NCBI GenBank assembly: GCA_951406725.2
Contig: OX597818.1
Coordinates: 50,220,001-50,284,000 of the forward strand
DNA from: Octopus vulgaris
Taxonomy: Eukaryota
Direction of reading: 5' to 3'
Length of the DNA stretch: 64,000 nucleotides
Shown: piece after piece, positions 1 through 64,000 of the stretch
Layout of the letters: each line of letters opens with the position of its first letter
Position numbering within the stretch: position 1 is the first letter of the stretch
Notes under the pieces: model-generated
What the model saw: only the letters and a program-made list of their open reading frames with translations
Told to the model about the DNA's origin: nothing
Databases searched by the model: none
Program-made: the position numbers and the translations under genes

Positions 1-2
1 AA

Positions 3-48
3 GACACCTGATGAAAGCTGGAGGGTATATCAGCCGAAATGTTGTGTT
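3..48 (+). ncRNA. Minimal type I hammerhead-ribozyme-like motif, probably from a Penelope-like element pLTR fragment (window edge)
   Basis: CTGATGA core (8-14), stem II GCTG/CAGC, GAAA (36-39), NUH triplet GTT (41-43), stem I GACAC (3-7) pairing with GTGTT (44-48); stem III reduced to the minimal form typical of Penelope hammerheads. Confidence 0.5.
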
Positions 49-237
49 AACAACAAACATGATGAGGACAGATATCCGTCAAATGTAAATAAAGCTTACT
101 CTTCACCCGTTTTTGAGTGAGGGTGGCCATCCTGCTTGTTACCTCCTCCCGCTTCTCCACCCGAAGATCTGGACCAAACAAGATCCAGAGCAATTCAACC
201 AAATGCTGCTGTTGCTACTGTCGCTGCTGCTGCTGCT

Positions 238-603
238 GTTGAGCGAACGGTCTTCGTCCCAGAGCTCGCAAGATGGGAGAAGTCCGAAACGTGGTCCTTT
301 GCTATTCGTAAGACCCGCAGAAGAGAAAGCAGGTCAACCCCCGACACCGAGAGCATCGACGGATGGATGAATGCGCATCCAGGCTCAGCGGTTGCGTAGG
401 AAGTCGGGGACAAGAAACAGGAAGAAAGAGTGAGAGAAATTTGGAGCGAAAGAGTACAACAGGGGTCGCCACCACCCCCTGTCGGAGCCTCGTGGAGCTT
501 TAGGTGTATTCGCTCTATAGACACACACAAAGCCCGATCTGGGAATCGAAACCGCGATCCTCCGACCGCGAGTCTGCTGCCCTAACCACTGGGCCATTGC
601 GCC
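238..603 (-). mobile_element. tRNA-derived SINE with (CAG)n tail
   Basis: Minus strand begins GGCGCAATGGCCCAGTGGTTAGGG...GGTTTCGATTCCC (A and B boxes) and ends in CAG repeats; CTG runs on both flanks. Confidence 0.7.
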
Positions 604-822
604 ACCACTGCTGCTGCTGCTGGGTGAATCGGACCCTGTACTATTACTTGTAGTTATTTGCTACCGGTCTGGAAAGAATCGAAATCAGAATGTAGAAGGG
701 TAATAGTCATAGCTGAGAGTCATTTGGTTCGGCGCTGAACCATTTACGCCAGTCTTGTGACTGAAAAAGAGTCGTTTGTTTTGATACCACCTTAACCACG
801 CATGTCACACAACCACGACCAC

Positions 823-1128
823 CACGACCACCACTATCACGACCACGACCACGACCACGACCACCACCACTACTACCACCACCACCTCCACCACCACCGC
901 CGCCACCACCACCACCGCCACCACCGTCACCACCACCACCGCCACCACCACTACCATTACCACCACCACCGCCGCCACCACAACCACCACCACCACCACT
1001 ACTACCACTACCACCACCACCGCAACCACCACCGCCACCACCACCACCACCACCACTACCACCACCACCATCATCACCACCACCACCACCACCACCACCA
1101 CCATACATACATACATACATACATACAT
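823..1128. repeat. Imperfect (CAC)n microsatellite followed by (TACA)n
   Basis: Visible directly; source of the poly-H/G/V ORFs. Confidence 0.97.
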
Positions 1129-1310
1129 GCATGATGATGATGGCCGTCCACTCGTGACCGAGGAAGACCATTGCCGACCTTCAGGAACATTGTGCGCTCT
1201 AGGACTAACTTATATTTTGCATTTGCGGCTCCGTTGGTGGCTAATGAGCCCTCCAATGAAGACACCTTGGGTCTAGGTTAGAAACCGGCTCTTTCTCTAT
1301 TTGCAAGAAA

Positions 1311-1696
1311 TCTCTCTCTATATAAACGGCAGTTTGTCTGTGCGTGTTTCTGTGTGTCTGTTAGGTTGTACCCTCACCCTGACCACGGCTTTCAACCGAT
1401 TCTGATGAAACTTGACACACACATAGCCCAATGTCATAATTCAAAACTAACGCAGCGAAAATTTTGAAAAGTTCCCCCAGTTCTGAAAAAAAATCGATAA
1501 ATTCGACATGGGGTCGAGAATGAGAAACCCAAACCACAGACCGTCTAGGGGACGCAACTCCACCTGTTTTAACTCTCAAAAAAAATTTACCATCATTTTT
1601 TTTCCATTTTTTTGCTATTTTTTGGCTATAACTCTCTAAAAATGCTTTATAGTTATTTCCCTTACAAACCTGAGCAACGCCGGGCGATACTGCTAG
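1311..1696 (+). mobile_element. Non-autonomous Helitron
   Basis: 5' TC, 3' hairpin (C)CTGAGCAACGCCGGG, terminal CTAG, inserted between A and T with no TSD (GCAAGAAA^TCTTGAAA); 3' end shared with three other copies in the window. Confidence 0.85.
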
Positions 1697-2072
1697 TCTT
1701 GAAATAAAACCGAACAATGACTTACAAACATAGACAGATATATAGATAATCAGATATACCAAAATATACGAGTTTTATGCATATATACAGGTAACCAGCT
1801 TGTCCGATGGTAAATGGACCCTTGCACCATTAGAATCCATATATGGGGGCCCATGTTAGTATCTAAGAGGCACATCCCCTCAAGTTCGAGAATTTTTTAT
1901 TCACTCCTGGAAGAATGTATTAATTATTTCAGCCTTGCTGTGTTTGTAGACATCTGGATAGAACACTTTTAACAAAAAAAAAAAAAAAAATGACAGCATT
2001 GTAGTTGCGGGTGGGTCCCCTGAGTCTCCTGGAAACCAATATTTTTAGACCCAGTCCGCCACTGCACATATA

Positions 2073-2621
2073 CCTATTTCTTTACTGCCCACAAGGGGCT
2101 AAACACAGAGGGGACAAACAAGGACAGACAAACGGATTAAGTCGATTACATCGACCCCAGTGCGTAACTGGTACTTAATTTATCGACCCCGAAAGGATGA
2201 TAGGCAAAGTCGACCTTGGCGGAATTTGAACTCAGAACGTAACGGCAGACGAAATTTGGCTACACAGAGGGGACAAACGAGGACAGACAAACGGATTAAG
2301 TCGATTACATCGACCCAGTGCGTAACTGGTACTTAATTTATCGACCCCGAAAGGATGAAGGGCAAAGTCGACCTTGGCGGAATTTGAACTCAGAACGTAA
2401 CGGCAGACGAAATTCGGCTACACAGAGGGGACAAACGAGGACAGACAAACGGATTAAGTCGATTACATCGACCCCAGTGCGTAACTGGTACTTAATTTAT
2501 CGACCCCGAAAGGATGAAAGGCAAAGTCGACCTCGGCGGAATTTGAACTCAGAACGTAACGGCAGGCGAAGTACGGCTACGCATTTCGCCCGGCGTGCTA
2601 ACGTTTCTGCCAGCTCGCCGC
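2073..2621 (-). mobile_element. Tandem trimer of tRNA-derived SINE family B (Meta-core-like)
   Basis: Three head-to-tail bodies, each with the GCC(T/C)TTCATCCTTTCGGGGTCGATAAATTAAGTACCAG-type core; only the outermost unit has the GGCGGCGAGCTGGCAGAAACG head. Confidence 0.85.
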
Positions 2622-3235
2622 CATCTATGCATATATGTGCGCGCGTATATGTAAAATCTATGTGTAAATGAGTCTGTACCTATTGTGTGTGTATGGTTGT
2701 TCGTGTAGGTGTGCGCGTGTATGTGTGTCCGCGTGTGTCTGTGTCTGTGTGTCTATGTGTCTGTGTGTCTATGAGTGAGCGCGTATATGAAGCATATTTG
2801 TTCCAAAAATGGCTTAAACCTGTAAAAATACGAAATATTCTAGCACACATCTTCAATTAAATCAAATTATAAATAGACTGTCCTCGATATGGCCGCTCGA
2901 GCTGTTAAAGATAGCAGCCATATCTCCCTCAAAACACACCTTATTGCAAAAAGAAAATAATAAATAAATAAAAATTAAATGAAAGACATATTAGATAACA
3001 TAATCCTATCCTCAATTTACACGAAAGAAAAAAAATGAGCTGGCCATGGTCAGAACGCTATTAATCATTATATATCTATTCAATCAAAACCGATTTGCTA
3101 CTAAATAGCAACGGTAATAATAATTAAAGATAATTTATAATTTTATTATGATTTATTTGTAACACCTTGGGCCCCCGGGGGACGATTCTTGTGAATGGAT
3201 TTGGTAAAGTGAAACTGTGTCGACACCCTGCGTAT

Positions 3236-3433
3236 ATATGTATGTATGTATGCGTGCGCATCTGTGTATGTGAGCGTATTTGTGTGTGTACATGTGCTTT
3301 TGTGTGTGCGTGTGTGCGTATTTGTGTGTTTGTATGTGTGTGTGTATGTTTGTGTGTGTGTATGTGAGGTATACGTGTGTATGTGTGTGTATGTGTGTAT
3401 GTATGTGTGTATGTATGTGTGTGTGTGTGTGTA

Positions 3434-3482
<49 letters not shown>

Positions 3483-3576
3483 GTGTGTATATGTGTGTAT
3501 GTGTGTGTGTATGTGTGTATATGCGTGTGTGTATGTGTGTGTGTGTGTGTGCGTGTGTGTATATGTGTGTATGTGT

Positions 3577-3649
<73 letters not shown>

Positions 3650-3676
3650 TATGTGTGTGTGTGTATGTGTGTGTGT
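3236..3676. repeat. (TG)n/(TATG)n microsatellite expanded inside a degenerate family A SINE (~3150-3880)
   Basis: Repeat visible; flanks match family A SINE (GGATTTGGTA...; GCTCCAGCATGGCCACAGTC). Confidence 0.9.
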
Positions 3677-4097
3677 ATCAATATTGGCTTGTTCACGGCC
3701 TCGTAACTTAACGGTTCAGCAAAACACGGATATAATATTATCTGGCTTAAAAAGAAAAAAGAAAAAAAAAACAAACAAAGAAAATTAAGAAAATAAATAC
3801 TGGAGTCGATTTCTCCGACTACGCCCCACTGAAGGTAGTGCTCCAGCATGGCCACAGTCCAATGACTGAAAAAAGCAAAAAAACAAAAAAAAAAATCAAA
3901 AGATTACATTTCATTTTATTTCAATTTACTATTGGTGAATTCGAACCTGTGATCTTAGCATCTCTACGGAGGATGGATTTCTGATGCACCTACGCATTAC
4001 AACACTCACCCAGGCTGCAGAGGTTGCCGAGCTCCATTTATGAATGAACAGCAAATGGCTACGATACGAAGACCGCCATCTCTAAATACGCTATTGG

Positions 4098-4136
4098 ACA
4101 CACACACGCACACACACATACACACACACACATACA

Positions 4137-4170
<34 letters not shown>

Positions 4171-4295
4171 CATAGATTAACACACATACATACATACATA
4201 CATACATACATACATACACACACACACATACATACATACATACATACATACATACATACACACACACACATACATACATACATACATACATACAT

Positions 4296-4330
<35 letters not shown>

Positions 4331-4540
4331 TACATACATACATATATATATATATACACGCACATACATACATTCTTTTATGTATGCGTATATAGATATA
4401 TATATATATATTTATTTATGTATGTGTCTATATGTATATGTGTATCTATATGTATATGTATATGTATATTTGTATATATGTATATAAATATATGTTTGTG
4501 TGTGTATGTATTTATGTATGTATATGGTATGTATACGTGT
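4098..4540. repeat. (TACA)n/(CA)n/(TA)n compound microsatellite
   Basis: Visible directly. Confidence 0.95.
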
Positions 4541-5324
4541 ATCGACCTTTTATGGAGAAACAAGGTCGTTAAATTTTTGGTATTGTTCCGTGAAAAAAAC
4601 AAATAACAAATAACAAACACAACAAAACACAACGAAAAAGAGAAAAAAAGAGAGAATTAAAAAACAACAAAAAAAGGCCAAACAAGCCAGTAGTAGTAGT
4701 AGTAGTAGTAGCAGTAGTAGTAGTAGAAGTAGTGAGAAAGGCTGAGATGTGGTTAAAGAATACAAGAAAGAAAGGAAGGAAGGAAGGAAGGAAGAAAGAA
4801 GGTGAAACTGAAAGTGAAACTGAAAGTGAACGCAAATGCAGAACAAAATATTGTGGTTACTATAGATGACATTGACGTCATAGTTTGCTAGTCGATGATG
4901 ACAGCAAAGCAGGAGCTCTTTATAGATTTTTATGAATGAAAATTCAGCTTTCGAGTGCCTGCATTTACAACCATCATCACATTGCCTGATGTTGCTCTAC
5001 CCACAAAGAAATAGTAGTATGCAGTTTCATAATTCCTTCATTCACAAGTCTACAGCCAGTTCTAGTCGTAATGGTAATCAATTGTAACCAATCAATACAA
5101 GCAGACTATTTCACCGAATACGAGACTATTTTTTTGCAGTTTTTTTTTTTTTTTACAACTAACACGAAATGACCAGTACAAGTGTTGTTGCCAAACAACA
5201 CCATCGTTTTGGAAAGAATAACCAAGAATCATTTTACAGACGTTTTTACGCGTCGTTGTTTATGCGATGTAAAACTATACCGACACCAGCTTCTCCTCTG
5301 TTTGTCTCGCTCCATATTTGGTTA

Positions 5325-5902
<578 letters not shown>

Positions 5903-6550
5903 TGTAGAAAACAAATCCGGTGAAGCACACTCGAAGGTGTAGAGCTGTATATATTTTCTACTGAGGAAGGCCGGTTTATGGGATTTCCCTGGGTTTCCCG
6001 TCCACAAAGGGTTTCACTTTCTGGCGTATCGTCAGACCCCAAAACCTGTTGGCCTAAGAACTTTTCAAAAAGATCCCCTGTCGAACGGAAGTAAAAAAAC
6101 CTGCATTCAACTGAGTACTCAATACCATATATAGAGCAGAGTTTTTGTTGTTTTTGTAAGGTAGCCCGACAGAAAAGCTTCATTGAGTGTCACAGTAGTG
6201 TGTGGAATGCCGCATGGATATACACGCGCGCACATATACATGCGTACATACGTCATACGTGCATGCATTCATATGTGTGAATGTGTTCGTGCAAAAGTTT
6301 AGATCAATAGTTATGTAATACACATGCACTCATGTATATATATATATGTGTGTGTGTGTTTGTATTTGTGTGTGTGTGTGTGTGTGTGTTATAAGATTAG
6401 CTAAGCAACTTCTTGTTCGTTATTACGTAACAAACTACAACTTGTTATGAAACGGCTGTAGTCTGTGTTTTACCTATTCCACTCTTTATCTATTTGATAT
6501 ATATATATATATATATATATATGAATGTATATAGTTTTTCATACATGTGT

Positions 6551-7329
6551 CATCATCATCATCATCATCATTGTTCGACCGTGGTCGAGACAATGGAATT
6601 TACTATGTTACGCCAGACTTCACGGTCCATCATGGCATTACGGAGGTCCTGTTGCTGGATGCCTGTATCCCTGGAGATTACATCAGGGTAGGAGTGTGTG
6701 CGCCCTCTGGTATCGCGAGCAGATGGCTTCCAGAGGAGAAGAGTAGAAATTACCTCGTTTTCAGCTCTACAACAATGTCCAGCAAACTGGACTCTTCTAC
6801 CTTTCACAAGAGATGATACAGGTGGTAAGTTTCCCATATATTTGTACTTTGGTTGGATGACTCTTCCACGAGAGATTTTGAGCTCTCATAAGGAGGCGAG
6901 TGTAAGTTTCATCCAACCGCCTCTCAAGCTTCTTTGATAACGTCCAGGTTTCTGAGCCATATAGTAGAATTGGTTCGACTGTGGCTTTGAAGATTTTAAG
7001 TTTGAATACTGCAGGGAGACACACTCGCCCCATTTCTCTTCATCATTGTCGTTGACAATGTGCTACGTATGTCAGTTGATACCATTTCTGATAAGGGCTT
7101 TGAAATGAAACCTAGAAGTTCTAGACACCCAGCTGAATACTTAACAGACACTGACTTTGCTGACGACATCGCTCTTATCAGTGATTCTCTCTCCAATGCC
7201 CAGTCTCTTTTACAATCTCTTGAACAAGCCTCAAATTGTGTAGGTCTTTACCTCAATGAGTCCAAGACTGAATATGTAAACGAGTGCCTTTCCAACAGTG
7301 ATTTCATCATCCATACTCTCAACAATACG
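6551..7329 (-). mobile_element. 5'-truncated, 5'-inverted RTE-like non-LTR retrotransposon
   Basis: Minus strand 7004-6551 encodes the RT C-terminal region (KLKIFKATVEPILLYGSETWTL...FAGHC...DREVWR) plus a (GAT)n tail. Plus strand 7005-7329 encodes RT core (LQGDTLAPFLF...DFADDIAL). Flanked by TACATGTGT direct repeats (6542-6550, 7330-7338). Confidence 0.9.
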
Positions 7330-7344
7330 TACATGTGTAGTTGT

Positions 7345-8460
7345 GATACTTGGCCACATCGTCAGTGTTGTATCCTGGAGTTCACTGAGTACTTTGGGTC
7401 CGAGAGCACACTCCCTCATCCAAACGATTCGACCTAAGTTGATTAAACCTAAGCCTTCCCTCCAAGTGGCATTATACTGACACCACCGATCAACTCCTTC
7501 CAGCCTGGGCCATCTCGATGCTTTCTTAGCAGCGTCTATGTTGTTAATGGTGGATCTTTTTCTGTTCTATTTTTAATGCCCAGGGCTGCCTTGGCCTTAT
7601 TAAAGGAAAGATCTGCGAGCCCTCGACTGCCCACATCCACTGGTAAAGAGTTGGTCCTCCACTCATTCCTGTTGCAGTCCGTCACCAGCTGATAGTTTAG
7701 CTTTTTTGCCTCAGAAACCGAGGAAGCATCTGTTCTCAACAATATCTGGGTTGTATGTGACAGAAAATTAAGCTACTTGTCAAGGCCATCTTTCATTAGT
7801 CAGTCACATACCTAGAAAATAAAACATTGGAGCTGTTCTTGGATTTTCTTCGACCGTTTTCCTTGCTTAACAACGGTTATATTTGTGTTAGTTTGAGCAT
7901 TTCTGCACTCACTGCTTTCTTGCAGATTGCCACAGCGATGAGCATAAAAATTTGATCATGTCTCCAGCGAGATCGTCCCTTATTCAGTGCCTTGAAACAG
8001 CTGTTAAGACTATGTTCTAGATTCTGTTTAAGATCACAAGTGTTTTCACTATGCCCTATGTAAATAGGGTGAATGAGTTGGGGAGAAAATTATAGACACT
8101 CTGGTTCAAGGTTTTGATCCTCTGTGGGATCTACTTCCAGATGTTCTGCTAGGTAGCATTTCACTCCTTCGCGTACTCCCACTTCATCCAGACACGCTGT
8201 TTCCGCATTGCCACCACTCTTTCTCCACTGTTGTTCGCACCTCCTCCCGCAGCAGCTTTCCCCTTCTCCTTCGTGCTAGCCGTTTCATAACGAGTTGTTA
8301 CTATACTTCCGAGTCCGGTCCTGCCCTGTATCACACTCCCAAGAAGAGCCTTGTGTTTCAGCCACTTCACTGCCTGCTGGTTGGACTACTTTGGCTATTT
8401 CCACTTTAATTCCTGCACTTGGCCATTTTTCACTTTAATTCCTGCAACAAACAACTTACC
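7345..8460 (-). mobile_element. Decayed HERO-clade (restriction-like endonuclease) non-LTR retrotransposon, 3' part
   Basis: Frame-disrupted peptides GSVIQGRTGLG...WMKWE, EHSLNSCFKALNKGRSRWRHDQI, PDIV, EAKKLNYQLVTDC...PVDVGSRG resemble the HERO/R2-group CCHC and RLE motifs in order. Confidence 0.75.
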
Positions 8461-8616
8461 AAGTTCCGTTACGAAAGCTTTGGAGCATCCAAATTTCGAA
8501 GAAGCGCAACAGGTTCTCATATTTTGAGTTGTAAACAGTGAGGAGAGAAAACAATGAGTTGAAGAGAATAAAGAAATTATGATGGATAGTTGACAGTATC
8601 ATTAATGCCAACTATA

Positions 8617-9016
8617 GGCGCAGGAGTGGCTGTGTGGTAAGTAGCTGGCTTACCGACCGCATGGTTCCGGGTTCAGTCCCACTGCGTGGAACCTTGGGCA
8701 AGTCTTCTACTATAGCCTCGGGCCAACCAAAGCCTTATGAGTGGATTTGGTTGACGGAAACTGAAAGAAGCCCGTCGTATATATGTATGTATGTATATGT
8801 TTGTGTGTCTGTGTTTATCACCCCCCCCCCCAACATCGCTTGACAACCGATGCTGGTGTGTTTACGTCCCCATAACTTAGCGGTTCGGTAAAAGAGACCG
8901 ATAGAATAAGTACTAGGCTTACAAAGAATAAGTCCTGGGGTCGATTTGCTCGACTAAAGGCGGTGCTCCAGCATGGCCACAGTCAAATGACTGAAACAAA
9001 TAAAGGAGTAAAAGAG
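8617..9016 (+). mobile_element. tRNA-derived SINE family A (full length)
   Basis: GGCGCAGGAGTGGCTGTGTGGTAAG...GGTTCAGTCCC head, internal TA/TG repeat, tail GGCGGTGCTCCAGCATGGCCACAGTCAAATGACTGAAAC plus GTAAAAGA-type repeats; many copies in the window. Confidence 0.9.
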
Positions 9017-9624
9017 TGCCCTTTATTATTTGGGTTGGGCTGGAACTTGGTGAATGATGCTATCATTAGCCTTCTGTACAATGTCATTTTGAGGAGCTTG
9101 GATGGTAGATTCAGAAAACCTTCTGCTGGTTTGCTATAATTCTGGGAGAGACCACGATAAATTTTTGAAGTATTTCCTCATATGTGTTATTGATTTTTCA
9201 CAATGTTTTTGGATATTGAAATTTCCATTCTCAGCGTTAACTGGTGGCAGGTCATTGCTCTCTACGGAAGTAAAATTTCTTTAAACTGCACTAACAAAAC
9301 ATCTCTGTTAAAAGAAAATCTCATCTGAGTAGATAGACGAAGTTTCCCACCTGTCTTCAAATATAGGATTCTTTAAGGCATCCTCTCAACTCCCAAGCAA
9401 GTGTATTCTTTGGGATTACGAACAGAGTTTTCCTGACAACTTCAGGAAATAAGATTATCAATTTATTCCCGATATCAGTGTTTGAGATCGTTCTAAGTGC
9501 AATAAAGAGTCGTAAATGTAGACTGATGTTTGTGAGACCCTGAGAACTCATTTCATATTTTCAGTTTGCTTTGCTTCAGAGCCTATGCTTGTCCAAATCA
9601 TGTCAAGACTGATTTCAAATTTTG

Positions 9625-10085
9625 CCACAAGGCCAGCAATTATAGGGTGGGGATAAGTCGATTACGTCGATCCCAGTTTTCAACTGATACCTATTTTATC
9701 GATCCCGAACGGATGAAAGGCAAAGTCGATCTTGGTGGAATTTGAACTCAGAACATGAAGACGGACGAAATACTACTACACATTTCGCTCGGCAAGCTAA
9801 CGAGTCTGCCAGTTCACCGCTTTAAATCGTTTGTCAATGTTACCCTCAAGACTAAGGCACTGAGCTGGCCGAATCTTTAGTACACCGGACAAAGTGCTTA
9901 GCAGCATTTCGTCCGTCTTTACGTTTTGAGTTCAAATTCCGCCGAGGTCGACTTTGCCTTTCATCCTTTCGAGGTCAATAAAATACGTACCAGTTGCGCA
10001 CTGGGGGTCAATCTAATCGACTGCCCCACACCCCACCCCACCTCACACCCAAAATTTCGGGCCTTGTGCCTAGAGTAGCAAAGAA
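9625..10085. mobile_element. Two family B SINEs head-to-head (9625-9822 minus, ~9855-10085 plus)
   Basis: Both contain the GAGTTCAAATTCC B-box and GCCTTTCATCC core, in opposite orientations. Confidence 0.8.
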
Positions 10086-10332
10086 AAGAATATTAGACAG
10101 ATGATGCTGTTACTCACATATACAACATCGCTAACATTCATATGTAACTTCTCAGCTATTTGGCACAAAGTCTCCCTGTAGCACTCCCCAACTCTGGCTC
10201 ATAGATGTGCTCTTTTCTTCCTTTGTATCTTTTGCTTCTACTTCGATAATTTCTGCTCGTCGAGACTGGCTACTTTCTTTCTGTCTCCATGTACCTCTCA
10301 TTACCCGTTTTGAGTCCACCAACCTTGCGGAG

Positions 10333-10660
10333 ACCCCCTTCGGTCACGAATGACCATGGGATTGCACCTAGAAAGTTACCCTCCGAGGCAGAAGTCCGGG
10401 CAAAGTTGTTTAAGGAAGACCAGCAGTCGCCCATGCATACCAACCTCCCCTCTCCACGCCACCAGTGTTATCCAAGGGAAAGGCAAAGGCTGATACAGCT
10501 TGGCACCTGTGACGTCGCAACTCATTTCTACCGCTGAGTTAACTGGAGCAACGTGAAATAAAGTGTCTTGCTCAAGAACACAACACGCAGCCCGGTCCGG
10601 GATTCGAACTCACAACTTCACGATTGTAAGCTCGATGCTCTAACCACTGAGCCATGCGCC
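10333..10660 (-). mobile_element. tRNA(Val-like)-derived SINE with CORE/V-like body
   Basis: Head GGCGCATGGCTCAGTGGTTAGAGCATCGAGCTTACAATCG...GAGTTCGAATCCC, then GTGTTCTTGAGCAAGACACTTTA; a related degenerate copy lies near 28340-28470. Confidence 0.75.
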
Positions 10661-10928
10661 TTCCACCAACCAGAACCGCAATAATCATAACACTATGTCT
10701 TTCCTGTTCAAAATTACGAGCCCCTGAAATGTCCCCCAGTTCATGACTTCCTGACAGTTTAAGTAGACCATAGGTGTCATTAATCACTCTGGTTTTGGAA
10801 GGTTTGTGAATACCGTGAGCGCTGTCCTTTCCTTAAGAATTATTAAATAAAAAAAAAAACAGGTCCTGAAGTTGCGTGTTTAAGATCGCTTATCACACTG
10901 GAGAAATACAGCTAGGGCCTGGTTTATA

Positions 10929-11324
10929 TCTTTATATATAAAAGTGAAGTTGTGTGTCTGTCTCCTACGATTTAGATTCCTAACTACTCCCACATTTTGC
11001 GGTGCAGTGTAACCAAAACCGGGTATCTTATAGTCGTGATTCATATCGAGCCCTTCTGGGTATTAGCGCGCGTCTACGATGAGTCTACGATTAAAAAAAA
11101 AAATTACCATCATTTTTTTCCCATTTGAAAGGAATTTTTCTGCTATTATATAAGGGAAGTAACTCTCTAAAAATGTATTATTAATCTCAGAACGTAAAAA
11201 GCTACAGTAACCCCCCCCCTTTGTGGTTAGCCATATTGAGATGGCTATTATATTTTACATCTCTAAAAATGCTTATATAGTTATTTCCCTTACAAACCCG
11301 AGCAACGCCGGGCGATACTGCTAG
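10929..11324 (+). mobile_element. Non-autonomous Helitron
   Basis: A^TC start, CCCGAGCAACGCCGGG hairpin, CTAG^T end, no TSD. Confidence 0.9.
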
Positions 11325-11329
11325 TATTT

Positions 11330-12120
11330 ATATAAACACCAATCAAAGAACATTATATGCAGTGAATCTCACCTATTGTTCAAGATGAAATTTTTCATAT
11401 CGCGGTGATTATTTTGAGCAACATTACAAACGACGTGAAGGATGTTCCTAACCTGAATTTTGACTACAGGTTTGGAAGAAAAGGTAGAAGAAATAATGCC
11501 AAGGCATAGCTAACAGATGATGAAGAAAATGTTTAAAAAGTTTCTTCTGTGCCTCACAAATATTATGCAATGATATCGAAGACCATTAAATGCTTTTCTG
11601 TAAAAAAATACATTGAGATACGTTAAGTAGTCTCAATTATTCTGCTTTTGGAGCCAATGAATTTAAATAATAATGATATAACAAGTATAGAATCAGAATA
11701 TAATAGTATTTATATGCTTAAATGGATTCAACACAACTAACATTAAAGAATTTTGGACAGAAATTATTTATTACAAAAATGCCACTAAAGGAAATCTCTT
11801 TAGAAATGTTGCAGTATTTGCTCTCAATCTTTTTAATGTTACCTAATTCAAATATTCTAGAAAGATATTTCTATTAAATGAATGTTATCAAAACAGAACT
11901 GAAAAAATAAGACGTGACTTCCAATGCTAGCAGCTGTTTTCTCTATAAAATATGACCTGAAATAACCTGATAAATGCTGCAACGATTATTATTTGCCTGA
12001 AGCAAAACTGCATGAAGTAAGCACAATGGACATAGATCTATCTGAGAAACAAAGTAACAGTACTGGAAATACTGAAGAATTTAACAATATTGAAGATTTA
12101 CTAGACACTAATTTAGATGT
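11330..12120 (+). pseudogene. Decayed hAT-superfamily transposase, C-terminal region
   Basis: Frameshifted peptides KEFWTEIIYYKNATKGNLFRNVAVFALNLF...MNVIKTELK...LAAVFSIKYDLK..DKCCNDYYLPE resemble the hAT dimerisation domain. Confidence 0.65.
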
Positions 12121-12222
12121 ATTAGTAAAGGTTTATTTCTACATTTCTTTAAAAAAAAAAAAGTAATTTGAGCTTTTTTTGTAGAAGTCTGGAGTTTAAC
12201 TTTTAATTTTATTAGGCAAATT

Positions 12223-12623
12223 GAATCTTTTCGGTTTGAACGGCAGTTTTTAACATAATTTCTAGGTAACTAAAATATTTTAAACTTCGTATAATGGTAG
12301 AATGTGTTTATAAAACCTATTTTTCTCTTGGCTTTATTGAGAAAATTCTATAGCTTGTAAGATATTTGTTGTTGTTTTTCTTCAATTTCTGCAGTTTCAA
12401 CCAATCACTGACGTATATTGAGGTAAAAAAAATATTCTGTGCCGTATGAATATGTCCCTCGTTTAAGAAACAGATTGGGTTTATTTACATTTGTGAAGAA
12501 AAAAGATACCCTTGCCCCACCCCTAACCTTAACCCTAACCCTAAAACAAATTGAAATGCAATAGATCGATTCTAGGGTCATGGGTAATTACCGCTAGAAA
12601 AACTGGTTCAAACGAAAAGATCC
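12223..12623 (+). mobile_element. hAT-type MITE with internal (CCCTAA)n
   Basis: TIR G(G/A)ATCTTTTCGGTTTGAAC...GTTCAAACGAAAAGATCC; near-identical to copies at 13569 and 25338. Confidence 0.85.
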
Positions 12624-12929
12624 GGAAATTGGCCAACTGGCAGGCTATGCCAAAGACTGATCATTATCATCTTCATTCGAAATCCAATTCCAACATAGTC
12701 AGTTTTGTACTCTAAAAGCGGAGAGGAAAAGTGGGTAACAAAAGCTAGAAAGAAACTTGTACTTATTCATATTTTCTAATGTTTAAAACTTAATTCAGAA
12801 ACAAATTGTGAAACTGAAAAGCGGAAAAAGCAAGATATTTTTTAAAAAATTGAAATTCATATGACACCACTAGAAAAAACTGACCTCCACTGTTTAAAAT
12901 ATAATAGTATAAGAGGTTTTAGCAATGCT

Positions 12930-13245
12930 ATCACGCTTCAGGGCCAGTTACTGCAACAGCCTGGGTTTCAAGGGCCAACAGCTTTTTAATATTCTCCCAA
13001 AAAAGTCTGAGGGACTTGCACACAGTAGATGTAGGGGGTTTTAAATCAAAGCTGGACCTCTTCCTGTCGAGAGTCCTAGATGAGCCTACCTCACGGCAAG
13101 AGGTGCAAATGAGAGTAGCTATATCAAACTCCATTCTTCATCAAGTGCAACATATTAGAGGAGGCTCCTAGTAATAACAGTGTAGCGCAAAACGGCGGTG
13201 CATCAGCATGGCCGCAGCTCTGAGCTGAAACTAAAAAAAAAAATC
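12930..13245 (+). mobile_element. CR1/L2-group LINE 3' fragment
   Basis: Peptide FKSKLDLFLSRVLDEP...SNSILHQ, then a 3' tail GGCGGTGCATCAGCATGGCCGCAG..CTGAAAC and poly(A). Confidence 0.7.
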
Positions 13246-13299
13246 AGCAGAAAGAACTAATGAAATATGCGAGAGTGCTTAAAATTCGAAACTCCTTCA

Positions 13300-13520
13300 T
13301 AAGGTTTCTTTTAATGATATTTCCCAACATATCATCAATCATTCGAGAGCAGACGACAAGATATGCTGGCCACTGCTATCCGAGTAAAGATGAATTAGTG
13401 AGTGAGCTCCAACTGTGGACCCGGAGCCATGCGAATTCTCATCTCGGATGACCCTGAAATGACGTCCTTTGACCAATTCTCTCGTGATGTTGAGTTACAA
13501 AGAGAAAACCTCAAAAAATG
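13300..13520 (+). mobile_element. Old RTE-like LINE fragment
   Basis: PNISSIIREQTTRYAGHC..KDELVSELQLW resembles the C-terminal peptide of the 6.5 kb element. Confidence 0.55.
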
Positions 13521-13568
13521 TCTTGGAATATTCAAATTTTCTTTTAAGTCCTTTTTAGAAGAATAACG

Positions 13569-13990
13569 GGATCTTTTCTGTTTGAACGGCAGTTTTTAAC
13601 ATAATTTCTAGGTAACTAAAGCATTTTAAACTTCGTATACTGGTAGAATGTGTTTATAAAATATCTTTTTCTCTTGGCTTTATTGAGAAAATTCTATTGT
13701 TTGTAAGATATTTGTTGTTGTTTTTTTCTTCAATTTCTGCAATTTCAACCAATCAATGACGTCCATTGAGGTAAAAAGAAAAACACTCTGTGCCGTATGA
13801 ATATGCCCCTCGTTTAAGAAACAGATTGGGTTTATTTACATTTGTGAAGAAAAAAAATACCCTCCCCCCACCCCTAACCCTAACCCTAAAACAGATTGAA
13901 ATGCAATAGATCGATACTAGGGTCATAATTATGGGTGACAATTTCATATGACACCGCTAGAAAAAACTGCCGTTCAACCCGAAAAGATCC
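13569..13990 (+). mobile_element. hAT-type MITE with perfect 8-bp TSD
   Basis: TIRs GGATCTTTTC..TTGAACGGCAGTTTTT; TSD GAATAACG at 13561-13568 and 13991-13998; internal CCCTAACCCTAACCCTAA. Confidence 0.92.
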
Positions 13991-14849
13991 GAATAACGTT
14001 CCAAAGAGCCGACCCTTGAGCCTCAACGGCAAAGGTCGACAGTATCTTTTGCCTTGACGAACCGAATACCGTATATGTGGGTGGACGTTGGGACGGATAC
14101 GTATCAGTGGATAGACCGTAGGCGAGATAAATGCTGCTAAAATTTGAAAGATGAGAATTATCTATTTAAATACATCTAATTATATTTTTCCATCAAATCA
14201 ATGAATAATCACAAATGCAAGAAAACCATTTTTGCTTAGCGACGGATATCAATTAGTAACCAAAGAACTCAATTTAGTTGCAATTTATTTCAATCAGAGC
14301 CTCTTTTGAATCTATTTATATAGACAGAATCTGTATAACGTAAGTGTGAACAGGATGTATTGAACAGTATTTAGCGTAATAAAAAAAGAAAGCCATTTTA
14401 TTTTAATGCAAACAGTCGACACGTCAAAGTGAAACTTGAAACTGTTTGTTGCTTGAATACTCCATATTAGTTACCAGACTTGTTGATATCAATGGCAGGA
14501 TGTTATCCAGATAGAGCCACCAAGTCAATGCTTTCAAACTGTTCATTCGTGCTTGTGTTTGGGTGGTTAAGGAGTTCGCTTTGCAACGATGTGGTTTCGG
14601 GTTCAGTCTCATTGCACTGCACTTTAGGCAAGTATCTTCTACTATAAAACCTGCCGAAGTCGACTATGCCTTTCATCTTTCCGGGGTTGATAAATACTAT
14701 CCAAGTACTGGAGTTAATCTAATGGACATGTTCCCTCCCACTAAATTTATGATCTTCACCTAGATCAGAAATCTCGGAATTTACCCTCTTGGTCTTAAAG
14801 CTTAAACTTAATTTTTTTTTTGGTTCCTGTTTTTTTTATATGCATTTTT

Positions 14850-17198
14850 GGGGCTGAGAGAACGAGATACGAGAGCGTTGTCGGCTCTTTGGAATCCAGT
14901 GCTAGGAACGAAAGTGGTGTGATGATCCTGGACTTGGTCAAAAGCCATGGGCGTTGCATTGCTGGCTCCAGGTACCAACGCCTTGAGCTGCATCGCTAGA
15001 TTTGGTATTCCAATACTGGTCCAGTGCCAAATGAGATCAAGCACGTACTTGTAAATGGCTGCTGGAGAACCTTATAGAATTGTAGGGCTTTTCAGAATGC
15101 TGGTTTCATAGGCACCGACCACAGACTTGTTGTGGATGAATTGAAATTGCGACTGAAGTCTAAGAAGATGAAGGCGACCAGTCTCAGACTGGATAAAACT
15201 CACAGACAACAGTGTTAGAACTTGGATCTGTGTTACTGGGACTGACTCCTCGTTTGATCCTGTGTGAATGTGGGAAACTTATAGGGGACAACCTACTATC
15301 GACTGCTAGGGAATATATTGGTTTCCGAAATTGGGTCAAGAAACGTTTCCCTTCCTGGAAGACCCTCGCATTGGTATAGCGTAGCTGCAAGGCGAGACTG
15401 GGTGGAGCCCCTGGTGTTTCGGGGACTGATATGGGTTGTCAGAGCACTGAGGTCCGACAAGGAAATGTAAGTTCGAGAAATATGTGAGGCGGTCAAATGT
15501 CGGCTTCAACTTGTCCCACTCACGTACTGCCTACAGAGGAATCGCTATGCTCAATGGAGTGAACCCTTCCCCTTCGGTGTCCTGGAGTCTTGGACTCTGA
15601 TGGCGCACCTCTAACGGAGGAGTCCAAATAGATGGTTCGCTGGGTATCGTACTTTGAGAAGTTGTATAACGTGGACTCACCTAGTGCTGATCTGAATACC
15701 ACGATGCATTCAGGGCTGGTGACCGACCAGACAGTCAGCTGTGATCTGCCATGCGAAGACGAGGTTCGTACGGTGGTAAATCAGCTGAAGGGCGGGAAGG
15801 CAACCGAAGTTTGTGACATTTACGGGGGAGATTATCAAGAAAGGTGGGTCTGCTACAGATCATCCGTTCAATCTGGACAGCGGCATCATACCGCTTGACA
15901 GGATTCTAGAGCTGCAAGGCGGCGAACTGGCAGAATCGTTAGCACGCCGGCCGAAATGCTAAGCGGTATTTCGTCTGCCGCTACGTTCTGAGTTCAAATT
16001 CCGCCGAGGTCAACTTTGCCTTTCATCCTTTCGGGGTCGATTAAATAAGTACCACTTACACACTGGGGTCGATATAATCGACTTAATCCGTTTGTCTGTC
16101 CTTGTTTGTCTCCTCTGTGTTTAGCCCCTTGTGGGCAGTAAAGAAATAGGTATACCTCCTCAACTGATTGGGATGATGACTGCATTGTACACGGAAACAG
16201 TAAGTGCAGTTCAGACTGGTGACTCAACATCTGGCTGTTTCCCCAGTTAGATCTGGGCTCTGTCAGTGTTGTGTCTTGACTCCCACTCTGTACAATGCTT
16301 GCATAGATTGGATACTTGGCTGAATGGCGGCTCAATTGAGTTGTGGTACACTCATTGGGGAAACTAGGACGTAGATTTTACAAACGATGCAGTTATTCTT
16401 GCTGAGTGCCTGAATATTTTAAAGACCACTCTCCTTTCACCGAGGGAGGAAGCGGAACCACTTGGCCTTAGAGTCTTTTGTGTCAAGACAAAGATGCAGT
16501 CATTCACTGGCTTTTTGGACGACCCCACCTCGTCAGTGTCTGTTACTGGTGAGACTGTCGAAGTTACTGTCTGTTTTACTTATCCCAGCAGTGTGATCCA
16601 TAGTAGCATTAGCTATGAGTCTGAAGTCTTAAAAAGACTTGGACATGCTGGCACAATTGTGAACTCATTAGATAAGGGTGTTTGGTACTGCTAGTATCGG
16701 TGCAGAAGGACTAAGGTTCGGGTTTTTAGATCTCTGTCCTTCCCTGTCTTGTTCTATACTTGCGAGACTTGGACACTATCCTTAGGAACTGCCTGAACTC
16801 CTTTGATACCAGGACATGTCGCAGGATTATGGGTTACCATTGGCCTGATTTCGTGTCCAACCAATGGCTCTACTCAGAAACTGAGAGGCGTCCTGTTACG
16901 TGTATGATTCGGGAGAGTCAGCTCAGACTGTTTGGCCATGTTGATCAATTTTGGCTATGTGTTCCGAGTTAAACCCTGCCTACTTTGTTCTCTTCACTGA
17001 GGATCCGGTTGGGTTGACGGCTCGTGTTGGTCGACCACATGCCACATGGTCACGGCAGATGAAAAGGTATCTCGTGAAGATGGGGGCTAACTGGGGCTCT
17101 GCTCGACGAGTCATCCGAGACGACCCGGGAATATACCGACAAATGGGGAATGCAGCAACGTGCTGCAACGGCGCATGCCCTTACGTATGACCTGACCT
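14850..17198 (+). mobile_element. Decayed RTE-clade LINE (APE remnant, linker, RT 3' part), interrupted by a family B SINE at 15917-16150
   Basis: Peptides TDHRLVV, RWVSYFEKLYN...EVRTVVNQLKGGKA, ETVEVTVCFTYPSSVI, VLFYTCETWTL, LRLFGHV, GRPHATW; ends in short TGACC repeats. Confidence 0.8.
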
Positions 17199-17357
17199 AT
17201 GAGATCGACATGATTGAAACATCATTGGTAAGTCCGCGTGATCAGGGCGGACTTGGAGCTAAAAGACGACGATGACCACCACCACCACAATGACGACAGG
17301 GTCGCTATAGATTTTGAAATAAACAATACATGAAGTACATGAAATAAACAATACATA

Positions 17358-17770
17358 GGCGTAGGAGTGGCTGTGTGGTAAGTAGCTTGCTTACAAGTCA
17401 CATGATTCTGGGTTCAGTCCCACTGCGTGGCACCTTGGGCGAGTGTCTTCTACTATAACCTCGGGCCGACCAAAGCCTTGTGAGTGAATTTCGTAGATGG
17501 AAACTGAAAGAAGCCCGTCGTATATATGTATATATGGATATGTATGTATGTGTGTGTATATGTTTGTGTGTCTGTGTTTGTCCTCCCAACATCGCTTGAC
17601 AACCGACGTTGATGTGTTTACGTCCCCCGTAACTTAGTGGTCGGGAAAAGAGATCGATAGAATAAGTACTAGGCTTACAAAGAATAAGTCCAGGGGTCGA
17701 TTTGATCGACTAAAGGCGGTGCTCCAGCATGGTCACAGTCAAATGACTGAAACAAGTAAAAGATTAACAG
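17358..17770 (+). mobile_element. SINE family A
   Basis: Same head, body and tail as 8617-9016. Confidence 0.9.
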
Positions 17771-18157
17771 AGTAATACAACACGGGTTATCCATTTGGAG
17801 TGGATGGGTTTGGCCGTTAATAGTTAATCCATAAGCAAAACATGTCAACTAGGGTTTCAAATATTGCATCAAAAAAGTGCTAAGGGCTCAGGAGTTTTAT
17901 TTTATAATTTATTTAAGTGAACGATTAACAGAATCTGTTTTTGAGATTATCGTTGTTGTTGTCACGATGATGTTAACTACGATGGTAATGATGGTAAATA
18001 GTTTTGGACCAAAACAACCGTTTTCCCCTCTTCGTCTTCCATACTGTCTTGTCCTTTAGGCCACACACTGGCTTACAATGTCTGCTCTATCCTCCACAGA
18101 ATAACTTCCCACCGTAAATCCCTTGTCGATCAAAAAACATGAACAAAGCTGAACATA

Positions 18158-18305
18158 GTGGTAAGTAGCTTGCTAACCAGCTACATGCTTCCGGGTTCAG
18201 TCCCACTGCGTGGCATCTTGAGCAAGTGTCTTCTGCTATAGCCCCGGGCCGACCAATGCCTTGTGAGTGGATTTGGTAGACGGAAACTGAAAGAAGCCTG
18301 TTTTA

Positions 18306-18342
<37 letters not shown>

Positions 18343-18575
18343 ATGTGTGTGTATATGTTTGTGTGTCTGTGTTTGTCCCCCTAGCATTGCTTGACAACCG
18401 ATGCTGGTGTGTTTACGTCCCCGTCACTTAGCGGTTCGGCAAAAGAGACCGATAGAATAAGTACTGGGCTTACAAAGAATAAGTCCCGGGGTTGATCTGC
18501 TCAACTAAAGGCGGTGCTCCAGCATGGCCGCAGTCAAATGACTGAAACAAGTATAAAAGAGTAAAAAAAAAAGAG
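18158..18575 (+). mobile_element. SINE family A (slightly 5'-truncated)
   Basis: Same body and tail as 8617-9016. Confidence 0.88.
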
Positions 18576-19467
18576 TATATGAATCTCACCAGTCTTGACT
18601 TCACAAGAGAGCCTCTACGTGACCGCTCGATCTGCTAGTGACAACAGCCAAATCTCTTTCAAATCTCACGCCGATAGGATGACATATTAGATACTGTAGC
18701 CATAGATACAATACGTCTGGATAAAAGGTGAAACGGACACGGCTAGAATGTCTTCAACATGTCTGTTTAATCAGAGCTGACCAGGGATTAAGCACCAACC
18801 GCTCACTCGACCTGCTAGAAATAGCAGCCAAGTCTTCCTTATATCATAAACTTGCCGTCTTAGAGGACGAATCGATAAAAAAAAAAAAAAGACAAGATGA
18901 TCTTGGCTGGAATACCTTTGACACAGGTGTGCTTGATTACGGCTGATCAAAGTCTAAAAAGCAGCAATTACAAAATATATCGTCACCACTCCTCAGTTGC
19001 TACCAGCAATGTCGTAATCTTTTTTAATTAAAGGTGTTTTCTAAGAAAAAATGACGGTAAAATTTCTCTGTAACTATGGCTTACAGTCTTAAAAAAGAAA
19101 CGATAACTAGGATTTGTCACGGTTGGAACGCTTTGAAATATATATCTATTCGATCAGAGCCGAATATGGTAAAAAAAAATACCAGATAAGACGAGTGGAA
19201 ACACTTGAAGGGCTAAACATATCATATTACCATTGTAGAAGACACGGAAATAAAGCTATTGATGTTTCCGAAATAGATTTAGAGTACCAGAACGTGTGGG
19301 TGGTTAATATGTGGGAGGCCGAAAAGAAATGGTTCTCCGCAGTTTCCGACTAAAAATATTCCAATTGTTCGGTCGAATGAACTAATAAGTCATTGAATCA
19401 GCGTAGGTAGTTGAGTGTTCCTTAAAATAGACAGTAGTATCCTTAACGTAGTCCCAAAACAGAATCA

Positions 19468-19880
19468 TATTTCTTTACTACCCACAAGGGGCTAAACACG
19501 GAGAGGACAAACAAGGACAGACAGACGGATTAAGTCGATTATATCGACCCCAGTGCGTAACTGGTTCTTAATTTATCGACCCCGAAAGGATGAAAGGTAA
19601 AGTCGACCTCGGCGGAATTTGAACTCAGAACGCAGTGGCGGACGAAATACCTATTTCTTTACTACCCACAAGGAGCTAAACACAGAGGGGACAAACAAGG
19701 ACAGACAAACGGATTAAGTTGATTATATCGACCCCAGTGCATAACTGGTACTTAGTTAATCGACCCCGAAAAGATGAAAGGCAAAGTCGACCTCGGCGGA
19801 ATTTGAACTCAGAACGCAGTGGCGGACGAAATACCTCTAAGCAGTTCGCCCGGCGTGCTAACGTTTCTGCCAGCTCGCCG
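19468..19880 (-). mobile_element. Tandem dimer of family B SINE
   Basis: Two bodies joined at AAAGAAATAGG|TATTTCGTCC (minus strand), one head. Confidence 0.85.
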
Positions 19881-20897
19881 TCTTGGGGGGTTACGTTAAG
19901 TGTGATAAAACTAGCTTTTTGAATTGAAATTAGCTCATTCGATGGGATTCAACGGTTTCCATCTAGTCAGTTTTAGTAACAAGGCTTGGGGTGACCCGTG
20001 GCCATGATAAAGAAAAACTTGCCCAAGATGCCGCGCAGTGAGATTCCCTCTCCCACACCGGGCGCCATGGTTGCGAAGTGAACTTCTTAAATATTCAGCT
20101 ATATTTCTGTCCATCGAAGAACAAGACACACTATTGGCAACAAGGGGATCAAAAGGTGGTTGTGTGAGTTCAACCATCATGACTAGAAATAGCAGCCAAG
20201 TCTCCTTCAAATCACACTCCATCATATTCTAGTGATCCACTACAAAACTAAGATCGCGACATGATATGTAATTCTTAATTAACAATCATTTCTGTGTCAC
20301 TATTTTATTCTTTAGTCAACATGTCTCTGAAATAAATGTTATATAAGTGATAAGGAATTTTAAGTCTGTCTTGGAACAATAACAATAAAACAAAAGAGTA
20401 TCTATAAAAGAAAACCAATATAGTGTTTAAATTAACCAAAAGCTTCATAAGTATCTTTCATTTACTCTTGAAACGATGTTGGTCAAAAGCTACGTTTTGC
20501 TTCAACATATTTCTCCCACTTTTTCTGATTGGTACTTTAGGAATTATCCATTTTGTTAGTCTATGGCTATTTGCTTTGCATGTTCTACAGTCGTTATAAA
20601 GATATTTTTAGCATTTGAAGTATTTCGAGTCTTCTTAAATGTCTTCTTTCTTTCACTCTCTCTCAAGTCCTTAAATATATTTATTCACAGCACGTTTCGT
20701 TTTGTTTTATGCCTATGTTTGGTTTTAAACCTATATATGTATCTATGAGCCTATGTTTGGCTTTGTTACATACTTATATATATATATATATATATATATG
20801 TAGGTCCCGGGTAGATTCGGGGTTAACCACAGTAAGTAAGGTACTCAATACATAGCAGAGTAAAATTAATTTATTATATAATAAATTATATAATATA

Positions 20898-20956
<59 letters not shown>

Positions 20957-21394
20957 ATGGTTCGAGCCAAAGCGACTTGTTTATCCCTATTTGTACTCTA
21001 TCATCCCACTCAAATCATCTCTCACTTGCTATTTCAACGCCGCAAACTGGCTTGATATTTATTATTCTTCGACCAATATGTATTCTATTTTTACGATTGC
21101 ATCACCACTTCGCTATAGCTCCTCCTTTCTCACGAACCAAGAAACTACATCATTATGCTCTCCACCGATTCCACTCATCCCCTTTCATTCACCGTCTTCT
21201 CCCCCTCTGATACTTTCTTTATTCTTTAAACCTTCTCCTTCGCCATCTTTTACTCCTCTCATACTTTCTTTACACCTTCTCCTTCGCCATCTTTTACTCC
21301 TCTCGTACTTTCTTTACACCTTCTCCTTCACTGTCTTCTCCCCTTCAGTTTTTCATATCTCACCCTTCCTCCCGCGGTAAAAGCGGCGTCACAT

Positions 21395-21419
21395 ATTCGA
21401 GAAAGTTCTCGATATTTCT
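21395..21419. promoter_or_regulatory. Heat-shock element (five nGAAn units)
   Basis: TTC-ga-GAA-ag-TTC-tc-GAT-at-TTC with exact 5-bp phasing (4 of 5 units perfect), ~870 bp upstream of the HSPBP1 ATG. Confidence 0.7.
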
Positions 21420-21854
21420 GACAGTCTATCGATTTCTCGGCATACTACTTACTACTACTACTAACATCATCACATTATTACTAATCCTAATACTACTATT
21501 AATTCCACCACCACCACCAACACCTCCAATCTTACTTATTACTCCCCTTCGTCTTACTCACACCGCCACCATTAATATTACTAACACTAACTAATACTAT
21601 TAACACCAGGAACGCTATTGTGTTAATCCTCCTCCTCCTCTCTCTTCGGCTTACGTCTAACGCCGTCAATAATATTACTAACCCCGATACTATTATTAAC
21701 ACCGTAAACAATATCATTATTACAAGTCCTCCTCCTCCTCCTCCTCCTCGTCGTAGTCTTACTACTAACACCACTACCATCAATACTAATACTACTAATA
21801 TATATATATGTCCTATACCACCAATGTTACTATTACAACTCCTACTGCTATAGT

Positions 21855-22200
21855 TTAAGCGGAAGTATCCAACAAATATTGTTGACAGCCGAATCTACTT
21901 GTAACACTGGAAAACAAAGGTGTCTGGAGAGAGAAGATTGAGAGAAGAAAGCAGAGAAAGGAGGGAGAAGCGTAGAATCGCGTGTGTGACTTTACTACGA
22001 CATTACTATAGTATAGTAGTAAAGCGAGGTTATAGAAATCACTACTCTTACTGCTACCTGAGTGGGCGCCTCCTCCTTCCACACTGTTTATTATAAGGAT
22101 TGTTAAGTGGGAACCTTCTCTCTACTCGGCCTTCTCTCTTTCTCTCTCTACTCGGCCTTCTCTCTTTCTCTCTCTCTCTCGCCACTCGAGTGTGACTTCT
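21855..22200 (+). promoter_or_regulatory. Putative HSPBP1 core promoter / 5' UTR
   Basis: TE-free stretch with ETS-like GCGGAAGT (~21860), TATA-like TTATTATAAG (~22088) and pyrimidine-rich TACTCGGCCTTCTCTCT repeated twice about 30-60 bp downstream. Confidence 0.45.
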
Positions 22201-22289
22201 CCCTCCTACTCGGTCAGTTGCCGACTACTACGTTTAGTGTTCAAACCTTTCCCACAGAAGGATTCGTTCATATATACTTAGCGCCGACG

Positions 22290-22421
22290 ATGCCTGGTGA
22301 TCAGAGAGAAGATAGAATTCCGTCCAACATGAAGGACTTGCTCAAGTTTTGTATGGAAAATACGAAGGCTGAAGATGCGCCCAGTGCAGGGGCATCCCAG
22401 GTCAATGAACTGGGAACAGAA
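22290..22421 (+). CDS. HSPBP1: HSPBP1/Fes1 coding exon 1 (MPGDQREDRIPSNMKDLLKFCMENTKAEDAPSAGASQVNELGTE)
   Basis: ATG in GACGATG context, Fes1 N-terminal motif (LLKFC..T), donor GAA|GTGAGT, phase 0. Confidence 0.88.
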
Positions 22422-22557
22422 GTGAGTAGATCCTGTCTCTATTGTTATTGTATTATCTTCTTGTGAACTTTTCTGGTAAATTCTATTCATCACTTTTACC
22501 AATATGAACATTGTTTACTGAATATTACTTGATATCATAGTATAGATGTTTAATATG

Positions 22558-22875
22558 TTTCTTTACTACCCACAAGGGGCCAAACACAGAGGGGACAACA
22601 AACAAGGACAGATAGAGGGATTAAAGTCGATTACGTCGACCCCCAGTGCGAAACTGGTACTTTATTTATCGACCCCGAAAAGATGAAAGGCAAAGTCGCC
22701 CTCGGCGGAATTTGAACTCAGAACTCATACCTATTTCTTTACTGCCCACAAAGGGCCAAACACAGAGGGGACAAATAAGGAAAGACAAAGCGATTACGTC
22801 GACCCCAGTGCGAAACTGGTACTTTATTTATCGACCCCCGAAAGGATGAAAAGCAAAAAAGTCGACCTCAGCTTT
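22558..22875 (-). mobile_element. Headless tandem dimer of family B SINE in intron 1
   Basis: Two partial bodies with Meta-like core. Confidence 0.8.
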
Positions 22876-23415
22876 GCCTTTCATGTTTAATATGAAGATG
22901 GGGGCCACACGAATTATATATAAATGGGGCGACAGACACACCAGAGATGTGTAAATATAAATGGGGCAATACAACAATGTATCTGTTAATGAGATCTACA
23001 CGAAAGTATTGATGTGTAAACACGATTTCTCAACTGTGTAGATGTGTAAAAGAAACTAGAGACAACATATGTAAACCCAACTAAACTAGACATGTTAAAC
23101 TCCGTGTTTTGATCTGGTCCTAACTTCAGGCACAGAATTCGATATCGATCATCCCTTCGACACGAAGTTCCCTTATCGATTCAGTCTTGTTTTGTCTGTG
23201 ATCGTAGTAAACAAACAATCGGGTGGAATCATTTTACTAAGACTTGGAATTCGTGTCGTGTTGTAAATATTAACAGAAATCTCATTTTCTCAAACATACG
23301 CTTGCTTTATTATTATGTGTAATGGTTTAAAAAAATGTGATGGAGACCCAGCATGGCTGTAAACCCCCCATGTTTGAAATTAGTCCGTGTTTAAATTGTC
23401 TTTTATATATAAAGA

Positions 23416-23819
23416 CTAGCAGTATCGCCCGGCGTTGCTCGGGTTTGTAAGGGAAATAACTATATAAGCATTTTTAGAGAGTTATAGCCAAAAAATAGCA
23501 AAAAATGCATTAAAGATGGAAAAAAAAAATGATGGTAAATTTTTTAAAAAATCGTTGACACATCGTAGACATTTTTAGAGAGTTACTTCCCTTATATAAT
23601 AGCGAAAAAATGCATTAAAATGGAAAAAAAACGATGGTAATTATTTTTTTAAATCGTAGACTCATCGTAGACGTGTGCTAATACCCAGAAGGGCTCAATA
23701 TGAATCACGACTATAAGATACCCGGTTTTGGTTAAATTGCACCGCAAAATGTGGGAGTAGTTAGGAATCTAAATCGTAGGAGACAGACAGACACACAACT
23801 TCTCTTTTATATATAAAGA
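23416..23819 (-). mobile_element. Non-autonomous Helitron
   Basis: Reverse complement of the 10929-11324 family: TC start at 23819, hairpin, CTAG end at 23416. Confidence 0.9.
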
Positions 23820-25337
23820 TGACATGAAAAGACGACGGTATGGTCACGGTTGGCACCTGCATGTTGGTGGTGGAGGCTAAACAAGACAACAAATATAGAG
23901 ATCGGTCTTTTCGAAGAATGTGTCGTAGGAATAACATTGCATTTGTCTCTGTTGAAATTATGAAGTCTTTGGACAATATGGTCGATTACTGCGTTGGACT
24001 TTTTTTTCAAACAAGCTAAAATACTATTAAAATACATCGATCTTTATTAGATTTACTAATTTATTAGGATATATCGATACAAGCCACTGATTCAGATATT
24101 AATTTTTCTTTTTCGTTTTCTGTTTTTTTTTCTTCGTTGTTTTGTTTCACCTTTTAAATACCTTTAAATCCTGAACCCAAGGCAAACTCCACGCTCTCCT
24201 TCAACCAGCTAGAAGTAGTAACCAAATCTCCTTCATTATACCCTAACCTTTTAAAAAGAAAGGATACATTGACTAATGTACTCCCAGACACATTATACCT
24301 GGTAAAAAAAAAAAACAGAAAGGGACAGTTTGATGACAATAAGAGCTGCTCAACCCGGTTAATCTGTGGCCAGACATGTTGGAAGTATTTGTCTTCTCTT
24401 AGAGACTGCCTTTCCGTTAATTTAATCTCAAGTCAGTTCAATAATAATTAGTGGTATATTTGTAACATTACATAAGACCGATATCTCCAAGAGGAAAAAT
24501 CGATCGTCGGCATCACAATAATCGATAATCTATCCGTATTGGAGATAAAATATCGAATTGTGCACTTAAACTGATCGTTGAAAAAGCTAGCAACACATTT
24601 TCAAACTGGCATTTATTCAAGGTGTTTATTTAACCGTTTGCACTGCACACATCGTCTTTCGAAGTAACAAAATCTAAAGTTCTTAGCGATGGATGTATAT
24701 GTATATTCATTATATAATGTATTAACGTGCATTGTAAAGGCTGCAGGAACTATGAAAAAATGGGTTATAAATGGACAACAAACTTCTACTTTCTTCACAT
24801 TTACTGATTGATAACAATTTCCACCAAACAGTATTTTTATATAAACTTTGTTGAGATGTGAAGGTATTCTTTCACCAACTTTTTTTTTTAGTTGCGATGA
24901 CTTTGTATCGCGGCCTTGCCTTTCAGACGATTTCGACGGTGTGGGAAGAAGGGATAATCGCCATGTGTCTTAAAGAGGATCTTTCCCCATGTGCGAGTTG
25001 TACTGTGTAGACTATAATAACAGGACAACAAAAGCATTTGATCAATTCTCGTAATTAAAATGCAAATAATTTGGTGTTTCAAGAGAGCCCAGCTGCTTAT
25101 TTTGTTGACTTCGGATGAGATTTCAATCCCGATTTAAATTTATTCAATAGGGGAGTAATTCTGTAGTAAAACCGTAAATATTATAAAGATAACATTTGTA
25201 TACTCAGTAATGATTATTAAAAAAAAAAAAGACTAAAATGTAATTGACAGGCAGAAGTTTAGTAACAACTGTATAAATTGTAAAACTTTTTCGTTGAGTT
25301 TATTTCTCAAGAAATATTACTATTTCCGTAAATATTA

Positions 25338-25831
25338 GGATATTTTCGGTTTGAACAGCAGTTTTTTTCTAGCGGTGTCATATGAAATTGTCACCCATAA
25401 TTATGACCCTAGTATTGCATTTCAATCTGTTTTAGAGTTAGTTAGGGATATGAAATTGTCACCCATAACTATGACCCTAGTATCGATCTATTGCATTTCA
25501 ATCTGTTTTAAGGTTAGGGTTAGTTACGGTTAGGAGTGGGGGAAGGGTATCTTTTTTCTTCAGAAATGTAAATAAACCCAATCTGTTTCTTAAACGAGGG
25601 ACATATTCATACGGCGCAGAATGTTTTCACCTCAATAGACGTCATTGATTGGTTGAAATTGCAGAAAGTGAAGAAAAACAACAACAAATATCTTACAAAG
25701 TATAGAATTTTCTCAATAAAGCCAAGAGAAAAAGATGTTTTATAAACACATTCTACCAGTATACGAAGTTTAAAAGTGTTTAGTTACGTGGAAATTATTT
25801 TAAAAAACTGCCGTTCAAACTGAAAAGATCC
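25338..25831 (-). mobile_element. hAT-type MITE
   Basis: Same TIRs as 13569; TSD AAATATTA/AAATGTTA (7 of 8); carries an internal ~70-bp duplication. Confidence 0.88.
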
Positions 25832-27829
25832 AAATGTTATCTTAACGTTGCTTGTTTGTTGCCATGTCGTCCGTTGAGCTTTCTTTTCAGCTTCATCGAT
25901 TGCTTGTGTCTGGAGCTCTTGGAACCTTAACGACACCAGTCTCAAACAGAATTATCTATAAACCACCGGAACCCACAATGAAAAACATGTACGTGAAAGT
26001 TGCAAAGCGAAATTGAAAACGTTGCCCACCACGAAATCACCAAAAGTTGTATGAAAATTTTAGCTGGATTTACTGTTACCTACCAGAAGATTTTTACGTG
26101 TAGCCGCTTATTATAATCGGAGAAATGTTATTGTTTTCAAGAAGGCTCCGTACTAAAATAATCACTCTAAAAGGGTTCCATTGTACACACACACACACAA
26201 GATGTATGATCTTGTGGTTAAGGTTGATTACTAATTCCAGCTGGCGTGTTGAGTCCTTGAGCAAAGTACTTCATTCTTCTCTAGGCAAAATGAGTAACAG
26301 CCAAGTGCAGCCTCCTGGATGTCCCCGCTGGATCAAAGATGAAAAGGAGAATGTCTGTTTGGTTGTGACCACATCAGGGTCTAAAACAATTAGCAAAATC
26401 ATGGTACACTTAACAAGTCATATTTGCTAGTGGCAACTGTCTTGGTATAGTGTTTACAACCCTAGCTGACCAAGACTTTTTCCTACCCCCAATTGTAGAG
26501 AGATTATGTACCTAAGTCTGATCAGTTTCCTATACCGCTAAGAACTTTATAGGTGCGAAACGAATGGTCACTCTCTGACTAGCCATAATCAACGACCTTT
26601 TAAGTATATATTTATATATTTATATTTATAATAAGGTAAAAAAAAGGCAGTTACACTAAAGTTGGCATAAGGAGTGTATTGTCGGAGAAGATTTTCCATG
26701 GCTTAATAATGTCCTTCCAGATGCCTCATCGGTTACCAAGCAAGATAATATTTCCTCCATGACTAGATGTTGAACGACACCACTTGTATAACAGTGGCAC
26801 TCAGCTTCTTTCATTTTCCATCAAGGCTTTGTTCAAACTTGAGCTATAGAAGGCATGTATTCAAAGTGTCACACAGTGGAACTATACTGGAACTGCATGG
26901 TTGAGAACCAAACTTAGAAATCACACTGTCATGCCTATGTATATATATATATATATATATATATCATCATCGTTTAACGTCCGTTTTCCAGGCTAGCATG
27001 GGTTTGACCGGGGTCTGGGAAGCCAGGAGGCTGCACCAGGGCTCCAGTCTGATCTGGCAGTGTTTCTACAGCTGGATGCCCTTCCTAACGACAACCACAT
27101 ATATACACACACACACATATATAGACTGACTTTTGAGAAAAATTTGTGATGATTCAATTATATAATAAACTGAAAGTGCCTTTATTTTAAGTTTGTGTGT
27201 GTGTGTACTTATTGTGAATTTGAAAACATGAGTGTGGGGGGTGCTGTTTAGGTAGGCAAGGTAGGTAGTGCCTACCTTGAATAAAATCGATAGCAACATT
27301 TTCATTTTATGGCAAAATATGCACTTAATTCAATAAAATTATGAAGGTTACTCTGATTACTATGCATAAAATACAAAATATTTTTTTAGTAGATTAGGTA
27401 GGCATAATTCATCCCTGCTTTTCGATCTAAGTATCTAAGCTAGGCATAATACTGCTGTAGTACACGTGCCATGTACATTCCTACAACAATTTCTTTATGT
27501 GCTATGAAGGCGGATGTAAATCTGCCTACAACTCAGTCGTGTACCTGTGTTTTACTACATAAAGGTTACCAACTGCCCACCCTGAGTAATTACTGATGGC
27601 ATGTGCCTGATGCAAACCATTGGAAATCTGTCATATGTAAAAGTATGTGTTTATGATGTGAGCGTCAATAAGCATATTGCATGCTTGTCACTACATGAGT
27701 GAAATGGTGATGATGTTGTCAATCCTTACTTGAAAAACAAGGGTTGGTGACAGGAAGAGCATCTGGCCATAAAATTATGTCTCAACTATCCATCTCAGCC
27801 TGTGATAAGCATGGAATAATGGCCTTTAA

Positions 27830-28297
27830 CCCTTTTGTTACTGTATTTATTTTGAGATGCTCTGTGTTTCTTTCAGTTACTTAAATATAACAAAGAATTT
27901 AGTAAAATAACTGAGTTATCATTCAGCTAGATGTGACTAGATAAATTGTGACTAAGGTTTGGTGGAAGATTTTCATTCAAAACTTATGAAAACAAGACAT
28001 TTGTACTCAGAGCCAGAACCGGTTTCAGCCGGGTTGATAATGAAAGGGTTAAGAATTATTTTTCTATCATATATTTTAACCTTTTTGCGACTATATTTCT
28101 GTTGAGATGCTCAGTGTTTCTTTCAATTAATTTTAAATATAACAAAGAATTTAGTAAAATAACTTATCATTCAGCTAGTGTTAGGAGAATAAATTGTGAC
28201 TAAAGTTTGGTGGCAGATTTTAATTCAAAACTTATGAAAAACAAGACATTTGTACTCAGAGCCAGAGCCGGTTTCAGCCAGGTTGGTAACGAAAGGG
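27830..28297. mobile_element. Two adjacent piggyBac-type MITEs (27830-28048, 28080-28297)
   Basis: TTAA|CC(C/T)TTT...AAAGGG|TTAA termini; the two ~220-bp bodies are homologous. Confidence 0.75.
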
Positions 28298-30599
28298 TTA
28301 AAAAACAAATATATGTGTATAAATATTCATCTATGCATACAGGTGAAGGTGATCTAGTGTTTAGGCTGTTGCACTCTTGATTTGCTAAATTGTGGGTTTG
28401 ATTCCCAGACTGGGGTGTGTGTTGCATTCTTGGGCAAAACATTTCATTTCACATTGCTCCAGTCCCTCTTTTGATCAGTGGGGGAATGTTGGTCTGCTTG
28501 CCTGGCCAGTGAAGGCTAAAACGATGCAAAGCACATTTTGACCATCTGATAGTCTGGTTGGTCATGTGGTTATGTGATCACATGCATACAAATGGCTGCT
28601 GGCTGCATTGCAACAGAATCAGCTCCTCTTTAAATAGACTGTCTACAGGATTCTAATAACTCAACCACAACTTCTTGAAGCCATACATCATTCGTTAGTG
28701 TCGTATAATTTGATGAATTTCAAATAGACTTTCTGCTTGTAGAAAACATATAAGGTTACCTATACAGACAGGCCATATAGTTTTCCAAACATGTTCAGAA
28801 CTGAGTGTTTCACGCCATCTCATCTTTTTGACTCTGTGGCTGTGTTATCCAACCATCCGTAATGTTGAACTTTCCAGAAGTCTTTAACTGTATGTTAATC
28901 TTCCAATTCAATTAATTTTTTTTTTTTTGTCTTTTTAATTGGTTCAAAGTTCTTAGACGGTATGTCTTGAAGTTAGCATTCACACCTTGATCCATTGACT
29001 GTAGCGAAATATTTATGTTCTTGAGGATATAGTTTACTCACGTATTATCTGAAACCTAATTTGTATTTACTAGGTGGCTTGGTGCATTGTCTTAAAGGAT
29101 CAATAATCTGTTGGAAATATTACACTTGGCACTGTGTCAATGTCCAAGCAGTTAATGAATTAGCTGCTTGAGCATTTGACCTAATTTTGTGTTTATTGTC
29201 ATTTATTGTTCCTACTGTTGACTTTGTGATAATGTTTTTACAATGTAGATGAATTTTTCTATTGCTACAAGCCTTTGTCAGACATTAAATTTAACATTCA
29301 ACAGTCCTTTTGCCCACACATTTTCACACCATTGCATTTACTTCCAGTTGGTGATTTCTTTCTGGTTTTCTTGAACAACTAAAATACACTTGTATTGTGC
29401 GTATTTGTAGTTAAGTCCAACAGCTGTGGTGTTAAGCAAGAAATCTACACCAAATAGTAAAGAGTTGAGTAGTGATGTTCTACACAGGCAAATGTAGTAA
29501 TCTCCTATTAAAAATAAAAAAAAGGCAAAAAAAAGATAAAAGATGTGAAAGAGCAGTATCAAAGAGTAAGAGCTTTACAATGTGGGAAGAACTTCTTGAT
29601 TAAAGAATGTGAATGCAAAAGAAGGTAAAAAAAATGAATATAAAAGAAAGGATGGAAGAAGACAGAAAAAAAAAAGAATATAAAATGCAACTCAAGAAAC
29701 TATTGGTCAAAGTTTCAAAGAGGGTAAATTTTGAAAGCTGAGATGGGAAATGTTGAAAAAAAAAAAAGGCTTTTGGTGATACCTTCCCTTGTACAATCAG
29801 TGTATCTTTAAGCTTATAATTGTATGTACATGCACACAGCTATATATAATGGCTCTCCATTTGGTCGTTTGGTCAACTGGACTAATTACTCATTGGATTA
29901 GCATGTAACTGGCTGAGCATTCCACGTAAAATGTTTACCTTTAACACTTCTCAAGCAGAATCAATTACTATATGACAATTTGGATACAATCTATCCAGTT
30001 TCTGTCTACCCAATCTCTTGAGATTTGGGTTCGCCTGAGGCTATGGGAAAAGATGTTTGTTCTGATGCTGTACATTAGCATCTGTGCAATTGGTTGTGAC
30101 ACAAACATCTTAACCATTTGACCACGCAGCATCCATCACATACATACACCTTAATCATAAAATTAGAATTAAACACAAATCAGCTACGGGTGTTGCTAAG
30201 GTCTCCGCTTACGCTCTGAAGAAGTGTTCAACGTCAACTTGATTCTCTCTTACTCAGTAGTTCTCTACTGGTTACTTATTGTGGTCCACTTTGATTTACT
30301 GAATATTTGTTAAACCATTTGTGCACAATCAATAAAGTGAGACCAAAAATTAAACAGAATGAAATCAGTTTAACATCAAATAATGAAACCTAATGAAAAA
30401 TAAGCGAATTCACGAACATATACTATTAAACTTTGATGTTTAATACTACTGTAATATGTAGCAGATGATTTTTAAATGCAATTTGTGGCTAGTATTTCAT
30501 CATTTTTCTGTTATTGAATCATCACTAAAGGTACTGTGAAGATCATTTTTAACAACCAAATGATTTATATACTTTAAAAGCCACATTTACAAAAATATT

Positions 30600-32560
30600 T
30601 TAATGCCTAAATGGAAAGCATGATTGGTAACACCAGAATAGATTTTCGACATGTGAGGATAAAACACCTGTGGCAGAGAAATTGTGCAGTATGATCATTC
30701 TTGGATTCCAAAAAATTCCTCTGGAATTAGTTGTGGAATTGTGTTCAGTAGATTGTTGATCATCAAGGTCATTCTCTTTGGTCAGCTCAGGAAAACAGTA
30801 CCACACTCTTCTTTCAACATTCCTATATGCTCAATGATTTTTTCTATGGATTTTTTTTTTGTGGTTGTTCAGTAAGGGAACTTAGATTTAGGAATTGTAA
30901 TTTCCCATTTGGAACCTTTGTGTCTAAAGAGCCATCTTTTGTTGGAATATAATTTTTGCCTTCATTTTAAAGATTTACACTTTTTCCTTGTTAAGAAAGC
31001 TTCAATTCTTCAAAAATGTTAACGATTCCAATAAATGTCTTTTCCAAGAGAGCCTTGTATTTAGAGCTGACAGTCTGACACAATGACCTTAATGACCCTT
31101 TTAACGATAGCATTCAAATCCCTTGTTAATGTCTGAACAGACAGGGCTTTCCAGTGTATATGCAATGCATACATATTACTTTTGCAGATCACGTTTTTAC
31201 CACCAACATTTGAAATCGTGGTTTTTTTAACCTAGCATGGCATGTGCATTGTCATCAATGACATTAGAATTTCTTTCATCAAGACCATTCGCCCTAAAAA
31301 ATTTCCATGACATTGGCTGACTTGGTTCATGGTCTGTGGAGGCTTACAGAAGAGCAATTCATCTTCAATAGTTTCAATGAACATTTATTACACAAAGACT
31401 TGTAACTGGTAGCAAACAGCAATATCAGTCAACTTTAGTTCTATAGAAAAGAGCGTAGAATTTTTTGGCTTCTTCAATTACTTGGTCATTGATAGTCTTT
31501 GACAATAGTTACAAAGTTAGACGTACAAACAATATAGAAATATCAAGTGGGGGCATGAACAATGTATATAATATAAAATTTATAATAAAACAATTTAATA
31601 CATATTATTGGAGTACATAAGTCAAAATAAATATAATTAATGAAGAATCACAATTGATTTTTCTGTTACCGTGTATAAGAATGTAGAGAACAATACATTT
31701 TAAAATAAATTGTGGAATGTGGTCCAAAGAAATGTTTCATTAAATGTCTATTCTTGTGTACTGCTTGAATAAAAATATCTTTGATTTCTTCTGGCAGTCT
31801 CATTATTGGGAAGTTTTTCATACCTCATCAGCTTTGTTATAATGGAATTTCATCTATGTATGCTCATGTATATATATATATACATACATACATACGTATA
31901 TATACATACATGTATACACATACATGTATACATATATATACATACATGTATGTGTATATACATACATGTATATGTGTATATACATACATGTATATGTGTA
32001 TATACATGCATGTATACATATATATACATACATGTATATGTGTATATACATACATGTATATGTGTATATACATGCATGTATACATATATATACATACATG
32101 TATATGTATATATACATACATGTATATGTATATATACATACATGTATATGTATATATACATACATGTATACGTATATATACATACCTGTATATGTATATA
32201 TACATACCTGTATATGTATATATACATACATGTATATGTATATATACATACATGTATATGTATGCATACATATATATATATATATACATGCACACACACG
32301 TTTTTGTGCAAGGTCAGACAACTAAATTGAGGCCATTTTGAAAATGCTTCATCTCCATAAGTATGGTGAATTAAGAGTTAATTTCTTGTAAAGAGTCTGG
32401 AAACTTAACTTTTTCTATGTGTATTACATGTTGAGATAGCTTCACTATGACAAAACATTGGCAAAATGATACACACAAAGTGTTGCTTCAGTATTGACAC
32501 AGTATATGCAAAGGCACCAGTTTGCAATAAAGCTACAAATGTTCTCTTGTTATCTTAGGT
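30600..32560 (-). pseudogene. Decayed hAT/Buster-type (ZBED/SCAND3-like) transposase interrupted by a TA/TACA microsatellite (31866-32300)
   Basis: Minus-strand frameshifted peptides INDQVIEEAKKFYAL..TDIAVCYQLQVFV..ETIEDELLFCKP..FFRANGL..DDNAHAMLG..CMHC..SALNTRL..WYCFPEL follow the Buster transposase motif order. Confidence 0.65.
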
Positions 32561-32852
32561 AACCTACAGTGATCACAGGTATACCCACACCTTTCTGGCT
32601 GGTTTAAAATGATCTGTTGTAGCAATTCTTGCAGTTTGTTCTGAAGTTAGAACTAAGCGAGTCCCAAATCTTCTGAACCACTTGAAGCACTTTGGGAGTG
32701 CAAGTGAGATTCGTTGCCAATGAAAAGGAATTTGCAGCCAACCAAGTCAGTCAGTTGCCATACCTGTAGAGTAATTACAGTTGAGTCTTTTGAAGTTCTC
32801 ATTGTCATGCAAAACAAGAATCCATCTTTGGTGATATATATATAAATATTTT

Positions 32853-33069
32853 ATTCTTTTACTGGCCACAAGGGTCTACACACAGAGGGAACAGACAAAT
32901 GGATTAAGTCGTTTATATCGAACCCAGTGCGTAACTGGTACTTATTTAATCGACTCTGAAAGGATGAAAGGCAAAGTCGACCTCAGCGGAATTTGAACCC
33001 AGAACTTAGTGGCAGACGAAATACCGCTAAACATTTCGCCCGGCGTGCTAACGTTTCTGGCAGCTCGCC
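32853..33069 (-). mobile_element. SINE family B
   Basis: Full head and Meta-like core. Confidence 0.85.
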
Positions 33070-34768
33070 TTATATATATATATATATATAAACACACACA
33101 TGTTCATATGGTAACATGTCCAGTACAGTGTGTTTCATGGTCAAGCTGTCAGTGACCAATCTGTCTCCCCACCTTCCTGCCTGACAAAGGAGTATTGCAA
33201 GAAGAACTATAGGACGATACCTATCAAAAACAGGGAAGGACCTAGCATAGGATCCAAAGCTTTCTAGCAATTGTGTGGGTACACATACCTGTGAAGGTGA
33301 ATGATGATGCCAAAAAACCACTTAGTAGTGGTCTTGTTTGAATATTTAGCTGGGGAAAGAATACTTTGATGTGAAACCAGACAGTTGTTCAGCTTCTGAT
33401 TATAGCAGCCACCAGAAGTGGTCTTCTAGCTGTAAAAGCCAGCAGAGTTCAGTGCATGCTTTACATTAACCAATTTCATGCACAGGAACTTCTTGGGAAA
33501 CCCATGATGGTGAAAAAACCCGGCAATGACTAACTGGAAGTATGTAATTGCAAACCTACTGCAAAATAGCCTGGGACATTTGTCGCTTCTGATTCTGCAA
33601 CCCTTTCCAGAGGCAGCACTACTTACCTGTTAATTAGGAAGGACCTAGGAAAAAGTATGAGCAGAGTTAACCTATTTTAAGAATTGGCCATCAACCCACT
33701 GGCTACCAATTCTCCTTTGTTTTCAGGCTTCTATGGTAGCCTCCAAGCAATTTACAACTCTCCAAGAAGTAATTATACTCGGACAAGTTGATGGTCATCA
33801 TATCTAAGTATTGTGTGTGGGTATATGTGTATCCTTTTGTTCTTTGACCTCAGTTATTGTGCTGGGGCATAGTCTTGAGTTTTTTAGCCAATCACATTGA
33901 TCCCAGTTTTTATGTTAATGGGGGTGTGCACATACACACACACACACACCCACATGACAGTCTTCAGCACAGTTTCTGTCTTCCAAGCCCGCAAGGATCT
34001 TGTAGCTATACTAAAAGACACGAGCACATGGCCATTCTATGATTTTGAGGAGTGTGCAACCATCTCCTAGCCTTTGTTAATCCCAGATCTACTCTAACCT
34101 GGTGTAGTAGCACCATTTAGGGTCATAGCTATGGGTTAATTTTATTAATATGGGGACTACTGGGAATGAAGGATCCCTAGTTTCATTAGAACTTCCTTCT
34201 AGGAGTAGTTTAACTTATATAAAACCCCAAAACCTGAAGGGCAGTTGGTTTCTGGTCGTCTCAACTTCTGTTTTGCCACCGGTTTTATAGCTGATTGCAT
34301 CAGAAAGTGAGTTTGGTGCCGTGCAACACTTCATCCGCACAAATGAATTCATGCACAGAAACCCCTTGGACCCTTGGAATGTTTGCGTGGACTTAATGAG
34401 TTTAGGAAATGGTCTTACTTAATCACAAGTTGACTTGCAGCATATTTTTTTAACTTTTACTTGTTTCAGTCATTAGGGTGCGAACATGCTGGGGCACCAC
34501 CTTGAGGGATTTTTATTCAAATGAATCGACCCCAGTACTTTTTTTTAAAGCCTGTACTTAATCTATCAATCTCATTTGCCGAACTACTAAGTTACATGGA
34601 TGTAAATATACTAACATACATACATACATATATATATGTATATATATATGTATATGTATGTATTTATATATATATGTATATGTATGTATTTATATATATA
34701 TGTATATGTATGTATTTATATGTATATATTTATGTATATGTATGTATTTATATATATATATATATATA

Positions 34769-35265
34769 CTAGCAGTATCGCCCGGCGTTGCTCGGGTTTG
34801 TAAAGGAAATAACTATATAAGCATTTTTAGAGAGTTACTTCCCTTATAGATGCCAATTCGGGCTTTCTTAGCCATTTCTGTTTTGGTGTCTTCAAGCCAT
34901 GAAGTCGTTGTTCTAAAAGAACGCTGGTCTCCTTGACAACGCTTTACGACATTGATTTCCTTACACTCCCTTCCCCACAGCTTCACGAGGGAGGGAAGAA
35001 GGGGGAGAAGCAAACAGGTGCAGGTGTGACCGTGGACGCCAACTCTGCCGCCATCGACACACGAAAAATTATGCATTAAAATGGAATAAAAAATGATGTT
35101 GAATTATTTTTAAAATCGTAGACTTATCGTAGACGCGCGCTAATACTCAGACGGGCTCGATATGAATCACGACTATAAGATACCTGAATTTGGTTAAACT
35201 GCACCGCAAAATGTGGGAGTAGTTAGGAATCTAAATCGAAGGGGACAGACACTCACACAACTACA

Positions 35266-35280
<15 letters not shown>
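34769..35280 (-). mobile_element. Non-autonomous Helitron with an extra ~220-bp internal segment, inserted in a TA-rich microsatellite (34615-35760)
   Basis: Hairpin plus CTAG at 34769; 5' part matches the 10929 copy; 34848-35065 is absent from the other copies. Confidence 0.85.
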
Positions 35281-35318
<38 letters not shown>

Positions 35319-35511
35319 TTATATATATGTATGTATGTATTTATATATATGTATGTATGTATTTATATATGTATGTATGTATTTATATATATGTATGTAT
35401 GTATATATATATATGTATGTATGTATTTATATATATGTATGTATGTATTTATATATATGTATGTATGTATTTATATATATGTATATATGTATTTATATAT
35501 ATGTATGTATG

Positions 35512-35561
<50 letters not shown>

Positions 35562-36971
35562 TATATTTATATATATACACACATATATATATATATTTGT
35601 ATATACACATGTATGTATATATAAGCATATATATATTTGTATATGTATGTGTATGTATGTATGTTTATATGTATATATATATGTGTGTATATGTATATAT
35701 CTATATAGATATGTGTGGGTGTGTATTTGTAAGTATCAATATATTTATGTATATACACATACCTATGTATATGTGCATATTTGTGTGTATGTATCTATAT
35801 ATAAATCTATATAGAAAAAAATATAAGCATTTATGTATGTGTCTGTGTATGGTAACTCCTAAATTTGTTTCTGTATCTGTGAGCCTTTCTACCACGACCT
35901 TGGGGTTGATCATGTGATGAATTTGTGAATGGAAAATGTATGAATGAATTTTTATGAATGGACTTTAAAGCAGCGTAGTAGAATGGTAAGAAAAATCAAT
36001 CAATATTTTGTGTTGATTTAATGTGATATATGTATATTTTGTACATTTGATATTTGCTAAATATGATTTTTGTAGTAGTTTTTATATCACTTGACTTGTC
36101 TTGTAGATAATGTACGATATTTCTGATATAAATTCGAGTAAGTTGTATCTGAGTGACGTAGATTATGTTAATGTGATTTTATTGATTTTTCTTCTAGTCA
36201 CAAGGTTTTCGATGTATCCATATGTAGATGAAATCATTTTCAATACTGTTTTCACAAGGCTAGACGTGTATGTGTATGTAATATGCATGCGTGTGTGTGT
36301 GTGTGTTGTCTGGTGATTTTGAAATCGATGAAATAATGATTTTAAAATTTCAATTTTGAGTAGTTAATGGAATTGAAGAAAAAAATATTTTTATAGAAGT
36401 CAAAAGTAACGATGATTTCTTTGTATATATTTGGTTTACCGTAATATTTACACGCATAATTAATAAACGAAACGGTTAGGTTCTATTATAGACTAAATCG
36501 CATAGACCATTTGACTTGAATTTGAAAAACATCATCTTTGTGAAATAGGTAAAAATCATTCTTAGTCACACACCACAGGTGACTAAAATGGTATTTAGCA
36601 AAACCTGAAATAAAAATAAATTTTTATTTCATGTAAACAAAAGCAAAAAAAAAAAAATCAACATATCTTGTATTCTGTATGTAGTGCAGTTCCATTGTTT
36701 TAGAGATTTTTTGTTTTTTTTACTTGTTTCAGTCATTAGACTGTGGCCATGCTGGGGCACCACCTCAAGAGATTTTTGGTCAAATGGATCAGTCCCATTA
36801 CATTTTTTTTTTAAGCCTAGTACTTATTCTATCAGTTTCTTTTGCCAAGCTGCTAAGTTACAGGAACATAAACACATAAACCAGCACCAGTCGTCAAGTG
36901 GTGGAGAAGGAACAGACATAAAGACACACACGCAAATATATATGTGTGGGAGTGTGTGTGTATATATATCA

Positions 36972-37245
36972 GTGCCACTTGGCTGCCTCCCATGCCAGTG
37001 GCACGTAAAAAGCAGCATTTGAGTGTGGTCGATGCCAGTACCACCTGACTGGCCCCCGAGCCAGTGGCATGTAAAAATTACCCACTACACTCTCAGAGTG
37101 ATTGGCATTAGGAAGGGCATCCAGCTGTAGAAACCTTGCCAAATCAGACTGGAGCCTGGTGCAGCCTCCTGGTTTTCCAATCCTCAGTCAAACTGTCCAA
37201 CCCATGACTGCATGGAAAGCGGATGTTAAACGATGACGATGATGA
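36972..37245 (+). mobile_element. SINE family C ((GAT)n tail)
   Basis: TGGC(G/A)TTAGGAAGGGCATCCAGCTGTAGAAAC...GGAAAGCGGA(C/T)GTTAAACGATGA. Confidence 0.8.
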
Positions 37246-37267
37246 GATATATTTGTGTGTGTGTGTA

Positions 37268-37318
<51 letters not shown>

Positions 37319-37383
37319 TAAAACGGTAAGATAACAAAAGAAAGAAAGAGACCTCAATATTATGTAAATAGAGGAAATTTATC

Positions 37384-37497
37384 TATACAATAATATGTTA
37401 CATTACTCGATAGTCAAGATAAAACTCTGAGTTTCAGATGCCGAAGAAACTCAGAGTTTTATCTTGACTATCGAGTAATGTAACATATTATTGTATA
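37384..37497. repeat. Perfect 52-bp inverted repeat with 10-nt loop
   Basis: 37384-37435 is the exact reverse complement of 37446-37497. Confidence 0.93.
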
Positions 37498-38309
37498 TAT
37501 ATATATATATATATATATAGATATTTAAAACATTACGTTATATAATTAGGGTTCAGTAAAAAAATTTACTTTACCACACACCGAACTTTTAGAAATAGCA
37601 GCCAAAGAATTTAGCTATTTCCTCTACTATAAGAAAAGTCTCCCAGACAATGTATACTCAAAAATAATTCATGTAGGTGTAGAGGGAAAAATAACGAAAG
37701 ATCACACATACATCGATTACTTGAGAACATAGATATATGTATACAATGGGCTTCTTTCATTTTCCATTTACCAAATCCACTCAAGGCTTTAGCCAGCCCG
37801 AGGTTATGGTAGAAGACACTTGCCCAAGTTGTCATGCAGTGGGAGTGAGTCTGGAACCATGTGGTTGGAATACTTCTTCACATCTATAACTAATTATTTA
37901 GAAGGGTTCTTAAATTTCTTTTTATCTGCAATATATATTTGAGCTGAGAGAAACTATAAAAAGAAAGAAAAATGGATAGAATTTGTTGCCCACGATACTG
38001 TTAACTTTGATACGCTTTCACAAATCTGTGTGGCTTCTTTTGTTTGATTTCAGCACTTGACTGCAGTTGCTCTGTACAGTCAGATGTGGGTAGCTAGAAT
38101 TTTAGTGTTCAAACTCTGGACTATAAAATGATGCTGTGCTACCATTAATATTCAGTCGAAGCAGATGGATGGAGAATTCTGGATGGTAGAATTTGTTGCT
38201 GTTATTATATACACTTTTGTGTGTCAGTAACTATTGAAAACGTGTGATATTGAAGGTTAAAGTTGAACTCTTTTACTTACTGTATGTTAGGTGATGGCTG
38301 TTAACTTAA

Positions 38310-38655
38310 TACTCTTTTACTTGTTTCAGTCATTTGGCTGCAGCCATGCTGGAGCACTGCCTTTAGTCGAGCAAATAAACCCCAGGACTTATTCTTTGTA
38401 AGCCTAGTACTTATTCTATTGGCCTCTTTTGCCAAACTGCTAAGTTACGGCAACGTAAACACACCAGCGTCGGTTGTCAAGCGATGTTGGGGGGACAAAC
38501 ACAGACACATACATATATACAACAGGCTTCTTTCAGTTTCCGTCTACCAAATCCACTCACAAGGTAGAAGACACTTGCCCAAGGTGCCACGGTGGGACTG
38601 AACCCAGAACCATGTGGTTGGTAAGCAAGCTACTTACCACAGCCACTCCTGCACC
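38310..38655 (-). mobile_element. SINE family A
   Basis: Reverse complement of the family A head and tail. Confidence 0.85.
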
Positions 38656-39609
38656 TAATATTTTGTTTGAATGGATTAAAGTGTTTGGTTAGGATGTGTG
38701 TGGTAAGTGTAATTTTGAAAGTCATTTGAAGGGGAAAAAGCAGCAATGATAAAGAATAGCCTGCTAGTTTGTATTAACTTCAATGAGTTTCAGGAAAGTT
38801 GCTGTACAAAAGTAAACTATTTACTCTTCCATGAATTCATTCCTCCTTAATTGGTTGTTGCATCATCTAATAAGTTAAATAACTTAGTTGAACCAGTTGA
38901 TCAGTTTGTGAAATTTAGGAGTGAGCTGATTTCTTTTTCACTTCTAGATTATTTTTACATCTATTTTTCGTTTGTGGATGGTTCACAAAATGTAGCTTTA
39001 TCTAAAAAAAAAAATGATTTTGCCAATGCTACAGACTATATCATATCAAAAGGTATTTAAGTGGGTATCTATGCGGTCTCATGACATGCTAGAAATAGCA
39101 AAGAAGAGCACAATGGATAATGTTGTTAAAGATAAACTATTCTGTAAAAATGGATGAAATATTCTCATGTGGAACACTTTTGGTCAAAGGTCTGCTCAGT
39201 TGGAGCTGACCTGATGGTAAACAATACTAAAACCATTATATAGTTGCTGGCAGGAAGATTTGCGGAGGGTGTGTAAAATAAAACAAATTTGAACTAAGAA
39301 TTTCATTTTTTGTTTTTTTCTTTCCAAAGTTCTCTCAACTTAAAAATAGGAAATAAAATGAAATAATCTTAGAATTGAGCCATTTTATATATTCTGTGTG
39401 TAGATTTATACAATAACCAAACAGGAAAAACAAAAAAAAAAGATATATCTATTCTGCCAATATATATATATTTTCTTCAGTTAACTTAAGCACACTCACT
39501 GTGAATGTGTGATAATCTCTGTTGTTTGTCGTCAGTCATTCTTTGATGTTACTAGTAGTTTAACTCATGAAGTCATGTAGCTTAGTGGTTAGGGATATTC
39601 TGCTCGTGC

Positions 39610-39965
39610 TAGTGGGGCACTAAGAGCACCATCCGAGCATGATTATTGCCAGAGTGGCTAACTGGCTTCCATGCCAGTGGCATGTAAAAGAGCACCATTC
39701 GAGCGTGATCATTACCAGCGTCGCCTTACTGGCACGTGAAAAAACATTCGAGCGAGGTCGTTGCCAGTACCGCCTGACTGGCCCCCATGCCGGTGGTACG
39801 TAAAAGCACCCACTACACTCTCGGAGTGGTTGGCGTTAGGAAGGGCATCCAGCTGTAGAAACTCTGCCAGATCAAGATTGGAGCCTGGTGCAGCCATCTG
39901 GTTTGCCAGTCCTCAGTCAAGTTGTCCAACCCATGCTAGCATGGAAAGCGGACGTTAAACAATGG
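39610..39965 (+). mobile_element. SINE family C
   Basis: Internal GCC(A/G)GTGG(C/T)A(C/T)GTAAAA repeats, core and GACGTTAAAC tail. Confidence 0.85.
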
Positions 39966-40906
39966 TGATCAAAAAGTCATGTTTTTGGATCCCTGTGGTG
40001 CATTATGGCCTTGAGTAAAACACTTTACTTCATGTTGTTCCTATCCAGTCAGCTGGCAAAAATGAGTTGTACCTGTTATTGAAAAGGGCCAGCCTTGTCA
40101 CATTCTGTGTCACACTCAACCTCCCTGAGAACTATGTTAAGGGTACACATGTCTGTTGAGTGCTCAGCCACTTGCATACTAACAGCAATAGTTGTTTATA
40201 GATTGCTGTTATTTACCTTTATTTATGTTAATAAATCTATTCAAAATAAATTTATCAACATATTCGATAGTTAACCCATAAAGGGCTGGAATTTGCATGG
40301 TGTTTGGGACATAAATGAATATGAAATTTTGATTGAAGGTTTTAATTTAAAACAAGAAGTTTATTTAAAAAGAAAAGATAAGAAAAGAAACTAAGGCAGT
40401 CCTTGGTTGATATGAAAAGGGTTAAGGGAGTTAATATTCTCCTTTTGAGGGCCCAGTGCTCAGAATATATGAAGGGTAAGTTTGTAAAAAGGAGAGAATC
40501 TTATTGCAGACTATATACAAAAAAATGTGATATTTCCTTTTTGCAAATAATATTTTGGTCGTATGAAACAAATTCTGATTTATTTTATAATTTGTTGACG
40601 AAACTGAATGCAGTACAACTTTGCTTTAAGCATTTCATAAACAGAATTACATTTTTTCAATGTTTTTATATAACTAGTATAGATTTTGACATAAAAGATT
40701 TTTAATTTGGTTTGAAATCCTCGTCATCGTCATCGTTTATTTATGATTTCTTCCTTTCATAATAATTTCATTTATGAATTATCTGAATTACCTGAATATT
40801 AATAGTTTCTTTGAATAAATGAGAAAGATAGCTGCTTCTATTTAGAGATATAAATAATAAAATCTAATTTTGATTAACCATTTTTCTGTCTTCTTTTATC
40901 TTTTAG

Positions 40907-41078
40907 GATCGTGAATGGCTGGAAGGAGCACTCAATAGTTTGACCGAGAGTCCCGTTAGGCGTATGAAAGAATGTATCCGTATTCTAAAGTCTCCAAATA
41001 GTGAAAATGAAGATGACGACAAAGAGGCTGCTCTTGAAGAATTACTTGAATGGTGTGAATATATAGATTTTGCAATTG
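40907..41078 (+). CDS. HSPBP1: HSPBP1 exon 2 (DREWLEGALNSLTESPVRRMKECIRILKSPNSENEDDDKEAALEELLEWCEYIDFAI)
   Basis: Polypyrimidine tract + TTTTAG acceptor, ATTG|GTAAGT donor, phase 0 to 1; Fes1 motifs R.WL..AL and ALE.L...CE.ID.A. Not in the ORF track. Confidence 0.93.
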
Positions 41079-41420
41079 GTAAGTGGTGATATTCAATTCA
41101 TTTTTCTTATACTAAGAGTTCTTCCTTTTCATGGCTATGGCACCTTATTCTAAATTTAGGAACTTTCAATAAATATTTCTACAGAAACTAAGGCAGCAAG
41201 ATGGCAGAATCATTTGTATGCCAGGCAAAAGGCTTCATGGCATTTCGTCTCTCCTTACATTCTGAGTTCAAATTCCACTGAGGTTGACTTTGCCTTTCTT
41301 TATTTTGGGATCGATATAAGTACCAGTTAGACACTGGGGTTAATAATGTAATTGACTTACTCCTCCCAAAAATAGCTGGCCTTGTGCCAAAATTTGAAGC
41401 CAATATTTCTACAGAAACTA

Positions 41421-41690
41421 TATCATCATCATCATCATCATCGTTTAACATCTGCCTTCCATGCTAGCATGGGTTGGACGATTTTGACTAAGGGCTGGCA
41501 AACCAGATGGCTGCTCCAATCTTGATCTGGCAGAGTTTCTACAGCTGGATGCCTTTCCTAATGCCAACCACTCCGAGAGTGTAGTGGGTGCTTTTTACGT
41601 GCCACTGGCACGGGGGCCAGTCAGGCGGTACTCGCAATGACCTCGCTCGAATCTTTTTACACATGCCACCAGCACAGGTGCCAGTAGGGT
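41421..41690 (-). mobile_element. SINE family C
   Basis: (CAT)n CGTTTAAC...CTACAGCTGGATGCC; further minus-strand copies at ~26963, 44903, 46101, 47565, 49423, 50656, 51138. Confidence 0.85.
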
Positions 41691-42227
41691 TTTGAATTCA
41701 GTTGAACAAAGTAGCTTTGTTATCAAATATGTCAAAAAAACTGCCTTCATCTCTTGAGTTCTGCTTTTGTCTTCTGCCAATTTGAATTTTTATACATTTA
41801 CACTTTTACTTGTTTTGCATTGATAAAGGCTAATACTGTTCTCATATTGCCATCACTGTTGTTGTTATTTAGCCCTGACCCATCAGTTTACCCCTTTCCT
41901 TTCCAAAGTTTTATTGAAATACCCTTCCTTTTTTACAATTAATGCTGAATTTTGTAAAATAATTTTGTCATTCTTAGCTGATGTTTGGAACAAATTAACA
42001 AAAATTTTGCTGGAAAGTTTTAATTTAGATAATTTTTAAAACAAGAAGTTTCTATCATAGAACAAAGGGCATTCTCAGGTGGGTTAGTATCAAATGGTTT
42101 AGTGGTATCTAGGACTGATTTCATTATTGAAAGTGTCCTCCCCGTATTTTAAAATGATAAGGTGTAATTTGGCTGATATTTTTAGCAGGTCTGGCAATTG
42201 CAGAGAGGTTTCCTTTGTTGGATTAAC

Positions 42228-42998
42228 AATTACTACTTCTGCCTTAGCGAAGGCAGAGGTATTGTTTGTAGTTGCATTTGTTTGTTTGTTTGTCCGTGGA
42301 CAAGATATCTCAAGAACTGCTGGACGGATTTGGATGAAACTTTCAGGGATGTTTGGTCTCATGACTGGCATGAACTGATTAGATTTTGGGATCAATCTGG
42401 CACCAGACAAGGATTCTGGATTATTTGTTATATTTACTTTACATGATTACGATCTTATGTTAACTTTGAAGTCTTTCTCAATTATCTCCCTTTAGGCTGT
42501 AACTGTTTTGAATGGTGAATTTGTTAACTTTCTACTACCACCTTCACATTCTATGACTACTATTGGGATCGATCAGGTACCGGACAAAGATTCTGGATTA
42601 TTTCTCCAGTTTTTATACCTAAGTTTTGAGAGCGGTCAGGTTCATTTTTAGTATTCACGTTTGTGAGTGCTCTCGAGTTTATTTTAGATGTTCTCATTTT
42701 AAAAATCGTCTGGCAGCCAGCCTCGTCTGGCACCTGTGTCGGTGGCACATAAAAAGCACCCACTACACTCACAGAGTGGTTGGCGTTAGGAAGGACATCC
42801 AGCTGTAGAAACACTGCCAGATCTGACTGGCCTGGTGCAGCCTTCGGGCTTCCCAGACTCCAGTTGAACCGTCCAACCCATGCTAGCATGGAAAGCAGAC
42901 GTTAAACGATGATGATGATGATGATCTCTGGCTAATCATTGAGAGGACGTTGGTGTTGCCTTGACGAAGGTTTGCACTCTCTGGGTGCTCTTCTTATA
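42228..42998 (+). mobile_element. Helentron-associated (DINE-1/HINE-like) non-autonomous element, with a family C SINE nested at ~42712-42922
   Basis: 5' hairpin TCTGCCTTAGCGAAGGCAGA, (GTTT)n, GACGGATTTGGATGAAACTT motif, internal repeat, 3' CCTTGACGAAGG and GCACTCTCTGGGTGC stem-loop. Confidence 0.6.
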
Positions 42999-43189
42999 TT
43001 TGTTCTAATATATAATCATTGTTGTCCTTTGTTTCCAATCTTCCTTGGAAACATGTCTGGTTATAGCAAAATATTATCTCTTTTGGAAACCGTGAATGTT
43101 GATGACAGGAAGGACATCTGGTTGTAGAAAACCTGCCTCAACAAAATTCCACCTGTCCCGTGTGAGCATAGAACAGCGATAATATATAT

Positions 43190-43546
43190 TCTTTTATTCT
43201 TTTACTTGTTTCAACCCCAGGGCTTATTCTTTGTAAGCTTGGTACTTATTCTATCAGACTCTTTTGCTGAACTGCTAAGTTACAGGCACATAAACACATC
43301 AACATCAGTTGTCAAGTGATGGTGAGGGGGGACAAACACAGACATACAAATACATACATACATCTATATATATATATATATTTGACAGGCTTCTTTCAGT
43401 TTCCATCTACCAAATCCACTCACAATGCTTTAGTTGACTTGAGGCTATAGTAGAAGATACTTGCACAAGGTGCCACACAGTGGGACTGAACCTGGAGCCA
43501 TGTGGTTGGGAAGCAAGCTTCTTACCATACAGCCACTCCTGTGCCT
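43190..43546 (-). mobile_element. SINE family A
   Basis: Reverse complement of family A. Confidence 0.82.
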
Positions 43547-44532
43547 ATGTATTTTGATGATATATATGTATATGTATCAACAAAAGGGACACAGTAAAGT
43601 GTGACATGCAGCTAAAATAGGGCTCAGTAATGGATTCTACACTGCACTTCAGTATCCAGTGTAATATGACACTGGGCATCAACCTTGAGACAGGCTTGCA
43701 TGTGGAAGACAAGGCAAATAATAGGGAAGAAATAATGACAAGCTAAAAATGGGTGTGGTAGTCAGTGTTTTATAGGACATAAATGTGTGTCAGCAAAATG
43801 CCGAAATGATTACATAACAGTCATAAAAGCATTGTGCCTTCGTGCACCTCACCTCATCAGTGTCCTGCAATAAATACAACAAATGTATGCATTTTCCCTG
43901 TTACACAAATAATCAACAACCTCACATATCGCATAAAATAGCAGGAGACAAAGCATTATGTCAAGGAAGTCCAAACAATGCCATGCCCCTCTCAAAACCA
44001 AATATGTTCCGAGAGAGAGTGTTTGAGAGAAAAGAAAGCTTATAAAACCATAAACAAAAGAAAAGCAACAATACAAGGAGTAAGGAAAATGCTGACGAAA
44101 TTGATAGCATAAGCCAGCTAGGGCTGTCGGAAAGATATAAATGCACATCCAAAACCCATACATACAGCACAAAGAAATGTATACACACACATACACAAAT
44201 CCATCCGTGTATTCCTATAGAAACACAAAATATGCATACCTTATAAATCACACATCCAGGTATCTAACCATTATTCTGTCTTTCAATGGAACTACTCAAC
44301 CAACCATCAACAGAAATGTATAAATATATAAATTCAAATAAAAGTTACAAACCTCATTAAGGGATAGCAAAATCCTATGAAAGCACTGGTTAATTACCTA
44401 TACAAAGAATGTTGAACATTACAGTTAATACTCAACTGCAAGGTAACCATGGTTTATATATATTTATTTATTATTATAAGATAAGAAAATAGAAAAATAA
44501 TAAATCATTATTTATTTAATAAAAAAATTGAC

Positions 44533-44628
44533 AAACATCCTTTACAGCTGTTTCAGATCAAGACTTTCAGAAAATTAATTAATAAAATTTAAAATTATTT
44601 GAAAGCTGAATCTCATCAGGGATAGTTT
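44533..44628 (-). ncRNA. Hammerhead-ribozyme-like motif of a Penelope-like element
   Basis: Minus strand AAACTATCC-CTGATGA-[stem II GAT..GCTTTCA/TGAAAGT..ATC]-T-GAAA-CAGCTG-TA-AAGGATGTTT: palindromic stem III, GUA site, imperfect stem I. Confidence 0.55.
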
Positions 44629-45861
44629 AAGATATACATAATAGGAGTTCAGTTACTGCATGTTGAGTAAACAGTTGCAAACCATTAACTGTAAGGAATG
44701 TTTGTCAATGTTTTAATTAATAAATAATCATTTATTAATTATCTCTCTATTTTCTTATCTTATTATAATGAATATATAAATACATAGACAATACATATAT
44801 ATATGCATATAAAATATAATATACATACACAAATATATAAAAAGGAGTAAATGGATAAAAGCTACATGCATATATCTGTATATACATACAAAATACATTC
44901 ATACATCATCATCATCATCATCATCGTTTAGCGTCCACTTTCCATGCTAGCATGGGTTGGACGGTTCAACTTGGGTCTGGGAAGCCAGAAGGCTGCACCA
45001 GGCCCAGTCTGATCTGGCAATCTTTCTATGGCTGGATGCCCTTCCTAACGCCAACCACTCCATGAGTGTAGTGGGTGCTTTTTACGTGCAAGACGAGGCT
45101 GGCAAACGGCCACGATCAGATGGTGTGCCACCGGCACGGAGGCCAGTCGGGGCGGCGCTGGCAATGGCCACGTTCAGATGGTTCTCTTATGTGCCACCGG
45201 CACTGATATTACAGCTACAATTTCCATTGAGGTTGATCGATACACATATTAAATATATATATATACTTGCATATGCACTCAAAAACCTCTACATGTACAT
45301 AAAAATACACATGCATTAACATTTACACGTGTGTATATCTGTAAATACGCAAACACTGAAATAACGTAAAAAAAGATCGAAGTATATTATGAAGGGCCAT
45401 AAACTTCACAAGTCAACAGATCAACCAGGTCCACAGGAGTGGGGAATACACTGCACCAATGGAGAAGGGCATTGCCTGGGATAAATGCATAAAATGTTCT
45501 GGGAGTGGTGCAAATATAATCAGGAGTAGGGGCCAGCTGTAATCCATATTATATCCTTGTAGATGCAGTGTAACTCACATCCTATACCCTAGGATGGTGT
45601 AGTTGATCCTGCATTTCCAAAGTTAGAGAACCTATGAGGCTACTGTCTATATAAGCACATCCTGCCAAAGTTCATTTTGCTTTTAGTTCTCCTTGGTGTT
45701 GATAAAATAAAGAATTGGTCAGGTACTTGGGGTTGATGTCATTGACCGTTTTGGGTGGGTTTTTTTTTGTCTATGTTAAGAATTCTTTTATCTTGAAAAT
45801 ATTGTTAACTTGTTTGAGAATTATAATTACATCATGTTTTCCTGTTTTCTCTTTATTCTAG

Positions 45862-46083
45862 ATTTCTTTAAAATTGGAGGTTTTGATATCCTGCCAAGTC
45901 TTCTTCATGATCCCAATTCAGAATTACGCTGGAGGACGCTCGACCTTATTGCAGCCCTTGTTCAAAATAACCCATTCTGTCAGAAGGCAGTATTAGATTC
46001 TGAGTTACTCAACACAATGATGGATGTACTGGACAATGATTCCACTACCAGTGTCCGTATCAAGGCATTGTATGCTATTTCAT
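45862..46083 (+). CDS. HSPBP1: HSPBP1 exon 3 (DFFKIGGFDILPSLLHDPNSELRWRTLDLIAALVQNNPFCQKAVL...VRIKALYAIS)
   Basis: TTCTAG acceptor, T|GTAAGA donor, phase 1/1; diagnostic QNNP..Q and KALYAIS armadillo motifs. Confidence 0.96.
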
Positions 46084-46721
46084 GTAAGAGGCTTCTTTTC
46101 TTCATCATCATCATCATCGTTTAACGTCTGTTTTCCATGCTAGCATGGATTAGATGGTTCGACCGGGGTCTGAGAAGCCAAGAGGCTGCACCAGGCTCCA
46201 GTCTAATCTGGCAGTGTTTCTACAGCTGGATGCCCTTCCTAACGCCAACCACTCCGTGAGTGTAGTGGGTGCTTTTTACGTGCCACTGACACGGAAGCCA
46301 GTCAAGGCAGCGCTGGCATCGGCCACACACAGATGGTGTTTTTTACGTGCCAGGGTAGGCTGGCAATGGCCACGAACGGTTGGTGCTTTTTACGTGCCAC
46401 CGGCACATAAAATGTTGGAACAGCTCATATGAGTTGATATGTTTTTAAAGTTGCCCATTCAGCTGTGAAATAAAGGTTGTCACTACTTAAAATTTATTGT
46501 TCTTTTACACTAATTCAATCTTTATCAAATAACCAGAAATATGATCAAAGGGTGTTCCAGCTGTTATCAGCTTGTCCAATGTGGTTTTTACCCTTCAAGG
46601 AAAATACTTTGCTACAACTTGTATAATCTGAGTGATCTGTTAAAGCTTCTCTTGGAGACGTATTTCACACTTATATTGCTGTAGCTACTTTATCTTATTT
46701 AGCAGTTTATCTGCTCTGTGG

Positions 46722-47030
46722 ACTTAATAATAAAAGAAGTAATGAAATTATTGTATACAGTGCTCAGGTGCACCACAACTTGTCAAAAGTGCATATAAAG
46801 CATATGCAGTAATGTACAAATGTCTGGGAAGCAAACAGTGTATGAGTCAGATACATGCTTGCGTGTGTATGGAGGGGAGAAAATCAGGTGTAGTGTTGGC
46901 GAATCTCAGGAAGCATGGAAGTTTTGAAGGATGCAGTACTCCGACAACTAACAACTGATGCTGGTAGTTTGTTCCATGCTTCAGCAACTCATAGTGTGAA
47001 AAAATATTTCCAAAAGTCATGGGAGCTGTG
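46722..47030 (-). mobile_element. CR1-type LINE 3' end
   Basis: Minus-strand peptide FFTL*VAEAWNKLPASVVSCRSTASFK fits the CR1 ORF2 C-terminal motif. Confidence 0.7.
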
Positions 47031-48311
47031 TAAAGTTAGTGTTATTATATTTAAGGTATTCGAGGTTGACTTTGCCTTTCATCCTTTTGGGGTCGATAAA
47101 TTAAGTACCAGTTGCGTACTGGGGTTGATGTAATCAGCTATTCCCCTCCCCACAAATTTCAAGCCTTGTGCTTTCAGTAGAAAGGGTTATTATATTTAAG
47201 GTAGTTATAATATACGTTACTGAAGTAAATTGCTCAGGGATGCCATCCATATAAAAAAACAAAATAGCAGTTGAGATATAATTAACACATTTCATGCATT
47301 GATCATCAAAAATGTAATTAGGGGGAAAAGATGACATTAGTTTTGTGGAACAGTTTAATTATTCTAAGACTTGTATCTAAGCTGTGTCATCATTAATTTG
47401 TTATTAAATGTGTTAGATCGATTGGAGCTATGTCTCTCACAATTAACTCTACAGAGATATGGTAATACTGTTAATCAAAAATTAACTTGTTCATACATGT
47501 ATGACAAGCTCCCTACAGTCTCCATTCACCAAATTCACTCACATGTCGTTCATCAGCTTCTTCATCATCATCTTCGTTTAACGTCCACTTTCCATGCTAG
47601 CATGGGTTGGATGGTTCGACTGGGGTCTGGGAAGCCAGGAGGCTGCACCAGGCTCCAGTTTGATCTGGCAGTGTTTCTACAGCTGGATGCCCTTCCTAAT
47701 GCCAACCACTCCGTAAGTGTAGTGGGTGCTTTTTACGTGCCAGGCAAGGCTGGCAATGGCCACGATCAGTTGGTGCTTTTTTTGTGCCACCATCACGGAA
47801 GCCAGTCGAGGCGGCGCTGGCAACGGTCACGTTCGGATAAGTCACTTGCTGAAGATACTAGACGATGGAAATGAGTTTCAAACCACATTGGCAAAGTGAA
47901 CTTCTTCATGTAACCAGTGCACTTTTTTCTTAATTTAAGTCCTTATACTGTAACTGTGCTGGGGCATCATTTTCTAGAGTATACTCAATTACACTCACCC
48001 CTGTATATATGTTATCAGTCTTGAGAGGTTTACACTCAACATGTATTGCAATTGGATTTGAACTCAGAGCATAAAGAAATTCAACTAAATGCCACAAGTT
48101 ATTTTATCTGATTCTCTACCAATTTTACTACTGACTGTCACTACTCTTGTGCATGTATTCAATTAAGAGAGATGATAGTTTGTGTGTGTGTGTGTGTGTA
48201 CGTACACAGAGCAAGAAAGAGAGAGATTGAGGCATCATAACTGTAATTAAAAAATATATATATATAAAAAAAATGCATTGTTATTGAAAGGTTTCCTCTT
48301 ATCTACAACAG

Positions 48312-48467
48312 GTTTATGCCGAGAAGAACCATCAGCACAAGATAATTTTATCAAAAGAGATGGGTTCTCTTACTTGATGAGAGCTATGCAAGCTGATGTT
48401 GAAAAGCTCAAAATAAAATCTGCTTTCTTGTTGCGGAATATTGTTAACCAAAAGCCTGCAGTGAAAG
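48312..48467 (+). CDS. HSPBP1: HSPBP1 exon 4 (CLCREEPSAQDNFIKRDGFSYLMRAMQADVEKLKIKSAFLLRNIVNQKPAVK)
   Basis: ACAG acceptor, AAAG|GTAGGT donor, phase 1/1; DGFS.LMRAMQ..V.KLK.KSAFLL motif as I recall from vertebrate HSPBP1. Confidence 0.96.
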
Positions 48468-49768
48468 GTAGGTTTCATGGATTATAAGTATTCCAATTTT
48501 AGAGGTGATATGTTATTGTTGTAATAGGAATAGATTTTTTTTTTTTTTGCATAAATTTCTTAGTTTTCAAAAATTTTGTGTCAGAATTGATGAAGAGTAA
48601 AGTTGCTCGTTACAAGTTTCCAGTAGATTAATTACCACATTTCTGACTGAGAGTGAGAAGGAAGTGTCTATGACTTGGCGCAGGATTAATATATATAACA
48701 AAAGGACATTATTGAAGGAGCACCAGTATTTCTGTTTTTATGATCTTGTACATCAGTGAAGGCTATTGCATACATATATGACAGGCTTCCACACAATTTC
48801 CATTTACCTCATTCCATACTCTCAAGTCCGACTCTAAGCTGTATTCAAGGTTCTCTGGTTCAAACCTAGAACCATGAGGTTGCAATTCCAACTCCTGGAC
48901 CAGATTATTACATCTGCTGCCTACCAAGATCTTTGTGGAATGGACCTTTTTAATTTTAACCGTGTGGATTTTAAGTTTCTGTGATGTAAATCCTAAAACA
49001 GATTTAATTAATAAAAATGACTAAGTACATGTACTTGTAAAATTAAAAACAGTTTTTCAAATAAAAATTATAGTTGCCTTCTATGAAAATTTTATTGGAA
49101 ATTATTACAAAAGCAAAATCAGAACAACTACATTCACAAGCATTTTATTTTATATTCATGATTGTAATGAACTACATTTAATGTGTTTTTGCATTATGAA
49201 GTGAATTCTATCACTAATTCTGCCTGATAGGAAGCTAAGCTCTCAATCTGTAATTTTCCCTACCACTTACTCTACTGTAGACCATATCTATATTGCTTTC
49301 CAGAAACCTATACACTGCGTTTTGTTAGTTGACTTGGTGTATTACGGAGTTAATTCCCTTGGATTATCTAATATCAAACTAATATTAGCTGCTGTTTTTT
49401 TTTTGTATATCTATGTAATTATTCATCATCATCGTTTAACGTCCGTTTTCCAGGCTGGCATGGATTGGACGGTTCGACTGGGGTCTGGGAAGCCAGGAAG
49501 CTGCACCAAGCCCCAATCTGATCTGGCAGTGTTTCTACATCTGGATGCCCTACCGGCACAGGAGCCAGAGGAGCTGGCATCGACCACGATCAGATGGTGC
49601 TTTTTACATGCCACTGGCACAGAAGCCGGTCAAGGCAGCACTGGCATCAGCCACGTTCAGCTGGTGCTTTTTATGTGCCACTATAGAATATTTCACTTCC
49701 ACCAAGGGAGAAGAAAATAAAATAAATTTTTAGCTTTTTTAGTCCAGTCTTAAATTTGACCTGTTTAA

Positions 49769-49987
49769 CCCTTTAGTGTTCAGACAATTCAATCAAACAT
49801 AATGCTTATTGATTCCCATTGATTTGAATTAATCATGCATTATCTCATATCTTCAAGATCTTGATGGTGTAATTACTTAATGTAGAATAACATTGTAGGG
49901 TAGGTGTGAGAGCCTGGATCTGGTTAGTTTGAACATAAAACAGATTAACTATTTTGGCTGGATATGGCCGGTTTAAATACTAAAGGG
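49769..49987. mobile_element. piggyBac-type MITE
   Basis: TTAA|CCCTTTAGT...ACTAAAGGG|TTAA. Confidence 0.75.
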
Positions 49988-50319
49988 TTAAACAGCTATG
50001 ATTTCTGCTTCCCTCTCTCTCTTTCGGAGAGGCACATGTACACACACGGCAGTAACTTCCGCCTGCCGAATTCAATCTCAAAGCTTCGGTTGGCTTGGGG
50101 CTATAGCGGAAGACACCTACCCAAAGTGCCACGCAGTGGGACTGAACCCGAAACCATGTAACTAGGAAGCAAGCTCCCTAACCACACAGCCAGTGCCCTT
50201 ATTTTTTTGCTTTAGTTTCATATGTAAAAAAAAAGTTTTACCAAAAATTTAATTAAATTCATCATTTTCTTAATATAAAAAGTATAATTTCTAATGTATC
50301 TGGTTCTCCTTGTTTACAG

Positions 50320-50528
50320 AGACTTTGTGTGATATGGGTATGTTGGAACAACTGATTGGACATCTGCGAGAAGACCATTCCCTTTTCCATGAACATCTTA
50401 TGGCATGTTTGTTAGCTATTCTTACTGATCATCCACGTTCTCTTGAAGACTGTAAACAACCACAGCTGGAATTTAATGAAATCTTACAACAAAAACTTAA
50501 ATCTCTACATGGAAGAGATGAATTTAGA
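50320..50528 (+). CDS. HSPBP1: HSPBP1 exon 5 (ETLCDMGMLEQLIGHLREDHSLFHEHLMACLL...GRDEFR)
   Basis: TTTACAG acceptor, AGA|GTGAGT donor, phase 1 to 0; TLC.MGM..QL and HS.FHEH motifs. Confidence 0.95.
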
Positions 50529-52139
50529 GTGAGTACATCCTGTCTGCATTCAATCTGTTGGCCATTTTTCCATGTTTACATTAGGTGTTGTAAATCTTTT
50601 GATATGAGTTCCTTTTGTTATCCCAACTGCTCTGAGCCTATTTCCAGTACAGTTATATCATCATCGTCGTTTAACATCCGCTTTCCATGCTAGCATGGGT
50701 TGGACGATTTGACTGAGGACTGGCGAACCAGATGGCTGCACCAGGCTCTAATCTTGATTTGGCAGAGTTTCTACAGCTGGATGCCCTTCCTAATGCCAAC
50801 CACTTACTAATAAATAATAATAATTATAATAATAATAATAATATGCTTGAAATTTTTGTGAAGATATATTATTTCAATATATAATATTTGGATTTGTTTT
50901 TTTTTTTATAAGTATTGTAATCTGGGTTAGACAAATAAATATAGATTCCTGCAGAGATCTTTCTACAAAGTTCCACAAAAGAGATCCCCATCTAGAATGG
51001 TACTTGTCCTTTTGAGAATTCACCACCAATAAGGTTTTGTATTGAGAGTTCACTGAAGGCAGTTCTTATCATTAAAAGTGGTTGACTAACCATAAATGCC
51101 TTAGGTTTGAACTTCCTAAGAAGTATTATTTCATTTCATCATCATCATCATCATCGTTTAACGTCCGCTTTCCATGCTAGCATGGGTTGGACGAATGACT
51201 GAGGGCTGGCGAACCAGATGGCTGCACCAGGCTTCAATCTTGATCTGGCAGAGTTTCTACAGCTGGATGCCCTTCCTAACGCCAACCACTCCGAGAGTGC
51301 ATTGGGTGCTTTTACATGTCAGTCAGGCAGTGCTGGTAACGATCATGCTTGCATGGTGCCTTTTAAGTGCCATTGGCACGGAAGCCAGTTAGCTGCTCTG
51401 TCAATGATCACATTCGTATGGTGCTCTTTGCACTCCGCTAGCATCGGATTTGATTTTGATGTTGATTGTGTTGGTCACCTTTAAATTATGTGAAATTCTT
51501 TTCCACTTGTGAAAGGTGTAAATTCATTCTCCAGAAATATTGTTACTTCATCTAATCTCTAATTTGTTAATTCAAAATAACTGAATGAATTAGGTATGAA
51601 ACGGAATTATTTCCCAAATGACAAGATATTTAGAGTGTGTAAATTCTGTTACCACTGTGAGCTTTAGAGATGGCTTTTAGCTCTTGCTTACAGACATTGA
51701 TATTACTGATGGAGTACAAGTCTTGCTTTTATCGTTCTTCTTTGTTTGCAAGTTTCTGTGGATAGATGCCGTTCCTGTCACAATTTCATGTGTGTACGTT
51801 AACAAACTGAGCCGTGAATGTATAGGGTTCTGAGGTCCTTTTATTGAATCTCTAATGTTGGTGCATCAGTCATAGAAAGGGAGCCAAACAACATGTACAA
51901 GCATCAATACATGGACACGACAGAGCCCAATAAAAATGATTCAGACCCTGATGAACTGGCACAACACATGGCAGCATAGAAAGTATATGAGTGGTCAAAC
52001 TGTCCACCCATGCCAGCATGTACAATGGACATTAAATGATGATGATGATATATATATATATATCGTATGTATGTGTGTATAAGCACAGGTATGGCTGTGC
52101 AGTTAAGAAGCTTGCTTCCCAGCTATGTGGTCTTCGGTT

Positions 52140-53112
52140 CAGTCCCACTGCATGGCACCTTGGGCAAATGTCTTCCATTAAAGCCCTAGGTTGACCTAAA
52201 CATTGTGAGTGGAAGACGGCGAGCTGGCAGAAACGTTAGTGCGCTGGGCGAAATGCTTAGCGGTATCTCGTCTGTTGTTACGTTCTGAGTTCAAATTCCG
52301 CTGAGGTCGACTTTGCCTTTCATCCTTTCGGGGTCGATAAATAAAGAACCAGTTACGCACTTGGGTCAATGTAATCGACTTAATCCATTTGTCTGTCCTT
52401 GTTTGTCCCCTCTATGTTTAGCCTGTTGTGGGTAGTAAAGAAATATAAACCTTGTGAGTGGATTTTGTAGGCAGAAACTGAAAGAAGCCCTTCGTTTGTA
52501 TATATGTATATGTGTGGTGTTATTAACGAACCTCATTGTCATAGAAGCGAGGCTGTTTATTTCTAGTTTATTTCTACTCTTCCATGAAAAACATGACCTC
52601 CTATGGGGAAATATTATCTTGCTAGGAAACAAATGGAGGGTCAGTGACAGGAAAGGCATTTGAGTCACAAAAACAATCTGTCTCAATAAATTCTGTCTGA
52701 TTCATTTTAAATATGGAAAAGTAGGCATTAAATGATGATTGTGATGATCAGTCCCACTGCATGGCACCTTGGGCAAATGTCTTCCATTAAAGCCCTGGGT
52801 TGACCTAAACCTTGTGAGTGGATTTGGTAGGTGGACACTGAAAGAAGCCCTTCGTTTGTATATATGTATGTATGTGGGTGGTGTTATTAACGAACCTCAT
52901 TGTCATAGAAGCGAAGCTGTTTATTTCTAGTTTATTTCTACTCTTCCACGAAAAACATGACCTCCTATGGGGAAATATTATCTTGCTTGAAAACAAGTGG
53001 GGGTCAGTGACAGGAAAGGCATTTGGGTCACAAAAACAATCTGTCTCAATAAATTCTGTCTGATTCATTTTAGATATGGAAAAGTAGGCATTAAATGATG
53101 ATTGTGATGATC
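52140..53112 (+). repeat. Local ~360-bp tandem duplication of a composite SINE; the first copy carries a family B SINE (52216-52445)
   Basis: 52140-52749 and 52750-53112 align; the nested SINE is flanked by TAAAC(A/C)TTGTGAGTGGA direct repeats. Confidence 0.85.
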
Positions 53113-53211
53113 TATCTATTACAAATATTCTATCCAGTTATTATGTAATTTCTCTTTATCAGACATGGTTATTTAACAGCTCTTAATATTTGAATATCGA
53201 TTTTATTGCAG

Positions 53212-53310
53212 GAAGAGCTTCAGTACACGAAAAATATATTGCAGATGTTAGGTTCAAGTGGTAGTAACAGTAGCAGTCCTGTTGGATGTGCATCTAGTGC
53301 AGGAAGGTAA
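53212..53310 (+). CDS. HSPBP1: HSPBP1 terminal coding exon 6 (EELQYTKNILQMLGSSGSNSSSPVGCASSAGR*)
   Basis: TTGCAG acceptor, phase 0, EEL.....L motif continues exon 5; the spliced CDS is 990 nt and open throughout. Confidence 0.88.
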   Translation, partial: EELQYTKNILQMLGSSGSNSSSPVGCASSAGR

Positions 53311-53622
53311 TCTGTCTCTGCACTTCACCATACACACACACACATGTATATATATATATATATATAAATATATATATATACTACGCATGCATGTATATCT
53401 ATCTGTCGGTATGTATGTGTGAAATGGGTGTGAGTGTGTTTGGGTGTGTATATATATGTAGAGATGTGTGTGTGTGTGTGTATACACACATCCACACACA
53501 TGCATGTTTGTATGCATATATGTATCTGTATGTAACATATATGTATGAATGTATGTTATATCTATATATATATAAATACATGTGCATATATATGTAGAGC
53601 TATTTGTGTGTGTATAAATGTA

Positions 53623-53672
<50 letters not shown>

Positions 53673-55700
53673 TATGCATACAGACATGCACATATATATG
53701 TGTGTGTGTGTGTGTGTGTCTATGGATTTAAAAAAAAATATCTGATTCTCTCCTATTATTAAATCCTGACACATTTAGCCAACAAATATCCCACTGATGT
53801 CTCTGCTGGAAAAGCAAAACCAATTTGAAAGACTATGGAGAAGAAGAAAAAAAAAACCGAAACAACAAACAAAGAAAAAAATTAAAACAACTCAAAAAAA
53901 AACAAACAATTATAAAAACATAACAAAAATATATGAACTATTTATTTGAAAGGTTGTCAGCACCCCCCCTCACTTCCACATTGTGCAGTTGTTATTTTTA
54001 TTATTGTCGATAAGTTTGTTTTCTAAACACCATTTGTCATTTCTGGTGATGCTACTTTGATTGTTGCCCACACCTCTTTTCTCAATTTACTGACAATCTA
54101 CCTTAAGATTAGATGCAGTCCACCACACATACAACTTTTCAAATTCCCATTTTATATTGGACATTTTAACTAATTTGTTTTTGTATTTGATGCCTGAATG
54201 GCAGTTATTTAAATCTTACACACTATTTGACATACATGTATACTTACATGTATGAACTGGTTGTCAATTATAACATATGAAAGAAAATTTTCTGGAAAAA
54301 AAAAAACTCAAAAAAAAAACAAAACAAAAACGAACTGTTCATTGTCGAAATATTAAATTTTAAGTGTTGGACCCTGTATACTGTCAAAATATAGCAGCAT
54401 CACCTGGCATGATCTTGACTCAAGTTTATCAGAAGAGTTCCCTTATCCTTTGCCATTAGCTACTTTGAACTTTTATTCCACCTGCTGGCCAGGTGTTTTC
54501 AGTAGCTTACCTTGGGTGAAGACAGTCCGTGTACTAGTCTACTCTTTCTGTTTAACAATGAGTACACGCAAATATATATATATATACATCAAACAAGCAA
54601 GCCCATACATGCAAACACATTGTGGTTATGTTTCTGTGAGCAAACAATCTTGTTTCAGCCTTGGAATAAAATGAATATAAACAAATTAAGCCTTATGTTG
54701 AATTATCACTAATTTTACAAACTATTTAATAATTTTCCAGTCATGTTTGTCAATTTTGTATTTTTTTAATTCCAAAAGGTGTTGCCCACACAATGTTGTA
54801 GCATAATGGACAATTTTTTTTCTTCACTATGTTATTGTTCAAACATACGTTTAAATTAATGTAAGTAATGAACTTATTGCACATAGCTTTGTAAATAAAC
54901 ATCACCATTGATCTGAAACTTGGTAATTCAATAGTGTTTCTCTAATAACAAAGGACTGTTTTAGTATCTTCTAAATATACGATGGCATTAAGCAAATTGT
55001 CTTGTTTTAATTTTTTCTCTTGCTGTTTCCTACCAACCTGAACAACATCTGTGTGCTAAGTAAGACAAATATGAACTAGTATAAAATAGCAACAAATGTT
55101 TTACATTTTTTTAATGAATTATGGAAACAGTAATGTAACCAAACTATATATTTTTGTGTGGTACAAAATATCCAGTCTATAGAAATAGTTTTTTCGTGTA
55201 GTCTTTTCTCAGCTCTTGGATCTTTTAACCAAGTTACTATTGCAAGTAACTTCAGATATGTGGTTGTGTACACCTTAGCATATTGCTAATAAATGAAGCT
55301 GGCCTCATTGACTTACTGATGCCAAGGTTGTAAATGAAGTTTAGACATTCTCTAAGGAACTAATATTGAATTTAAAGAAAAGAAAAAAAAAATAGACAAG
55401 AAAAAATATTGCTTACAAAGACATTGACTTGAATTCCTTATGGTTAAATTTTTATTATATATTTGCAGTTTTTAATAATATATATAGCATTTAATTCTTG
55501 GTTTAAAGTAATATATTGTATTATACATGAATCAATTAAATATTTTACATTTCTTTAATAATTTTTATATAATTATCAATAATTACCAACAGATGTTCTT
55601 TAAATAAAAACTATTAGTAGGTCTAAAAACAATCTCATGCACTGTTTATAGTCGGATGATTACAAGAAAATAAAAAATTTAACAACTTTTGATTTGTTTC
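53311..55700 (+). other. Probable long HSPBP1 3' UTR
   Basis: SINE-free AT-rich stretch after the stop, with several AATAAA (e.g. 55603, 55669) followed by T/G-rich sequence; the end is uncertain. Confidence 0.5.
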
Positions 55701-56056
55701 AATATATGATTCATAAAGTAGTGTCTTATTACTTGCCTGTGTACTGAGAATTTCCTATCACCAATTAATGAAAATCAATAATCTTCTAATATTTTACATG
55801 CTTCTTATATTGTTACACATCAAACAGCTAATTATTTATTTTGAGTATAATATAATTCAGAAAGTGGAGTAAAAAAAAAAAAAGTGATTTTGATTATTTA
55901 TAAAGTGTTGATGTGAATAACATTAGTTAGCTTTCTGTTTTCAGAGTGTTTTCTACACTTTGGAATATTTTCTGGAATTGAAGTTTTGTCAGGTCTGTCT
56001 GCCCACTTGGATTTTTCAATAACAATGAATGATATATAGAACTCATTATCTTCTCG

Positions 56057-59000
56057 CTTATACTTCCAAGGTTTTCTCGTATATACACCTTTCTACCATC
56101 TGTCTTATACTTCTGAGGTTTTCTCGTATATACACCTTTCTACCATCTGTCTTATACTTCAGAGGTATTCTCGTATATACACCTTTCTAACATCTGTCTT
56201 ATACTTCTGAGGTTTTCTCGTATATACACCTTTCTACCATCTGTCTTATACTTCAGAGGTTTTCTCGTATATACACCTTTCTACCATCTGTCTTATACTT
56301 CAGAGGTATTCTCGTATATACACCTTTCTACCATCTGTCTTATACTTCAGAGGTTTTCTCGTATATACACCTTTCTACCATCTGTCTTATACTTCAGAGG
56401 TTTTCTCGTATATACACCTTTCTACCATCTGTCTTATACTTCAGAGGTTTTCTCGTATATACACCTTTCTACCATCTGTCTTATACTTCAGAGGTTTTCT
56501 CGTATATACACCTTTCTACCATCTGTCTTATACTTCAGAGGTTTTCTCGTATATACACCTTTCTACCATCTGTCTTATACTTCAGAGGTTTTCTCGTATA
56601 TACACCTTTCTACCATCTGTCTTATACTTCAGAGGTTTTCTCGTATATACACCTTTCTACCATCTGTCTTATACTTTCAGAGGTATTCTCGTATATACAC
56701 CTTTCTACCATCTGTCTTATACTTCAGAGGTTTTCTCGTATATACACCTTTCTACCATCCTATATCTGTTTTCTCGTATATACACCTTTCTACCATCTGT
56801 CTTATAGAGGTTTTCTCGTATATACACCTTTCTACCATCTGTCTTATACTTCAGAGGTTTTCTCGTATATACACCTTTCTACCATCTGTCTTATACTTCT
56901 GAGGTTTTCTCGTATATACACCTTTCTACCATCTGTCTTATACTTCAGAGGTTTTCTCGTATATACACCTTTCTACCATCTGTCTTATACTTCAGAGGTT
57001 TTCTCGTATATACACCTTTCTACCATCTGTCTTATACTTCTGAGGTTTTCTCGTATATACACCTTTCTACCATCTGTCTTATACTTCAGAGTTTCTCGTT
57101 TTCTCGTATATACACCTTTCTACCATCTGTCTTATACTTCAGAGGTTTTCTCGTATATACACCTTTCTACCATCTGTCTTATACTTCAGAGGTTTTCTCG
57201 TATATACACCTTTCTACCATCTGTCTTATACTTCAGAGGTTTTCCCGTATATACACCTTTCTACCATCTGTCTTATACTTCAGAGGTTTTCTCGTATATA
57301 CACCTTTCTACCATCTGTCTTATACTTCAGAGGTTTTCTCGTATATACACCTTTCTACCATCTGTCTTATACTTCAGAGGTTTTCTCGTATATACACCTT
57401 TCTACCATCTGTCTTATACTCTCAGAGGTTTTCTCGTATATACACCTTTCTACCATCTGTCTTATACTTCAGAGGTTTTCTCGTATATACACCTTTCTAC
57501 CATCTGTCTTATACTTCTGAGGTTTTCTCGTATATACACCTTTCTACCATCTGTCTTATACTTCAGAGGTTTTCTCGTATATACACCTTTCTACCATCTG
57601 TCTTATACTTCTGAGGTTTTCTCGTATATACACCTTTCTACCATCTGTCTTATACTTCAGAGGTTTTCTCGTATATACACCTTTCTACCATCTGTCTTAT
57701 ACTTCAGAGGTTTTCTCGTATATACACCTTTCTACCATCTGTCTTATACTTCAGAGGTTTTCTCGTATATACACCTTTCTACCATCTGTCTTATACTTCA
57801 GAGGTTTTCTCGTATATACACCTTTCTACCATCTGTCTTATACTTCTGAGGTTTTCTCGTATATACACCTTTCTACCATCTGTCTTATACTTCAGAGGTT
57901 TTCTCGTATATACACCTTTCTACCATCTGTCTTATACTTCTGAGGTTTTCTCGTATATACACCTTTCTACCATCTGTCTTATACTTCTGAGGTTTTCTCG
58001 TATATACACCTTTCTACCATCTGTCTTATACTTCTGAGGTTTTCTCGTATATACACCTTTCTACCATCTGTCTTATACTTCTGAGGTTTTCTCGTATATA
58101 CACCTTTCTACCATCTGTCTTATACTTCAGAGGTTTTCTCGTATATACACCTTTCTACCATCTGTCTTATACTTCAGAGGTTTTCTCGTATATACACCTT
58201 TCTACCATCTGTCTTATACTTCTGAGGTTTTCTCGTATATACACCTTTCTACCATCTGTCTTATACTTCTGAGGTTTTCTCGTATATACACCTTTCTACC
58301 ATCTGTCTTATACTTCTGAGGTTTTCTCGTATATACACCTTTCTACCATCTGTCTTATACTTCAGAGGTTTTCTCGTATATACACCTTTCTACCATCTGT
58401 CTTATACTTCAGAGGTTTTCTCGTATATACACCTTTCTACCATCTGTCTTATACTTCTGAGGTTTTCTCGTATATACACCTTTCTACCATCTGTCTTATA
58501 CTTCTGAGGTTTTCTCGTATATACACCTTTCTACCATCTCTCTTATACTTCTGAGGTTTTCTCGTATATACACCTTTCTACCATCTGTCTTATACTTCTG
58601 AGGTTTTCTCGTATATACACCTTTCTACCATCTGTCTTATACTTCTGAGGTTTTCTCGTATATACACCTTTCTACCATCTGTCTTATACTTCTGAGGTTT
58701 TCTCGTATATACACCTTTCTACCATCTTCTTATACTTCTGAGGTTTTCTCGTATATACACCTTTCTACCATCTCTCTTATACTTCTGAGGTTTTCTCGTA
58801 TATACACCTTTCTACCATCTGTCTTATACTTCTGAGGTTTTCTCGTATATACACCTTTCTACCATCTGTCTTATACTTCTGAGGTTTTCTCGTATATACA
58901 CCTTTCTACCATCTCTCTTATACTTCTGAGGTTTTCTCGTATATACACCTTTCTACCATCTCTCTTATACTTCTGAGGTTTTCTCGTATATACACCTTTC

Positions 59001-62000
59001 TACCATCTGTCTTATACTTCTGAGGTTTTCTCGTATATACACCTTTCTACCATCTGTCTTATACTTCAGAGGTTTTCTCGTATATACACCTTTCTACCAT
59101 CTGTCTTATACTTCTGAGGTTTTCTCGTATATACACCTTTCTACCATCTGTCTTATACTTCTGAGGTTTTCCGTATATACACCTTTCTACCATCTGTCTT
59201 ATACTTCTGAGGTATAACCTTTTCATCGTATATACACCTTTCTACCATCTGTCTTATACTTCTGAGGTTTTCTCGTATATACACCTTTCTACCATCTGTC
59301 TTATACTTCTGAGGTTTTCTTCTGTATATACACCTTTCTACCATCTGTCTTATACTAGGTTTCTGATATACACCTTTCTACCATCTGAGAGGTTTTCTCG
59401 TATATACACCTTTCTACCATCTGTCTTATACTTCTGAGGTTTTCTCGTATATACACCTTTCTACCATCTGTCTTATACTTCTGAGGTTTTCTCGTATATA
59501 CACCTTTCTACCATCTCTCTTATACTTCTGAGGTTTTCTCGTATATACACCTTTCTACCATCTGTCTTATACTTCAGAGGTATTCTCGTATATACACCTT
59601 TCTACCATCTGTCTTATACTTCAGAGGTTTTCTCGTATATACACCTTTCTACCATCTGTCTTATACTTCAGAGGTTTTCTCGTATATACACCTTTCTACC
59701 ATCTGTCTTATACTTCAGAGGTATTCTCGTATATACACCTTTCTACCATCTGTCTTATACTTCCGAGGTTTTCTCGTATATACACCTTTCTACCATCTGT
59801 CTTATACTTCAGAGGTATTCTCGTATATACACCTTTCTACCATCTGTCTTATACTTCAGAGGTTTTCTCGTATATACACCTTTCTACCATCTGTCTTATA
59901 CTTCAGAGGTTTTCTCGTATATACACCTTTCTACCATCTGTCTTATACTTCAGAGGTATTCTCGTATATACACCTTTCTACCATCTGTCTTATACTTCAG
60001 AGGTTTTCTCGTATATACACCTTTCTACCATCTGTCTTATACTTCAGAGGTTTTCTCGTATATACACCTTTCTACCATCTGTCCTATACTTCAGAGGTTT
60101 TCTCGTATATACACCTTTCTACCATCTGTCTTATACTTCAGAGGTTTTCCCGTATATACACCTTTCTACCATCTGTCTTATACTTCAGAGGTTTTCTCGT
60201 ATATACACCTTTCTACCATCTGTCTTATACTTCTGAGGTTTTCTCGTATATACACCTTTCTACCATCTGTCTTATACTTCAGAGGTTTTCTCGTATATAC
60301 ACCTTTCTACCATCTGTCTTATACTTCTGAGGTTTTCTCGTATATACACCTTTCTACCATCTCTCTTATACTTCTGAGGTTTTCTCGTATATACACCTTT
60401 CTACCATCTGTCTTATACTTCTGAGGTTTTCTCGTATATACACCTTTCTACCATCTGTCTTATACTTCTGAGGTTTTCTCGTATATACACCTTTCTACCA
60501 TCTGTCTTATACTTCTGAGGTTTTCTCGTCTATACACCTTTCTACCATCTCTCTTATACTTCTGAGGTTTTCTCGTATATACACCTTTCTACCATCTGTC
60601 TTATACTTCTGAGGTTTTCCCGTATATACACCTTTCTACCATCTGTCTTATACTTCAGAGGTTTTCTCGTATATACACCTTTCTACCATCTGTCTTATAC
60701 TTCTGAGGTTTTCTCGTATATACACCTTTCTACCATCTCTCTTATACTTCTGAGGTTTTCTCGTATATACACCTTTCTACCATCTGTCTTATACTTCTGA
60801 GGTTTTCTCGTATATACACCTTTCTACCATCTGTCTTATACTTCTGAGATTTTCTCGTATATACACCTTTCTACCATCTCTCTTATACTTCTGAGGTTTT
60901 CTCGTATATACACCTTTCTACCATCTATCTTATACTTCTGAGGTTTTCTCGTATATACACCTTTCTACCATCTGTCTTATACTTCAGAGGTTTTCTCGTA
61001 TATACACCTTTCTACCATCTGTCTTATACTTCTGAGGTTTTCTCGTATATACACCTTTCTACCATCTGTCTTATACTTCTGAGGTTTTCTCGTATATACA
61101 CCTTTCTACCATCTCTCTTATACTTCTGAGGTTTTCTCGTATATACACCTTTCTACCATCTGTCTTATACTTCTGGGGTTTTCTCGTATATACACCTTTC
61201 TACCATCTCTCTTATACTTCTGAGGTTTTCTCGTATATACACCTTTCTACCATCTGTCTTATACTTCTGAGGTTTTCCCGTATATACACCTTTCTACCAT
61301 CTCTCTTATACTTCTGAGGTTTTCTCGTATATACACCTTTCTACCATCTCTCTTATACTTCTGAGGTTTTCTCGTATATACACCTTTCTACCATCTGTCT
61401 TATACTTCAGAGGTTTTCTCGTATATACACCTTTCTACCATCTGTCTTATACTTCTGGGGTTTTCTCGTATATACACCTTTCTACCATCTTTCTTATACT
61501 TCAGATGTTTTCCCGTATATACACCTTTCTACCATCTGTCTTATACTTCAGAGGTTTTCTCGTATATACACCTTTCTACCATCTGTCTTATACTTCAGAG
61601 GTTTTCTCGTATATACACCTTTCTACCATCTCTCTTATACTTCAGAGGTTTTCTCGTATATACACCTTTCTACCATCTCTCTTATACTTCTGAGGTTTTC
61701 TCGTATATACACCTTTCTACCATCTCTCTTATACTTCTGGGGTTTTCTCGTATATACACCTTTCTACCATCTGTCTTATACTTCAGAGGTTTTCTCGTAT
61801 ATACACCTTTCTACCATCTGTCTTATACTTCAGAGGTTTTCTCGTATATACACCTTTCTACCATCTGTCTTATACTTCTGAGGTTTTCTCGTATATACAC
61901 CTTTCTACCATCTCTCTTATACTTCAGAGGTTTTCTCGTATATACACCTTTCTACCATCTCTCTTATACTTCTGAGGTTTTCTCGTATATACACCTTTCT

Positions 62001-62287
62001 ACCATCTGTCTTATACTTCAGAGGTTTTCTCGTATATACACCTTTCTACCATCTGTCTTATACTTCTGGGGTTTTCTCGTATATACACCTTTCTACCATC
62101 TGTCTTATACTTCAGATGTTTTCCCGTATATACACCTTTCTACCATCTGTCTTATACTTCAGAGGTTTTCTCGTATATACACCTTTCTACCATCTGTCTT
62201 ATACTTCAGAGGTTTTCCCGTATATACACCTTTCTACCACCTGTCTTATACTTCAGAGGTTTTCTCGTATATACACCTTTCTACCAT
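56057..62287. repeat. 47-bp tandem satellite, about 133 copies
   Basis: Unit CTTATACTTC(A/T)GAGGTTTTCTCGTATATACACCTTTCTACCATCT(G/C)T; period 47 (e.g. 56341 to 56388). Confidence 0.98.
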
Positions 62288-62717
62288 AAAAGGGAGTTCA
62301 CAAGTCTATCTAACATGTTTATTAATTTCCCATTTCTACCACTGCATTTGATGATTCTTGTTTCCTTGACCACATTAGACGAAGTAACTTCTTCAAAATT
62401 GCCCCAAGACCCATTTTAATCTGCAGCTAAAATTTCTTTTTATGTAATGACATGTTTTAGCGAATATGAACTAATGAGATAAACACTCTCTCTGTGTGAA
62501 ACCATATTCAAATGACATTTCAACAAGAATGCTTCCATTGACAGGCATAACATGCCTGGGCATGATTCCGTTTACAAGTTTATCATTTCTTTAAATTCTT
62601 TTCTTCCTTCTTCGTGTTTTGTCTTGTAAAAGAACAGATAATTCAGGTTATTGTTTTCCAGCAATTTCATTCATTTATAGAAATTTCCATTAGATTATTA
62701 CTTACAGTCTAACAGCC

Positions 62718-63589
62718 ATACCTCGGATGTTTCACTGTCCCTTCAAATCTATCTTCTGGGCACTTTTCAAAATACAGCCATGCTTTCATTTCTGGAAATA
62801 TTCCATCTTCCTTTGCTTCTACTGATACGACTTCCTTATTCCTCTATAGTTACGTGAGAAAATCCATCGACATGACTCTGTCTCCCAGAGCTATACCTCG
62901 GATGTTTCACTGTCCCTTCAAATCTATCTCTGGGCACTTTTCAAAATACAGCCATGCTTTCATTTCTGGAAATATTCCATCTTCCTTTGCTTCTACTGAT
63001 ACGACTTCCTTATTCCTCTATAGTTACGTGAGAAAATCCATCGACATGACTCTGTCTCCCAGAGCTATACCTCGGATGTTTCACTGTCCCTTCAAATCTA
63101 TCTTCTGGGCATTTTTCAAAATACAGCCATGCTTTCATTTCTGGAAATATTCCATCTTCCTTTGCTTCTACTGATACGACTTCCTTATTCCTCTACAGTT
63201 ACGTGAGAAAATCCATCGACATGACTCTGTCTCCCAGAGCTATACCTCGGATGTTTCACTGTCCCTTCAAATCTATCTTCTGGGCACTTTTCAAAATACA
63301 GCCATGCTTTCATTTCTGGAAATATTCCATCTTCCTTTGCTTCTACTGATACGACTTCCTTATTCCTCTATAGTTACGTGAGAAAATCCATCGACATGAC
63401 TCTGTCTCCCAGAGCTATACCTCGGATGTTTCACTGTCCCTTCAAATCTATCTTCTGGGCATTTTTCAAAATACAGCCATGCTTTCATTTCTGGAAATAT
63501 TCCATCTTCCTTTGCTTCTACTGATACGACTTCCTTATTCCTCTATAGTTACGTGAGAAAATCCATCGACATGACTCTGTCTCCCAGAG
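62718..63589. repeat. 175-bp tandem repeat, 5 near-identical copies
   Basis: CCTCGGATG recurs at 62721, 62896, 63070, 63245, 63420. Confidence 0.97.
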
Positions 63590-63796
63590 AAATTGATTTC
63601 ACTTCTCCCTCAATATATTTCATGATCCTGTAAAGTGGATTACATATAATATGTTTGCTACCTCATTAGGTATACTCATCCAATGTTAGTGTTTCACTTC
63701 AGTAGTTTCTTGATCTCTGCTGTTGATCACAAAGACTTTCAGTCTTATTGCTTCCTTGCCAAAGTAAACAGCCTGAACTTCTGCATAACTACATGA

Positions 63797-63845
<49 letters not shown>

Positions 63846-64000
63846 TTGTGCAAGGTCCACGTGACATATTGCATGGTTTCTGCATAAATACTTCATTCAG
63901 ATTCCTTCACTGTACATACTGAACTTACTCATTCACTTTTTCCTTGAACTTAGTCCCTATTTTCTCTCTAATCAGTCTGAATTCTTCCATTATATTAATT

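Follow-up and report, generated by a model that had tools for sequence, protein, structure and literature searches.

A 40-bp repeat in the 3' UTR of human SLC6A3 is a familiar single-locus minisatellite, or VNTR, lying in a transcribed non-coding region. Classical satellites are described as long heterochromatic arrays whose units number in the hundreds to thousands (Garrido-Ramos 2017, PMC5615363, section 3.2), and the satellite life cycle, as outlined in one figure legend (Ruiz-Ruano et al. 2016, PMC4935994, Fig. 5) and one review section (PMC5615363, section 3.4), starts when a short array arises de novo at a single locus. Here we describe two tandem arrays downstream of an HSPBP1-like gene in Octopus vulgaris. 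With a probability of roughly three in four, we propose that two adjacent unique, transcribed and probably non-coding pieces of DNA were tandem-duplicated in place and then likely expanded into single-locus minisatellites. The pair is thus likely a known kind of element, i.e., single-locus minisatellites or VNTRs in a transcribed, probably non-coding stretch.

Two tandem arrays downstream of an HSPBP1-like gene

The region studied, hereafter the window, is a stretch of 64,000 nucleotides (assembly GCA_951406725.2, OX597818.1, 50,220,001-50,284,000, forward strand), and all coordinates are relative to it. Its relevant features are:

53213..55385, + strand: last exon and 3' UTR of the HSPBP1-like gene, with a GT..AG spliced joint in RNA runs
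55742..56052, no strand assigned: left flank, unique, from which an RNA contig enters the first 47-bp unit
56053..62287 (6.2 kb), no strand assigned: 47-bp minisatellite of 133 units, from TRF and unit anchors
62288..62713 (426 bp), no strand assigned: spacer between the arrays, unique, with one genome match
62716..63589 (0.9 kb), no strand assigned: 175-bp tandem array of five units, from TRF and unit analysis
63590..64000, no strand assigned: right flank, unique, with a single genome match

The neighboring gene was recognized from a Fes1 domain and matches to HspBP1 in PDB in its upstream exons. Its GT..AG joint (50528-53212) was present in all three RNA runs (X2, X10, X15) and missing in a DNA run (X13), and its stop codon, read from the sequence, lies near 53308, about 2.7 kb before the array-bearing stretch begins. 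The left flank has no paralogue in the genome, and the right flank includes a (TG)/(TA) microsatellite near 63805-63845. Rfam yielded no match at the gathering score in 53300-64000, and literature listings gave no published description of this octopus locus.

The 47-bp array was called by TRF as 132.9 copies of period 47 (56057-62287, 96% matches). Unit anchors gave a count of 133, with 121 of the 132 delimited units full length and the first unit spanning 56053-56099 if four diverged bases are included. This leftmost unit is the most divergent (4 differences from the commonest unit), whereas internal units differ from the commonest unit by 0.86 on average (n = 121 full-length units). Identical neighbors make up 0.26 of pairs, against 0.20 after shuffling (95th percentile 0.25). 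The array is AT-rich (36% GC), and its head-to-tail units fall within the 10–100 bp range of minisatellites. At its junction with the left flank it displays a 1-bp (T) microhomology, and it ends in register, i.e., on a whole number of units.

The second array, called by TRF as 5.0 copies of period 175 (62714-63589, 98% matches), is composed of five units, one of them 174 bp long, which carry 0–2 differences from the last unit. It also ends on a whole number of units, with a 2-bp (AG) microhomology at its edge (62714-62715). Within the reach of genome DNA searches that pass over very common words and score only the best candidates, both units were confined to this locus: all 106 exact genome copies of a 32-mer from the 47-bp unit lay inside the window, the five places matched by the 175-bp unit were all at this locus, and the 2.8-Gb genome contained no second array of either kind. 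An 18-mer of the 47-bp unit, with one mismatch allowed, gave 150 genome matches, of which 133 were in the array and about 17 elsewhere (8 for a control pattern), and the one outside match listed had flanks unrelated to those of the array. The arrays thus occupy one genomic site between unique flanks, as single-locus minisatellites and VNTRs do. An earlier note on this DNA had called them satellites apparently born inside one dead kinase-like gene; both arrays were confirmed, but "satellite" overstates single-locus arrays of 6.2 and 0.9 kb. Their unit numbers (133 and 5) and their location 2.7 kb past the stop codon of a gene make them minisatellite-type arrays by size and position, and not classical satellites.

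Just beyond the window end, at window-equivalent 64368-64655, two 141-bp copies about 85% alike represent a third duplication, which is older than the two arrays. About 2 kb of ancestral sequence has been the site of two, and probably three, duplications. TRF also detected around eleven non-simple arrays with a period of at least 30 in the surrounding 193 kb, several of them inside dispersed repeats, and tandem arrays of such period are not rare nearby.

Presence of the arrays in RNA

The spacer was present, at 94–96% of its words, in 20 of 24 listed public runs from seven studies. We examined five of these 20, namely X1, X2, X10, X13 and X15, which were chosen for containing the spacer. The RNA status of X2, X10 and X15 rests on the spliced HSPBP1 joint, X13 is DNA, and treating X1 as RNA is a guess. 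In the three spliced runs, depth was 0–2.5 over unique intron versus 6–15 over the left flank, and contigs covered the left flank together with the 47-mer, including an X10 contig (55742-56098) that crosses the left flank into the first 47-bp unit. The whole 175-bp unit appeared as a repeat in contigs of X1, X10 and X15, and X15 covered 30 of 30 bins of 63355-65030 without any splice joint. Since contigs from RNA runs cover the arrays and their flanks without joints, we conclude that the arrays are transcribed and, where examined, unspliced. The presence of arrays, spacer and flanks in RNA-seq contigs is new here, and the description of the locus as dead overlooks that the stretch is found in RNA. 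Among predicted minus-strand splice sites, those close to 63930 and within the 175-bp unit were rejected, with no joints at either place in RNA contigs; another is predicted near 62705, at the edge of a spacer whose words are nearly all found in the runs.

No single contig spans the locus, and the contigs carry no information on strand or continuity. Cover has gaps at 55424-55741 and, in three runs, at 63579-63850, with X10 and X15 having none at 55424-55622; the gaps themselves are given no weight as evidence. We lean slightly towards the array RNA being a separate, convergent minus-strand transcript: in two studies the HSPBP1 3' contigs end at 55372-55385, the ratio of depth to that of HSPBP1 varies between runs, and a coding-like minus-strand open reading frame with AG/GT ends lies about 16 kb further on (window-equivalent 81081-81431). 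The same RNA may instead be a long 3' UTR isoform of HSPBP1, since an A-rich run marks the place where the contigs ending at 55372-55385 break off, and the gap has some cover in X2.

Depth relative to the spacer also bears on array length. In X10 the ratios, 6180/49.8 (~124) for the 47-mer and 254/49.8 (~5) for the 175-bp unit, fit the assembly. The corresponding values were ~15–25 and ~11–17 in X15, and ~5–11 for the 47-mer in the DNA run X13, with which X15 shares several flank variants that the window lacks. The depth ratios differ about tenfold among four runs, although contig depth does not count copies and is also a poor measure of expression. These differences hint at large copy-number variation between animals, i.e., VNTR behavior.

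Origin of the arrays and nature of the ancestral sequence

Whole-unit register and genome uniqueness are the expected traces of tandem duplication of resident DNA, and we therefore regard the birth of both arrays in situ as well supported. In this respect the earlier proposal is supported: both arrays end on whole units, their edges display microhomology of 1–2 bp, and the genome holds no other array. The converse, that the arrays are copies of a dispersed satellite inserted from elsewhere, is extremely improbable. The earlier note had named a dispersed 47-mer with unrelated flanks as counter-evidence; the genome search returned no other array of either unit, and by our own estimate random ends would coincide with whole units at both arrays only about once per thousand (3/47 × 3/175). 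The first duplication may have occurred by end-joining or by replication slippage at minimal microhomology, and later growth by slippage or unequal multi-unit exchange, a route we infer because it fits the divergent edge unit and the slight enrichment of identical neighbors. Copy number of both arrays would then likely vary between animals, and adding length to a long RNA may be the only role of the arrays. In X1, X10 and X13 the spacer contig ends where it meets either array. No single-copy, pre-duplication allele was seen, and the ancestral single-copy state is therefore a reconstruction.

What this ancestral DNA was is a separate question, for which both arrays were collapsed in register to 1094 nt. 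The earlier note had read this sequence as a pseudogenised kinase, likened to the intronless TSSK/CAMK type, that was amplified on two occasions, with fragments in ePK subdomain order, and its two read-through peptides do share one minus-strand frame after the in-register collapse. We searched with frameshift-aware alignment against kinase profiles built from 29, then up to 49, kinase loci of the same genome. With a TSSK-like profile and free jumps, a chain of matches does assign SYAEV to the P-loop and VSHRE to the catalytic loop, with ELPF following subdomain IX, and a CAMK profile at jump cost 6 (one of nine settings) outscores all 60 genomic windows and all 40 shuffles. The five kinase-like fragments that were tested nevertheless fall across all three frames, and order-2 simulations of the sequence's own composition, serving as the null for the in-register chain test (100 each), scored at least as high in 57, 20, 49, 38, 33, 32, 11, 3 and 62 cases for nine profiles, the four CAMK/TSSK profiles being those with 20, 49, 38 and 33. 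Subdomain order is thus no better than composition-matched chance for the proposed families, the one positive setting having come from a weaker null. A TK/TKL profile (3/100 in the chain test, 6/50 in the frameshift test) was rejected as chance, being one of nine profiles and not the proposed family.

Other searches likewise argue against a kinase. The core motifs scored (Gly loop, VAIK, HRD, DLKxxN, DFG, APE and DxWSxG) characterize protein kinases, and none of nine core motif patterns was found in any of three frames. A PF00069 genome scan gave no match at the locus among the 135 of 749 candidates that were scored, four PDB searches returned no kinase and one non-kinase match (E 0.2), and none of the Pfam matches of 21 frame translations was to a kinase (best E 0.027). 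Pairwise frameshift alignment to the 29 kinases, with a one-base register error at each junction of the collapse, reached 47 on the minus strand, 46 on the plus strand and 40 reversed. Against the profiles the sequence scored 17–21 bits, where genomic controls averaged 16–17 and peaked at 24–25.5 (n = 86); repeating the tests with the in-register collapse (14–19 bits) left the outcome unchanged. A large protein collection that includes Octopus TSSK proteins (e.g., TSSK1-like) yielded nothing at E 0.1 among 324 and 24 candidates, with each search confined to a single frame and a limited range of lengths. When pseudogenes of six held-out kinases were simulated with 20% substitution and 2% indels, 22 of 24 trials exceeded 25 bits, whereas at 30% substitution the number fell to 5 of 24; because the method misses most kinase pseudogenes at the latter decay, a kinase would remain only as a very old relic, which we consider very unlikely. 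A kinase origin is not supported: the searches returned no kinase and no credible protein match, the very outcome that the earlier note had said would tell against it. The locus therefore gives no demonstration of satellite DNA arising from a kinase gene, and illustrates that A-rich DNA read in free frames can produce kinase-like fragments by chance. Pfam did not back the visual resemblances of the right flank to a hAT transposase and to CK1, which were set aside.

The ancestral stretch might alternatively be a very old minus-strand relic of another coding sequence, such as a lineage-specific gene, a retrocopy or a transposon ORF. We judge this unlikely, if less so than a kinase. In its favor, and as the earlier note had correctly observed of an A-rich minus strand, composition is skewed: with each junction of the collapse one base out of register, plus-strand pyrimidine fractions were 0.590 over 1.0 kb (1 of 152 background windows as skewed) and 0.610 over 1.9 kb (0 of 79), equivalent to 59–61% purine on the minus strand versus 52% in kinase coding DNA. 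Inside the 175-bp unit, an open stretch of 40 codons lying between AG and GT also has the best codon score (8.3) among minus-strand candidate exons listed for 53–98 kb. This candidate exon is nonetheless unspliced in the runs examined, the whole unit being present in RNA contigs, and a protein-like character of the collapsed sequence was not confirmed: stops number 21, 25 and 20 in the three minus-strand frames, the longest open stretch is 64 codons, and, with the same out-of-register collapse, 3-periodic coding signal is absent (scores as high came from 38 of 152 genomic windows and from 19 of 60 simulations matched in composition). No Pfam family fell under E 0.01 in the 21 translations, the genome contains no paralogue, and no parent gene or intact orthologue matched in the two protein-collection searches (two frames, set length ranges), even though octopus proteins are included there. 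The only match among 1.84 billion representative proteins, searched with one frame lying one base off the intended one, was a 1522-aa five-repeat protein without a kinase domain (E 3e-5, 26% identity). The minus-strand purine excess is unusual and is left without explanation by the minisatellite model; old coding or retroelement DNA may have left it behind. A more elaborate picture would combine these elements into an RNA of at least 9.5 kb, two-thirds of it young minisatellite differing about tenfold between close octopuses, inside old minus-strand gene remains, with three growth stages (2, 5 and 133 copies) at a duplication hot spot within 2 kb of former coding DNA; we find it unlikely as a whole.

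Comparison with known systems

Under the preferred reading, duplication in place of resident, probably non-coding DNA, this locus cleanly illustrates tandem arrays that keep a legible record of where they arose. As a possible large transcribed VNTR, it may also serve as a marker in octopus or as a probe of array length versus RNA level. With the octopus TSSK1-like kinase, the collapsed sequence has in common only short fragments picked by eye, with no significant alignment and no core motif. With VNTRs of the SLC6A3 type, by contrast, the octopus arrays share a unit of 10–100 bp (in the 47-bp array), unique flanks, presence in RNA and a likely variable copy number; they differ in being AT-rich (36% GC), in having far more units (133), and in a variation that is only hinted at by contig depth. 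Relative to the satellite model as given in the figure legend and review section cited above (PMC4935994, PMC5615363), the 47-bp array grew to 6.2 kb with no dissemination, a step that the model places before amplification. In the terms of the same accounts, the octopus arrays nevertheless resemble the first stage of the satellite life cycle, in which a duplication arises de novo at a single site and is then amplified locally.

Tandem duplications in and beyond the window

Beside the 47-bp and 175-bp arrays there is a third, older tandem duplication, whose two copies are ~85% identical and lie inside the same purine-skewed, transcribed stretch. Local arrays are common in this region, since two more were detected in the neighboring stretches L004 and L068 (window-equivalent coordinates continue the window numbering past its end at 64000).

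L002:1368-1655 (window-equivalent 64368-64655), two tandem copies with a 141-bp period
L004, window-equivalent 92245-92832, array of ~200 bp x 3
L068, window-equivalent 100460-101849, array of 32 bp x 44

Within the 47-bp array, five units of irregular length (46, 55, 49, 40, and 36 bp) cluster at window 59100-59400, which may reflect real decay or else long-read consensus error. Separately, ~350 bp are apparently duplicated within the last HSPBP1 intron (window 52140-53110), the first copy being interrupted by a SINE-like repeat.

A candidate exon directed toward the arrays

L003:8081-8431 (window-equivalent 81081-81431), minus strand, 117-codon open frame with AG/GT ends

The codon score of this frame ranks second-best in 193 kb, and the frame resembles an exon of an unannotated gene directed toward the arrays. 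No homologue was found in Pfam, PDB, the protein database, or the octopus genome itself.

Divergent kinases elsewhere in the genome

The same genome also carries divergent kinases, each in one long open frame (L086, L087, and L088; L082-L085). One group lacks the HRD and APE motifs that kinases usually have. The other, with three copies within 25 kb, is VRK/CK1-like, such family labels being our own reading.
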